Notes: generated by a model from the sequence alone, not told the origin. 64,000 bases of DNA from Oscillospiraceae bacterium (GCA_015067725.1 SVLX01000008.1:954-64953), one strand, 5' to 3'. Positions 1 through 64,000 are shown, counted from the stretch's first letter. A program made the numbers and translations.

Positions 1-66
1 GCCCCGGAGGATACTCTGCGGCAGAAGAAGCGGAAGGATTTGACTGACCTGGTCACCTGGCTCTGA
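1..66 (+). CDS. 3' end of an unidentified CDS entering from upstream of the window
   Basis: Open frame from base 1 (...PEDTLRQKKRKDLTDLVTWL) ending at TGA 64-66; too short to assign. Confidence 0.3.
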   Translation, partial: APEDTLRQKKRKDLTDLVTWL

Positions 67-95
67 GCAAAGGCACCGGAGAGGGGGGATATGTC

Positions 96-605
96 GTGCG
101 TATTGCCATCATGGGCTACAGCGGTTCCGGGAAATCCACGCTGGCGAAAACACTGGGGCAGCGGTATGCCCTCCCCGTTGTCCATCTGGATCAGCTTCAC
201 TTCCGGAAAAACTGGGTGGAGCGGTCGGATGAAGTGGCCATGTTTCTCCTGAAACCCTGGCTGAACGAGCCCAATTGGGTCATTGACGGCAACTATCACC
301 ATCTGGGCTATGAAGACCGGACAGAACTGGCTGATCGCATCATTATTCTGCAATTCTCCCGGATTACCTGCCTCCGGCGCGCCCTTTTTCGCTACCGACA
401 GTATCGGGGAAAAACCCGACCGGATATGACGCCGGGATGTCCGGAGAAATTTGACTTTGCCTTCTTCCGGTGGATTCTCCATGATGGACGAAAGAAGGCT
501 GTGCGCAGACGATATCAACAGCTCATGGAGACTTACCCCGAAAAATGCATCCTCTGCCGCAACCCCAGAGCCTTGCGCCATGTTTTAGAGCAGGGGTTAA
601 TTTGA
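96..605 (+). CDS. P-loop NMP-kinase-like protein (topology modulation FlaR / adenylate-kinase-like family)
   Basis: GTG start preceded by GGAGAGGGGGG; N-terminal Walker A MRIAIMGYSGSGKST; 169 aa, the typical size for this family. Confidence 0.75.
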   Translation: MRIAIMGYSGSGKSTLAKTLGQRYALPVVHLDQLHFRKNWVERSDEVAMFLLKPWLNEPNWVIDGNYHHLGYEDRTELADRIIILQFSRITCLRRALFRYRQYRGKTRPDMTPGCPEKFDFAFFRWILHDGRKKAVRRRYQQLMETYPEKCILCRNPRALRHVLEQGLI

Positions 606-676
606 ACAAAAAGCCGGATGTGCCAACATCCCATGGCATACAGCCGGGAATCTTGCCAAAAAAGGAGCAACGATAA

Positions 677-1756
677 ATGGAAGAAAAATATATGCACATT
701 TTGTCTCAATTCCCCATTGCGGGGAATCCGGTTTCCTGCCAACGCTATGGGCAGGGGCACATCAACGAGACATATCTGGTGGTGACCGACTGCGCTCACC
801 GATACATCCTGCAGAGAATCAATGACCACATCTTCAAAGATGTGGCAGGACTTATGGCCAATATTGTTCTGGTGACGGAGTATCTGCGGAGAATCGTGGA
901 TGACCCCCGGGAAACCATGACTGTGATTCATACCCACGAGGGTAAACCATACTATTGTTATTCAGCGGGCTATTACCGGCTCTATGACTTTGTTGAGGGC
1001 AGTTTGTGCCTGCAGGCGGCAGAAACAGAGGAAGACTTCTATCAGAGTGCTGTGGGGTTTGGCCGATTCCAGCAGCTTCTCCGGGATTTCCCGGCGCACC
1101 AACTCACTGAGCCCATTGCCAATTTCCACAACACCATCGACCGTTACCGCATCTTTAAGGAAGTCCTTGACCGCGACCCCATGGGCAGAGCCAAGGATGT
1201 TCGTCAGGAAATTGATTTTGTCCTCAGCCGGGAAGAGGAGGCCGGTCAGCTTCACCGGATGCGCATGGACGGCACGCTCCCCCTGCGGGTTACCCATAAT
1301 GACACCAAGCTGAACAATGTCCTGCTGGACGAGCAGACCCGCAAGGCCCTATGTGTCATTGATTTGGATACCATTATGCCGGGACTCAGTCTCTATGATT
1401 TCGGTGATTCCATCCGTTTTGGTGCCGCCACTGCCGCCGAAGACGAGAAGGACTTGAGCAAGGTGGGAATGAGTCTGGAACTGTTCAGAACCTATACCCG
1501 GGGCTTCCTCAGTGCTTGCCCCGGCCTGACGGATGCTGAGGTTGCCCATCTTCCTCTGGGAGCAAAGACCATGACCTTAGAGTGTGGTGTCCGTTTCCTG
1601 ACCGACTATCTGGATGGCGACCACTATTTCGCCGTCCACCGGGAGGGTCACAATCTGGACAGAGCCCGCACCCAGTTCAAGCTGGTTCAGGACATGGAAG
1701 AAAAATGGGAACAGATGCAGGCAGTTGTCCGGGAGGAAAGAGCCCATTCTTCTTAA
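677..1756 (+). CDS. APH-fold sugar/aminoglycoside-type kinase, N-acetylhexosamine 1-kinase (NahK/LnpB)-like
   Basis: AAAGGAG RBS; GQGHINETYLV nucleotide-binding loop; catalytic-loop motif HNDTKLNNVLLD; IDLDT; 359 aa. Confidence 0.65.
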   Translation: MEEKYMHILSQFPIAGNPVSCQRYGQGHINETYLVVTDCAHRYILQRINDHIFKDVAGLMANIVLVTEYLRRIVDDPRETMTVIHTHEGKPYYCYSAGYYRLYDFVEGSLCLQAAETEEDFYQSAVGFGRFQQLLRDFPAHQLTEPIANFHNTIDRYRIFKEVLDRDPMGRAKDVRQEIDFVLSREEEAGQLHRMRMDGTLPLRVTHNDTKLNNVLLDEQTRKALCVIDLDTIMPGLSLYDFGDSIRFGAATAAEDEKDLSKVGMSLELFRTYTRGFLSACPGLTDAEVAHLPLGAKTMTLECGVRFLTDYLDGDHYFAVHREGHNLDRARTQFKLVQDMEEKWEQMQAVVREERAHSS

Positions 1757-1898
1757 GTGAAAACTGAAGATAGCAACAACAGCCCCAAGAAGGAGCAGAT
1801 CCCATTCCAGTCTCCGGCGACCACAGCCGGATGCAGAACAAACCAGAAACCGGCATAGAAGCATTTGCCCGGAATGGATCAGGGCTTACGGATACAAT

Positions 1899-1949
1899 AA
1901 TCCCCCTAAAGCAGACCGCAGAAGAATTCGGGTCTGTTTTAGGGGGATT
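1899..1949. terminator. Long imperfect hairpin between the convergent kinase-like gene and deoB (putative bidirectional terminator)
   Basis: aatccccctaaagcagacc (1899-1917) pairs with gggtctgttttagggggatt (1930-1949); 12-nt loop; no strong U-tract. Confidence 0.35.
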
Positions 1950-2041
1950 GTCTTCATCCGGCTTCAGCGGCAGGGCTGATGTTGGGTTAGAAGCCCACAC
2001 AGACCCCCTGCATTTCCCCATCTTACCTCAGCACAAAAGCC

Positions 2042-3205
2042 TCACAAAATCTCCTTGGCGAAGCTCTTACCCGGGCAGGTGTAGGAAATGCCCAGAAGCT
2101 CTGCTACGGTGGCGGCAATGTCGGCAAAACTGGCTCTGGTGCTCAGATTCACCGGCTTGACCTTCTTTCCGCCAATGAGCAGGGGTACATATTCTCTGGT
2201 GTGGTCGGTGGTGGCAGAGTATGCCGGGTCGCAACCGTGGTCGGCAGTAATCATGACCAAATCCTCCTCCCCCAGCTTCTCCATGAAGCCGGGCAACCAG
2301 GCATCAAATTCATTGAGGGCTTTGGCATAGCCGTCGATGTCCCGGCGATGACCATAGAGCATATCAAAGTCCACCAGATTCACGAAGCACAGGCCATGGA
2401 AATCCTTCTCCGCATAGCGCATGGCGTGTTCCATGCCATTGGTGTTGCTCTGGTTATAGACGTGCTCGGTTGTGCCCCGACCGGCGAAGATGTCATAAAT
2501 CTTGCCCACGCCGATGGAATCCAGCCCCGCCTCCACCAGTGCATCGAGAAGGGTCTGGGTGGGCGGCTCCAGGGAGAAGTCATGTCGGTTGGCGGTACGG
2601 GTGTACTTGCCGGAGGTCCCCACGAAGGGGCGGGCAATAACCCGGCCCACGCCATGCCTGCCCTGCAGAATCCGGCGGGCAATGCGGCAGTATGCATACA
2701 GGTCATCCAGAGGAACAACCTCCTCATGGGCGGCAATCTGGAACACGGAGTCGGCGGAGGTATAGACAATCAAATCGCCGGTGCGGACGTGCTCGTCGCC
2801 ATAGGCATCAATGACCGCTGTGCCGGACCAGGGGGCATTGGCCAATGTGCCGCGACCGGTGGCCTCCCGGAAGGGCTGCAGGACTTCCTCCGGGAATCCC
2901 TCAGGGTAGGTGGGCAGGGGGTCAGGGGAGATGAGACCGGCAATCTCCCAGTGACCAATGGTGGTGTCCTTGCCCATGGAAGCCTCCCGAAGCCGGGCAT
3001 AAGCACCGGTGGGGGCAGACTCCTTCCCCAAGCAAGTCACGCCGTCAATATTGCCCAGACCCAGTTTCCTCATGTTGGGAATGTTCAGCAGTGGGGATGT
3101 GGCGCAACTGGCCAGGGTATTGACATTGACATCGCCAAAGCTTTCGGCATCGGGCATGGCGCCAATACCGCAGGAATCCAGAACGAATAAAAAGATACGT
3201 TTCAT
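2042..3205 (-). CDS. deoB: Phosphopentomutase
   Basis: GGAGG RBS; MKRIFLFVLDSCGIGAMPDA...; TADHGCDP metal-site motif; 387 aa. Confidence 0.93.
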   Translation of the reverse strand: MKRIFLFVLDSCGIGAMPDAESFGDVNVNTLASCATSPLLNIPNMRKLGLGNIDGVTCLGKESAPTGAYARLREASMGKDTTIGHWEIAGLISPDPLPTYPEGFPEEVLQPFREATGRGTLANAPWSGTAVIDAYGDEHVRTGDLIVYTSADSVFQIAAHEEVVPLDDLYAYCRIARRILQGRHGVGRVIARPFVGTSGKYTRTANRHDFSLEPPTQTLLDALVEAGLDSIGVGKIYDIFAGRGTTEHVYNQSNTNGMEHAMRYAEKDFHGLCFVNLVDFDMLYGHRRDIDGYAKALNEFDAWLPGFMEKLGEEDLVMITADHGCDPAYSATTDHTREYVPLLIGGKKVKPVNLSTRASFADIAATVAELLGISYTCPGKSFAKEIL

Positions 3206-3260
3206 GGGTTTACCTCCAAGTCAGGATTGTATTAAACTTCATTATCTATGGATTGTTGGG

Positions 3261-4493
3261 TTACCATACCCCATCCGGGGATTCCAGATATTGGGCATGG
3301 GGGTACAACCGGCGTAGTTGTCTTGCTCTCTCCGGGTGGTACATGACCACCAGAGCCTCCCGTTGCCAGTAAGATTGGCGGCTTAGTTTCCTCCCCCACC
3401 AGCGGAAAAAACAGCACGTTTCCCAGTCATCTATAGCAGAATATGTCGCCATAAACTTCCGGCCACCGATGCTGCGCCTCAGGTGTTTTCGTTCCCGCAG
3501 GGCAACCTCGTCCCGGCTTAAGGGTGAAACCACCAGATAGTCCGCCACAGCCCCAGCCTTCAGTCCACGCACCCGGGCAATGGTTTTGATGGCTCCGGCA
3601 GAAATCGCCTGTTTTTTTCGTTGGGATACAAAGATCCCCTCCGGCTCTGCCTGAATCTGTTCGTTTTCTTTCCGGGCAACCACATACAGGGTAAGCATCA
3701 GCACTCCCGCAGGGCAGAGTCCCAGATACCACGTCTCCGGCACAATTGCAACCAGCAGTGCCGAGAGTATGCCCATAACCACCACAACGGAAAGCAGTTC
3801 CCTCCCTATGGCAGCCTGTTTCTCTCCCCGGAAGAAAACACCGGATGTCGCTCCACCATGAGGTGACCATGACTTGTGGGTCAGCAGGGATACGGGGTGC
3901 ATATGAGGGTAGCAGTGCCGCAGTATGCAGGAATTGTCTATGGTATTCCGCAGGCAGTAAATCTTCCTGTTTCTCCCCGGAAAACCCTTCTGGCTATGGC
4001 GGTGCAGATATGTTTTGGCGAAGGTTTTCCGCCATTCCGGCTGTTGTTTCCGGGCAGAAATGGCCTCCGGGCTGAGTTTTTGCCGTTTTAGTTCCTGTGT
4101 CTGCAGCCAAATCAGTTCCTCTAAACCATATGTCGAGAGATAAAGCATGGGCAGCCCGGAAACCCGGCGGCTTGGCTGGCTTTCTGCAAGAATCAGATGT
4201 AATTGCCCCGCAGACAGCAATTCCGGTTTTCTGCCGGGTCTGCGCACCTCAATACCGTCGGGCATCAGCACCAGTTTGGTCATGCCATCATCGCAGATTA
4301 CCACAGACAGCAAAGAACCAAGCAGAAACAAGACAGCCACGCCACAAGCCCCGGCAAACGCCGACCACACCGCCGCCACCAGAAAAGTCAGCAGAAGACC
4401 GGCGCTCAGAAGAATCAGGCTTCGGTTTGGGCGGAGGCTGGGATAGTTTTTTTCCTTACGTTCATGGTATTCTTCCATTATTCTTGTTTCCAC
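3261..4493 (-). CDS. Membrane protein, paralog family member A1 (two 2TM + beta-rich modules)
   Basis: Two TM pairs; module cores MPDGIEVRRPGRKPELLSAGQLHLIL and EPEGIFVSQRKKQAISAGAIKTIARV; C-terminal RRLYPHAQYLESPDGVW shared with A2 and A3; GTG start at 4493, alternative ATG at 4478. Confidence 0.7.
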   Translation of the reverse strand: METRIMEEYHERKEKNYPSLRPNRSLILLSAGLLLTFLVAAVWSAFAGACGVAVLFLLGSLLSVVICDDGMTKLVLMPDGIEVRRPGRKPELLSAGQLHLILAESQPSRRVSGLPMLYLSTYGLEELIWLQTQELKRQKLSPEAISARKQQPEWRKTFAKTYLHRHSQKGFPGRNRKIYCLRNTIDNSCILRHCYPHMHPVSLLTHKSWSPHGGATSGVFFRGEKQAAIGRELLSVVVVMGILSALLVAIVPETWYLGLCPAGVLMLTLYVVARKENEQIQAEPEGIFVSQRKKQAISAGAIKTIARVRGLKAGAVADYLVVSPLSRDEVALRERKHLRRSIGGRKFMATYSAIDDWETCCFFRWWGRKLSRQSYWQREALVVMYHPERARQLRRLYPHAQYLESPDGVW

Positions 4494-4523
4494 TTCCCTT
4501 GATGCTCGCTTTCGTGTGGGCGG

Positions 4524-5630
4524 TCAGAATATTCCCTTCTGAGATTCCAGCCACTGGGCCTTCGGGTATAACTCCCGGAGCTGTTTCTCCTGCCCCGGCT
4601 GGTATTCTACAGCCAGCCAACGGCGACCTCGGCTACCAAAGCAATGAATCCTCCCGGAATAGTAGCGCAGGGCGCAAAGCTGCTCCCCATCAGGAAGCCG
4701 GGAATACATCCCCAGGAGCGTTTTTCCGGTCAAGCGACAACGCAACGCCTTTCTGTACCGGGTTGCGGCTTCCTCCGCCGTCAGGTCAGAGAACATCAGC
4801 ACCTGAGTCACTTCGGTACCCACCTTGACCCGGAACTTTGCCATGGTTTTGATGGACTCTGCGGGAATCAGACTTTTCTTCTTACCCCGCAGCAACCGGA
4901 TTCCCTCCAGGGCAGGCATATAGCCATAAACGCCCGGATAGAGCAACCATCCCAGCAAAACGGCCACCACACCGGCAAGCAGGAACAGCAGCAGCTTGTT
5001 CCCCAAATCTCCCAGAAACAGCACCAGACTGAATACAGCCATAGCCGTCACAAGAGCAATGTTGACGCGGGTGGAGTCACGATGGGCCATTGCGTTCTTC
5101 TTTTTCAGTTTCTGCGTTGTCTCCCCGGTCTGCTCCGGTCTGATTTGGGATATGGGTAAAGCTACCTTCTCCGGGAAGCACTGTTTCAGCACCGACACCA
5201 ATTCCTCATCCCCGGGCAGTCTGATGAAGCTCTGTCTTGCGGCTTCATGGACATTGCCAATCAACAGCGGGTACAGGTATTCTCTGGCAAAATTCATCTG
5301 CCAGTTGGGGTCCTCTTTTCGCCGGGGCAATTCCCTGGCGCTGAGAGGACTGTTTTGCAGTTCGGTTTCCCGAAGCTCCGCCAGCTCATTCAGGCTGTGG
5401 GGGCACAGGCAGAACTGGGCATTGCCCACTTCCCTGCTTCCCCAGAGATAAATGTGGAGCTGTTCTTCCCCAAGCCACAGTACCCTCCTGCCGGATCGCC
5501 ACACCGTGACCCCCTCCGGGGACAATGTCACCTCTGTAGCGGACCGCCCAGGAATCCGCAGACCCGGCGACCGGAACGGCGAGCCCGCCTTGACCAGTGG
5601 AATTCTAAATGTCGCAATTTCTTCCGTCAT
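4524..5630 (-). CDS. Membrane protein, paralog family member A2
   Basis: GGGGAGG RBS; cores SPEGVTVWRSGRRVLWLGEEQLHIYL (no TM pair before it) and ALEGIRLLRGKKKSLIPAESIKTMAKF; C-terminus RELYPKAQWLESQKGIF. Confidence 0.7.
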   Translation of the reverse strand: MTEEIATFRIPLVKAGSPFRSPGLRIPGRSATEVTLSPEGVTVWRSGRRVLWLGEEQLHIYLWGSREVGNAQFCLCPHSLNELAELRETELQNSPLSARELPRRKEDPNWQMNFAREYLYPLLIGNVHEAARQSFIRLPGDEELVSVLKQCFPEKVALPISQIRPEQTGETTQKLKKKNAMAHRDSTRVNIALVTAMAVFSLVLFLGDLGNKLLLFLLAGVVAVLLGWLLYPGVYGYMPALEGIRLLRGKKKSLIPAESIKTMAKFRVKVGTEVTQVLMFSDLTAEEAATRYRKALRCRLTGKTLLGMYSRLPDGEQLCALRYYSGRIHCFGSRGRRWLAVEYQPGQEKQLRELYPKAQWLESQKGIF

Positions 5631-5684
5631 GGTCAGTACCTCCCCGGTTTTTCTGTGTTGGTTTATGTGTTATGGGTCGTGGAG

Positions 5685-6920
5685 TCAGAACAATCCCTCC
5701 GGCCAGTCCAGCCACTGGGCGTGGGGGTACAATTCTCTCAGCAACTTCTCCCGCTCCGGGGTGTAGGCCGCCACCAACAGCTCCTGGTCGGTACCTCCGT
5801 GCCAGAGGATCCTGCGGGAGCAGTAGCACTGGGCAAGCGTTTCCGCTCCATTGGGTATTTGCGCGTACAGCCCCATCGTCCTGCGGCCGGAAGCACTTCG
5901 GCACAGGTATTGCGTCTGCCGCCGGGCAAGCTCCTCCACGGTCAGTTCTGTAAGAACGAGACTGTAGGAGAACCCGTATCTTTTTGCAATGGCAATTTTG
6001 GCAATGGTTTTGATGTTTTTCCCAGGAATCAGCCGTGGTTTTCTGCCTTCCAGCCGGATTCCCTCCGGCGTGGGACGGAATACCTGATTTTTGGGGCAAA
6101 GCAGAAATCCTGCGAACAAAACAACCAGAAATGTTCCTCCCACCACGGGCCACGGCGGCAGTCCCCACTTTATTGCCGGAAAAACAACGAGCCAAGGCAA
6201 CAGCACCGCCGCAAATACAATTGCCAAGACCCATGCCGTGCAATCACTCTCCCTGCCGCCGAGGCGCTCTTTCTCCTGCTTACAGGATGTCTGAAACACT
6301 TGGGGTGTCAATGTACCCAACTGTCGGCAAGGCATCATCGGGAAAAACCGCTGCAAGACCGATTCCATTTCCTGGGTGCAATCCAGTTCAATCAGACTCT
6401 TTTTCACCGGATCCCGCAGGCCTCTGGCCGTCCAGCGCAGGATATATTCCCTGGCAAATATGCTCTGCCACTTCGCGCTCCGCTTGCGGAAGACCAGTTC
6501 ATTGCGGCTCAGTACACTTTTTTCTATCTCTGCCTCCCGAAAAGAGGCCAGCTTCTCAAGGGTATAAGGACTGAGGCACAGACAATACCGATTGCGGCTG
6601 GTATCGCCACACAAATAGAGATTCAACTGGTCTGCCGGAATCCTAAGCCGCAGTCTGCCGAAACGGTAAAGCCGAACTTCTTCCCGGTTCAGTACCACCA
6701 TCGTACCTGCCCGACGAACCAGATATATCCCCAGCACTACATACACTGCACCAAAGGGCAAATTCAAAAGCCCCAGTATCGGCGCACCCCAAAAGAGTTC
6801 AAACACGCCGCCAACCGCAATTCCCAGTGCAATCAGAACCCCGAAACCACCAGTCAGCGTATACAACCATCGTGGCCGGTATGCCGGGCATCGAATATCC
6901 TCCGGTCTTTCTGTAATCAT
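5685..6920 (-). CDS. Membrane protein, paralog family member A3
   Basis: GGGAGAAG RBS; ATGA overlap with A4 stop; cores NREEVRLYRFGRLRLRIPADQLNLYL and TPEGIRLEGRKPRLIPGKNIKTIAKI; C-terminus RELYPHAQWLDWPEGLF. Confidence 0.7.
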   Translation of the reverse strand: MITERPEDIRCPAYRPRWLYTLTGGFGVLIALGIAVGGVFELFWGAPILGLLNLPFGAVYVVLGIYLVRRAGTMVVLNREEVRLYRFGRLRLRIPADQLNLYLCGDTSRNRYCLCLSPYTLEKLASFREAEIEKSVLSRNELVFRKRSAKWQSIFAREYILRWTARGLRDPVKKSLIELDCTQEMESVLQRFFPMMPCRQLGTLTPQVFQTSCKQEKERLGGRESDCTAWVLAIVFAAVLLPWLVVFPAIKWGLPPWPVVGGTFLVVLFAGFLLCPKNQVFRPTPEGIRLEGRKPRLIPGKNIKTIAKIAIAKRYGFSYSLVLTELTVEELARRQTQYLCRSASGRRTMGLYAQIPNGAETLAQCYCSRRILWHGGTDQELLVAAYTPEREKLLRELYPHAQWLDWPEGLF

Positions 6921-7558
6921 GCTTCTTCTCCCTCTGCTGTGCAGTTCTGTGCATTGTTCAAATAGGGCAGTATGGCCTGCAGGAGATCATGGTCATAGCC
7001 CATCAGAATATCCTGCTCCAATCCGAGGAGCAACCGTGTCATTCGGCGTTCAATCCGCACCTGACTCCAGGAGAATATATTGTCCAGTGCCATACCCTGG
7101 CTGAGGATGCTCCGTCTGGCTGAGGGTTTTCTGGCCAGAATCCGCCGTCCCTCCTCCTCAATGTTCCTTCTGGTGCTGGTGGACAGCAACACAAGGCCCT
7201 CATAGGTCGGATTACCCCGGCCAAAGCCAATCTCCCCGTAGCATACAGTCCGGATTGATCTGACCGGTCTGCGGCAAAGTACAACAGGCCCAAGGCACAC
7301 CCTGAGTTCCATCCGGTCCAGTTCAATTCGCTCCAGACAGAACAGTGCCATTGCTGCACCCACCAAAAAGAACCAGATAAAGCCACCGAAAATCAGCCCA
7401 ATAAAGGGCCAAACCTGCCAGGGCACTCCGCTGTAGTCTACCGACACAAGCTGTACCAGAACAAAGGCAGGTAGCCCGCAGAATGCCAGCCCATGAAACC
7501 GCAGCATTCTCTGCGCCCCGGCTCTGGGGACAGATATGCCCCGCTCCATCGTTTTCAT
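6917..7558 (-). CDS. Membrane protein, paralog family member A4 (single module)
   Basis: GGAGGG RBS; one TM pair followed by RIELDRMELRVCLGPVVLCRRPVRSIRTV. Confidence 0.6.
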   Translation of the reverse strand: MKTMERGISVPRAGAQRMLRFHGLAFCGLPAFVLVQLVSVDYSGVPWQVWPFIGLIFGGFIWFFLVGAAMALFCLERIELDRMELRVCLGPVVLCRRPVRSIRTVCYGEIGFGRGNPTYEGLVLLSTSTRRNIEEEGRRILARKPSARRSILSQGMALDNIFSWSQVRIERRMTRLLLGLEQDILMGYDHDLLQAILPYLNNAQNCTAEGEEA

Positions 7559-7627
7559 CCATATCCCTCCTCAGGCAAAAAGGGGCGGCAATTCAGCCGC
7601 CCCCATCTTACGATTCTTCCTCCGGGT

Positions 7628-8260
7628 CTAGTCCCGGATTATCTCCACCTGTTGGAACGCCTTGAGCAGCATGGCCTCACGGCTTTTTGTATAATCCATC
7701 CAGATAAAGTCTCCTCCTGTGCGATACCGGCGGCGAACCTGTCGGGCGGCATAGTCCAGTAAAAACCGCTTTCTCATTACCGGTGACAACTGACCATAAG
7801 TCAGCCCACTGGGATTCAGGGGACTCCGGTTCTGGATATCCAGTTCCTTTTGAATCAGCATCTGGGGCGATAGCAGTCCAATGCCCAGCATATCGTTACG
7901 ACGGCGTCGCACACCGGGGCAGTAAACAATAACCTGCACCTGACTGCGTGGTATGCACTGCAGTTCCCGTTTACCCCGGCAGACCCGCAACCCCCGGCAG
8001 TCCAGGGTGATGGTGTCCATCTCATAGCGGATTTCCAAGCAGAGCCATAGTAGTGCTGCAACCAGTAGCGGGATAATCAGCCATCCCAGCCCTTCACACA
8101 CACGCCTATCCATTGTTCTTCCCAAGTTTATGGCAATCCACGCACACGTCAGTACAGCAACAACCAGCAACAGCGCAGGGGATTTGCTCCGCCGAATACG
8201 GAACTGGTATTCCTCAATTGCAATATCTTTACGGAAGCGAGGGATTCCCGACTCAGGCAT
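7628..8260 (-). CDS. Membrane protein, paralog family member A5 (single module)
   Basis: One TM pair followed by ITLDCRGLRVCRGKRELQCIPRSQVQVIV; ATG lies inside the last codons of deoD (8-nt overlap). Confidence 0.6.
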   Translation of the reverse strand: MPESGIPRFRKDIAIEEYQFRIRRSKSPALLLVVAVLTCAWIAINLGRTMDRRVCEGLGWLIIPLLVAALLWLCLEIRYEMDTITLDCRGLRVCRGKRELQCIPRSQVQVIVYCPGVRRRRNDMLGIGLLSPQMLIQKELDIQNRSPLNPSGLTYGQLSPVMRKRFLLDYAARQVRRRYRTGGDFIWMDYTKSREAMLLKAFQQVEIIRD

Positions 8261-8999
8261 TTTCCATCTTCACGGCCACTTCCAGCGCCACCTTCATCAT
8301 GGTGGTGAAGGAATTCTGCCGCTGCTCGGAGGTGGTCTCCTCACCGGTCAGCACATGGTCAGAAATGGTGCAGATGCACAGGCCACGCTTGCCATAGCGG
8401 GCGGCGTTCATGTACAGGGCGGCGGCCTCCATCTCCAGCGCCATAACGCCCATCTTCTGCAGACCATAGAGAGAGTCCAAACCCTCAGGGACACCAATGT
8501 GGTCGCCATAGAAGACATCAGAGGAATTCACATTGCCCACATGGTAAACGGCACCGGCTTCCCGGGCCGCCTCAACCGCAGCCTCCAGAAGCGCATAGGA
8601 GGCAATGGGGGCGAAAGTGCCGGGCAGATGGAACTGCTTGGCCCAGGCAGAGTCGGTGCAGGCACCCTGAGCAATGACCAGGTCATAGAGATGGATGTGC
8701 TCCTGAATGGCACCGGCAGAGCCCACACGGATGATGTTCTCCACGCCATAGCCATTGAACAGCTCATGGGAGTAAATGCCAATGGCGGGCATACCCATGC
8801 CAGAGGCCATGACAGAGACCTTAACGCCCTTATAATAGCCGGTATAACCCTGAACACCACGGACATTGTTCACCAGAACCGGGTTCTCCAGGAAGTTCTC
8901 CGCAATAAACTTAGAGCGCAGAGGGTCACCGGGCATCAGCACAGTCTTACCAAAATCGCCGGGTTTGGCGGAAATGTGGGGGGTAGGGGTTTTCAGCAT
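8253..8999 (-). CDS. deoD: Purine nucleoside phosphorylase, DeoD type
   Basis: AAGGAG RBS; PHISAKPGDFGKTVLMPGDPLRSKFIAENFL...NNVRG...YKG..VSVMASGMGMP is close to my recollection of E. coli DeoD. Confidence 0.9.
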   Translation of the reverse strand: MLKTPTPHISAKPGDFGKTVLMPGDPLRSKFIAENFLENPVLVNNVRGVQGYTGYYKGVKVSVMASGMGMPAIGIYSHELFNGYGVENIIRVGSAGAIQEHIHLYDLVIAQGACTDSAWAKQFHLPGTFAPIASYALLEAAVEAAREAGAVYHVGNVNSSDVFYGDHIGVPEGLDSLYGLQKMGVMALEMEAAALYMNAARYGKRGLCICTISDHVLTGEETTSEQRQNSFTTMMKVALEVAVKMENA

Positions 9000-9016
9000 A
9001 ATGTATTCTCCTTCAC

Positions 9017-9388
9017 TTACAATTTGATTGTCGTTCCAAGGATTTGTTGTACTTCAGCATGGATAACATCACAAATCCCAGGAAAATTCTCCATAATATC
9101 GTTGTTACAAAATCTCAAAACCTTTATGTGGTGCAAATTTAAGCGTGCCGTTCTTTCCTCGTCTTTTATCATCGCATCGGGCTCATAGTGGCCGCTACCA
9201 TCCAGCTCAATTGCAAGACGGGCAGAAGCACAGTAAAAGTCCACAATATAGGAATCAATGGGCTTTTGCCGCTGAAACCGGACTGGATATGTCCGCAGAA
9301 ACTGATACCAGAGTTTTCGCTCCCACGGCGTCATATCTTTACGCAATCGCTTCGCTAACGACACATTTCTTCGGTCATAATACTGCAC
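9017..9388 (-). CDS. DUF559 (Vsr-like endonuclease fold) domain protein
   Basis: GTG start after GAGGTGAG; LRKDMTPWERKLWYQFLR...FQRQKPIDSYIVDFYC...LAIELDGSGH...D..R is the DUF559 signature; visibly AT-richer than its neighbours. Confidence 0.85.
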   Translation of the reverse strand: MQYYDRRNVSLAKRLRKDMTPWERKLWYQFLRTYPVRFQRQKPIDSYIVDFYCASARLAIELDGSGHYEPDAMIKDEERTARLNLHHIKVLRFCNNDIMENFPGICDVIHAEVQQILGTTIKL

Positions 9389-9425
9389 AGACTCACCTCA
9401 ATTCCACACGAACACCACTCTATCT

Positions 9426-9628
9426 GCGCAGAAACACCTCAAATTTGCACTGCCTAAAAGCCCCCTCGGCGAGGGGGCTGCCGAGCGAAGCGAGGCTGGG
9501 GGAGCGGACGTTATGGGACAGATAACCTTTCTCGCAACGGTTTTTTGGGTGATGTTTCTGCGCTACTTGATGGGTTTTCCTGAATCGATAGGTCCGCTCC
9601 CCCCTTAATCCCCCCTCGCCGAGGGGGG
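9426..9628. repeat. Cluster of GC-rich inverted repeats upstream of the DUF559 gene
   Basis: gcgcagaaaca 9426-9436 vs tgtttctgcgc 9553-9563; ccccctcggcgaggggg 9461-9477 vs cccccctcgccgagggggg 9610-9628 (each also self-complementary); gggggagcggac 9498-9509 vs gtccgctccccc 9592-9603. Confidence 0.6.
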
Positions 9629-9650
9629 TATGAGGCGGGTGCTTTACCAA

Positions 9651-10337
9651 TCAATAACTGCCATCATTCCTGGCTTCCTGTCCCTGTTCCATGGCTTTGG
9701 CCAGCTTCACGATTCTGGATGTACCCAGACGGTCAGCGCCCAGTTGGATAAACTTCTCCGCGTCAGCCAGACTGGAGATGCCGCCGGCGGCCTTAATCTT
9801 CACCTGCGGGCCAACGTACTTGGCGAACAGCTCCACATCGCTGAAAGTCGCGCCGCCGGTGGAGAAGCCGGTGGAGGTCTTGATGTAGTCTGCCCCTGCC
9901 TCGGTGACACAGTGGCACATGGCAATCTTTTCCTCATCCGTCAGCAGACAGGTCTCAATGATGACCTTCAGAATCTTCCCGCCGCAGGCCTCCTTAATGG
10001 CCCGGATTTCGGCGGTAATCTCGTCCCACTTCTTGTCCTTAATCCAGCCCAGATTGGCCACCATGTCCACCTCGTCCGCACCATTGGCCACTGCGTCGGC
10101 AGTCATGAATACCTTGGCGGCGGTGGTGGCGTAACCATTGGGGAATCCAATGACGGTGCAGATGGCCAGCTTGCCCTCCACATAGTCGCTGGCCTGCTTG
10201 ACGTAGGCAGCGGGAATGCAGACGGAGGCAGTGGCATACTTCATGCCGTCGTCACAGATGGCCCGGATGTCTGCCCAGGTGGCGGTCTGTGCCAGCAGGG
10301 TGTGGTCGCATTTGCTCAGAATGGTTTTCAGTTCCAT
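9651..10337 (-). CDS. deoC: Deoxyribose-phosphate aldolase
   Basis: AAGGAGAG RBS; CDHTLL...ASVCI...VIGFPNG...VKVIIET..L...IKTSTGF...KAAGGI; 228 aa. Confidence 0.93.
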
Positions 10338-10399
10338 AAGTCATCTCTCCTTATTCACAGGCAAATACCGGCAGGAAACCGGTTCACCCCATATTTTAA

Positions 10400-11020
10400 T
10401 TATGTATCAAGCTCACTGGGCGCGCCGTGGAGCTTAATTTTCTTCCGCTCCCGGATACCCCGAATCCAGCACTTGTGGCACATGGCAATGTAGCTGTCAT
10501 TGCCGCCCAGCATAAGCTGCGCGCCCTCGGTGACGATATAGCCCTCAGCGTCAATCCGGGCATTGACCGTAGCCTTGGCCCCGCAGTCGCAGATGGTCTT
10601 AATCTCCTGAATGGTGTCCGCCACCTCCATAAGCCGCCGGCTGCCGCCAAAGAGATGACACTGGAAGTCTGTGCGCAGACCGAAGCACATCACCGGCAGA
10701 TTGTGCTCGTCCACAATCGCCCTGAGCTGGTCAATCTGCTCCGGCAACATAAACTGGCACTCGTCCACGATAATCACATCGCACTGCCCCAACCGGGTGC
10801 GGCGAAACAACTCCAGCACATCGCACTCCGGCGGAATAATCTCCACCTGCGCCTGCAGACCAATGCGACTGCGGAGAATCTGCCGGCCGTCTCTGGTGTC
10901 GGCGCTGGGCTTCACAAGCCAGACCTTCAGGTCGTTTTCCTCATAGTTGTACTTGGTAATCAGCGCCTGCGCCGTCTTGGATGACCCCATTGCGCCATAC
11001 TTGAAATACAGTTTTGCCAT
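10400..11020 (-). CDS. tdk: Thymidine kinase
   Basis: Internal ATG at 11020 with GGAGGG RBS gives MAKLYFKYGAMGSSKTAQAL (P-loop at the N-terminus); C-terminal zinc ligands CDCG...CHKCW. The 276-aa track ORF is an upstream extension. Confidence 0.9.
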   Translation of the reverse strand: MAKLYFKYGAMGSSKTAQALITKYNYEENDLKVWLVKPSADTRDGRQILRSRIGLQAQVEIIPPECDVLELFRRTRLGQCDVIIVDECQFMLPEQIDQLRAIVDEHNLPVMCFGLRTDFQCHLFGGSRRLMEVADTIQEIKTICDCGAKATVNARIDAEGYIVTEGAQLMLGGNDSYIAMCHKCWIRGIRERKKIKLHGAPSELDT

Positions 11021-11087
11021 AGTACCCTCCGTGATAATCTTGTTTCCACTGTTTGCGTTCTCCCGCCGTGGCAAGCGGAGATATGAG

Positions 11088-11102
11088 TTGGCAACTTGCC
11101 AA
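11088..11102. promoter_or_regulatory. Perfect 7-1-7 palindrome TTGGCAAcTTGCCAA upstream of tdk (possible operator)
   Basis: Read directly; lies 68-82 nt upstream of the tdk ATG. Confidence 0.25.
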
Positions 11103-11346
11103 TGATGCAGGCAAATCAATACAGACTGCCGGATACAGATTGTCTGCCCTCTGTGTTCGGCACTCGGTACTGCAATAAAGTTCGTTCCTGTCAGAGTGCC
11201 CCGGGCCGGAATCTCCCAGCCCGGAAGCATACTCTGGCAGGTTCAGTTGTGGATGTAGCTCTCCCGGTTTTCCGGGTGATGTATGGTGCGCAGTTCAATC
11301 GATTCCGGGGCTATGTAACTCCGGCACGGTTCAGCGGAATGCTCAT

Positions 11347-11484
11347 TCAGCCAGCTTGAGACACCAAATCCGCATTTCCGGCTACCCGAACCAACAGGTA
11401 AACCACCACGGCAATGGCCAGAAGCACCAGAATCAACAGCAGTATCACCCAGCGGTTTGCCTGTTTCTTGGTTATGGAAATCAT
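11347..11484 (-). CDS. Small (45 aa) single-TM protein
   Basis: Not in the ORF track (under 60 aa). ATG 11484 preceded by GGAGG; MISITKKQANRWVILLLILVLLAIAVVVYLLVRVAGNADLVSQAG; starts 12 nt after the YARHG gene stop. Confidence 0.4.
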   Translation of the reverse strand: MISITKKQANRWVILLLILVLLAIAVVVYLLVRVAGNADLVSQAG

Positions 11485-11495
11485 GGTCTTACCTC

Positions 11496-14400
11496 CTACC
11501 GGGCATCGCTGGCGGCTTTCAACAGCCGGATGTTCTGCAGTTCAAAGTCATTGAACACGGACTCATCAAAGTCTTCCGGCTCGATGGTGCCATGATACCA
11601 GGAACAGCCATCAAAATACTCCTGAATCTCCGGTGTTCTGAATTTCCGACCATGGCGGGCATAAATCTCATTGCGCGCCAGAATCAACTCCCAGAGAGAG
11701 AGGTCAATGTAATCCGCTTTGGACAGGTATCGGCTGTCGCTGTCCGGGAAGAAGTATCCGCTGTCCTGGTCTGCGCCGGATTCCTTGTCCCGCTTCTCCC
11801 CTTCTTCCTTGAGAATCCGGATGTTCTCCAGCTCATAGCGGTTGAAGACGGATGAATCAAAATCCTCCGGTTCAATGGTGCCATTGTACCAGGAGAGGGA
11901 GTCAAAATACGCCTGAATCTCCGGGATGGCAAAGCGGCGACCATGGCGGGCAAAAATCTCATTCCGGGCCAAAATCAGTTCCCAGTCGTCCAAGTGCTGA
12001 TAGTCCTCCTGGGTCAGAAACCGCTTGTCACTGTCGGCAATTAGTTGTTCCGGGTCCTGGTCGGTGTTCTGCTCTTTCCGGGCATCGCCTGCGGCCTTCA
12101 AGATTCTGATGTTCTCCCGCTCATACTTGTTGAGGACGGAGATGTCAAAATCCTCCGGATCAATCGTACCTTCGTACCAGGGACAGCTATCGAAGTAAGC
12201 CTGAATCTCCGGGGTAGCAAAGCGGCGACCGTGGCGGGCGAAAATCTCGTTCCGGGCCAAAACCAGCTCCCAATCCGTCAAATCCTGATAATCTGCCTCG
12301 GTCAGATACCGTTTGTCGGCATCGTGGAAGAAGTAGTCTTCGGGATTGATTTCCACCGGAGGATCGGTGGGTTCCGGCTCGGTGGGTTTAGGCTCTGTAG
12401 GCTTGGGCTCGGTAGGCTGAGGCTCCGTAGGCTTAGGCTCTGTGGGTTTGGGCTCCGTAGGCTTAGGCTCTGTGGGTTTGGGGTCCGTCGGCTTGGGATC
12501 CGTTGGCTTGGGATCCGTTGGCTTGGGAACCGTTGGCTTGGGATCCGTGGGCTGAGACGGGTCGTTGTCATCCGGTCGGCTCTCCCCGGGAGATTGTCCA
12601 TTGGGATCAGTCTCCTCAGTGGAGTCCGTCTCCCCGGTGGAATCGGTGGTATCTGTAGAATCCGTGGAGTCAGTGGTATCGGTAGAATCCGTGGAATCCG
12701 TCTGGTCGGTGGATTCGGTGGGGTCCGTCTGGTCAGTATTGTCCGTGGGGACGATAAATCCGCCCTGATGCTCCGTATCGCCGGTATTTCCGGTGTCTCC
12801 GGTGGCATCGGAGGACTCCGTCTGTCCGGGATTGCCGGTAAACCAACTGCCATAGGACAGCACCACGCCGCCCAGAATACCCAACACAAACGCCAGTGCC
12901 ACACCCAAAGCCAAAATCATCAGCTTCTGCCCGGTGGTCGCCATCATGGGTCTCCTGCGGCGGAGGGCGGTAGCGGTGGCGGCGGTGGTCTCCGCAGCCT
13001 TATCGGATGTAGTCTTTCCTGCGCCGGGGTCAACCGGCACACCACCGATTATGGGCATACCCCGGCTTCGTCCGGTTGCGGCATACTCGGGTGTCTTTTG
13101 TCCGGGTGGCTTCTGAGATTCCGACCCGGCGGGTTTTTCGGTATGCTTCTCCGGCGTCTTTTTCTCTGGAGTTTTCTTTTCCGGTGTCTTTTTGTCCTGC
13201 GACTTCTGTTCGGACGTCTTTTTGTCCTGCGTCCTGCGGTCCGCGGACTTCTTCTCCGGTGGGTCAGGCGGCTTTACGCTCCCGCCACCCGCAACCGAAG
13301 AACCGGTTTTGCCCGGTGTGGGTGGAGTTGTCGGGGATTGGGCAGTCTTTCTTCTGTCCCGCTTTCCGGCAAAGCCCAATCCCAAACCCAGACCCACGCC
13401 TGCACCCACAGCGGCCGCGGCGGCGGCATTGTCCTTTTCCTTTGGTGGAGGGGGGTATTCCGGGTAAGTGGGGGGCGACTGCGTTTCGGTTGTTCCGGTT
13501 GTGGCGGCAGAAGTTCCGGACTTCCGGTCCGCACCGGCGGCAGGCACCTCTTTCTGGGGCTTTCCGGCTGTTTCTTCCGCAAGCTGTGCCAGAAGCTCCT
13601 CCGGAATCTCAACTTCCGGCGCTTCGCTCCAGCCATCGGGGACAGTTTTGACGGGGGCAGAGACAACTGCATCCGGCGTTTTCTCCGGCGCATCGGTCTG
13701 ACTTTCGTCATCGGGAATCAATGTGGACAAATCCACAGTGGAGAAATCAAATACAGGGTCATCTTCTTCAGGCTTGGGCTCAGCAGGTCTGCCACCGGTG
13801 GGCATACCCAAATCCAGGAAGCCAGTCCCGGCAGATACTTTCCGGGCATCGCTACCTCTGGCATCACCGGCTGTACCGTGACTCCCACCGGCAGACCACT
13901 GGGTGGATTTGGCCTCCAGGAAGTCCTGCACCGGCGAACCCACAATGGGTCGGGCAGTCTCCGGGGTTGTTTCTCTCGGGGTGGCGGAGGCCCGTCTTCT
14001 GGTGGGTCGCTCCCCGGTGCTACGACTGTAGCTCCGGTCTTCGGCGGGCTTTGCCGTACCGGGCATTTCGGGGAATTCAAAGTCCTGTCTTCTTGCTCTG
14101 GCAGTTTCCTCCGTGGGGAAGGCAAAGGACAGAGGCTTTTTCTCCGAATGGGCATCGTCAGAAAAACCGAAGTTCTGCCCATGACGGACGGCCCGCTCTG
14201 CCGCCAGAGGGTCACGCCCAGTGGCGCGCTGTCTGGCAGATCCGGTATTACCCGAACCAAAGGCAGGCTCAGCCGGTGCGGTACTCTGGCTGGTTGTGCG
14301 TCGCTCGCCGTGGCTTGTCCCTCTGTCGGTTTTTCTTCCGGAAACCTCCGGGAATTCCGGCTCACCGGTATCCACGGCAAAGGGGTCAAACCCACGCCCG

Positions 14401-14804
14401 GTCACTTCCTCATCCCGGATGCCAGAAGACCGGCGGCGGGAGGGCTTCTCCTGCTGACCACCGGAGACCAGCGCATCAAAGTCCGGGAATACCATATCCG
14501 GGTCTTGCCGTCTGGGTCGTCTTTCCGGGGTGCGGGCAGTGGGGGCAGTCTCCCCCTGAGACTTGGGTGCGGACATTCCCTCCCGGCGTTCGCTCCGGGG
14601 AGTCTGTCTGGCCGGTCTGAACTCCGGCAGATTCTGCGCCGCGGCTCTTGCCCGGGGAACAGGCGCATTTTCGCCAAAAGTTGGTTCTGAATCTTGCCAG
14701 AGCAAAGTGGTCGCAGCCTTTCCCGATGTGGAGGCATCATCGCCCATCAGGACGTAACCGCCTCGTTTGTCTCGATTCTTTCGCGGACTCATACTTAACA
14801 CCAC
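11496..14804 (-). CDS. Single-pass membrane protein: long disordered N-terminal half, TM helix, Thr/Asp- and PKPTE-repeat linker, three C-terminal YARHG domains
   Basis: Three copies of WEL(V/I)LARNEI(F/Y)ARHGR(R/K)F..PEIQ.YFD...WY.GTI.PEDFD; TM LMILALGVALAFVLGILGGVVL; exact start uncertain (several in-frame Met near the 5' end). Confidence 0.8.
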   Translation of the reverse strand: MVLSMSPRKNRDKRGGYVLMGDDASTSGKAATTLLWQDSEPTFGENAPVPRARAAAQNLPEFRPARQTPRSERREGMSAPKSQGETAPTARTPERRPRRQDPDMVFPDFDALVSGGQQEKPSRRRSSGIRDEEVTGRGFDPFAVDTGEPEFPEVSGRKTDRGTSHGERRTTSQSTAPAEPAFGSGNTGSARQRATGRDPLAAERAVRHGQNFGFSDDAHSEKKPLSFAFPTEETARARRQDFEFPEMPGTAKPAEDRSYSRSTGERPTRRRASATPRETTPETARPIVGSPVQDFLEAKSTQWSAGGSHGTAGDARGSDARKVSAGTGFLDLGMPTGGRPAEPKPEEDDPVFDFSTVDLSTLIPDDESQTDAPEKTPDAVVSAPVKTVPDGWSEAPEVEIPEELLAQLAEETAGKPQKEVPAAGADRKSGTSAATTGTTETQSPPTYPEYPPPPKEKDNAAAAAAVGAGVGLGLGLGFAGKRDRRKTAQSPTTPPTPGKTGSSVAGGGSVKPPDPPEKKSADRRTQDKKTSEQKSQDKKTPEKKTPEKKTPEKHTEKPAGSESQKPPGQKTPEYAATGRSRGMPIIGGVPVDPGAGKTTSDKAAETTAATATALRRRRPMMATTGQKLMILALGVALAFVLGILGGVVLSYGSWFTGNPGQTESSDATGDTGNTGDTEHQGGFIVPTDNTDQTDPTESTDQTDSTDSTDTTDSTDSTDTTDSTGETDSTEETDPNGQSPGESRPDDNDPSQPTDPKPTVPKPTDPKPTDPKPTDPKPTEPKPTEPKPTEPKPTEPQPTEPKPTEPKPTEPEPTDPPVEINPEDYFFHDADKRYLTEADYQDLTDWELVLARNEIFARHGRRFATPEIQAYFDSCPWYEGTIDPEDFDISVLNKYERENIRILKAAGDARKEQNTDQDPEQLIADSDKRFLTQEDYQHLDDWELILARNEIFARHGRRFAIPEIQAYFDSLSWYNGTIEPEDFDSSVFNRYELENIRILKEEGEKRDKESGADQDSGYFFPDSDSRYLSKADYIDLSLWELILARNEIYARHGRKFRTPEIQEYFDGCSWYHGTIEPEDFDESVFNDFELQNIRLLKAASDAR
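12366..12552. repeat. Coding tandem repeat, 15-bp unit (PKPTE/PKPTD repeats), with an exact 30-bp duplication at 12421-12480
   Basis: ggctccgtaggcttaggctctgtgggtttg occurs twice back to back and is flanked by degenerate 15-bp units. Confidence 0.85.
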
Positions 14805-15053
14805 GCTTCATTGCTATGTCGAACAGAGCGATGCCCGATGCCGGGAATTCACACTCTGATGGTATCGTTCTTATAATCTTTGCCAAATGGCAATAGAATG
14901 TCATTCTCTAATCATTATACCGTCTTTTCCGGGAAACATCAATACCTTTTTCCGATTTTTCCGTCAATATAGACTACCATTTTCGTCCATAGCCCCCAAA
15001 ATACCGGAAAAACCACCTCTCCTCGCCGTAATGCCGGAAATTTAACTTCATAA

Positions 15054-15082
15054 TTGACATTTGACGGGAATCATGTTATACT
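15054..15082 (+). promoter_or_regulatory. Sigma-A-type promoter for the 15166 membrane-protein gene
   Basis: TTGACA 15054-15059, 17-nt spacer, TATACT 15077-15082. Confidence 0.55.
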
Positions 15083-15165
15083 GTTTACACCATTCGGCAC
15101 TGCGAGTGATTAGCAATACATCATCCCACCAAAAGTGCCCAAAATCATCCTATGGAGGTTACTCT

Positions 15166-15909
15166 ATGTCCCTGCGTGATTTATTTCCCCGGTTTGTGGA
15201 TGGTCCTGCGTTAAAATCCGTCTTGCTGTCCATATTTTATCTGCTGGTGCGTGAATTCCTCTTATCCGGTCTGCTGTTGATCGTGGGCGGTACTGTAGCA
15301 ACCGCCGATGATCTCGTTGCCTCGATGGGTTCACTGATTTTGCAAGCCATCATTGATTTGGTGGTCATGTTCCTGATTTTCCGGGAGTATCTGTCCGAAT
15401 CCATGCAGTCTCTGCGGCTGGAGTGGCCCACCTGTTTTAAGACCATTGCCATTGGTGTGGGTATCGCCGTGGGCATCAACGCCGTCATTTTCCTCTGCAC
15501 CGGTCTGCTTGTCCCCGCCGGCGACCTGTTTTTGCACTTCCCCACCAATGTTATGGCTGCCATACCACTTGTCAACCTGATTTTTCTGGTGGTACTGGCA
15601 CCGGTCGCCTTCTGCTGTATGTTCCATGTCACCTTCTTTGGTGGTCTGTGCGGCGAGCGGCCTTGGCTGGCTTATCCTTTGGTCGCACTGGTGCTGGTGG
15701 CGCTCCACTATTTCGGCAACCATGATTTTGCCCTGTTCCCCTCCGTCTGTCTGTGTATGCTCCCCACCCATTTGCTGGGCTGTTGGGTCTATCAGAAAAC
15801 CAATACCGTCTGGTCCAGCATCATTCTGGTCGCTGCGGTCAATTTGCTGATGGTTTTGGCATACCTGCTGTTCCCCCAGTTGGCGTTGTATACGCTGATA
15901 GGCTTATAA
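15166..15909 (+). CDS. Multi-pass membrane protein (possibly CPBP-fold, but the canonical EExxxR / HxxxN catalytic motifs are not seen)
   Basis: ATG 15166 with GGAGG at 15154-15158; at least 6 hydrophobic helices; LHYFGNH resembles CPBP motif 2 only. Confidence 0.6.
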   Translation: MSLRDLFPRFVDGPALKSVLLSIFYLLVREFLLSGLLLIVGGTVATADDLVASMGSLILQAIIDLVVMFLIFREYLSESMQSLRLEWPTCFKTIAIGVGIAVGINAVIFLCTGLLVPAGDLFLHFPTNVMAAIPLVNLIFLVVLAPVAFCCMFHVTFFGGLCGERPWLAYPLVALVLVALHYFGNHDFALFPSVCLCMLPTHLLGCWVYQKTNTVWSSIILVAAVNLLMVLAYLLFPQLALYTLIGL

Positions 15910-15920
15910 TCCAAATGTCC

Positions 15921-15950
15921 ACTCCCCCGAAGTTTCGACCTCGGGGGAGT
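15921..15950 (+). terminator. Rho-independent terminator
   Basis: 10-bp stem actcccccga/tcgggggagt, 10-nt loop, followed by cattttac. Confidence 0.55.
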
Positions 15951-16192
15951 CATTTTACCGAGAGCGGCCACCCATCAAGTCCGTCCGGCAGATTGTCGAT
16001 CCAGTGCAACATACGGCCCATGAAGCGGATATACCGATTCAGGAAAACCCACCGCTAAACTCCGGGACTCAACCGGCAGACGGTACATTTCCGGAACGGT
16101 AGTCCTGTCTGCTCCTCCGCCTTGTTACGCAGGTATCCCCCTCAAAGAGACAATACCGTCAACCCGGCGAAAAGGGTTTCCCCTGATTGTGC

Positions 16193-16430
16193 TATAATCG
16201 CTCCTCATGCGTTGTTTCACTCCCTCTGTCTCAGCTCTGCCGGGATATCGATGGTGTCATCCCCTGTGCAGCAGTTTTCCAAAGGGATGTGCCTCTGTGC
16301 AGGAATTTACCGGCAAAGCCACTGCCACGGCAGGAGACGATTACCGGCGATGCCCCGTCCCTGTGACGGCCTCTCCCCGAAACAGTTTGCCATACAGTAA
16401 GGCCCGGGTCGAAACCCGGGCCTTTGTTGA
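16193..16430 (+). ncRNA. Candidate small RNA: orphan promoter-to-terminator unit
   Basis: TTGTGcTATAAT (TRTG-type extended -10; TATAAT 16193-16198) and, about 200 nt downstream, the hairpin aaggcccgggt-cgaa-acccgggcctt (16399-16424) followed by tgttg; no convincing ORF or RBS in between. Confidence 0.25.
16399..16424. terminator. GC-rich hairpin terminator next to the ftsH stop
   Basis: 11-bp perfect stem, tetraloop, T-rich tail on the plus strand and A-rich 5' flank. Confidence 0.6.
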
Positions 16431-16440
16431 TGATTGATTG

Positions 16441-18294
16441 TTACAGTTCTCCGAAGATGTCGCTCTTGTCCTCAGGGTCAACCGGTCTTCCTTCCATCAT
16501 GGCCCGGAACTGACCGCCGGACATCCGCTCATGGGCAAGCAGGAATTCTGCCACCGCAAGAAGTTTCTGTCCATTTTCCTTCAGGATGGTGGTACACCGG
16601 TCATATGCCCGGTCCACCAATGCCTTGGTTTCGCTGTCCAGTTCCCCGGCAATCCACTCGGAATAGCTCTTGGTCTTCTCATAGTCTCTGCCCACGAAGA
16701 TTTCCTCGTCGCCGTCATAAGCCAGCGCACCAATCTTCTCGCTCATACCAAACTGGGCAACCATTTCTCTGGCAATCTGCGTTGCCCGCCGGATATCCTG
16801 GGATGCGCCAGTGGTAATGTCCTGACAGTACAGTGTCTCAGCCACTCTGCCGCCCAAAACCATGACAATGTGCTCATACATCTGATTCCGGGTCATGTGG
16901 ACAAATTCCTCTTTGGGGCGGCTGATGGTCATGCCCAGGGACTGCCCCCGGGGGATGATGGTAATCTCATGGACAGGGTCCTGGGTCTTCAGGAAGTAAG
17001 CGGCCACAGCGTGACCGGCCTCATGGATGGCGGTAATCTTCAAATCCTGCTGAAGCTGTACCCGGTTGCGCTTCTCCGGTCCTGCCAGCACCTTCATCAT
17101 GGCCTCGTTCATGTCCTCACCGGTAATGATGGGTCGGTCAGCCCGGACAGCCAGAATTGCCGCTTCGTTCATCAGGTTCTTCAAATCCGCACCGGTGAAG
17201 CCACCGGTAGCCAGTGCCACCCGGCGCAAGTCCACACGACTATCCAGCCGCTTGTCCTTGCTGTGAATCTTCAAAATGGCCTCACGGCCCTTGGCATCGG
17301 GTCTGCCCACATAGACCTGCCGGTCAAATCGTCCGGCACGGAGCAGTGCGGGGTCCAGAATGTCCTGCCGGTTGGTGGCCGCCAGAACAATGACGCCCTC
17401 AGTCTTCTGGAAGCCGTCCATCTCCACCAGAAGCTGGTTCAGTGTCTGCTCCCGCTCATCGTGGCCGCCGCCCATACCGGAGCCACGGCGGCGACCCACG
17501 GCGTCAATCTCGTCAATGAAGATGATGGAGGGCGATACCTTCTTGGCCTGATCAAAGAGGTCTCTGACCCGGCTTGCGCCAACACCCACATACATCTCCA
17601 TGAAGTCAGAGCCGGAAATGGACAGGAAGGGCACACCGGCTTCACCGGCAACCGCCTTGGCCAGCAGTGTCTTACCCGTACCGGGAGGGCCAACCAGAAG
17701 AATGCCTCTGGGAATGGTTGCGCCCATACTGTGGAACTTCCGGGGATCGCGGAGGAAGTCCACCAACTCGGCCAGCTCCCGCTTTTCTTCATCAGCACCG
17801 GCCACGTGTTCAAAGGTGAATTCTCCCTTTGAGCCATCAGTGGTCTTTGCTTTGCCGAAACCGGCCAGCGAACCATTGCTGTTCGCCCGGTTGCTGGCCA
17901 GCACCCAGAAGAACAGCAGAATTGCGCCTGCCAGCAGATATGGCAGCATTTTGGCCAGTACGCCAGGCTTGCTGTCCGGCAGGAATGCATAGGATTCCAG
18001 AATCCCGGCCTCCTGCTGTGCCACAAAGATACCGTCCAAATCTTCCCGGAGGGACTGGGTATCCACCACTGCGGTCAGTTTATCTTTGCCCTTATACTTC
18101 TCCCGCAACTCCAGCTTAATCTTATCGTCCTTGACCTGGAAGGATTTGACCTTCTCCTCATTGAACAGGGTCAGGACTTCGGAATACTGGATGTCTCCGC
18201 CGGAGAACAGCCCAAATACCCAGGCTGCCGCCAGCAGAATCAAAATCAGGGCAGCGAAATAGGTCAAACGACCGGAAGTTTGCTTCGTTTCCAA
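16441..18294 (-). CDS. ftsH: ATP-dependent zinc metalloprotease FtsH
   Basis: Walker [23 protein letters not shown]; zinc motif HEAGHAV; N-terminal TMs; TTG start. Confidence 0.95.
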
Positions 18295-18322
18295 GGATGC
18301 TTATCTCCTTTGTTGCTCAGAT

Positions 18323-18856
18323 TTAAGAATAGGCCTCCGGCTTCAATACACCCACATAAGGCAAATTGCGGAATCGCTCATTGAAGTCCAGGCCATAGCC
18401 CACCACAAACTCATTGGGGATGGTGAAGCCCACATAGTCCGCAATCAGGTCAGTTTCCCGGCGGTCAGGCTTGTCCAGCAGGGTGCAGATTTTCAAGGAG
18501 GCGGGCTTGCGGCTCTTCAGATATTCAACGGTATAGCTGAGGGTACGTCCGGAATCGATGATGTCCTCCAGAATCACCACATGGCGGCCACAAATATCAG
18601 CATCCAGGTCCTTCTTTACGTTGATGACGCCGGTACTCTCTGTGCCATGATAGGAAGAAACAACCATAAAGTCCAGTTCGCAGGGAATCTGTACTGCCCG
18701 GAACATATCCGCAAAGAACACCACAACGCCCTTCAGCAGTCCCACAAACAGGGGGTTCTTGTCCTTGTACTCGGCCTCCAGTTCTTTGGCCATCTGGGCA
18801 ATGCGGGTTTTGATCTGTTCCTCAGAGATCAGAACGCGTTCAATGAGTTCATGCAT
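18323..18856 (-). CDS. hpt: Hypoxanthine phosphoribosyltransferase
   Basis: PRPP-binding loop VVILEDIIDSGRTL; 177 aa; sits between tilS and ftsH as in B. subtilis. Confidence 0.92.
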   Translation of the reverse strand: MHELIERVLISEEQIKTRIAQMAKELEAEYKDKNPLFVGLLKGVVVFFADMFRAVQIPCELDFMVVSSYHGTESTGVINVKKDLDADICGRHVVILEDIIDSGRTLSYTVEYLKSRKPASLKICTLLDKPDRRETDLIADYVGFTIPNEFVVGYGLDFNERFRNLPYVGVLKPEAYS

Positions 18857-18877
18857 GGCGGATTACCTCTTTCTCTG

Positions 18878-20281
18878 TTATCTTGTATCATACACGCCCG
18901 GACAGATTGTTTCTGTCTCTTGTTCGGGCGCTGTATCCATATCTTCTTTCCGGCACACCCGGATAATCAGGGCTTCTTCCCCCACTTGGGCAGCAAAGTC
19001 CAGATTTACGCCCACCCCGGTTACGGCAAGAACCTGTTCCCCGGCAACGATTACCGGCAGTTCTTTCCGCAATGCGGCGGGGATCTTTCGGTCTATCATG
19101 GCTTTCTTCACCGGTCGGTGTCCGCCGGGGAGCGCCACGGTGTCACCGGGCTGTCTTGCCCGGATACTCAGGCTTTGCGGTGGCAACTTTTGGGGGTTAA
19201 GGGCAAAGAGATACCCCGTCTGTGCCGGTTTTTGCCGGAAGGTTTCTGTTTTAGCGGTAATGACCCAATTGCCCACCCGGGTTTCGCCCGGCACGGACAG
19301 TGTTGCGGTTTCCAGACCATCGGTCTGCACCGCAGGACAAATCAGGTCATAATATCGGCTGAGGCTCACCCCACCGGGGAAGCGCACCCAGGCGCTGGGA
19401 TTATCTGCCACAGCTAAGGTCAGCACTTGCCTCAGGTGAATCTGCTCCGGCTCCCGAACACCCAATTCCTTCAGGTATATGGCAACCACCCGGCTCTGCA
19501 GAGCAGGGTGCAGATCAAGCAGCCCACGGCAGTCTATGCCCCCATCCCGACGAAGGGCGCTGAGGGCTTGGGTAGCATGGCGGTGCAAAAAATCCTCATC
19601 CTGCCGCAGGCCCATGGCCATATTGCCGCAATTCCGGGAGAACCGGGGGTTTTCCTGCCGAAGTACCGGCATAACCTGCCGGCGGATGCGGTTGCGGAGA
19701 AAGTCGCTGCCGTGGTTGGAGCTATCCTCCACATGGCGCAGATTCCACAAGTTCAGGAAGTCCTCCACCTCCTGGCGGGTCACGGTGAGCATGGGACGGA
19801 TGATTCTTCCCTGTTGGGGATGAATTCCGCCCAATCCCCGGAGTCCTGTGCCCCGGAGCAAATGGAGCAGAACAGTCTCCGCATTGTCGTCTGCGGTGTG
19901 GGCGGTGGCGATTTTCGCTGTGGGATCCAGGGTGGCGAAGAAGGCATATCTGGCTCTGCGGGCCGCATCTTCCATCCCCCTGCCCTGCCGGACAATCTCT
20001 CCCTGGCCAACGGTCAGGGGGATTTCCAGTCTGCGGCACAGGTTGCGGACGAAGGTCTCATCCCGCCTGGATTCCTCCCCACGGAGGTTATGGTTAAAGT
20101 GGGCGGCAGAGATGGTCAGATTCCACTTCTCTCTGAGCAGGAACAGGCTCCACAGCAATGCCACAGAATCCGCCCCACCGGAGAGGGCGCAAATGACCCG
20201 GTCACCGGGCAAAAGCAGTACCTTTTCCCGGCAGAATTCCGCCACACGGTCATGGAATTCCACTGTCCTATCCCTCCTCAT
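18878..20281 (-). CDS. tilS: tRNA(Ile)-lysidine synthase
   Basis: PP-loop ALSGGADS; 467 aa; start overlaps the dnaB stop. Confidence 0.9.
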   Translation of the reverse strand: MRRDRTVEFHDRVAEFCREKVLLLPGDRVICALSGGADSVALLWSLFLLREKWNLTISAAHFNHNLRGEESRRDETFVRNLCRRLEIPLTVGQGEIVRQGRGMEDAARRARYAFFATLDPTAKIATAHTADDNAETVLLHLLRGTGLRGLGGIHPQQGRIIRPMLTVTRQEVEDFLNLWNLRHVEDSSNHGSDFLRNRIRRQVMPVLRQENPRFSRNCGNMAMGLRQDEDFLHRHATQALSALRRDGGIDCRGLLDLHPALQSRVVAIYLKELGVREPEQIHLRQVLTLAVADNPSAWVRFPGGVSLSRYYDLICPAVQTDGLETATLSVPGETRVGNWVITAKTETFRQKPAQTGYLFALNPQKLPPQSLSIRARQPGDTVALPGGHRPVKKAMIDRKIPAALRKELPVIVAGEQVLAVTGVGVNLDFAAQVGEEALIIRVCRKEDMDTAPEQETETICPGVYDTR

Positions 20282-21614
20282 GCCGCCATTCCCGGTCAGC
20301 GAAGGTGGTATACTGGGGCAGCCACTGGAGTTTTACGGTACCGGTCTCGCCGTGGCGGTTTTTGGAAACAATACACTCCGCCACGTTCTTCTCCGGCGAA
20401 TTGGGGTTATAGTAGTCGTCGCGATAGAGAAACAGGACCTCATCGGCATCCTGCTCAATGGCACCGGATTCCCGGAGGTCGGAGAGCATAGGACGCTTGT
20501 CCGAGCGGGACTCATTGGCACGGGACAACTGGCTCAGGCAAATGACCGGCACATTCAGCTCCTTGGCCATAATCTTCAATGCTCTGGAAATATCGGAGAC
20601 GGCATTGACCCGGTTTTCTGCGGTCTTACCATAGCCGGAGCTGGTCATCAGTTGGAGGTAGTCAATGACCACCAGACCCAGATTCTCCACTCGGCGCAGT
20701 TTGGCATTCATTTCCGCCACGGTGATGGATGGATTGTCGTCCACCCGGATGTCGGTCTGACTGAGTGCAGACGATGCCATGGCCAGCTTGCTCCATTCCT
20801 CATCGGTCAGCTTGCCGGTGGCCATTTTCTGGCTGTCCACGAAGCTCTCACCGGCCAGAAGACGCATAGCGAGCTGCTCCCGGGACATCTCCAACGAGAA
20901 GAAGGCCACGGTCATGCGGTACTTTTTCGCCACATTCAGGGCGATATTCAAGGCGAAGGAGGTCTTACCCATGGCGGGGCGGGCGGCAATCAACAGCAGG
21001 TCGGATTTATTCAGGCCGTTAATCTTGGTATCCAAATCCTTAAGCCCTGTGGACAGGCCCGGAATGGCACTGTCCGACATGGCCAGCTCGGTCAAATGGT
21101 CAAACACCTTGTGCAAAACCTTGCCGATATGCTCCAAACTGTCTCCCCGCTCACCTTTGCGCAGGGCATAGATTTTCTTCTCTGCCGACTCCAGCATCTC
21201 CTGCGGTGTACCCACGCCCTCATAGACCGTCTCGGTGATATCTGAGGCGGCGGTGACCAGACCACGGAGCATGGCCTTGTCCCGGACGATTCCGGCGTAC
21301 CGCTTGGCATTGGCCGCCGAGGGGGTAATCTCCATGAGCTGCTTGACATAGCCCGTGGTATGGTCGGTAAACAGACCCAGCTCCTGCATTTTGGTCAGGA
21401 CGGTCACCGGGTCAATGGGCTGGGAGAAATTGAACATGGCATACATGGTCTCAAAAATCTCCCGGTTTTGCTGGAGGTAGAAGTCCTCCGGCTTGACAAT
21501 GCCAATCACATCGGGGACACAGCGGCTGTCAATGAGCATTGCGCCCAAAACCGCCTGCTCCGCCTCCAGCGAGTGGGGCTGCTGCCGGGTCATCAGGGCT
21601 TCGGTTTCTGCCAT
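20268..21614 (-). CDS. dnaB: Replicative DNA helicase
   Basis: PHSLEAEQAVLGAML N-terminal domain; Walker A ARPAMGKTSFALN; AAAGGAG RBS. Confidence 0.95.
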   Translation of the reverse strand: MAETEALMTRQQPHSLEAEQAVLGAMLIDSRCVPDVIGIVKPEDFYLQQNREIFETMYAMFNFSQPIDPVTVLTKMQELGLFTDHTTGYVKQLMEITPSAANAKRYAGIVRDKAMLRGLVTAASDITETVYEGVGTPQEMLESAEKKIYALRKGERGDSLEHIGKVLHKVFDHLTELAMSDSAIPGLSTGLKDLDTKINGLNKSDLLLIAARPAMGKTSFALNIALNVAKKYRMTVAFFSLEMSREQLAMRLLAGESFVDSQKMATGKLTDEEWSKLAMASSALSQTDIRVDDNPSITVAEMNAKLRRVENLGLVVIDYLQLMTSSGYGKTAENRVNAVSDISRALKIMAKELNVPVICLSQLSRANESRSDKRPMLSDLRESGAIEQDADEVLFLYRDDYYNPNSPEKNVAECIVSKNRHGETGTVKLQWLPQYTTFADREWRHEEG

Positions 21615-21724
21615 ATTCTTTCTCCTTTCTTTGTATTATTGTTGTTGCGGTGAATTCAGCATCCAGACGATAGCAACTTCTCACAGATAATTCGGGTTAT
21701 CCAATTGGTACATCAGCCCGATAC

Positions 21725-22567
21725 TTACGATGAACACTCCCGCCATTGGAATACAGCTTCTGCATTGTTGGCAATACCCACCTTCATGCGATTGGCAATC
21801 ATTGCGCAGTACTCCGGCTCAACTTCCACGCCAATGCTGTTCCGCCCGTACTGGAGAGAAGCCAGCATGGTCGTCCCGCTTCCGCAGAAAGGATCAACCA
21901 CAGTGTCGCCAACAAAAGAAAACATCTGCACCAGTCTGGATGCCAATTCCAGCGGGAAGGGTGCGGGGTGGCCGGCTTTGGTAGAAGCGCCGGGCATCTG
22001 CCAAATCTGGCTAAACCATTTTTGGAAGCTGTCCTTCTCAATCATGCTTCTTTCCCGTTGTTCTGCTGTTGGCTTTCTGTACCCGCCCGGTTTTCGCTCC
22101 ATCAGAATATACTCAATGTCATTTTTGATGATGGCATTGGGTTCGTAAGGTTTACCCAGAAAGGAACTGGAAGTATTGGCCTCAAACTTTGCGTTGGTAA
22201 TCTTGTGCCATAATATGGGATTCAAATTATCAAAGCCAATCCGCCTGCAGGCAACGGCAATATCGGAATGGAGCGGCATAACTGCATGCTTGCCATACTT
22301 GCTCCGGGACAGACATACATCGCCAACAACGCAGACAATTCGTCCTCCCGGAACCAATATCCGGTAGCACTCAGACCACACCTTCTCCAGCTCATCCAGA
22401 AATCCCTGATAGTCCTCAATGATTCCCAGTTGATTCTTCCCTCGCTTGTACTCTTTCAAATTCCAATAAGGAGGAGAAGTCAGCACAAGATGCACACTGC
22501 TGTCGGGGATAAAATGCAGGTCTCTTGCATCTGCACAGTATAATTCATGTAACCCCATGGCACTCAC
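21725..22567 (-). CDS. Beta-class N4/N6 DNA methyltransferase (SPPY motif, probably m4C)
   Basis: Motif IV TSPPYW precedes motif I DPFCGSGTT (beta-class order); 4-nt overlap with the upstream endonuclease gene. Confidence 0.85.
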   Translation of the reverse strand: MSAMGLHELYCADARDLHFIPDSSVHLVLTSPPYWNLKEYKRGKNQLGIIEDYQGFLDELEKVWSECYRILVPGGRIVCVVGDVCLSRSKYGKHAVMPLHSDIAVACRRIGFDNLNPILWHKITNAKFEANTSSSFLGKPYEPNAIIKNDIEYILMERKPGGYRKPTAEQRERSMIEKDSFQKWFSQIWQMPGASTKAGHPAPFPLELASRLVQMFSFVGDTVVDPFCGSGTTMLASLQYGRNSIGVEVEPEYCAMIANRMKVGIANNAEAVFQWRECSS

Positions 22568-23295
22568 CTTTTTCGACTCAAGTGACTAAGAACAGCACCC
22601 AGCAAAGAAGAAACAAAGCCATAAAGCGACAGTTCTTCGTCGGGGTATCCAAACCAGATTTCCCCCTGAGATTCTCTCTGTGTTGTCATCAAGCAGGCAG
22701 AGGAGTACAGCCGCTCCAGAATCAATTTCTGGCAGAACAACTGATACCGGTCAATATACGAAGTGTCGCTGAATTCCGGCAGGATTTCAAAATGGGGCGA
22801 GCGCACCCGGACAGGGACAGATGAGCGCGCTTCTTCTTCCAGTACCATAAAATACCCCAGCCAGGGGGGTGGCTGTTTGCCAAACACACCCTCCCGATAA
22901 GCTGTCCAGATATCCAATGCACTTCCCATGGCTTCTTCTGTGCGGTTGTTGAAATTGTTGCCAAAAGATGGGCCAACCTGACTCTTGAATTCCACGGCGG
23001 CGACCAGAACATTCTGATCGACAATCAAAAGATCCCACTTTTTATTTGGGCGATAGAAACCGGGCAATTCCAAATTGGAATCTTTGAAAATGCTGCTGGT
23101 AGGAACATTGTTCTCTTCGAGAATCTCTGCAATCAGGTTCACAAAACCGTCAAGCTGCTTTCCTCCAGTGACTGCGCCCCGGTTTCCATAATCAGGGGAA
23201 TTCACACCACCGGATTGATTCTGCCGGGAACGTGTTCTCCAGAAATAACAAACTGCATCAAGGATTCTATCGTCCAGATTCTTTGGAATAATCAT
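22564..23295 (-). CDS. Type II restriction endonuclease (PD-(D/E)xK; XhoI/PaeR7I-like from memory only)
   Basis: ATG 23295 with AAGGAG RBS (the track start at 23316 lacks one); WDLLIV...AAVEFKSQVGPSFGNNFNNR core; paired with the methyltransferase. Confidence 0.7.
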   Translation of the reverse strand: MIIPKNLDDRILDAVCYFWRTRSRQNQSGGVNSPDYGNRGAVTGGKQLDGFVNLIAEILEENNVPTSSIFKDSNLELPGFYRPNKKWDLLIVDQNVLVAAVEFKSQVGPSFGNNFNNRTEEAMGSALDIWTAYREGVFGKQPPPWLGYFMVLEEEARSSVPVRVRSPHFEILPEFSDTSYIDRYQLFCQKLILERLYSSACLMTTQRESQGEIWFGYPDEELSLYGFVSSLLGAVLSHLSRKR

Positions 23296-23342
23296 AGTAG
23301 ACTCCTTCTGTGGCAATTCTGAACCGATGTGGCAAAAAGCCT

Positions 23343-23789
23343 TTAGCTTCTCTCCTCAATCTTCACCCGCAGTTCGCCCACAATCTCATAGCCCAGCTTG
23401 CACTTGACGGTATAGGTGCCCACCAGCTTAATGGGCTCGTCAATGACAATCTTCCGCTTGTCCAGTTCAATCCCCTGGGCTTTCAGGGCGTCTGCAATTT
23501 CCTGATTGGTGACAGAGCCGAAGAGCCGGCCTGCGCCGCCGCCCTTGGCATAGACCGTCAGGGTCATTTCCTTCATCTTGCGGGACAGCTCCATGGCCTC
23601 AGCCCGCTCCCGGGTCTGGCGCTCGATGGTGGCCTTGTCAGTCATGCGCATGGTGTTGATGGCATCGGCAGTGGCTTCCTTGGCCAGCTTCTTGGGCAGC
23701 ATATAATTCCGGGCATAGCCGTCGGATACGTCAATGAGCTGACCCTTCTTGCCCTTGCCCTTCACGTCTTGTAACAGAATAACTTTCAT
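23343..23789 (-). CDS. rplI: 50S ribosomal protein L9
   Basis: [32 protein letters not shown]; 148 aa. Confidence 0.95.
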
Positions 23790-23807
23790 GGAAAACGCTC
23801 CTTTCCT

Positions 23808-25784
23808 TTACTTCTCATAATACTTGTTGATGGACTCCACCAGCCGGTCCAGTGCGGTCTTCACGTCGCACTGCGCCACCTGTGCCCCTGCGGTTGCCGC
23901 GTTGCCGCCGCCGCCAAGAGGCTCCAGAATCACCTGCACATTGGCATCACCGATGGAGCGGGCGGAGATAATGACCTTGTCGTCCTGCGGATAGAGGACA
24001 AAGGAGGTCAGTACGCCCTGAATATTCAGCAGTTCATCGGCCGCCTGAGCCGCAATGACCCGGGTCGTGCCGGTATTTAAGGCGGCAATGGCAATCTCCT
24101 CCCGGTACAGCCGGGCCGCCTTGAGGATTTGGTATCTGGCAATGGTGGACTGGAAATCGTTCTGCAGCAGCTTCTTGACCTCCACAGTGTCCGCGCCCAG
24201 TCGCCGCAGGAATGCGGCGGCTTCAAAGGTTCTCTCGCCGGAGCGGACATTGAAGCTCTTGGTATCCAGCACGATACCCGCCAGCAGGGCTCTTGCCTCA
24301 ATGGGCAAAATGTCCGTGCTTTCCACGGCATACTGCAACAACTCCGTCACCAGCTCACTGGCAGAGGAGGCATAGGGCTCGTGGAGGTTTACCACCACCG
24401 GGTCGATATAATCGGCGGCTCTGCGGTGATGATCCACCACACAGACCTTGGAAATAGCCTCCAGAAGCGGTTTGCACTCCACCTGATCCGGGCGGTTGGT
24501 GTCCACAACCACCAGAAGACTCTTGTTGTCCGCCAGAAGCAATGCTTCCTGCCCGGAGATAAAGCACTCGGCATATTCCGGTACTTTGCGCACCTGCTCA
24601 ATCAGGGCAGTGGCGGCATTGTGCTCCATATCCACCACAATATGCGCCCGCTTACCCTTTTTCCGGCACAGACAGCAGATACCCACCGCTGCGCCGATGG
24701 CGTCCAGATCGGCATTCTTGTGGCCCATGACGAAGACCTGAGAACTTTGCGCCATCAGCTCAGACAGGGAACTGGCCGTGACCCGGGAGCGAACCTTGGA
24801 GCGGTGATCCGTCTCTTTGGTGCGACCGCCGAAGAAGGTGAAATTATATCTGTCCTTAACTACCGCCTGGTCACCGCCCCGGGAGAGGGCAGTCTCCAAG
24901 CTGACAGCGGCGAATTTATAGGCTTCTTCAAAGGTTGCGGCCTCCCTGCCGATACCCAAAGAGATGGTGGCGGTAATTCCGTTGGGGCTGACCACCTGAT
25001 GCATCTCCTCTAAGATGCGGAACTTGCCCTCAACCACATCCCGCAAATCTCTGGCTTCAAAGATGCACAGGAAGCGGCTTCGCTCCAACCGGCGGAGAAT
25101 GCCATGATACTGCTCCGTGCAGCGGGTAATGACCTCATCTATGGCGGCATTGAGGGTAGAAATGGCACTCTCGGACAGATTTTTGGTCAGCTCGTCATAA
25201 TTGTCTACCAAAATCAGAGTAACCACAGGGCGGGAGCGGATATACTCATCCCGCACCTGATAAAGCTCTGTCAAATCCGACAGGTAAATGGCGCCGAGCA
25301 GTGCCCCTGCGCCGCCCTTCTCCTGAAAAGACGAGCCATAGAGCCGGTAACGCCGCTCATGGATGACCAAATCATATGGACACTCCGATTTTCCTGCCGC
25401 CAGCCAGTCGGCGGTGAAATTGGGAATCACTTTGCTCAACTTTTGTTCAAAGATGCTGTCTTTCATGCCGGTGACCTGGCTGAATTTGCTGTTGGACCAG
25501 ATGATTGTGCCATCCACCAGGCGGATAATGGCCATGGGCAGGGGCATCTCGCCCCGCTCAGCCGCCTCTAAATTGTCAGTTGCGGACTGGATATAGGCGG
25601 TCAGCTCTCTCTGCTGTCTTGCCCGGCGAATCTGATAGAAGGCAAAGAGCAATGCCGTTGACACTGCACCGGTCACCGCCAGCGCCATCTGATCCAGCAA
25701 AAAGGCCACCACAGAGAAAATCAGCAGCACCAGAAAATACAGCCCCATAGAGGGGTCCAAGAGTTTCGCCAGTTTTTTGCCCAT
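23808..25784 (-). CDS. gdpP: Cyclic-di-AMP phosphodiesterase GdpP (2 TM, degenerate GGDEF, DHH/DHHA1)
   Basis: DHH motif VVDHHRR; DHHA1 GGGGNAATAGAQ; start set at MGKKLAKLL (RBS GGAAGGTG); the track start at 25802 is 6 codons upstream. Confidence 0.88.
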   Translation of the reverse strand: MGKKLAKLLDPSMGLYFLVLLIFSVVAFLLDQMALAVTGAVSTALLFAFYQIRRARQQRELTAYIQSATDNLEAAERGEMPLPMAIIRLVDGTIIWSNSKFSQVTGMKDSIFEQKLSKVIPNFTADWLAAGKSECPYDLVIHERRYRLYGSSFQEKGGAGALLGAIYLSDLTELYQVRDEYIRSRPVVTLILVDNYDELTKNLSESAISTLNAAIDEVITRCTEQYHGILRRLERSRFLCIFEARDLRDVVEGKFRILEEMHQVVSPNGITATISLGIGREAATFEEAYKFAAVSLETALSRGGDQAVVKDRYNFTFFGGRTKETDHRSKVRSRVTASSLSELMAQSSQVFVMGHKNADLDAIGAAVGICCLCRKKGKRAHIVVDMEHNAATALIEQVRKVPEYAECFISGQEALLLADNKSLLVVVDTNRPDQVECKPLLEAISKVCVVDHHRRAADYIDPVVVNLHEPYASSASELVTELLQYAVESTDILPIEARALLAGIVLDTKSFNVRSGERTFEAAAFLRRLGADTVEVKKLLQNDFQSTIARYQILKAARLYREEIAIAALNTGTTRVIAAQAADELLNIQGVLTSFVLYPQDDKVIISARSIGDANVQVILEPLGGGGNAATAGAQVAQCDVKTALDRLVESINKYYEK

Positions 25785-25834
25785 ACCGTCACCTTCCATC
25801 ACGTTTCCCGCACAAGCAGGATATAGTCCAATTT

Positions 25835-25863
25835 ATTATAACAGATTGTTCCATAGGTTTCAA
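25835..25863 (-). promoter_or_regulatory. Sigma-A-type promoter for gdpP-rplI
   Basis: Minus strand TTGAAA (25863-25858), 17-nt spacer, TATAAT (25840-25835). Confidence 0.55.
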
Positions 25864-25957
25864 GGATTATTCTTGCATTTCACCCATTTTCGGGAAGAAA
25901 CTTGCCCATCGGTGCTACAGGTTTTCCCCGGAGCAGTGGGGTTTCTCCCCGCCCCTC

Positions 25958-26452
25958 CTATTCCCGGAAAGCAATCCCCTCATAGTTCAGAAGCCACCGT
26001 TTAATCTCCAGCCCGGCAGAAAATCCGGTCAGCCGCCCCTTCTCCCCCAACACCCGGTGGCAGGGGATAACGAGGGCAATGGGATTGCGCCCCACCGCCT
26101 GACCCACCGCCTGCGCCGACATCGTTCCGGGGAATCGCCGGGCCAAATCTCCATACGTTCTGGTTTCTCCCCAGGGAATCTCCAGAAGGAACTGCCAGAC
26201 CTGCTTTTGGAAGGGACTCCCCTCCGGCTTCAGGGGCAGTTCTTCCGGCTTTGGGCGTTCTCCGGAGAAGTACCTGTCCAGCCAGTGGGCAGTCAGTTGC
26301 AGTACCGGGTGGCTGGCCATTGGGACGAGCCGCTCCCGGTCAGGACGCCAGACAGTCTCCTCCCCACGAAAGTGCAGAACCCGCAAATACCGGTCATCGC
26401 AAATCAGCGTCAGTGGACCTGTGGGAGAGGAGTAGGTGGTGATGTAGTGCAT
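25958..26452 (-). CDS. ogt: Methylated-DNA--protein-cysteine methyltransferase
   Basis: Active site VIPCHRV; 164 aa. Confidence 0.9.
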   Translation of the reverse strand: MHYITTYSSPTGPLTLICDDRYLRVLHFRGEETVWRPDRERLVPMASHPVLQLTAHWLDRYFSGERPKPEELPLKPEGSPFQKQVWQFLLEIPWGETRTYGDLARRFPGTMSAQAVGQAVGRNPIALVIPCHRVLGEKGRLTGFSAGLEIKRWLLNYEGIAFRE

Positions 26453-26592
26453 GGAGGGACTCCCTTCTTTTTATGGCATCAGCCATCTCATCTGTGCAAA
26501 ATGCTTTTCTTCCAGCCATCCAGTTCATCCTGCGGGACGTACGACTTAAACCGCCCTCAGCACCATGGGCACCAAGGGCGGCAGTCAATCGG

Positions 26593-27468
26593 TTATTCCA
26601 GCTCCCAGACTTTGATTTCCTTCGCCTTTTCATAAAGCCGGACATAGCTGTCATAGCGGCTGGGCTGGATTTTCCCCTCCCGCAGAGCCTCAGTCACGGC
26701 ACATTCCGGCTCTTTCAGGTGGGCGCAGTCGTGGAACCGGCATTTCCCCACATAGGGGCCAAAATCCGGGAAAGCGTACTGCAAATTTTCCTTCAGGATG
26801 ATTTCCATTCTGTCGGTATCAAAGGAGGAAAATCCCGGGGTATCGGCAACAAAGGTGTCCTCATCCAGTCGGTAAATCTCTACATGGCGGGTGGTGTGCC
26901 GTCCACGTCCCAGTTTCTCCGAGACCTCTCCCACCGGCAGTTTCAGCTCCGGCAGCAGACAGTTGAGGATACTGCTCTTACCCACACCGGAGTTACCGGT
27001 AAACGCCACAAACTTACCGGAAATGGCTCCGCGCAATTCCTCCACCCCCAGCCCGGTTTCGGCACTGGTGGCAATGACGGTAAAGCCCGCCTGACGGTAA
27101 ATCCCGGTCAGGTTGTGGGCAGGGTCCAAATCCGTCTTGTTGATACAGAGCATCACCGGGACACCCTGATTGCCTGCAATGGCGGCAACCCGGTCGATGA
27201 GAAATGGCTCAGTCACCGGATTGACGTTGGCGCAGAAAATCACCAGTGCATCCAGATTGGCCACCGCCGGACGGATGAAGCTGTTCTTCCGGGGCAGTAA
27301 CCGCTCCACCATACCTTTATTCCCGGTCACGGAAATTTCCACCAGATCTCCCGTCAGGGGGATAATGCCCTCCTTGCGGAAGTGCCCTCTGGCACGGCAG
27401 GTCACCGCACCGGAGGGAGTCTGTACTTCATAAAAGCCGCTGAGCGAGCGGATGATTCGTCCAGTCAT
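26593..27468 (-). CDS. rsgA: Ribosome small-subunit-dependent GTPase A
   Basis: GNSGVGKSS; LCINKTDL; C-terminal zinc knuckle CRFHDCAHLKEPEC. Confidence 0.92.
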   Translation of the reverse strand: MTGRIIRSLSGFYEVQTPSGAVTCRARGHFRKEGIIPLTGDLVEISVTGNKGMVERLLPRKNSFIRPAVANLDALVIFCANVNPVTEPFLIDRVAAIAGNQGVPVMLCINKTDLDPAHNLTGIYRQAGFTVIATSAETGLGVEELRGAISGKFVAFTGNSGVGKSSILNCLLPELKLPVGEVSEKLGRGRHTTRHVEIYRLDEDTFVADTPGFSSFDTDRMEIILKENLQYAFPDFGPYVGKCRFHDCAHLKEPECAVTEALREGKIQPSRYDSYVRLYEKAKEIKVWELE

Positions 27469-35386: not shown

Positions 35387-36298
35387 CAACGGGTGTCCTC
35401 TGAAGTAATCCGGCGCAGCCATCCGCTTTCCGCCGTCTGCCTGCAGTGTCCGAATTTCCAGTACGCCACCGCCGCCGCAGGCCATTTCCAGCCCCGTTTT
35501 GGTGACACCCAGAGCTGTTCCGGGGGCGGCATCGGTCTTTTTGTCGGTCAGCGCCGCCTGATAGACCCGGAAACGCTTGCCATTTAAGCTCATGGTGGCT
35601 ACCGGCCAGGGGTCTAAGCCCCGGATATGGTCCTTGATTTCCTGGGGCGTCTTCTCCCAGTCGATGGGGCAGAGGGTCTTGTCCAGCATGGGGGCATAGG
35701 TGGCCTCGGCATCATTCTGCTTTTGGGCCTCCAGCGGACTCCCCTGCGCCAGACGGTGCAACGTATCTACCAGCAGGTCTGCGCCCATATTGGCCAGCCG
35801 GTCCAGCAGGCTCTGGGCGTTTTCTTCCGGGTCAATGGGGGTGCGGCGAATCTCAATCATGTCGCCGGTGTCCATTTCCGGGGCCATATACATGGCAGTG
35901 ACACCGGTTTCCTGCATTCCCCGGAGAATGGCCCACTGCACCGGACCGGAACCACGGAGTTGGGGCAGGATGCTGGCATGGATGTTGATACAGCCCATGG
36001 AGGGAATCTCCAGTACCGCCGGAGGCAAAATCTTGCCATAAGCCACAGCGGTAATCACATCGGGCTTTAACTCCCTGAGTTCCTCAATCACTGTCTCGTC
36101 TTTGAAGGTAGCGGGCTGAATCACCGGGATTCCCGCCTGAACCGCCACCTGCTTCACCGGCGAGGGAGTCAGCTTCATGCCCCGGTTTTGGGGGGTATCG
36201 ATTTTGGTATAGACCGCCACCACATCGATTTTTGCCGCCAAAAGCCGCTCCAGACAGGTGGCGGCAATGTCCGGCGTACCCATGAACACAACGCGCAT
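35375..36298 (-). CDS. fmt: Methionyl-tRNA formyltransferase
   Basis: MRVVFMGTPD...; HASILPQLRG; 307 aa. Confidence 0.95.
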   Translation of the reverse strand: MRVVFMGTPDIAATCLERLLAAKIDVVAVYTKIDTPQNRGMKLTPSPVKQVAVQAGIPVIQPATFKDETVIEELRELKPDVITAVAYGKILPPAVLEIPSMGCINIHASILPQLRGSGPVQWAILRGMQETGVTAMYMAPEMDTGDMIEIRRTPIDPEENAQSLLDRLANMGADLLVDTLHRLAQGSPLEAQKQNDAEATYAPMLDKTLCPIDWEKTPQEIKDHIRGLDPWPVATMSLNGKRFRVYQAALTDKKTDAAPGTALGVTKTGLEMACGGGGVLEIRTLQADGGKRMAAPDYFRGHPLATS

Positions 36299-36311
36299 GG
36301 CTGTCCCTCCT

Positions 36312-36794
36312 TTACGCCTCGTCGTAATAGTCCTGTACTTCCTCGTCGGTCATCCAACGGGACATCTTCTCGGTGTACAGGTGACCGTCCAGATGCTCCA
36401 GCTCATGGCAGAAGCAACGGGCAAGCAATTCTTCGCCCTCCACCTCAAACCAGTTGCCGTGCCGGTCCTGTGCCCGGACTTTGGCATAGTAAGGCCGCTT
36501 CACCAAACCCCACTTGCCGGGGACACTGAGGCAACCCTCAGGACCTTCCTGCTCGCCGGAGGTCTCCACCAGCTCCGGATTCACCAGCTCCAGAACTTCG
36601 TCGTCAATGTCAATCACCACGACCCGCCGTAGAATGCCAATCTGAGGGGCGGCCAATCCTGCGCCCTGAGCTTCGTCCAGTGTCTCCAGCATATCGTCCA
36701 GCAGGCGGTGCAGTCTGCCGTTGAATTCGGTGACCGGGCGGCATACCTGATGAAGCTGGGGTTCTTTGTGGGTCATAATCTTACGCAGTGCCAT
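36312..36794 (-). CDS. def: Peptide deformylase
   Basis: GLAAPQIG, EGCLS, HELEH motifs; ATG 36794 is better spaced from GGTGAG than the GTG at 36800. Confidence 0.93.
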   Translation of the reverse strand: MALRKIMTHKEPQLHQVCRPVTEFNGRLHRLLDDMLETLDEAQGAGLAAPQIGILRRVVVIDIDDEVLELVNPELVETSGEQEGPEGCLSVPGKWGLVKRPYYAKVRAQDRHGNWFEVEGEELLARCFCHELEHLDGHLYTEKMSRWMTDEEVQDYYDEA

Positions 36795-36825
36795 AAACAC
36801 ATCTCACCTTTCTTTTCCCTGTGAT

Positions 36826-39273
36826 TTAGTCATATCCGTTCACATCCGCAAATGCCGACATCTGGCGGTTGGCGCTGTCCTTGCTGAATACCGTCAGGAA
36901 GTAGCCAATGAGCTGGCGCAGGGCCTTGCTCCTTTCGCCTCTTAAGGTCAGGCAGTAGCGGTAGTTATAATTTACTTTGGGTACCGGTGCAGGCGCAGGG
37001 CCCAAAACCATTGTATGCTCCAGCCCGGGCTGGGTTTGCAGAGCGGAATGCAGGCTGTCCCGCAATTTTGCCGCCGCCCGCTGGGTCATGCCGTCATCTT
37101 TACCGGAGATGGTGATGGTATAGACATCCACAAAGGGCGGGCAACCCTTCACCTGCCGCATGGCAATCTCCAGATTGAAAAAGCCGTCATAATCCTGCTG
37201 TGCCGCCAGATGAATGACCTGATGGTTTGGGGTCATGGTCTGAATCAGTGCCTTGCCGGGTACTGCGCCCCTTCCGGCTCTGCCCACCACCTGGGTCAGC
37301 ATATTGAATGTGGTCTCTGCCGCCCGGTAAGAGCTGACATACAGAGACAAATCCGCATCCAGCACCCCCACCAGCGTCACCTCCGGCAGGTTCAGTCCCT
37401 TGGCGACCATTTGTGTCCCCAGAAGGACGTGCATCTTCTCTTTCTGGAATCGCTCCAGAATCATTTCGTGGGTGTTGGTGGCGCTGACCGTATCCGTGTC
37501 CATCCGGGCGACCCGGATTCCGGGGTAGAGGGACTCCAACTCCTGCTGAATCTTCTGTGTCCCCGCACCAATGGGGATGAGCATCCCGCCGCACATGGGA
37601 CATTTGCTGCTGACCGGCATGGAGAAGCCGCAATAATGGCACATCAGCCGGTGGTTGGCACTGTGGTAGGTCAGATTCACACTGCACCGGGGGCACCGGG
37701 GTACTTCGCCGCAGCTCACGCACTGGAGCATCCGGCTGTTGCCCCGGCGGTTTAAGAAGAAGACCGCCTGTTGCTCCTGCGCCATGGTCTCCACCAGAGC
37801 CTCCCTGAGGGGGTAGCTCAGGAGGGTGTCGTTGCCCATGCGCAGTTCTTCTTTCATGTCCACAATCTCCACCTGCGGCAGAGCCATGCCATTGTATCGC
37901 CCACTGAGCCGGTGGAGACTATAGCGTCCGGTTTTTGCCCGGTACATGGTCTCAACTGAGGGCGTAGCCGAGCCCAGAAGCACCATTGCCCCCAACTGGC
38001 CCGCCCGATACATGGCCACCTCCCGGGCGCAATACCGGGGGGCAGTCTCGGATTTATAGGAATGTTCCTGTTCTTCATCCAGAATAATCAGCCCCAGATT
38101 CTCTGCCGGGGCAAATACCGCCGACCGGGTGCCGACCACCAGGCGCGCTTCACCGGACCTGATGCGCTTCCACTGGTCGTACCGTTCGCCGACGGAGAGA
38201 CTGCTGTGGAGAATGGCCACATTCTGTCCAAAATAGGCGGCCATCAAACTCAGCAGTTGGGGGGTCAGGGCAATCTCCGGCACCAACAGCATGGCACTTT
38301 TGCCCATGCCCAGTGCGTCGGCAATGAGCTTGATATACACCGAGGTTTTGCCACTGCCGGTAACGCCGTAAAGCAGCGCCACCCCCGGCTTTTCCTCCGT
38401 CAGTTTTTGCCGCAATTCTTCATAGGCTTGGGTCTGCCCGGCATTGAGCACCAGCGGGCCGGAAATGGTCGCCGGTTTGATTTCTCTGCACCGCAGTACC
38501 GGCTGTTCTTCCAGCGCAATATAGCCCAGATCGGCCAGCTTCTTCATGGTCTGGCTGGTGGCGCCGGTATAATAGCACAGCTCCTTGACCGAGCAGGTGC
38601 CAATCTGGCACAGCATCCGCAGGGCTGAGCATTGGGCGGGAGCAATTTTCTCCCGGCGGTTGGCATATTCCAGCACTTCCTCCGCAGAAGCCGCCAAAAC
38701 CGCCATGCGCTCCGTCTTGTCCCCCACCCGGCGCAGGAAATCAGAGGAGCAGGTAATCCACTTCTTCCCCTCCAGATACCGGAGGGCTCCCATCAGACGG
38801 TCATCATCGGGCATAAATCGCAGAAGCGTCCGGTGGTCACCTTTGCCACCCAAATCCTCCAGAATACCAATGAGCTCTGCGACACCATCTTTGCGGATGG
38901 TCTTTCCTTTCCAGGGCTTGCCCTCCGCCAAGGTGTACTCATCCCGAATCTGAAACCACAGTCCCGTGGGCAGAATAACCCGCATGGCCTCATAAAAGGT
39001 ACAGAAGTACCGCTCCCGCAGGAAAGCAGCCAGGCGGAGCCCACGGGCATCCAATACAGGCTGTTCATCCAGCACCTGTATGACCCATTTCAGCTCCGCC
39101 TCGTCTCCGGTCTCCACGGACAAAACAATGCCCTCGGTCAATCGGTTTCCTTTCCCGAATGGCACCATGACCCGCACCCCGGGCTGCACCGTCAGATTGG
39201 GGCTGACGGCGTAGCGATAAGGGATGTCAATGGCATAGATGGCCGCAGAGACAGCAATTTTCGCAATGATCAT
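36826..39273 (-). CDS. priA: Primosomal protein N' (replication restart helicase)
   Basis: GVTGSGKT; ILDEEQEHSYK; Cys4 zinc-binding region CVSCG..CPRC...CHYCG...CPMCG. Confidence 0.95.
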   Translation of the reverse strand: MIIAKIAVSAAIYAIDIPYRYAVSPNLTVQPGVRVMVPFGKGNRLTEGIVLSVETGDEAELKWVIQVLDEQPVLDARGLRLAAFLRERYFCTFYEAMRVILPTGLWFQIRDEYTLAEGKPWKGKTIRKDGVAELIGILEDLGGKGDHRTLLRFMPDDDRLMGALRYLEGKKWITCSSDFLRRVGDKTERMAVLAASAEEVLEYANRREKIAPAQCSALRMLCQIGTCSVKELCYYTGATSQTMKKLADLGYIALEEQPVLRCREIKPATISGPLVLNAGQTQAYEELRQKLTEEKPGVALLYGVTGSGKTSVYIKLIADALGMGKSAMLLVPEIALTPQLLSLMAAYFGQNVAILHSSLSVGERYDQWKRIRSGEARLVVGTRSAVFAPAENLGLIILDEEQEHSYKSETAPRYCAREVAMYRAGQLGAMVLLGSATPSVETMYRAKTGRYSLHRLSGRYNGMALPQVEIVDMKEELRMGNDTLLSYPLREALVETMAQEQQAVFFLNRRGNSRMLQCVSCGEVPRCPRCSVNLTYHSANHRLMCHYCGFSMPVSSKCPMCGGMLIPIGAGTQKIQQELESLYPGIRVARMDTDTVSATNTHEMILERFQKEKMHVLLGTQMVAKGLNLPEVTLVGVLDADLSLYVSSYRAAETTFNMLTQVVGRAGRGAVPGKALIQTMTPNHQVIHLAAQQDYDGFFNLEIAMRQVKGCPPFVDVYTITISGKDDGMTQRAAAKLRDSLHSALQTQPGLEHTMVLGPAPAPVPKVNYNYRYCLTLRGERSKALRQLIGYFLTVFSKDSANRQMSAFADVNGYD

Positions 39274-39300
39274 GGCATATCCCTCCGGCTCTTTCTGGTT

Positions 39301-39507
39301 TTACTCGGTATACTGCTTCTTCATGGTGGCAGTCAGGCTGCCGTCGGCCACTTCACGGATGGCCAGGGTGACGGGCTTGTCTTCCAGTGTCACCTGATTG
39401 GCCTCGGCCTCAATGGCAATCTGCCGGGCGCGCTTGGCCACCACATTGACCAGCAGGTAACGGCTGGGGATATTCTTCAGCAAATCGGACATGGGGGGAT
39501 AAAGCAT
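39301..39507 (-). CDS. rpoZ: RNA polymerase omega subunit
   Basis: 68 aa; SRYLLVNVVAKRARQI; between gmk and priA. Confidence 0.9.
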   Translation of the reverse strand: MLYPPMSDLLKNIPSRYLLVNVVAKRARQIAIEAEANQVTLEDKPVTLAIREVADGSLTATMKKQYTE

Positions 39508-39508
39508 A

Positions 39509-40129
39509 TTAGTAGACCTCCTTCAAAATCTTTAAGTCAGAATTATTGGCATAGAGACTGCGCTGAGCATTTTCACTGCCGGAGAGGATTTCCTCCATCC
39601 GGGCAACGCAGTCGTCAAAATCATCATTGAGCACTAGATAGCGGTAATGCTCCGCCTGCTGGATTTCCCATCTGGCCTGCGCCAGACGGGCCAGGATCTT
39701 CTCCGGCGGGGTATCGTTTCTTCCCTCTAAGCGGCGGCGGAGTTCCGTCATGCTGGGGGGTGCCAGGAAGACCAGCACTGCCTGCGGGTACTGCTTCGCC
39801 ACCTGCAACGCGCCATTGGGGTCAACGTCCAGAAGGGCGGTGCCGCCGGCGGCTATGGTCTGCAGAATGGGCGCGGCAGGTGTACCATAATAGTCCCCGC
39901 TGGCATAGTGGTTATACTCCAACAGGGCATTTTGCGCCACCAGGGTTTTGAATTCTTCCTCGGTAATGTAGTGGTAACTGACACCGGGAACTTCACCGGG
40001 TCTGGGTGCACGGGTAGTGGCAGACACCGAGAACAGATAATCGGGATGCCGCTTGAGAATCTCCCCAATCACTGAGCTCTTACCCACACCGGACGGGCCA
40101 GAAATCACAATCAATTTTCCCTGATTCAT
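39509..40129 (-). CDS. gmk: Guanylate kinase
   Basis: [19 protein letters not shown]. Confidence 0.95.
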
Positions 40130-40389
40130 TCTCTCTCCTCCTCAGTCTCCTCCATCTTACCAGCCAATCTGCCGGCAACAGCCTCCGGTTGGATGGCGGA
40201 GAGGATCACATGGTCCGTATCCATGACGATGACGGACCGGGTCTTTCGTCCATAGCTGGCATCAATGAGCATACCTCTATCCTTCGCCTCCTGCATCATC
40301 CGCTTGATGGGGGCGGAGTCGGGACTGACCACCGCCAGAATCCGGGCAGAGGAAATCATATTGCCAAAGCCGATATTGATCAGTTTCAT
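40126..40389 (-). CDS. remA: RemA/YlzA (DUF370) family regulator
   Basis: [30 protein letters not shown]; 87 aa. Confidence 0.9.
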
Positions 40390-40398
40390 GGGGCGGCC

Positions 40399-41277
40399 TC
40401 ACTCAATATTCTGGGTCTGCTCCCGGATTTTCTCCAGCTCAGCCTTGATGTCCACCACGACCCGGGCCAGACGGATATCCGTACACTTCGAGCCGATGGT
40501 ATTGGCCTCGCGGTTCATCTCCTGCAGCAGGAAGTCCAGTTTCCGGCCGATTGCGCCGCCGGAAGCGAGCATAGTCTCCATTTGGTCCAAATGGCTGCGC
40601 AGGCGGACGGTTTCTTCGTCCACGGCCACCTTGTCGGCAAAGATGGCAGCTTCCTGCAGGATACGGCTCTCGTCAATGGTGGTACCGGCCAGAACTTCTG
40701 CCATTTTCGCTTCCAGTCTTGCCCGGTAGTCGCTGACGGTCTGGGGGGACTGCTCCTCCACAATGGATACCATTTCGGCAATGGTCTTGGCTCTGCTTCT
40801 CAGGTCACGGACCATGGCCTCGCCCTCGGTCTGGCGCATGGCATTGAAGGCGGCAAGTGCCTGATCGGTCACCTGCAGCAGTGCGGCTTTCATGGCATCT
40901 TCGTCTTCCTGACTCTTATCCATCTGGAAGACCTCCGGCATACGGGAAAGCAATGATACGCTGATGTCATCCCGGATGCCATATTCCTCGGTCATGGTGC
41001 GCATGGCAGCCAGATAGCCCTTGAGCACAGGCTGATTCAGTGTCACCTGAACCTGATCCTCCGTGCTGGCACCGATGGTGATGAACACATCCACCTTGCC
41101 TCTGGATACTGCGGCTTTCACCCGACCCTTGACCGCATCCTCGGCAAAAATCATGCTCCGGGGCAGTTTAACGGTACAGTCCAGATAACGGTTATTCACG
41201 GCGCGAACCTCGACGGTAAACTCCCGCCCCAATAAGGTCTCCACCGCCCGGCCATAGCCGGTCATGCTTTTAATCAA
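40399..41277 (-). CDS. yicC: YicC/YloC-family stress-induced protein
   Basis: MIKSMTGYGRA...; C-terminal EMNREANTIGSK...IKAELEKIREQ.QNIE. Confidence 0.9.
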   Translation of the reverse strand: MIKSMTGYGRAVETLLGREFTVEVRAVNNRYLDCTVKLPRSMIFAEDAVKGRVKAAVSRGKVDVFITIGASTEDQVQVTLNQPVLKGYLAAMRTMTEEYGIRDDISVSLLSRMPEVFQMDKSQEDEDAMKAALLQVTDQALAAFNAMRQTEGEAMVRDLRSRAKTIAEMVSIVEEQSPQTVSDYRARLEAKMAEVLAGTTIDESRILQEAAIFADKVAVDEETVRLRSHLDQMETMLASGGAIGRKLDFLLQEMNREANTIGSKCTDIRLARVVVDIKAELEKIREQTQNIE

Positions 41278-41315
41278 TGTAACGCACCCCTTTTATATAG
41301 GTTCTCGGCTATCCC

Positions 41316-41705
41316 TCAATCCTGGGCATAACCGGTAATGGTAAAGGTGTTTTTCTTTCGTTTGGCCCGACTGCGGTCAAGGAAAACCGCACCCAGAAAG
41401 CCCAGAGCCAGACCCGTCAGCCCCGCCCACAGCCCAAAGGCACAATATCCGGCAATGAGCAGAACAACAGGAATCAGGTACACCGCAACGACCAGCCCCA
41501 GAATCTCCCCGGTGGAAGTTTCCAGCGTGACCCGGTCACCGGGCATTGCGCCAATGGGATTCAGCGCAGTGACCTCCATGGTTTTCTGCCCATCTGCGCA
41601 GCCGCCACACTGGGCGCAGTTGCCCCCGCAGGCGGACTCCCTCTTGCACAAAACCTGCGCCGTGCCGTCGGGATTCAGGGATTTTACCCGGACAACTCTC
41701 TCCAT
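41316..41705 (-). CDS. RseC/MucC-family small membrane protein
   Basis: Cys cluster CGGNCAQCGGC followed by two TM helices; 129 aa. Confidence 0.7.
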   Translation of the reverse strand: MERVVRVKSLNPDGTAQVLCKRESACGGNCAQCGGCADGQKTMEVTALNPIGAMPGDRVTLETSTGEILGLVVAVYLIPVVLLIAGYCAFGLWAGLTGLALGFLGAVFLDRSRAKRKKNTFTITGYAQD

Positions 41706-41711
41706 AGGCGA

Positions 41712-42962
41712 TTAGTCCGGTGCGGTGGTCTCGTCCACCTTTTCCGTGAGGGTGACCGTGACCTGATACTTGTCCACTGCGCCAATGTCCTTATCTGCCG
41801 GGAACTCCAGATTAAGATCCAGCATGGTGATGCCCTGATTGACTCCGGTCAGGTCAATGCTGGCCCGGATTTGCTCAATGGTCAGGGCATTGATCTGTGC
41901 GGATACGCCACGGACGGTGATTTCAATTTTCAGGGTGGAGACGGTGGCCATCATGCCTTCCGGCACGTTGCGCAGTTCAATATCCTCGGCGTTCAGGGTC
42001 ATTTTCCGCTGAATCAACCCCTTGAGCCGTACAGAGCCGGTGACCGTGGTCACGCCGGAGTGGTTGGTGAGATTCTCATCCAGCCGGATAGTCCCCTCCA
42101 CATGATAGGGATCTTTTAAGTCGACCAACGCCAAATCCACCTCGGCAACCACCAGAGAATCAATGCCGGCAATAGCCTCCTGAGAGCCGGAGATGATGAT
42201 TTCCTGCACATCCAGATTCACCACGGCATCTTTTTCTTTGGCACCGCCGCCCGGGATGCATTTGACCACCAGAGGAATGGTTTTGAAGTATTCCACCGGC
42301 AGGTTGACATAAATTTCCCCGGTATCGGTGGAGATGTTGTCGCTCTTGACCGGCTCATTATCGTCATTCATCAGGGTATAGCGCTGCTCGGCGGTATAGG
42401 TACCGGTCAGCTCCGACAGATAGATTTCAATGCCCGCCTTGGTCACGGCATCCACCTCGGATTTCGGTCCGGAGATACCCACCTCGGTAGCGCCGATGGT
42501 CGCCCCGGCCGTATTGATGAACAACTCCTCCGGCTCGTCACCCAGAAGAATCAGCTCCACCGGTACGGTCTTGCTGGCATACTCCACCACGGTAATGGTG
42601 ACTTTATCATTGCTCTTGGTTCGGGAAATCCCGGAAGTACCGGAGGGATAGACCACCCGATAGTCACACTGGTGCTGCCCGGGCTCGGTAATGGTGCTCA
42701 AATCCACCAAAACTTTCAGATTCCCGGTATTGAGCTTATCCAGCTCCGACAGACTGCCAGAGAGGGTAAAGGTCACGCTGTGGCTCTCACCGGGCTTAAC
42801 CATCAGTCCCTTATCCATCAGGGACGTGGCATTTTCCAACGTGACGGATACGCCGGAGAAGGTCTGTTCCCGCTCCGTGCTGACATTGGTGGCCACATAC
42901 AGCCACAGACCCAGTGCCGCCAGCAAAGATACCAGCAGGGTCAGCAGTTTACTTTTGATCAT
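41712..42962 (-). CDS. cdaR: YbbR-domain protein CdaR (regulator of CdaA)
   Basis: N-terminal TM, repeated YbbR-like beta units, immediately downstream of and overlapping cdaA. Confidence 0.85.
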   Translation of the reverse strand: MIKSKLLTLLVSLLAALGLWLYVATNVSTEREQTFSGVSVTLENATSLMDKGLMVKPGESHSVTFTLSGSLSELDKLNTGNLKVLVDLSTITEPGQHQCDYRVVYPSGTSGISRTKSNDKVTITVVEYASKTVPVELILLGDEPEELFINTAGATIGATEVGISGPKSEVDAVTKAGIEIYLSELTGTYTAEQRYTLMNDDNEPVKSDNISTDTGEIYVNLPVEYFKTIPLVVKCIPGGGAKEKDAVVNLDVQEIIISGSQEAIAGIDSLVVAEVDLALVDLKDPYHVEGTIRLDENLTNHSGVTTVTGSVRLKGLIQRKMTLNAEDIELRNVPEGMMATVSTLKIEITVRGVSAQINALTIEQIRASIDLTGVNQGITMLDLNLEFPADKDIGAVDKYQVTVTLTEKVDETTAPD

Positions 42963-43824
42963 TGCCGTTCACGTCCTCCTTTTTCTTCTCCCGGCCAAAA
43001 AGCTTCATCCTGCCGCCGGACTTCTCCGCACCGGAGCAGAGTTCATTGCTCAGGAGCTTCTCCAGGGTCTGGGGAGCAAGATGCCGCTTCAGCATACCGC
43101 CCACCGCCACGGAGATGGTACCGGTTTCCTCAGAGACGATGACTACCACCGCATCGGAAACTTCGCTGACACCGATGCCCGCCCGGTGGCGTGTGCCCAA
43201 ATCGGCACTGATGCGGCGATTCTCAGACAATGGCAGGACACACCCGGCAGCCGCCACCTGAGCGCCACGGACAACCATGGCGCCGTCATGGAGCGCGGCC
43301 TTGGGGAAGAAGATATTCCGCAGGAGCTGTTCGGAGACTTTGCCGTCAATGACAGTGCCGGTTTTGAAATAGTCATCCAGACGGGTGGTTCGTTCAAAGA
43401 CAATGAGCGCGCCAATCCGCTCTTTGGACATTGCCTCGCAAGCCATAACGGTCTGGCTGATGACATTGTCCATCTCCTCACTGTGTGCCTTAGGACTCAG
43501 AAGTTCCCGGATGCTGGTGTTGCCCAACCGGTCCACCACCTGCCGCAGTTCCGGTTGAAACAGCACAACAACGGCGATAAGGCCCAGCTCCGTCACCCAA
43601 TCCACCAGGAAATTCAGCACATGGAGATTGGCCAAATCGGTAATCCAGGTAAAGATCAGAAACACAAATGCCACCCGGAGCAGTCGCTTGGCGCGGCCGG
43701 TATTGGTTTTGCTGATCACCTGATAAATCAGAAAAGCCACCAGAAGAATATCCAGAATATCGGTGATCTGTATGGTCTTCAGCAAGCGAAAAAACTCATC
43801 AAAAAATGCGATGATTCTTTCCAT
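42949..43824 (-). CDS. cdaA: Diadenylate cyclase CdaA
   Basis: Three N-terminal TMs; DGAMVV; GTRHRAGIGVSE. Confidence 0.93.
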   Translation of the reverse strand: MERIIAFFDEFFRLLKTIQITDILDILLVAFLIYQVISKTNTGRAKRLLRVAFVFLIFTWITDLANLHVLNFLVDWVTELGLIAVVVLFQPELRQVVDRLGNTSIRELLSPKAHSEEMDNVISQTVMACEAMSKERIGALIVFERTTRLDDYFKTGTVIDGKVSEQLLRNIFFPKAALHDGAMVVRGAQVAAAGCVLPLSENRRISADLGTRHRAGIGVSEVSDAVVVIVSEETGTISVAVGGMLKRHLAPQTLEKLLSNELCSGAEKSGGRMKLFGREKKKEDVNGNDQK

Positions 43825-43924
43825 AATGGTATTTCACCCTCCGCCCACAGCCCTCTGCCCCCATATCGTACCTCAAAAAGGCAATATGGCGACAAATGGC
43901 TATAGTAATTCTATTATCCTGATA

Positions 43925-43953
43925 ATTATAGCGGATTTCCTCCCCGATGGCAA
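43925..43953 (-). promoter_or_regulatory. Sigma-A-type promoter for cdaA-cdaR
   Basis: Minus strand TTGCCA (43953-43948), 17-nt spacer, TATAAT (43930-43925). Confidence 0.6.
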
Positions 43954-43960
43954 GGGTATT

Positions 43961-45085
43961 TCACGAAAAATTCTTCCGGTTTCCGGAAAAAGCTTTCCCC
44001 GCCGCCTGCAGGAAGCGCCGGATTTCCCACAACTCCGTCTCCGGACCGCAACTCAGCCGCAGAGTCCCGGTCTGCAGTGTCCCGGCGCTTTCGTGGGCGA
44101 CAGGCGCGCAGTGGAGTCCTGCCCGGAGGCAGAAGCCCAACCGGGAGAGTTGTTCTGCCCCTTTTTCGCAGTCACTGTCCGGAGGGAGAAAACTGCACAC
44201 GCCCCCCTGATGTGACCCGCAGAATACCTTGAGCCCCATGCGGGAGAGCCCCTGGGCGGCAAAATGTGCCAACTCCGCCTCCCGTTTGCTCACGGCGGAC
44301 AAATCCAGTCTGCCGGCAAGCCTCAAGGCGGCGGATAAGCCCGCAATACCCGGCACATTGGCCGTCCCCGCCTCCGCCAAATCCGGCAGGAAGTCGGGCA
44401 TTTGCTGCTGGGCAGAGAGGCTTCCTGTGCCGCCGAACATCAAGGGGTCAGGATTCCTCCCGCAGAGCAGAAGCCCCGTCCCCATGGGACCCCGCAAGCC
44501 TTTGTGCCCCGGCATGGCGATAAAATCCGCTCCCAGCGCCGAAAAATCAATGGGCATCGACCCGGCAGATTGGGCGGCATCCACCACAAAGGGCACACCA
44601 TACGACCGGCACAGCGCAGCCATTTCCTCCACCGGGAGAACATAGCCAAAAACATTGGACACATGGGTAAAAACTGCCCCATGGGGGTGGGTGTTCAGTG
44701 CCTCCCGGAAAGATTCCAGGGTATCTGCCGGGTCGAAAAGCCGACGCCCTGCCACCACCACCTCTGCCCCCAGCGCATGGAGGGGGCGGGTGACGGCATT
44801 GTGTTCAAATCCGGAGATGACTACCCGTCCTCCCGGCGGAATCAGGGTTTTGATGGCCATATTCAGCCCGTGGGTGCAGTTCATGGTAAACACCACCTGC
44901 TCCGGCAGGCAGTGAAACAGCTCGGAAGCCAGTTCCCGGCAGTGGTACAGTGCCCTTGACGAAGCCATGGCCGCCGGATACCCCCCGCGCCCCGGATTGC
45001 CATGCTGTGCAATGCTCCGGGACACTGCCAAACTGACGGCGGCGGGTTTTGGCCAGGAGGTTGCGCCGTGGTCCAGGTAAATCAT
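43961..45085 (-). CDS. Class-V aminotransferase-fold PLP enzyme (cysteine desulfurase / selenocysteine lyase-like)
   Basis: ATG 45085 with GGGAGGG RBS gives MIYLDHGATSWPKP; PGHKGLRGPMGTG PLP-lysine region; the 11-codon track extension has no RBS. Confidence 0.8.
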   Translation of the reverse strand: MIYLDHGATSWPKPAAVSLAVSRSIAQHGNPGRGGYPAAMASSRALYHCRELASELFHCLPEQVVFTMNCTHGLNMAIKTLIPPGGRVVISGFEHNAVTRPLHALGAEVVVAGRRLFDPADTLESFREALNTHPHGAVFTHVSNVFGYVLPVEEMAALCRSYGVPFVVDAAQSAGSMPIDFSALGADFIAMPGHKGLRGPMGTGLLLCGRNPDPLMFGGTGSLSAQQQMPDFLPDLAEAGTANVPGIAGLSAALRLAGRLDLSAVSKREAELAHFAAQGLSRMGLKVFCGSHQGGVCSFLPPDSDCEKGAEQLSRLGFCLRAGLHCAPVAHESAGTLQTGTLRLSCGPETELWEIRRFLQAAGKAFSGNRKNFS

Positions 45086-45330
45086 GGCGCATCCCTCCCG
45101 TCTCCGTCCTCCGGGCAATAAATCTTGCTGTAGGAAATCCCGGCACGTTGGAGCAAAGCCACTGCTTCATCGCGCCGGTGTCCGCCAATCCCCAGACGGT
45201 AGCCACAGCCCTGCTCCTCCATTTGTCGTGGTGTTCTGGTCAGCGCCGCGGATATCCCACCCCGGCGCAGTACCTCCTGCCCCCGCTGGGCAAAGGTAAT
45301 GGAACGAAATGTGACATAACAAACCTTCAT
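45082..45330 (-). CDS. DUF3343 (putative S/Se carrier-like) small protein
   Basis: ATG 45330 with GGAGG RBS; MKVCYVTFRSITFAQRGQEVLRRGGISAALTRTPRQM...CGY; ATGA overlap with the desulfurase-like gene. Confidence 0.7.
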   Translation of the reverse strand: MKVCYVTFRSITFAQRGQEVLRRGGISAALTRTPRQMEEQGCGYRLGIGGHRRDEAVALLQRAGISYSKIYCPEDGDGRDAP

Positions 45331-45638
45331 CTGACAATACCTCCCTGACCAGACTATGCCAAAATGAGCGGAAAGGTGAAGTGATCTAACATTGCCGGCA
45401 ATCATCCTTCGGCGTTGTGCTGCCCATTGTGCGGGGCGGCGCCCACGGCCTTGCGGCAACCGAGCCGGGAGGCAAGCAGAACCCGCATAAAGTATATGTC
45501 AAACACAGCCTGGGCGACCGCTATTGGTATAGCCGTAAAACTTGTCCGTTGGTACAGTCGCAAGCGTTAAACTGTATCCGGAAGCGAAACAACAATCCCG
45601 CCGCTTTCGACGAGGTAGCCTCCGTTGCCGAAATAGTC

Positions 45639-45672
45639 AAACCTGCCAACCCCGAATGGAGCTGGCAGGTTT
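45639..45672. terminator. Hairpin downstream of the giant surface-protein gene
   Basis: aaacctgcca / tggcaggttt 10-bp stem, 14-nt loop; the T-tract is stronger on the plus side than the minus side. Confidence 0.45.
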
Positions 45673-45707
45673 GTTGTTTTGCTTAACCGGGCTTTTTGAT
45701 TTTATCC

Positions 45708-48700
45708 TTACAGGATATTCTCAATCAGCCGCATTAAGATGGTGGCCAGCTCCACACGGGTAGCCGTGCCCTTAGGTGCCAGAGTGGTCTCCGTGCGGCC
45801 CTGAATCAGACCGGCGGCGTTGGCCCACGCCATAGCATCCTTTGCCCAGGGAGAGACGGTCTGTGCATCGCTGTAGCCGGACAGGTCTGCGCCCTGATGG
45901 GTATCGCAACCCTTGAAGGCGGCATAGCGGTACATGATGAGGGCCATTTCCTCTCTGGTGATGGCCTGATTGGGACGGAAGGTATCGTCGCCGTAGCCCA
46001 GAACAATGCCATTGGCGTTGGCCCAGGCGATGGCATCGGCATACCATGCGCCATCTGCCACATCGGTGAAGACATTCTCGCCCATTTCCGGTTCGCCCTC
46101 CAGACGGTACAAGATGGTGACAATCATGCCACGGGTTGCACTGCTCTGAGGTGCGAACAGGGTATCGGATACGCCGTTCATCAGCCCGTGACCCACCACA
46201 TAGTCCACGGCTTCGTGATACCATGCATTGGGATTCAGGTCGGTGAAGTGGGCACTGGGACAGGTCTCACTGCCGGTAATGCTGCGGATAATCAGATTGC
46301 CGGGTTCTGCTGCAATGGTGAAGTCATAGTTCTGATCCTCGGTCAGACTGTGACCCTCAGCCAGCGCCATGGTGATGGGGTAAGTGCCCTCCAGAGACTT
46401 GTCATTGGCTTCACAGGTGAAGACGAACATGGCATTGACTCTGGCGATGTAGGCTTCATCGGTCACATCGTCGCCCAGCAGACCATTGGGATCAATGGTA
46501 AAGGCGGGGTTGGCTTCGCCGTAGGTCTTCTCCAAATCCGCAGGACGGAGGGTTCTGCTGGCCTTATTCATATAAACCATGAAGGTGCCGCCGCCGGCAT
46601 AGGCGGGATCATCGATGATGTAGGTCGCCACATAGGTGCCGGCATTGCGCAGCTCCACTTCCTCAGAGGAGGTGGTCAGCGTATACGTGACCTTGACATT
46701 TTCGCCCACCACGGGAGTAAATCCATCAGTGCTCAGGAACTCCACATTCTGAACCATACCATTGTAGGTGAAGACCGTAGTCTTGGGCAGCAGGGAGATT
46801 GCCTTCCGGGTGGTTTCCAGCAGGAAGGTGGCATCGTCAGCCACGAAGTTCCGCTCGTTCAGCTTGGCGGTAATGGTGGCAGAACCTGCACCAACAATGG
46901 CGACCTTGCCATTTTCGTCCACAACTGCCACATTCTCATCGGAACTGCTCCAAATCACATTGGGGCGGAATCCATTGAGATGGGCCTGCAGGTACATGGT
47001 CTGGCCAACGGTGACCTGGTGGCTGTTGCCGGTGATGGTCAGCGTACCTTCAGCCGGGACGATGGTCAGCTTGCCGGAGACATAGGAGAACACATAGTTC
47101 TCACTGCGGCCACCGGAGACGGCGATGGTGTACTCGCCCACATCGGAGGCGGTGGCGGCGGTGGTGGTGGCGGTGGGAGCGACCAGCAGATCCTGCTCAC
47201 CTTCACCATAGACGAAACCGGAGTAGCTCAGGTTGAATGCGGGGTTGGCTTCGCCGTAAGTCCGGGTTGCATCCCCGGCAGTGACGGTCAGCGCGGCCTT
47301 ATGGATCTCGAAGTCAGCGGTCAGCACCAGCGTCTCGTGGTTGCGGTCAGCGAAGGTGGCGGTCACGGTGTACTGACCTGCGCCATGGGGCTTGCCGTCC
47401 TTCAGGCCGGTGCCGGCGTAGGTGAACTCCGGCCGCAGTCCTTCGACGCTCATGTTGAATACGGGTTCGTTGGCTGTCTCGCCATAAGTCCAGTCTTCCA
47501 CGGTCAATATACCTGCCAGAGTACCCTTCTTGATGGTGAAGGTATCCAGAACATATCCGGAGTACTTATTGCCGGTGGTCTTGACTTCCACCTGATAGAT
47601 TCCGGCATCCAGGGGTTCAACCACTCTGCCCCGCTCATCGGTGTAAGTCACACTGTAGTCAGTCAGGCCCTCAACACTGGGTTCAACGGTAATCCCCTGA
47701 ACCGTGCCGTCATAGGTGGTAATCAGATTACCCAGACGGAAGCTGACCTGCTTGGCAACAGGTGTAAAGGTGACGGTGGCGGTGGCATCATTATGGTTGG
47801 CCATGGAAGAAGTGGCGGTGATGGTCACCTCTGTGTCCACATCGTGAACGGTGACATTGCCGTTTTCATCCACGGTGGCAATGGTCTCGTCACTGGAGGA
47901 CCAGGTGACGGTGGCCAATTCGTGGGCGTTGGTGGTCAGGGTAAAGACTCTGCCATAGTCCACCACGCCGGGCATACCGGCGATGACGAGCTTCTCCTGG
48001 TCGGCGGGCAGAATCTCCATGGTGAAGGCTTCCGGAGCGCCCACATAATTCCGGCTGTCATTGAGGGTAACGGTAACGGTGTAAGTGCCCACATTGACGG
48101 GCTCAGCGGGGGCATAGCTGACGGTAAATCCGGTAAAGGACTTGCCATTGAGCTCTGCGGTAACCTCCACAGCCTTGACCTTACCGTCATAGATGAAGCT
48201 GGCTGTACCAACCTCAAAAATCACGGTGGCGGGCAGGATTTCCGCCTGTGCCGTGCCGGTCAGACCGCTTGCCAACCGGTAGTTCTGGGCCTTGGGTCCG
48301 GTGATGGCGGTGGGGGTGACGGTGACGGTGTGCTTGCCGGCATTGGCGGAGGCGAATCGACCGGTAGCGGTGATGGTAACCTCGTCGCCGGAGAGGATAT
48401 CGCTGCTGCCGGTGACGGTGACGGCAGCTTCGTCGGTGCCGTCATAAATCTTGTCCTGTGCCGTGGCGGTGATGGAGTTGATGACAATCCGGGCGATGTC
48501 CACGGTGGTCTGGAGGTTGGTATTCTCCAGCGTGTAATGAACATTGTCGCTGAGGGTGATACCGGTCACATAGACCAGCTTGTCGGTGCCTGCATCACTG
48601 GTGGCCATCTGGCCCTGAGCGGTGGCGGTGACATTGTCGCCGGTGACCACATTGCTGAGGCTGATGGTCACTTCCACATCATTCTTGCCGTTGTAGGTAC

Positions 48701-51700
48701 GGTTTGCGGCGGTGGCCGTGGCGGTCAGGACTCTGGGGTATGCGGTGAAGGTGCGGGTAATGACCTGATCTTTGTAGTTGGCCATGGTGATGGTGGCCTT
48801 GATGGTGATGGTGCCCACATCCTTGGCAGTGACCTTACCGTTTTCGTCCATGGTAGCGGCGCCGGTAATCTCATAAGAGACAGAGCCGGAAGTGCCGGGG
48901 ACGGTCACGGTGAAGTCATCACCATAGTAGACCCGGTCGGGAATGCCCTCCATGGTGGCCTCATCCTGGGTAGCGGGTTCAATGACCAGCTTGCCGGTGT
49001 AAGGCGCAAGCTCATAATTGACCGCGTCATTCAGGGTAATGACCATGGTGTAAGTTCCCACATTGACGGGCTCAGCAGCAACGCCATCGAGCATATAGCT
49101 GACGGTGTAGCCATTGAAGGCCTTGCCGTTGGCCAGCGCGCTGACATAAACGGCCTTGGCTGTGCCGTCATAGGTATAGGTGGTGGTCTCCGGGCAGAAG
49201 ACGGTCACCACAGCCTTGTGGATGGTGGGGGTATTGACGGTGACGGCGGTGGTGTCGGCAATCCGGTAATTCCGGGCATCGGCACCGGTCAGGGCAACAT
49301 CCACCAGCCGGACGGTCTTGTTTTCACCGGCAGAAGCATCCTGGAAGGAAACCTTTGCGGTGGCGGTAACCTGGTCACTGCCCAGAATACCGGTGAGGGT
49401 AATGTTCACCACTTCCGCATCTGTAGTGCCATCATAGACCTTATCGGAGACGGTGAAGGCGATGGCTTCCACCGTCCTGGGGGCAATGTTGACCGTACCA
49501 CGGAGGGTGGTGTTGGTCAGCTCGTAGAAGTCAGCCTTTGTACCGCTGAGACCGGAGACGGTGATGCTGACGGTCTTGTTTTCGCCCACGCCGGGGGTCA
49601 TCATTTCGGCAATGATGCCGCTGACGGTCACATCATCTTCGGGAATGGTGTTCTCCAGCTTTACGGTGGCATCAACCACGGTAGAGCCGTTATAGACCCG
49701 GTCAGTGACGGATTCCAGAGAGGCGGTAATCAGTCGCTTGCCCACGGTGACGGTGACCTTGACAACCTTGTCTTCAAAGCCTTCCTTAACGGAGGTGGCC
49801 AGAATCACAACCTTGCCAGTGCCGACAGCGGTCAGCTCGCCGGATTCGGTGACGGTGGCGGCAGTACCCTCGATAATCTCGAAGGTGACTTCGCCCTCAG
49901 CACCCTCGGCGGTCAAAATCTTGGTATCGCCGTAGCGGATGCCGTCTTCCAGACCGGAGACAGTGAAGGACTGCTGCTTGGCGGCGGTGATGGTCAAGGT
50001 CTTTCCCTCCAGACCGGTAACGTCAGCGGTATAGTTGACGGCGTCGGTGAGGGTGACGGTGACGGTGTAAGTGCCGGGCAGGACGGGGTTGGCGCCGTCG
50101 GCGGTGGAGTAGGTGACGGTATAGTCGGCGGTCAGACCGTTGTTGGTCTTCACGTTGATCTCCAGCACCTTCTCATAACCATCATAGCTGACGGTCTTGG
50201 AGGCGGTGGTGAAGGTAGCGGTGGCCTTGGCGATTTCGCCGGTGGCGGTAGCGGGAGCAGTGCCGGTCAGCATATAGTTCCGGGCATCGTTGCCGCCCAG
50301 TGTCAGGGCAGTGACGGTGACTTCGGTGGTGCCTGCGTTGGCGCTGATGTACGCACCCTCGGCGGTGATGGTCACCTGGTCGCCCTCCAGAACTGCGCCC
50401 TTGGGGAGGGTGGCGGTCAGCTTGGCGGTGGTGGTGGCATCGTAAATCTTGCCTTCGGCGGTGACGGTAATGGCAGAAGCATCAATGGCTCTGGCGGTAA
50501 TGGTCACCTTACCTCTCAGGGTTTCGGTGGTCAGCTCGTAGAGGGATGCATCTTCGCCGGTCAGCTCGCCAATGGTGATGGTGACGGACTTGTTGTTGCC
50601 CACATCGGGGGTCTGAATCTCTGCCACGTTGGTCACAGAAACGGTATCGTTGTTGATGATACCATTGAGCACGACGGTGGCGGTGACATCGGTGGTGCCA
50701 TCGTAGGGACGGTCAGTGACAGACTCCACAGAGGCGGTAATCAGTCGCTTGCCCACGGTGACGGTGACCTTGACGGTCTTGTCTTCAAAGCCTTCCTTAA
50801 CAGAGGTAGCCAGAATCACGACCTTACCGGTGCCGACAGCAGTCAGCTCGCCGGATTCGGTGACGGTGGCGGCAGTGCCTTCCTCAATGGTAAAGGTCAC
50901 AGTGCCCTCTGCACCCTCAGCGGTCAAAATCTTGGTATCGCCGTAGCGGATGCCGTCTTCCAGACCGGAGACGGTGAAGGACTGCTGCTTGGCGGCGGTG
51001 ATGGTCAGGGTCTTGCCCTCCAGACCGGTAACGTCAGCGGTATAGTTGACGGTATCGGTGAGGGTAACGGTGACGGTGTAAGTGCCGGGCAGGACGGGCT
51101 CAGCGTTGTACTGCACCGTATACTCCGCAGTCAGACCGTTGTTGGTCTTGGCCACGATGTCCAGCGCCTTGGCTGTGCCGTCATAGGTGAAGGTCCTGGA
51201 TTCGGTGGTGAAGGTGACGGTGGCTTTCCGGATTTCGCCCTGTGCGGTGGTGGGGGCAGTGCCGGTCAGCACATAGTTGCCGGAATCCTTGCCCTCCAGC
51301 GTCAGTGCGGTGATGGCGGCTTCCACCGTGCCTGCGGTGGCGGCGGTGTATGCGCCCTCAGCGGTGACCGTGACCTTGTCGCCGGAGAGGACTGCGCCCT
51401 CGGGGAGGGTTGCGGTCAGCTCGGCGGCGGTGGTGCCGTCATAGACCTTGCTTGCGGCGGTGACGGTGATGGCAGAAGCGTCGATTGCTCTGGGCTGTAC
51501 CGTCAGCGTACCTGCCACAAAGGTCAGGTCATAGGCTTCACTGGTAATGCCTGCGGGGGTAATGTAGTATGTACCCACGCCCTGTCCCACGGTGTAGCCG
51601 GTATAGGTCAGGTCGGTGAGATCCAGGTCGGAAAGCTGGCAACCGGTAACGGTCAGCAGGTCTGCCGTCAGGGTGAAGGGCTCGCCATAGGTGGTGGTGA

Positions 51701-54700
51701 GACCATTTACGGTGATGGTGGCATCCTTCTTCTCGATGGTCAGGGTGTAGCTGGCTCTTACAGGGGTTGTGCCTTCCTTTTCGGAGGTGGCGAAGATGGT
51801 GACTGTACCGGTGCGCTTCAATGTGACCGTACCGTCAGCGGCAACCTCTGCCACAGACTCGTTGCTGGAGGTATAGGTGGGAACGGTGTTGTTGGGGTTC
51901 ACCAGGGTATTGCCGGAATAAGTGCCATCCACCAGATAGACGGTGACTGCGCCCTCAGTGAAGTAGATGGGCTCCTGAGCCTCAGGCAGACCGGCAACGA
52001 TGTCCATGAATCCGGCGTTGTCGAATGTACCCTCGGGCAGGGTGTCGCCATCAATGGTGATGGGGTTGGCAAAGCGATAGTTTTCCTTGTGCTCGTCCTT
52101 CAGCTCCACCACATAGAGGTAACGGCCGATGGAGACGGCCCGGTTGACCTTGCTGATGGTGCCCATATTCTCATTGACCTGGTAATAGGTGACGGTGAAG
52201 TCCTCCATACCCAGATTCTGGGTGCTGTTGGTGAAGGTGATGGTCTTGCTCTTGCCGTCATAGACCTGCTCCAGGCCGGAGGGGGTCAGGGTGACGGGCT
52301 TGGGCGCAATCACGAAGTCTTCCAGCGTCCAGACCCGACCACTATGATAATAGTTGTCGTCAAACCCGAACTCAACTTCCACGGCATATGTGCCTGCGCC
52401 CACCTGGAATTCCACGATGGCCGTTGCGTTTTCGTCCAGTTCTGCGCTGACATTGAAGGCTTCCTCAGTTTTATTCCCATCCACCGTCTTGTAGAGCCGG
52501 AATTGGACAAGATCCTGAGGAACTACGCCCTTCTTGGGATAGTTGAACTGCACCTCGACTTCGGTCTTGTCTTCATAGACAGCGAACTGGCTATCCGGCT
52601 GCTTCCACAGCCAAGGCTCGCCGTTGCGATACAGGCGGAACTCGTGTTCGCACCAATACTTTTCGATGGTGAACTGACCCAGAGCAACCTCTCCGGCCAT
52701 CACATTCCCGCCACCGGTGACGGTGACAAAGACGTGGTAAGTGCCGGTGGTGACGGGGGCGGTGGTGGTGCGCTGGATTTCACGCTCCTCGATGTACTCC
52801 ACCTTCAGTTCGCCATAGCCGGTGATGCCGGACTTCATGGCGGCGGTGGCGACGAAAGCTTCGCCGCTGTAAGTGCCGTTTTCGGGGACGGTGTAGTCCA
52901 GCAGATCCAGAGTCAGCACAGCCTGCTCAATGACCAGCGTACCCATCTCATAGTCGGTGGCCGCCTGATAGTAGTCGTTCTCGGGCATGGTGAGCTTGAC
53001 GGTATATGTGCCCACGTTCACGGGCTCTGCCACCTGGGTCTCACCCTGCCAGTAGGTCAGGGTATAGCTTTCGGGGGCGAGATAGAAGCTGTTGGAGCCC
53101 GAGTCGTAGATGGAGCGGATGTCTGCCGCCTTGACCGTGCCATCATAGGTGGTCTTGAACTCGCCGTTATAGAAGTGCTTGTGCAGGTTCTCATTGGGAA
53201 TCTTCTCCACGGAGAATGCCACGGTATTGCTCTGCCCCTCGGCGATGGTGGAATCATCGGGCACGAATTGCAGATAAATCTCATGGTCGCCGGGGTTGAT
53301 GTTGAACAGGGACTTGGTATAGACCTTGCCATTGGTCAGGGGCTGTCTGCCGCCGGAGACGGCGTAGCTCTCCTCGTCAATCTTCTGTCCGTCAATGTAG
53401 ATGTACAGCCAGCCGGAGAGTTCCTTCTGCTGGGTGGTGATGGTGACCTTGATGGTGCCGTCGTCCTTGTAGTACAGCTCCTTATCCAGGGCAATGGACA
53501 TGGCCACCTGCTTCCTGACGGTGACGGTCTCGGTGCCGGTGGTCAGAGCGTCGGCGGCGGGGAAGACGGGCGTGCCGTCCTCGGTGAAGTAGGCGCAGCC
53601 CTCAGCCAGGATCTGCGTCACGGTGGGCAGATCGCTCTTTTGCGCATTGCTCTTGCCAATCTGCAGACCGCCGGGGAAGGTGCCGCCGGAGATGACAATG
53701 GTACCGGCAAAGGTCGAGGAACGGTTGTCGATGCAGATGTCAACGCTCGAACCCTGTAGAGAGCCGCCCTTCATTTCCAGACAGCCGTCGCCAACCAGAT
53801 TCACGGCAGACTTATAGATGTTTCCGCCGCTGCACACGAGGGTTCCGCCCAGAATGGTCAGCTTACCGGCGCTTGCGCCCACACCGGACACACACACCAG
53901 ATACTCGTTGTTGGTGGTAAACACACCGGTCTGCGCCTCACTGGTGTCCGTGATGGTCAGGTGGCATGTAAGGCCAGGCTGGGTGGCACCCACATCCAGG
54001 TTAACGTTGCCCATGTCCAGCGTATAGCCGTTGAGGTCGATGGTCATGACGCACATGAGCATATCGTAGTAGCCATCCACGTTCTGCATCAGCGTCAACG
54101 TAGAGCCACTCTGGCTCTGGGCATAGTTCATGGCCGTCCTGAAGTCGTCATAGACCGTGGTCACGCCGCCGGTGGTGACGGTGGCCACAACATTGCTGAC
54201 ATAGACATCCTGTGTTCCTGTAGAGGTAGCACCGGAATAGGCAGTGTCGGGAATATACACGTTGGTCCCCACTTCCGCAAATCCATAGCCGTCGGCAACG
54301 ATCTGATCCACAGTCACATTCTTCCAGCTATCGACCTGAAGACCTCCAATAAATGTACCACCGGTAATGGTGACATTCATAGGGAAGCCACCGGTATCTG
54401 CAATATCGCAGCCGTTCTTATGGGTATCCCCGTAGAAGGTGCCGCCCTTGATCTCAATCGGGAAATTGCTGGTATTTTGAATAAATCTGCCCTTAAAGTG
54501 GCCGCCCAGAATCACCATAGAGCCGGAGTCTCTGAGCCAGAAGATATTGCACCCGCTGTCGGAAGTACAATCCATGTCAAAGGTACCGGTCTGCGCCTCG
54601 CTGCTGTCAGTAACCGTCAGATTGCAGTTTCTGAGCGAGAACATACCATTCCTCCAGCCGCTATAAGAAACAGTTTTACCATTAAGATCAAAGGTAAATG

Positions 54701-57700
54701 TGCCGGACTCTATGTCGGTAGTTCCATCTGTAACAATATCCTTCAGCAACTTCAATGTAGACCCGTTGGATGCCTGTGCTGCTGTCAACGCATCGGTAAG
54801 CTTAAGATAGACTGTCGTTGTCTCGCCCACGGTGACGCTGGCTTCGCAGTCGGAGAGCTTGCCCACGGTGACGGTTTCCGTGCCGGTGGTCATGGCATCG
54901 TCTGCCACGGTGACCAGAGTACCGGCTTCGGTGAAGTAGGCGCAGCCCTCGGCCAGCTGAGTCGCGGCTGTGGCCTTTACAGCATAATTTGCCCAGTCCC
55001 GTACGGTAAGGCCGCCGGGGAATGTGCCGCCATGGAGGGTGAAGTTTCTGGGTGTCTTGGTGCTACTGTTCCCGCCGATATTGAGATCCGCATTGGTTCC
55101 GTTGAAGGTACCACCATAGATGTGGTATCCCTGGTATTGCGGGTTGCTGAGATTGGTAGACAGCGCATAATATCCGGTAAAGGTGCCACCATAGATGGTC
55201 GCTGCGCCCTCACCAAGTCTAACCGCTGTAGTTGCGGGTGCTTCAAAGGTGCCACCATAGATGGTCAGGGTTGCGCTAGTGCAATCGATCGCACTTTCGT
55301 CACTGGAATAGAAGTAACCACCATAGATGGTCAGGGTGTCCTGTTTTTGACTTTCCACGGCAGGAAACCTGCTGTTGCTGATGACAGCGCCAGTACCGGG
55401 AGTGGTCTCTGTGGCACTGGAATCCCGAATGGTCAGGTTCGTTTTCACCTGATAGTAGAATTCGATGGTGCTATTAAAGTACTGGTCGGTAGACTTCAGT
55501 GTCTTTCCGTTCAGGTCCAGAGTGAACGTGCCGCCATTGATGCTCAGAGAACCCCTGCCCTGATCCACATCCTGCATCATCTTTACGGTGGAGTTGGTCT
55601 GCGTTGCGGCATAATCCACAGCCACCTGAAGAGAATCATAGGTCGTCGTTACACCGCCGGCAGTGGTGACGATGGCAACGGGGTTCTTGACGGTGACGGT
55701 GGTGGTCTTCAGGGCTTCGCCGGTGACCACATCGCCATTCTCGTCCACAAACACATGGTCGGGTGCCAATACCGACTCTGCGTTGGTGGTTCTTCCGCGA
55801 ACACGAATGCCGCCGGGGAAGGTGCCGCCGTAGGCAGCAATCTGGCAAAGCGAAGTGGTCCACTCGATGTCATAAGAATTCGTGAAAGTACCACCATAAA
55901 TATTGATCTGACCGGTATCGCCTCTCAGCCGACTGCCAACCGTGCCACCATAGATGTTCAGACTGCCGTCCACCCCAAAGGCGTAATTGTCGGCATCCTG
56001 TGTTGTCACTTCGCCATTCAGGAGATTCACCGTGCCTTCCACCCGATAATCCCGGAGCGTCATCAGCCGCCCCTTACCTTCGGGACTGCTGTCAGTGATA
56101 ACGGTGGTATATCCAGACGATGTGCAAAGATAACACAGTGCAGTTCCGGATGTTGTGGTGTGGCGGAGGGTATAACCGTTCAAATCCAGCGTGAAGCCGT
56201 TGAGGTACACCGTTAGCCTGACGGCCGAGCTCCACTCCACGCTCTCAGACCGGAAGCTGGCATCCTTCAGTAGCTTCAGGGTAATCTGCTCATGGGTGTA
56301 GCTGCCAGTGGCAACCGCAGCATTCGCCGCCGCCAGAGCCTTGTCCACAGTCAGATAAGTGGTGGTGGTTTCGCCCACGGTAAGGCTGGCTTCGCAGTCA
56401 GCGAGCTTGCCCACGGTGACGGTGTCCGTGCCGGTGGTCATGGCATCGTCTGCCACGGTGACCACAGTGCCGGCTTCGGAGAAGAAGCTGTAGCCCTCGG
56501 CCAGCAGGTCATTGACGGTATGCTCCGTGGAGGTGTAGTGAGAGTGTAGCCTGAGCCGCATCTGCAGACCGCCAGGGAAAGTACCGCCGGAGATATCCAC
56601 AGAGCCTTCGAACAGGACATACAGTGCCTGGATTCCAATATCCTGATTGACGCCCTGAATGGTGCCACCGGTAACCTGGAGCGCAGAACCCCATTGCATT
56701 TCAACCGCAACCGCACTATTGTCATCGCTGGTGTTGGTCACCGTGCCACCGGCAATGATGAGGGTGCTATAATACTGCGCCAGGATGGTCCGTGCATCGG
56801 CGGAGGTGAGGATGCCACTGCCGGTCTCACTTGTATCGGTAATCGTCAGTTTGGCTCCAGTACCGGAGCCATAAGAACTCAACGCCAGGCAGCCTGTGCT
56901 ATCCATAGCCAGGGTGAAGCCATTCAGGTCCAGGGTAATGTCGCATTTCACATCCAGCTCATAGCGTTGGGAGTCGACATTCTGCATCAGCTTCACGGTA
57001 GCGCTGGACTGGGTCTTGGCATAGTCCATGGCGGCATTAAAGCTGTCATAAACGGTAGTCACGCCGCCTGCGGCAACGGTAGCCACGCAACTCTTAACGG
57101 TGACGGTTGTGGTCTTCACAGCATCGCCGGTGACCACAAAGCCATTCTCGTCCACGAACACATGGCCGGGAGCCAGACAGGCAGTAATATCATTATCGAA
57201 GACTTCTTGGATGCCATTGACAAAGGTGCCGCCATAAAGCGTGGCAGAACCAGCGCCGGTCATACGCAGGTCTCTGTCGGCTGTGAAGGTGCCGCCGTAC
57301 ACATTGAGCGTGCCAGCCACCTCAACAAACCCGGTCAGTGTTCCCCCATAGATGTTCAGCGTTGCACCGGAAAGAGCCACACTTCTGTCAAGGGTTTGTT
57401 CCAAGGTGCCACCGTAAAGATCTACAGTCGCCGTTCTAAGCACGCTGTACCAGCCGGAGCAGTACAGTCTGCCGTCTCCCTCGGCGCTGGTATCGGTGAT
57501 AACCATAGTATGTTCTTCTGTCACATAAATGCTGATCTCAGCATCCCCGCCCAGAGTATGACTGAGGGTGCAACCGTTCAGGTCTAACGTAAAGCCGTCA
57601 AGATGTACCTCTGCGTTGTCTTCGACGCTTTCTTCTCTGAACGAGCAGTCCTTCAGAATCTTCAGGGTAATCTGCTCATGGGTGTAGCTACCGGTGGCAA

Positions 57701-60233
57701 CCGCAGCATTCGCCGCCGCCAGAGCCTTGTCCACGGTCAGGTAAGTGGTGGTGGTTTCGCCCACGGTGACGGCCGCTTCGCAGTCAGCGAGCTTGCCCAC
57801 GGTGACGGTTTCCGTGCCGGTGGTCAGAGCGCCATCAGCAACAGAAACCACAGTATTATTCACCGCATTAAAGTAAGCACAGTTTTCCGCAAGCTGCTTC
57901 AGCACGTCAGTCTCACTGCCACCATTGGCCAGACTGAGACCACCAACGAATGTTCCGCCATAGCAGGTGAGATTCCGGACGGTTCCGGAGGTCTCATTTC
58001 TGCCCAGATAGACGGTTGCGGTAGTGCCACTGAAACTGCCGCCATGGATATCATATCCCTGGTATTCTTCCTTGCCGGTGGCGGAAGTAATGGCATATTC
58101 TCTGCCCGTAAAGATGCCACCGGAAATCTCGACCTTGCCATGACCAAGCGCCAGGGCAGACTTGAAGACCGACGAGCAGCTGCCGCCGGTAATGGACAGC
58201 GCCGCCCCGCCAACAGAGCGGACAGCCGCATCATTGGTGGCAGTAAACATACCGCCTTCAATCTTCACCGTACAATTCGGGCCGCCGGTGGATACGCACC
58301 AGCCCTCGCCCTGCTGCATGACGATGCCTGTGCCGGCATTGTCCTCAATGGTCAAATTGACGGTGCCCGTATCGGTGACCATGATCACGGGGTAGGTCGC
58401 CTGCACGGTGGAGCTGGCTCTGAGCCACTTGCCGTTCAGGTCCAGCGTAAATGTACCGCCGGATACGTTAATGCAGGGGCCATCGGCAAAGTCCACATTC
58501 TGCAGCAGCTTGACGGTGGTCTTGCCGTCGGTGCTGGTGGCCGCGGCATTGATCGCCTCCTGTACGGTGCGATAACCGGTAACCGTCTGGCCATCGGCAG
58601 AGATGAACTGCGCCTCAAGTTGCTGCTCGACCGTCACATCCGTAAAGCCGGTGGACCGGTCATTCAGGTAGCCGGTGAGACGGAAGCCGGTTTTGTCATA
58701 GTAAGCATAACCCTCAGCCAGAACCGCGCCGACGGTGGGGGCACTGTCGGCATTACTGCCGGAGGCGCTGATCTGCAGACCGCCGGGGAAGGTGCCGCCA
58801 TAGATGGTCGTGGTGCCTTCATACGCCTCATCCGCATAGTACTTGATATCGTATTCTACGCCAACGAATTTGCCGCCATAAATGGACAGATTGGCATCAC
58901 GGTAAGCCGCCGTTATCTGTTTGAAGCCGCCATCATAAATCGTCAGAGAGGATCCTCCACTGACCTGAACATCAACCTCGTAATTTCCGCCCCGGATAAC
59001 CAGATCGCTTTGGTTGGCATAAACCGGTCTACCCAGGATAGCACCGGTTTTCTCTGCGCTGCTATCCAGGATTTCCAGAGAACCCGAAGCCAGATAGATG
59101 GTGCTATAATCCCCGCCGGTCAGCTTCTTGCCGTTTAAGTCCAGCTTAATGTCCGCACCTTCCAGCCAGTTAGGGTCATCGCCACCGAGACCATATGTGC
59201 CGGTCAGGGTGCAATCCATCATCATCTTCACCGTGGAGCCGGGCTGGGTCACGGCATAGGCAGCGGCCTGCTGCAAGTCAGCAAAGTCCTTGGTCTCGCC
59301 GCCGGTGGTGGTGACGGTGGCCGCCACAATACGCTTCACCACGACCGTATCCGTGCCGGTGGTCAGCGCACCGTCCTCCACAGGCAAGCGCTCTCCGTCA
59401 TTAGTAAAAAATCCATGGTCCTCTGCCAGCAAATCCAGAACATCATTCACCGTGGAGGTATTGCCATACGGGTTGTCAATTTTCAACTGCAATCCACCGG
59501 GGAAAACGCCGCCGGAGATATCAACAGAACCAACGAAAGCATCCATATCATCGCCAGAGGAGATAGAGATTTCAACATCAGCAACAGAACCCTGCACCGA
59601 TCCGCCCTTGATCGCCAGGACACCAGCCTCACGAGCCGAAACAGCCACGCCGGCAGTATTTACCAGCGTGCCGCCCAGGATCGTCACATGACCGGGATCC
59701 CTGGGGTAACCGCAATCAATAAGCTTGGAGCCAGACCCGGTCAGCTTGCCGGTCTGGGCATCACTGGTATCGTCAATAATCAGGTTATTGACCATATTGT
59801 AGCTTCCGCTGCAAACATCAATGTAGTCCGAACCCAGATCCAGGGTGTAACCGCTAAGGTCGATTGTCACAGGCTCATAAAGAGAGTCACCCCGCCAATC
59901 TGTGCTCTGCAGCAGCTTGATGGTAGAGCCAGGATTCTCCTGGGCATAAACCATCGCATCACCAAATGTGGCATAGGTCGTCGTCTCGCCACCGGTGGTG
60001 GTGACGGATGCCACATCGCCCTCGGCCTTGGGATTCACCTGGGCCGGGGGTACTTCTTCGGGAGTTTCTTCCTCAGTGGGTGTTTCCACCTGAGGTGCTT
60101 GCGTGGACTCAGCCACGGTGGTGGTCTGCCCCTCGCCGGTGGCGAAGACAGAGCCAGGCATCAGACCCATGAGCATGGCCACAATCAGCAACATACTCAG
60201 GAATCTCTTGCCGGAGAAGGTCGTAGAGTTCAT
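45708..60233 (-). CDS. Giant (4841 aa) secreted, SLH-anchored repetitive surface protein (putative adhesin)
   Basis: Signal peptide MNSTTFSGKRFLSMLLIVAMLMGLMPGSVFA; nine tandem ~210-270-aa modules each opening V..VT..GG.T..Y..F..A..YA....ST.KL.Q and rich in (I/L)YGG(T/K)F turns; many YDGT/TYGE (MBG-like) and Ig-like units; three C-terminal SLH domains. Confidence 0.9.
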   Translation of the reverse strand: MNSTTFSGKRFLSMLLIVAMLMGLMPGSVFATGEGQTTTVAESTQAPQVETPTEEETPEEVPPAQVNPKAEGDVASVTTTGGETTTYATFGDAMVYAQENPGSTIKLLQSTDWRGDSLYEPVTIDLSGYTLDLGSDYIDVCSGSYNMVNNLIIDDTSDAQTGKLTGSGSKLIDCGYPRDPGHVTILGGTLVNTAGVAVSAREAGVLAIKGGSVQGSVADVEISISSGDDMDAFVGSVDISGGVFPGGLQLKIDNPYGNTSTVNDVLDLLAEDHGFFTNDGERLPVEDGALTTGTDTVVVKRIVAATVTTTGGETKDFADLQQAAAYAVTQPGSTVKMMMDCTLTGTYGLGGDDPNWLEGADIKLDLNGKKLTGGDYSTIYLASGSLEILDSSAEKTGAILGRPVYANQSDLVIRGGNYEVDVQVSGGSSLTIYDGGFKQITAAYRDANLSIYGGKFVGVEYDIKYYADEAYEGTTTIYGGTFPGGLQISASGSNADSAPTVGAVLAEGYAYYDKTGFRLTGYLNDRSTGFTDVTVEQQLEAQFISADGQTVTGYRTVQEAINAAATSTDGKTTVKLLQNVDFADGPCINVSGGTFTLDLNGKWLRASSTVQATYPVIMVTDTGTVNLTIEDNAGTGIVMQQGEGWCVSTGGPNCTVKIEGGMFTATNDAAVRSVGGAALSITGGSCSSVFKSALALGHGKVEISGGIFTGREYAITSATGKEEYQGYDIHGGSFSGTTATVYLGRNETSGTVRNLTCYGGTFVGGLSLANGGSETDVLKQLAENCAYFNAVNNTVVSVADGALTTGTETVTVGKLADCEAAVTVGETTTTYLTVDKALAAANAAVATGSYTHEQITLKILKDCSFREESVEDNAEVHLDGFTLDLNGCTLSHTLGGDAEISIYVTEEHTMVITDTSAEGDGRLYCSGWYSVLRTATVDLYGGTLEQTLDRSVALSGATLNIYGGTLTGFVEVAGTLNVYGGTFTADRDLRMTGAGSATLYGGTFVNGIQEVFDNDITACLAPGHVFVDENGFVVTGDAVKTTTVTVKSCVATVAAGGVTTVYDSFNAAMDYAKTQSSATVKLMQNVDSQRYELDVKCDITLDLNGFTLAMDSTGCLALSSYGSGTGAKLTITDTSETGSGILTSADARTILAQYYSTLIIAGGTVTNTSDDNSAVAVEMQWGSALQVTGGTIQGVNQDIGIQALYVLFEGSVDISGGTFPGGLQMRLRLHSHYTSTEHTVNDLLAEGYSFFSEAGTVVTVADDAMTTGTDTVTVGKLADCEASLTVGETTTTYLTVDKALAAANAAVATGSYTHEQITLKLLKDASFRSESVEWSSAVRLTVYLNGFTLDLNGYTLRHTTTSGTALCYLCTSSGYTTVITDSSPEGKGRLMTLRDYRVEGTVNLLNGEVTTQDADNYAFGVDGSLNIYGGTVGSRLRGDTGQINIYGGTFTNSYDIEWTTSLCQIAAYGGTFPGGIRVRGRTTNAESVLAPDHVFVDENGDVVTGEALKTTTVTVKNPVAIVTTAGGVTTTYDSLQVAVDYAATQTNSTVKMMQDVDQGRGSLSINGGTFTLDLNGKTLKSTDQYFNSTIEFYYQVKTNLTIRDSSATETTPGTGAVISNSRFPAVESQKQDTLTIYGGYFYSSDESAIDCTSATLTIYGGTFEAPATTAVRLGEGAATIYGGTFTGYYALSTNLSNPQYQGYHIYGGTFNGTNADLNIGGNSSTKTPRNFTLHGGTFPGGLTVRDWANYAVKATAATQLAEGCAYFTEAGTLVTVADDAMTTGTETVTVGKLSDCEASVTVGETTTVYLKLTDALTAAQASNGSTLKLLKDIVTDGTTDIESGTFTFDLNGKTVSYSGWRNGMFSLRNCNLTVTDSSEAQTGTFDMDCTSDSGCNIFWLRDSGSMVILGGHFKGRFIQNTSNFPIEIKGGTFYGDTHKNGCDIADTGGFPMNVTITGGTFIGGLQVDSWKNVTVDQIVADGYGFAEVGTNVYIPDTAYSGATSTGTQDVYVSNVVATVTTGGVTTVYDDFRTAMNYAQSQSGSTLTLMQNVDGYYDMLMCVMTIDLNGYTLDMGNVNLDVGATQPGLTCHLTITDTSEAQTGVFTTNNEYLVCVSGVGASAGKLTILGGTLVCSGGNIYKSAVNLVGDGCLEMKGGSLQGSSVDICIDNRSSTFAGTIVISGGTFPGGLQIGKSNAQKSDLPTVTQILAEGCAYFTEDGTPVFPAADALTTGTETVTVRKQVAMSIALDKELYYKDDGTIKVTITTQQKELSGWLYIYIDGQKIDEESYAVSGGRQPLTNGKVYTKSLFNINPGDHEIYLQFVPDDSTIAEGQSNTVAFSVEKIPNENLHKHFYNGEFKTTYDGTVKAADIRSIYDSGSNSFYLAPESYTLTYWQGETQVAEPVNVGTYTVKLTMPENDYYQAATDYEMGTLVIEQAVLTLDLLDYTVPENGTYSGEAFVATAAMKSGITGYGELKVEYIEEREIQRTTTAPVTTGTYHVFVTVTGGGNVMAGEVALGQFTIEKYWCEHEFRLYRNGEPWLWKQPDSQFAVYEDKTEVEVQFNYPKKGVVPQDLVQFRLYKTVDGNKTEEAFNVSAELDENATAIVEFQVGAGTYAVEVEFGFDDNYYHSGRVWTLEDFVIAPKPVTLTPSGLEQVYDGKSKTITFTNSTQNLGMEDFTVTYYQVNENMGTISKVNRAVSIGRYLYVVELKDEHKENYRFANPITIDGDTLPEGTFDNAGFMDIVAGLPEAQEPIYFTEGAVTVYLVDGTYSGNTLVNPNNTVPTYTSSNESVAEVAADGTVTLKRTGTVTIFATSEKEGTTPVRASYTLTIEKKDATITVNGLTTTYGEPFTLTADLLTVTGCQLSDLDLTDLTYTGYTVGQGVGTYYITPAGITSEAYDLTFVAGTLTVQPRAIDASAITVTAASKVYDGTTAAELTATLPEGAVLSGDKVTVTAEGAYTAATAGTVEAAITALTLEGKDSGNYVLTGTAPTTAQGEIRKATVTFTTESRTFTYDGTAKALDIVAKTNNGLTAEYTVQYNAEPVLPGTYTVTVTLTDTVNYTADVTGLEGKTLTITAAKQQSFTVSGLEDGIRYGDTKILTAEGAEGTVTFTIEEGTAATVTESGELTAVGTGKVVILATSVKEGFEDKTVKVTVTVGKRLITASVESVTDRPYDGTTDVTATVVLNGIINNDTVSVTNVAEIQTPDVGNNKSVTITIGELTGEDASLYELTTETLRGKVTITARAIDASAITVTAEGKIYDATTTAKLTATLPKGAVLEGDQVTITAEGAYISANAGTTEVTVTALTLGGNDARNYMLTGTAPATATGEIAKATATFTTASKTVSYDGYEKVLEINVKTNNGLTADYTVTYSTADGANPVLPGTYTVTVTLTDAVNYTADVTGLEGKTLTITAAKQQSFTVSGLEDGIRYGDTKILTAEGAEGEVTFEIIEGTAATVTESGELTAVGTGKVVILATSVKEGFEDKVVKVTVTVGKRLITASLESVTDRVYNGSTVVDATVKLENTIPEDDVTVSGIIAEMMTPGVGENKTVSITVSGLSGTKADFYELTNTTLRGTVNIAPRTVEAIAFTVSDKVYDGTTDAEVVNITLTGILGSDQVTATAKVSFQDASAGENKTVRLVDVALTGADARNYRIADTTAVTVNTPTIHKAVVTVFCPETTTYTYDGTAKAVYVSALANGKAFNGYTVSYMLDGVAAEPVNVGTYTMVITLNDAVNYELAPYTGKLVIEPATQDEATMEGIPDRVYYGDDFTVTVPGTSGSVSYEITGAATMDENGKVTAKDVGTITIKATITMANYKDQVITRTFTAYPRVLTATATAANRTYNGKNDVEVTISLSNVVTGDNVTATAQGQMATSDAGTDKLVYVTGITLSDNVHYTLENTNLQTTVDIARIVINSITATAQDKIYDGTDEAAVTVTGSSDILSGDEVTITATGRFASANAGKHTVTVTPTAITGPKAQNYRLASGLTGTAQAEILPATVIFEVGTASFIYDGKVKAVEVTAELNGKSFTGFTVSYAPAEPVNVGTYTVTVTLNDSRNYVGAPEAFTMEILPADQEKLVIAGMPGVVDYGRVFTLTTNAHELATVTWSSSDETIATVDENGNVTVHDVDTEVTITATSSMANHNDATATVTFTPVAKQVSFRLGNLITTYDGTVQGITVEPSVEGLTDYSVTYTDERGRVVEPLDAGIYQVEVKTTGNKYSGYVLDTFTIKKGTLAGILTVEDWTYGETANEPVFNMSVEGLRPEFTYAGTGLKDGKPHGAGQYTVTATFADRNHETLVLTADFEIHKAALTVTAGDATRTYGEANPAFNLSYSGFVYGEGEQDLLVAPTATTTAATASDVGEYTIAVSGGRSENYVFSYVSGKLTIVPAEGTLTITGNSHQVTVGQTMYLQAHLNGFRPNVIWSSSDENVAVVDENGKVAIVGAGSATITAKLNERNFVADDATFLLETTRKAISLLPKTTVFTYNGMVQNVEFLSTDGFTPVVGENVKVTYTLTTSSEEVELRNAGTYVATYIIDDPAYAGGGTFMVYMNKASRTLRPADLEKTYGEANPAFTIDPNGLLGDDVTDEAYIARVNAMFVFTCEANDKSLEGTYPITMALAEGHSLTEDQNYDFTIAAEPGNLIIRSITGSETCPSAHFTDLNPNAWYHEAVDYVVGHGLMNGVSDTLFAPQSSATRGMIVTILYRLEGEPEMGENVFTDVADGAWYADAIAWANANGIVLGYGDDTFRPNQAITREEMALIMYRYAAFKGCDTHQGADLSGYSDAQTVSPWAKDAMAWANAAGLIQGRTETTLAPKGTATRVELATILMRLIENIL
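45711..46262 (-). other. Region encoding three SLH (S-layer homology) domains
   Basis: FTDLNPNAWYHEAVDYVVGHGLMNG; FTDVADGAWYADAIAWANANGIVLG; YSDAQTVSPWAKDAMAWANAAGLIQG. Confidence 0.85.
49701..51098. repeat. Intragenic 1011-bp-period duplication; near-identical 387-bp cores at 49701-50087 and 50712-51098
   Basis: Antisense track ORFs 49705-49935 and 50716-50946 are nearly identical; protein segments TITAAKQQSFTVSGLEDGIRYGDTKILTAEGAEG... occur twice. Confidence 0.85.
56274..57826. repeat. Intragenic duplicated 167-bp cores (56274-56440 and 57660-57826, offset 1386 bp), with a third partial copy near 54822-54958
   Basis: cttcagggtaatctgctcatgggtgtagct...gcttgcccacggtgacgg repeated; encodes VGKLADCEA..TVGETTTTYLTVDKALAAANAAVATGSYTHEQITLK. 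Confidence 0.8.
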
Positions 60234-60281
60234 ATTTTGTCCTCCAATTCTTGTAGGTCTTCCTACAGTCTTTCATGGTAA

Positions 60282-60310
60282 AGCATAGCACAAAATCCCT
60301 TCAAAATCAA
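60282..60310 (-). promoter_or_regulatory. Sigma-A-type promoter for the giant surface-protein gene
   Basis: Minus strand TTGATT (60310-60305), 17-nt spacer ending TTGTGc (TRTG extended -10), TATGCT (60287-60282). Confidence 0.5.
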
Positions 60311-60351
60311 TGGGTCTTGCACGAATGGGCAGAAATCCTGCGTGAATGGGT
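60304..60351 (-). promoter_or_regulatory. Three direct repeats (LytTR-box-like) between the divergent promoters
   Basis: Minus strand ACCCATTCACGC (60351-60340), GCCCATTCGTGC (60330-60319), ACCCATTGATTT (60315-60304); the first two are 21 bp apart. Confidence 0.5.
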
Positions 60352-60363
60352 AAGCCGGGGCAA

Positions 60364-60392
60364 TTGACAGCACCCAAAATTGCTGATATGAT
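60364..60392 (+). promoter_or_regulatory. Sigma-A-type promoter for the sensor kinase gene
   Basis: TTGACA 60364-60369, 17-nt spacer, TATGAT 60387-60392. Confidence 0.55.
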
Positions 60393-60405
60393 GTAAGTAA
60401 GATAG

Positions 60406-62328
60406 ATGGTAGATTACGATGAGGAGGTTTTGCAGTTGAAGAACATCCCCACCATTCTGAACGTATCCCTTGTCCTTGCGATTTGCATCGTGTTTGGCGC
60501 TGTCCTCATGATGTACGCCCCGCCCATGGAGGATATTTCCCTTGACCTCTCCCTGGGAACACAGGAAGAAATGCTGGAGACCCCCACCGAATATGACGAA
60601 AAGGGCTGGACGGTCTATACCCAAACCGGCGAGACCCAGACCCCCCTGACCCCCGATGGCTTCGGCGGCTATACCGGGCTGGAGCTGGGGCAGACCTTCT
60701 ATTTTTCCCGGGTCATGACGGAGGATTTGGACAGCCCCACTTTGCAGCTTGCTGTCATTGACCGGAATTATGCCGTCTGGCTGGACGACACCCTGATTTA
60801 CACCGACTGCCCGGAGCTGGACAACCGGGTGGGCCACCTGAATCTCCCCATGCGGGGCTGGGATCGGCAAGAACCCATCAATATCTCTCTGCCTGTCAGC
60901 TATCTGGGAAAAACCCTGACCATTGCCCAGTCCTCTCCGCCCTATACCGAGACCGGTTCAGTCCGGGTCTGGCCTGCGGAAACCCGGTTATACTGCGGCT
61001 ATGCCTACGAAAGCGGGCTGATCTCCGAGAGTTTTACCCTGGCCATCACTGCGGCGCTGACCTATCTGGTGGGCGTGGGGTTGCTCATTGTCTTCCTCCG
61101 CAGTCGGGATTGGCGAATGGTCTGTCTGGCGGTCATGGTCTTCCTGTGGATGAGTCTCCGGCTGGTGGATGCCTCCTTCTTCTGGACCTATTATGGCACA
61201 TACACCAGCACCCCTCTGCAGATGATGCGGGAGGTCATCTGGTGCATGATGCTGGTCTATCTGGCATCCCGGGGCGGCGCGCACCGGAGGATTCTCTGGG
61301 GCATCTCCGGGGCATATGGGCTGTCTGTTGTGGTGTCTGCGGTGTTGTTTGTGATTCACCCCACCTTTGAGGTCAGCCAGTCCTTCCTCACCTTTATTGC
61401 CAACCAGTTGCCCTCCTGGCTGGGGCTTCTGGGTGCGGTGTGCCTGCTGGTGCTGGCTGTGGTGTTCTGGCGAAAAGAGGGCGGATTCTACCGGGCATTC
61501 TCTCTTTTGGTGGTGCCGGCAATCGTGCTGAGCTGGCTGGCGGTTGTCCTGTTCGTCAATGGGAAAGCCACAGGCGAACTGCTCATCAGTGCCCTACGCA
61601 GCGGCAGCAGCACCTATCTTCTTTACCATACCATTCCCGGCATTTTGGTTACCGCACTGCTGCTGACCATTGCAGAGAAAATCCGGGCAGAGATTCGCCG
61701 CCACACCGACAAACGGCTCTTGGAGGAGCACCAGGCACTGGCGTTGCTGAGTTATCAGAATATGCGCCGTCAGCACGAGGAAGTGATGATTCTCCGCCAT
61801 GACATGACCCGGCACTTTACCGCCCTGAGAAATCTGAGCGCAGAGCCCGGTGTGCAGTCCTATCTGGATGAGCTTATCGGTCAGGCACAGCAGATCCGCC
61901 CGGTGGTGCAAAGTGGCAATTCCATGCTGGACATTCTGCTCAATGGAAAACTGTCTCTGGCCGCAGACAGGGGCATTCAGGTGGAGGTCGTCAGAGCCGA
62001 AGCCCCGGAGAAACTGCCCCTGTCGGACAAGGTGCTTTGCTCTCTGGTGCTGAATATTCTGGACAACGCCATTGCCGCCGCCGTTTCCGAGGCCCGGCCC
62101 CCTTTCATCCGGCTGGATGTCCATATGCGGGGGAATTTCCTGGTGATGATTTGCGAAAACTCCGCCATCCCTCAGCCGGAAAATGCCCAGAAAAAAGACG
62201 AAACCGTGCCGAAGCACGGTTTGGGTCTGAAGATTATTGCCTCCGTCGTGGAGCAGTATAACGGGGTCATGGATGCGGAGCACACCGGAAGTAGCTATCG
62301 GATTCAGGTGGCTCTCCCCCTGCACTAA
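60406..62328 (+). CDS. Sensor histidine kinase: extracellular domain + 7 TM (7TMR-DISM-like) + AgrC/LytS-type GHKL kinase
   Basis: H-box ILRHDMTRHFTAL; N-box LVLNILDNAIAA; G-box HGLGLKIIASVVEQYNG; seven hydrophobic helices after a ~180-aa outside domain. In-frame TTG 60436 with GAGGAGG RBS is a likelier start than ATG 60406. Confidence 0.85.
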   Translation: MVDYDEEVLQLKNIPTILNVSLVLAICIVFGAVLMMYAPPMEDISLDLSLGTQEEMLETPTEYDEKGWTVYTQTGETQTPLTPDGFGGYTGLELGQTFYFSRVMTEDLDSPTLQLAVIDRNYAVWLDDTLIYTDCPELDNRVGHLNLPMRGWDRQEPINISLPVSYLGKTLTIAQSSPPYTETGSVRVWPAETRLYCGYAYESGLISESFTLAITAALTYLVGVGLLIVFLRSRDWRMVCLAVMVFLWMSLRLVDASFFWTYYGTYTSTPLQMMREVIWCMMLVYLASRGGAHRRILWGISGAYGLSVVVSAVLFVIHPTFEVSQSFLTFIANQLPSWLGLLGAVCLLVLAVVFWRKEGGFYRAFSLLVVPAIVLSWLAVVLFVNGKATGELLISALRSGSSTYLLYHTIPGILVTALLLTIAEKIRAEIRRHTDKRLLEEHQALALLSYQNMRRQHEEVMILRHDMTRHFTALRNLSAEPGVQSYLDELIGQAQQIRPVVQSGNSMLDILLNGKLSLAADRGIQVEVVRAEAPEKLPLSDKVLCSLVLNILDNAIAAAVSEARPPFIRLDVHMRGNFLVMICENSAIPQPENAQKKDETVPKHGLGLKIIASVVEQYNGVMDAEHTGSSYRIQVALPLH

Positions 62329-63077
62329 CCGGCCAGATACGCCATAAATTTCCGGTTGACCTCCATACTGCGGTGCTTGCTGATGGGCACATGGAATCCG
62401 GAGGTCATCTGGAAAGCATTGGGATGAATCCGCTGCACCAGTGCCATATTCACCACATAAGAGCGGTGGCACTGGATGAAGGCGGGCTCAGGCAACATGG
62501 TCAGCACCTCGCTGAATTTCAGCCGGGTATCCACAATGCCCTCTTTTAGGGCAAATCTGGTACCCCGGTCGTAAGCCTCAACATAAAGAATATCCGAAAG
62601 AGAAATCCTGTGCTGACCGGAATCGGTTGGGAGCAGGATTTCTTTTTTCTCCTGCCACTTTTCCTGCCAGAACCGGTGGCAGTACAGCAGGGCCTCTTTC
62701 AGTTTTTTTGCATCCAGCGGCTTGGCCAAAAACCGGACGGCGGCGACCTCATAGCCGCAGAGGGCCATCTCCCGGTTGCTGGAGACAAACACCACACAAG
62801 CCTCATGCCGGCGCTGTTGCAAAATCCGGGCCAGCTCCATTCCGCTGAGCCCATCCATCATCACATCCAGCAGAAGGACGTGGAATTGCTCGCCGGCGTT
62901 AATGGCCTCCAGCAGGGCCCCGGCGCTGTCATATTTGACCATATAGTGGCCGATATGCTCCGCTCTGAGGATATCCTCAGTCTGCCGGGTAATCCACAGC
63001 CGCTCAGACTCCGTATCGTCGCACACGGCAAGCCGCAGGTCCATGGCATTGGGCACAGGCTCACTTCCTTTCATCAA
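62325..63077 (-). CDS. LytTR-family response regulator
   Basis: Receiver LAVCDDTESE...LLLDVMMDGLSGMELA; LytTR domain ILYVEAYDRGTRFAL...IQCHRSYVVN; start uncertain (TTG 63077, ATG 63074, or ATG 63044 giving MDLRLAVCDD). Confidence 0.88.
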   Translation of the reverse strand: MMKGSEPVPNAMDLRLAVCDDTESERLWITRQTEDILRAEHIGHYMVKYDSAGALLEAINAGEQFHVLLLDVMMDGLSGMELARILQQRRHEACVVFVSSNREMALCGYEVAAVRFLAKPLDAKKLKEALLYCHRFWQEKWQEKKEILLPTDSGQHRISLSDILYVEAYDRGTRFALKEGIVDTRLKFSEVLTMLPEPAFIQCHRSYVVNMALVQRIHPNAFQMTSGFHVPISKHRSMEVNRKFMAYLAG

Positions 63078-63435
63078 TCGGCAGAGAATCCATGGGGATT
63101 GGCTACAGCCTTGTCGGTTTGGATTGATGTTCTCCCTCTTGGGGTATTGGGGAGAAGGTTATGGCTACATTGTACTCCTCCCGGGGGGATAAGTCAATCT
63201 TTTTTGGGTGGTCTTAAGCGAATTTCCGGGAGAAACATGGGGCTGAGTTTGATTTTTTCGGGGTTAATAATGGCGTGTCGAATGACATTTTCATGGAAAC
63301 TCAGTGGTTTTTGGCATAAATTATTGCTGTCTTGGTTTTGTGCAGTGTTGCGGATTTGGGGTGAATGGGAAAATTTTCCAGAACTGTCCATTTCTCCCTT
63401 TTGTGCAGAAACCCCTTTACACACCCGTTCTACAG

Positions 63436-63482
63436 TCAAAAACATCGCCCCTCCAAATCCGGAGGAGCGATGTCTTATTTTT
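63436..63482. terminator. Bidirectional Rho-independent terminator downstream of glnS
   Basis: catcgcccctcc-aaat-ccggaggagcgatg hairpin 63443-63472, flanked by aaaaa (5') and tcttattttta (3'). Confidence 0.7.
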
Positions 63483-63513
63483 ATATCATCCAAGAGAGCC
63501 CTGGGAAAACCGT

Positions 63514-64000
63514 TTACTTTCCGGGCTTATAGCTGTCCTTCAAACTGACTGCCCGGTTGAAGACCAGATGCTCAGGGCTGGAGTCCTTGCTGTCGGCGCA
63601 GAAATAGCCCATGCGCATGAACTGGAACCGGTCAGCGCCCTTTGCCGTAGCCAGAGCCGCCTCCACCTTACAGCCGGTCTTCACTTCCAGAGAATTGGGG
63701 TTCAGGCAGGCCAGGAAGTCCTTACCGGCGGCATCGGGGTCGGGATCGTCAAAGAGGTTGCTATAGAGCCGCACCTCTGCATCATAGCAGTTGCCGGCAT
63801 CCACCCAATGAATGGTGCTCTTGACCTTCCGTCCGTCGGCAGGGTCGCCGCCCCGGGATTCGGGGTCATAGGTGCAGAGGATTTCCACAATATTACCCTG
63901 TTCATCCTTGACACAGCCGGTACACTTGACCACATATGCACCCTTCAGCCGGACTTCGTTGCCGGGGAAGAGCCGGAAGAACTTGCCCACCTTCTCTTCC
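63514..64000 (-). CDS. glnS: Glutamine--tRNA ligase, C-terminal part (gene continues beyond the window)
   Basis: Frame is open to base 64000; ...STIHWV...RFQFMRMGYFCAD... anticodon-binding-domain motifs. Confidence 0.8.
   Translation of the reverse strand, partial: EEKVGKFFRLFPGNEVRLKGAYVVKCTGCVKDEQGNIVEILCTYDPESRGGDPADGRKVKSTIHWVDAGNCYDAEVRLYSNLFDDPDPDAAGKDFLACLNPNSLEVKTGCKVEAALATAKGADRFQFMRMGYFCADSKDSSPEHLVFNRAVSLKDSYKPGK

Follow-up and report, generated by a model that had tools for sequence, protein, structure and literature searches.

The interval between deoD and deoB in an uncultured gut bacterium of the Oscillospiraceae type holds five intact genes that together carry eight copies of one module. 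What these proteins are, and why they sit inside a nucleoside operon, is the question raised by this locus. In the window, the whole 64,000-nucleotide stretch analysed, the slot is bordered upstream by deoD (purine nucleoside phosphorylase, 8253-8999, Pfam PNP_UDP_1) and downstream by deoB (phosphopentomutase, 2042-3205, Pfam Metalloenzyme), both on the minus strand, as are the five genes between them. A5 (7628-8260), next to deoD, encodes a one-module protein of 210 aa with an N-terminal strand, two transmembrane (TM) helices at residues 27-49 and 52-80 and a basic cytoplasmic domain. It is followed by A4 (6917-7558), which encodes a divergent one-module protein of 213 aa. The remaining three genes encode two-module proteins: A3 (5685-6920, 411 aa; N-module about 6288-6920, C-module about 5688-6287), A2 (4524-5630, 368 aa; N-module 5121-5630) and A1 (3261-4493, 410 aa; N-module 3858-4493, C-module 3264-3857). 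A1 starts with GTG; initiation at an ATG five codons further on would shorten the protein to 405 aa.

The genes are closely packed. The A5 ATG lies 8 nt inside deoD, within its last codons, the A4 stop and the A3 start overlap as ATGA, and the remaining gaps range from 30 to 69 nt (69, 54, 30 and 55 nt). The GC content of A1-A5 (0.53-0.57) was similar to that of the flanks. A preliminary description had reported five consecutive minus-strand reading frames with host-like GC and tight linkage, and all of this was confirmed. A profile search confined all eight modules of the genome to this single locus, and a pattern scan of the genome contigs also returned one locus.

Profile comparison clearly supported the mutual homology of the eight copies, as had been proposed, with A4 alone giving a weak signal. 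A1, A2 and A3 were clear paralogs (BLASTP E 1e-30 to 1e-53, 28-33% identity). The internal duplication of the long proteins, which carry the module twice where the short ones carry it once, was backed by hhalign, with a probability of 97% and an E-value of 8.6e-11 over 132 collinear columns between N- and C-modules. The corresponding probabilities for the A5 type were 95.8% against the N-modules and 94.7% against the C-modules. A4 by itself matched the A5 type at E 1.8e-3. When the profile was made solely from modules of long proteins (177 of them), A4 scored 15.5 bits (single-target E 4e-7), and the match fell where it was expected, behind TM2. Counterparts 34-42% identical to A4 occupied the same slot in other species. 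The tail described as common to the long proteins, LR(E/R)LYP(H/K)AQ(W/Y)L, was also present.

Each module consists of a two-helix membrane hairpin and a cytoplasmic domain of about 135 aa, which is strongly basic (pI about 10) and ends in a nearly invariant YP..W motif. The hairpin is predicted to be oriented N-in/C-in with a very short outer loop. It precedes seven of the eight modules by hydropathy and in the AlphaFold (AF2) models; the N-module of A2, which is acidic (pI 5.3), has no hydrophobic hairpin, in agreement with the earlier observation that this module had lost its TM pair. No conserved catalytic-type residue pattern was found in the family, so the domain was read as a binding or scaffolding part rather than an enzyme.

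The family proved to be unnamed in every source consulted. Searches of Pfam, NCBIfam, PADLOC and PHROG returned no family for the five proteins (no match at E <= 0.1 in PADLOC-DB 2.0), nor did scans of 40 further members assign one. Two profiles searched against PDB sequences met nothing beyond fortuitous TM matches, for example to cytochrome oxidase subunit 2 at E 0.06. The preliminary description had inferred a bPH-type architecture, and the bPH_2 model PF03703 (gathering score 22 bits) had no match at E <= 1 in the five proteins, none in the 40 members and none in the six-frame translation of the genome (G000), while control genomes did match. Membership of bPH_2 was rejected by hhalign as well: when three family alignments were compared with 15 bPH_2 proteins from within the order, probabilities were 0.2-0.4% and E-values 0.17-0.36, close to the 0.54 of a reversed-sequence control. 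The only sub-threshold sequence matches were to two other families, both on the expected part of the module, and both were rejected as assignments. The N-module of A2 reached 16 bits against bPH_11 (PF25362; 14.4 in the genome scan, cut-off 27), an E-value of 0.008 over strands at residues 28-58, and one of the 40 other members matched this family at E 0.085. Residues 30-139 of A5 scored 11.9 bits against the STM3941 family (NF041635; cut-off 40, E 0.16).

The fold was approached by Foldseek with medium-confidence AF2 models of A5 (pLDDT 74.7, pTM 0.61) and A3 (pLDDT 66.5). The PH superfold is a seven-stranded antiparallel β-sandwich with a C-terminal helix as its cap; the models contained five strands and a helix, and additional strands lay ahead of TM1 and close to the C-terminus. 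Nearly all of the top 50 matches of both models were PH, PTB, FERM-F3 or FACT double-PH domains, the best being the PTB domains of ICAP1, Numb and Dab1, FERM F3, and the double PH domains of the FACT proteins Pob3, SSRP1 and Spt16. About 50 residues were superposed (about 52 for the top PDB matches) at 2.2-2.7 A, with probabilities of 0.9-0.97. The two-module protein best matched double-PH domains, Pob3 with A3 giving the lower of the two best E-values (0.0015 and 0.026). However, neither model had a match at E <= 1e-3, TM-scores were low, and the matched PTB, FERM F3 and FACT domains are eukaryotic and soluble. Viral structures gave no match. These models weakly but consistently suggest a PH-like fold, in which a predicted PH-like β-sandwich with a helix cap would be followed by a helical segment and a strand-helix. 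Of the bPH-type inference, the layout held and the fold gained weak structural support, whereas membership of bPH_2 did not stand.

Word-indexed homologue searches recovered near-identical strains only, and it was an exhaustive profile search that revealed the family, with 204 representative proteins at E <= 1e-3, or about 200 clusters at 50% identity. Nearly all representatives were either about 200 aa or 340-450 aa long. Among 401 species of the genus, 24 carried family genes, and no credible match came from 400 genomes representing other genera of the order; among the genomes surveyed, the module family was found only in this genus. In 19 of the 23 other positive species the genes lay between deoD and deoB, and the two enzyme genes were adjacent in all nine negative congeners inspected. 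The deoD/deoB junction, in an operon ordered tdk-deoC-deoD-deoB-cdd, is the home of the family. Comparison of this locus among relatives showed 0 to 5 genes per species, and the five found here, against 0-3 in relatives, bear out the earlier notion of a lineage-specific expansion. On a deoB tree of 33 genomes the presence of the family was scattered, requiring at least nine changes, and sister pairs differed (G049 negative, G118 positive).

The array genes also evolved faster than their neighbours. Their dN/dS values were 0.28-0.38, compared with 0.04-0.09 for tdk, deoC, deoD and deoB, and their dN was 5-15 times that of the deo enzymes. A dN/dS near 0.3 indicates relaxed purifying selection and falls short of demonstrated positive selection. 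Gene content differed between strains: the slot of strain L001 held one one-module gene (S), two two-module genes (NC) and a GNAT gene, while that of L006 held three NC genes and only the first codons of A5, the rest of that gene being deleted. Within A3, nucleotide identity to L006 jumped from 48-79% to 85-96%, placing a recombination breakpoint at about 5870-6020. In a tree of 216 modules, N- and C-modules were apart (4 and 6 changes), S modules grouped with N, and A2 was sister to A3. The sequences suggest that the N/C split probably predates the species and that the array paralogs are likely to be old, the A1, A2 and A3 proteins being only 28-33% identical. A scan for direct repeats gave no sign of recent gene conversion among the paralogs, whose nucleotide identity peaked at 74%, over a stretch of 76 nt.

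Upstream in the same operon and on the same strand lie tdk (10400-11020), deoC (9651-10337) and, between deoC and deoD, a DUF559 gene for a Vsr-like endonuclease (9017-9388), and a 19-bp inverted repeat downstream of deoB (1899-1949) is likely to be the operon end. Overlapping start and stop codons favour co-transcription of the array with the deo genes. However, a strong terminator-like hairpin, GGGGGCGGC-TGAATT-GCCGCCCC followed by TTTTT (7581-7604, minus strand), stands between A5 and A4, directly before the GGAGG ribosome-binding site of A4, and it is kept in three strains, following R5 in L001 and deoD in L006. Because of this conserved hairpin after A5, simple co-transcription is uncertain. 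No convincing internal promoter was found in a scan of the array, and Rfam and inverted-repeat scans revealed no riboswitch or invertible promoter. Most congeners encode a Bmp-type nucleoside ABC importer downstream.

We put a probability of roughly 0.6 on the reading that A1-A5 belong to an intact, unannotated, genus-restricted family with a PH-like membrane module, housed in a permissive slot of the deo operon and serving an envelope or conflict function. The deoD/deoB junction would act as a slot in which genes are gained, lost and duplicated in tandem, and exchange by recombination through the conserved flanks would produce the 0 to 5 genes seen per species. The largest array, found here, would derive from old duplications, with A2 arising from an A3-like gene. 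The proteins may form homo- or hetero-oligomers on the inner membrane face and, by analogy with the YdbS/YdbT and DdE/DdF class, might protect against or handle membrane-active peptides. Such a strain-variable function would borrow the deo operon for expression rather than take part in nucleoside catabolism itself. Against this reading, no gene for a bacteriocin, a toxin or phage defence was seen linked to the slot. A broader extension, which we consider speculative and rather unlikely, is that this family would be one example of a broader class, so far unrecognised, of hypervariable arrays of 2-TM, PH-like membrane proteins in housekeeping operons of gut and rumen Clostridia, providing strain-specific immunity or exclusion against membrane-active peptides or phages and diversifying by duplication and cassette exchange via the flanks.

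In many species the genes have a constant position, with start and stop codons that overlap those of deoD and deoB, and this could instead reflect a real link to nucleoside metabolism. The proteins would then be salvage accessories that act on DeoD and DeoB at the membrane, as tethers or regulators, or that influence the Bmp-type importer. The family keeps the same deo-operon position on the same strand in 19 species and two further strains, often meets deoD or deoB with overlaps of 4-8 nt or gaps of a few bases (L083, L087, L089 and the window), and has host-like GC. However, it is missing from about 94% of sampled congeners with an intact operon, and some two-module genes have no deo gene nearby, one of them lying on a mobilisable element. 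The family proteins showed no signature of nucleoside or nucleotide binding, and the excess of dN over the deo enzymes and a copy number of 1 to 5 likewise speak against this role, which we regard as improbable.

The DUF559 gene, the only copy in the assembly, suggests another explanation, in which the family genes are mobile or selfish cargo that travels with DUF559 and lands in permissive intergenic sites, the array being a by-product of insertion and duplication. Apart from its place in this operon, DUF559 adjoins the slot in L001 and G076 and forms a pair with a two-module gene that follows it in G271 and G142, the latter pair having a Mob_Pre relaxase and a large serine recombinase as neighbours. 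Other small inserts, such as MITE-like palindromes, also occur between deoD and deoB in negative congeners. Nevertheless, 14 other positive operons have no DUF559 gene within 10-17 kb, which weakens any general link, no repeats or recombinase flank the array, and the paralogs are old and under purifying selection. We consider the cargo explanation doubtful, and the DUF559 gene is a possible fellow traveller of the module family. In PADLOC, this gene showed weak matches on the DpdF and mREase nuclease domains.

Abortive infection deserves even less credence. Cap15 and PycTM are built of two TM helices and a ligand-binding beta domain, and the array proteins could be membrane-disrupting effectors of this kind with a nucleotide-derived trigger, as their 2-TM hairpin with a small beta-rich cytoplasmic domain, patchy distribution and fast evolution would allow. 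Yet the neighbours are tdk, deoC, DUF559, deoD and deoB with no cyclase or sensor partner among them, at least 20 related loci likewise have no cyclase link, PADLOC gave no match, and the Foldseek matches were of PH type rather than Cap15-like barrels. Decaying, non-functional remnants, which the missing TM hairpin of A2 and the strong divergence of A4 might bring to mind, were rejected as almost certainly wrong because dN/dS is well below 1 and the five frames here and six in two other strains are free of frameshifts and stops; ribosome-binding sites and coupled starts are also present.

Membrane-anchored bacterial PH-like proteins are common and almost uncharacterised, and the few tested examples handle bacteriocins. 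The locus adds to them an unannotated family of about 200 sequence clusters for which a domain model could be built. It also offers a sharply bounded natural series, from 0 through 1, 2 and 3 to 5 genes, at a single fixed position flanked by conserved enzyme genes, with strain recombination visible, and is therefore a convenient system for studying array function and diversification.

For the preferred reading, an envelope or conflict family in a permissive slot, the closest known system is YdbS/YdbT of Bacillus subtilis, together with DdE/DdF, LnqC/D and Orf7/8 from leaderless-bacteriocin loci, all of the Pfam bPH_2 type (PF03703). YdbS has 2 TM helices and one PH domain, and YdbT has 6 TM helices and three PH domains (PMC8657885). 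YdbST protect against amylocyclicin (PMC8144471), and DdE and DdF are required for enterocin DD14 export (PMC8657885). The array differs from this class in several respects. HMM and profile-profile comparison gave no sequence relationship, the module is about 200 aa long rather than the roughly 150 of bPH_2 and carries an additional helical and strand-helix segment that closes with YP..W, and the long proteins hold two modules where YdbT holds three. The setting is a nucleoside operon, neither a sigma-W nor a bacteriocin locus. Unlike YdbS and YdbT, S and NC genes do not form an obligate pair: they occur together in the window, L001, G146 and G160, whereas about 11 species have S only and about six NC only, and this independent occurrence counts against a YdbS/YdbT-like role. 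On the side of likeness, a 2-TM hairpin precedes each PH-type domain in these systems, as it does seven of the eight modules of the array, a short one-module gene lies next to a long multi-module one in the window as in ydbS/ydbT, and YdbS/YdbT-class proteins are accessory envelope proteins, as the array proteins may be by analogy. The array is not a new kind of system; its architecture resembles that of YdbS/YdbT.

The array between deoD and deoB consists of five genuine genes on the minus strand, namely A1 (3261-4493, 410 aa), A2 (4524-5630, 368 aa), A3 (5685-6920, 411 aa), A4 (6917-7558, 213 aa) and A5 (7628-8260, 210 aa). Pfam placed deoB (2042-3205) at one border and deoD (8253-8999) at the other, with a DUF559 gene (9017-9388) upstream of deoD, and deoC and tdk farther upstream. 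A5 starts at an ATG embedded in the final codons of deoD, A4 and A3 share an ATGA, and the remaining intergenic gaps are 69, 54, 30 and 55 nt. The ORF list thus agreed fully with the coordinates, sizes and spacing in the preliminary description. The GC content of the genes equals that of the flanks, and no clear internal promoter was found. We noted that A1 may use an alternative start, an ATG five codons 3' of the GTG (4479-4493), giving 405 aa; the gene caller picked the downstream ATG in the A1 orthologue of the metagenomic strain L006.

The proteins are built from homologous modules, each a two-TM hairpin followed by a cytoplasmic domain. A1, A2 and A3 are clearly paralogous, with 28-33% identity and BLASTP E-values of 1e-30 to 1e-53. 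The internal repeat and the short proteins were undetected by BLAST and detected by profiles: the N-halves of six long proteins matched the C-halves with an hhalign probability of 97% (E 8.6e-11, 132 collinear columns), and A5-type proteins matched N-modules at 95.8% and C-modules at 94.7%. In a MAFFT alignment, 20 modules were collinear from the hairpin through the C-terminal YP..W motif. A4 was an outlier; a profile restricted to 177 modules from long proteins matched it at the expected position (15.5 bits, single-target E 4e-7), and counterparts 34-42% identical to it are present in the same slot (the deoD-deoB junction) of other species. These results upheld the proposal of one module in eight copies across the five genes. 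The suggested loss of the TM pair from the first module of A2 was also borne out, as this module lacks the hydrophobic hairpin; it is acidic. The module phylogeny that had been proposed, built on 216 modules, set N- and C-modules cleanly apart, with one-module proteins grouping with N-modules and A2 sister to A3. The two-module architecture is therefore older than the tandem gene duplications. The window paralogs are old, and no long nucleotide repeats were found among them.

The family is limited to the genus. Whole genomes showed it in 24 of the 401 species sampled within the genus, and no credible match outside the genus appeared among 400 genomes of 30 families in the same order. Within the window's genome, all eight modules are confined to the A1-A5 locus. 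Word-indexed searches of 5.8 billion proteins returned near-identical strains only. When the soluble-domain alignment served as HMM query in an exhaustive search over representatives of 50% identity clusters, 204 family proteins passed E <= 1e-3, of which 129 also passed E <= 1e-10. Nearly all fell into two size classes, one-module proteins of about 200 aa and two-module proteins of 340-450 aa, and no source gave a name for any of the 204. No match came from PADLOC, PHROGs or viral structures. One congeneric MAG, labelled Oscillospiraceae bacterium, came from dairy-cattle cecum. The exhaustive search also matched P0128, P0140, P0143 and P0153, four repeat proteins of eukaryote-like type and 890-1300 aa in length, which resemble only the C-terminal strand-helix of the module (LL..Y....LL..lYPhypW), 6-9 times per protein, and have a DUF559/Vsr-like nuclease domain at the end. 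The repeat is not covered by any Pfam family.

In the genus, the operon has the ancestral order tdk-deoC-deoD-deoB-cdd, usually with bmp next. All nine inspected family-negative congeners had deoD and deoB adjacent, and 19 of the 23 other positive species carried family genes exactly between the two, often overlapping the flanking genes or a few bases away. The content of the slot, compared across relatives as had been suggested, varied widely: a single one-module gene in about 11 species, a single two-module gene in about five, one of each in G146 and G160, and two two-module genes in G118. The closest assembled relative, L001, whose DeoD is 96% identical to that of the window, has one one-module and two two-module genes plus a GNAT gene, and L006 has three two-module genes; the five genes of the window were the most found. 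On a DeoB tree of 33 genomes, a single-gene tree whose sample was chosen partly by presence of the family, presence required at least nine changes and clustered no more than with shuffled labels, and sister genomes were opposite in presence or absence. The family thus keeps to one fixed slot, in which genes are rapidly gained, lost, duplicated and recombined.

Other features were noted around the slot. The deoD-deoB gaps of three family-negative congeners contain other small inserts (L027 10827-10973; L029 10584-10718; L024 2099-2166), namely two long palindromes resembling MITEs (TGTCATTGCGA...TCGCAATGACA, -62 and -69 kcal/mol) and a terminator-like hairpin. The junction serves as a general landing site. 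In L001, the GNAT acetyltransferase gene (11299-11763) separates the last family gene from deoB, which is followed by a Y1-transposase-like gene (13162-13644). Unlike in most congeners, cdd and bmp do not follow deoB in the window; a 19-bp inverted repeat, 95% complementary, lies downstream of it (1899-1949).

Between A5 and A4, a GC-rich hairpin with a nine-pair stem and a TTTTT tail (7581-7604) immediately precedes the A4 ribosome-binding site; the stretch containing it (7555-7630) has a folding energy of -28.6 kcal/mol. The same hairpin follows the R5 gene in L001. L006 lacks A5 and A4; after deoD, it retains the hairpin and just the opening codons of A5 (ATGCCTGAGCTGGG; L006 50-135), a clean deletion scar. 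The hairpin may terminate or attenuate transcription ahead of A4-A1 and deoB, or stabilise the upstream mRNA.

The protein sequence of the family changes faster than those of its neighbours. Between the window and L001, dN/dS was 0.29-0.38 for A5, A3 and A1 and 0.04-0.09 for tdk, deoC, deoD and deoB, and family dN was 5-15 times that of these four genes, so the family genes are constrained but fast-evolving. The N-tail and TM1 changed fastest among orthologues, and the helical segment and C-terminal strand-helix slowest. Against L006, dS was 0.16-0.22 for A1 and A2, 0.89 for A3 and 0.58 for the start of deoB, and nucleotide identity shifted from 48-79% to 85-96% at about 5870-6020, within A3. 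Recombination has thus made the array a mosaic.

A two-module gene outside the slot was present in four species, immediately after a DUF559 gene in two of them (G271 and G142). The G142 pair adjoins a Mob_Pre relaxase and a large serine recombinase, and is therefore on a mobilisable element. The main alternative to an envelope or conflict role would make the proteins true accessories of nucleoside salvage, which is favoured by the constant position and coupled translation of the family. Against this alternative stand the lack of the family in about 94% of congeners, its copies on a mobile element and its evolutionary rate. As separate observations, the window operon holds the assembly's sole DUF559 (Vsr-like endonuclease) gene, and DUF559 also adjoins the slot in G076 (DUF559 coordinates: window 9017-9388; L022 12039-12356; L072 8440-8808; L073 6509-6877); it is missing from 14 other positive operons. 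In G317, the off-slot gene is convergent to an MTA/SAH-nucleosidase-like gene, another PNP_UDP_1 family member (L071 5807-6508 and 6552-7649), which may be coincidence.

The family proteins are membrane-anchored and cytoplasmic. The loop between the TM helices has only 4-13 residues, and the domains, which contain cysteines, are strongly basic (pI 9.6-10.3); the topology is therefore N-in/C-in with almost nothing outside. The AlphaFold2 model of A5 from the 20-module alignment (pLDDT 74.7, pTM 0.61) began with a short strand (18-22) ahead of the two TM helices (27-49, 52-80); these were followed by five strands within 82-128, two helices (132-145, 160-176), a strand at 185-189, a helix at 192-201 and a last strand. 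The A3 model was weaker (pLDDT 66.5), with the same order of elements in both halves. The best-conserved positions (P 97%, Y 80%, L, W, G, P and EL) formed no catalytic pattern. Foldseek against the PDB returned no match at E <= 1e-3 for either model. The top 50 matches of both were almost all PH-superfold domains (FERM F3; PTB of ICAP1, Numb and Dab1; classical PH), and the two-module model also matched double-PH domains (Pob3, SSRP1 and Spt16), with a best E of 1.5e-3 and a probability of 0.95. The models thus lend weak but consistent support to a predicted PH-like core.

The likeness to bPH_2 (PF03703; YdbS/YdbT-type) proposed in the preliminary description applied to the architecture and failed in every test on sequence. 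No HMM match was obtained in the five proteins, 40 members or the six-frame genome, and hhalign probability was below 1% against 15 bPH_2 proteins of the same order, not exceeding a reversed control. The best sub-threshold matches, bPH_11 on the A2 strands and STM3941 on A5, lay in the expected region, far under the cut-offs. The proteins would have a PH-like fold and form oligomeric assemblies at the membrane, and by analogy with the YdbS/YdbT class might serve an envelope or conflict role. YdbS/YdbT and DdE/DdF act in amylocyclicin protection or are required for enterocin DD14 export (PMC8144471, PMC8657885). Like the family with its predicted PH-like domain, they carry a two-TM hairpin ahead of each PH-type domain, and their one-module and multi-module proteins are encoded together (PMC8657885), as are those of the family in the window, L001, G146 and G160. 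In contrast, the one- and two-module genes of the family are not obligately paired, its module has an extra C-terminal extension, and its locus is a nucleoside operon.
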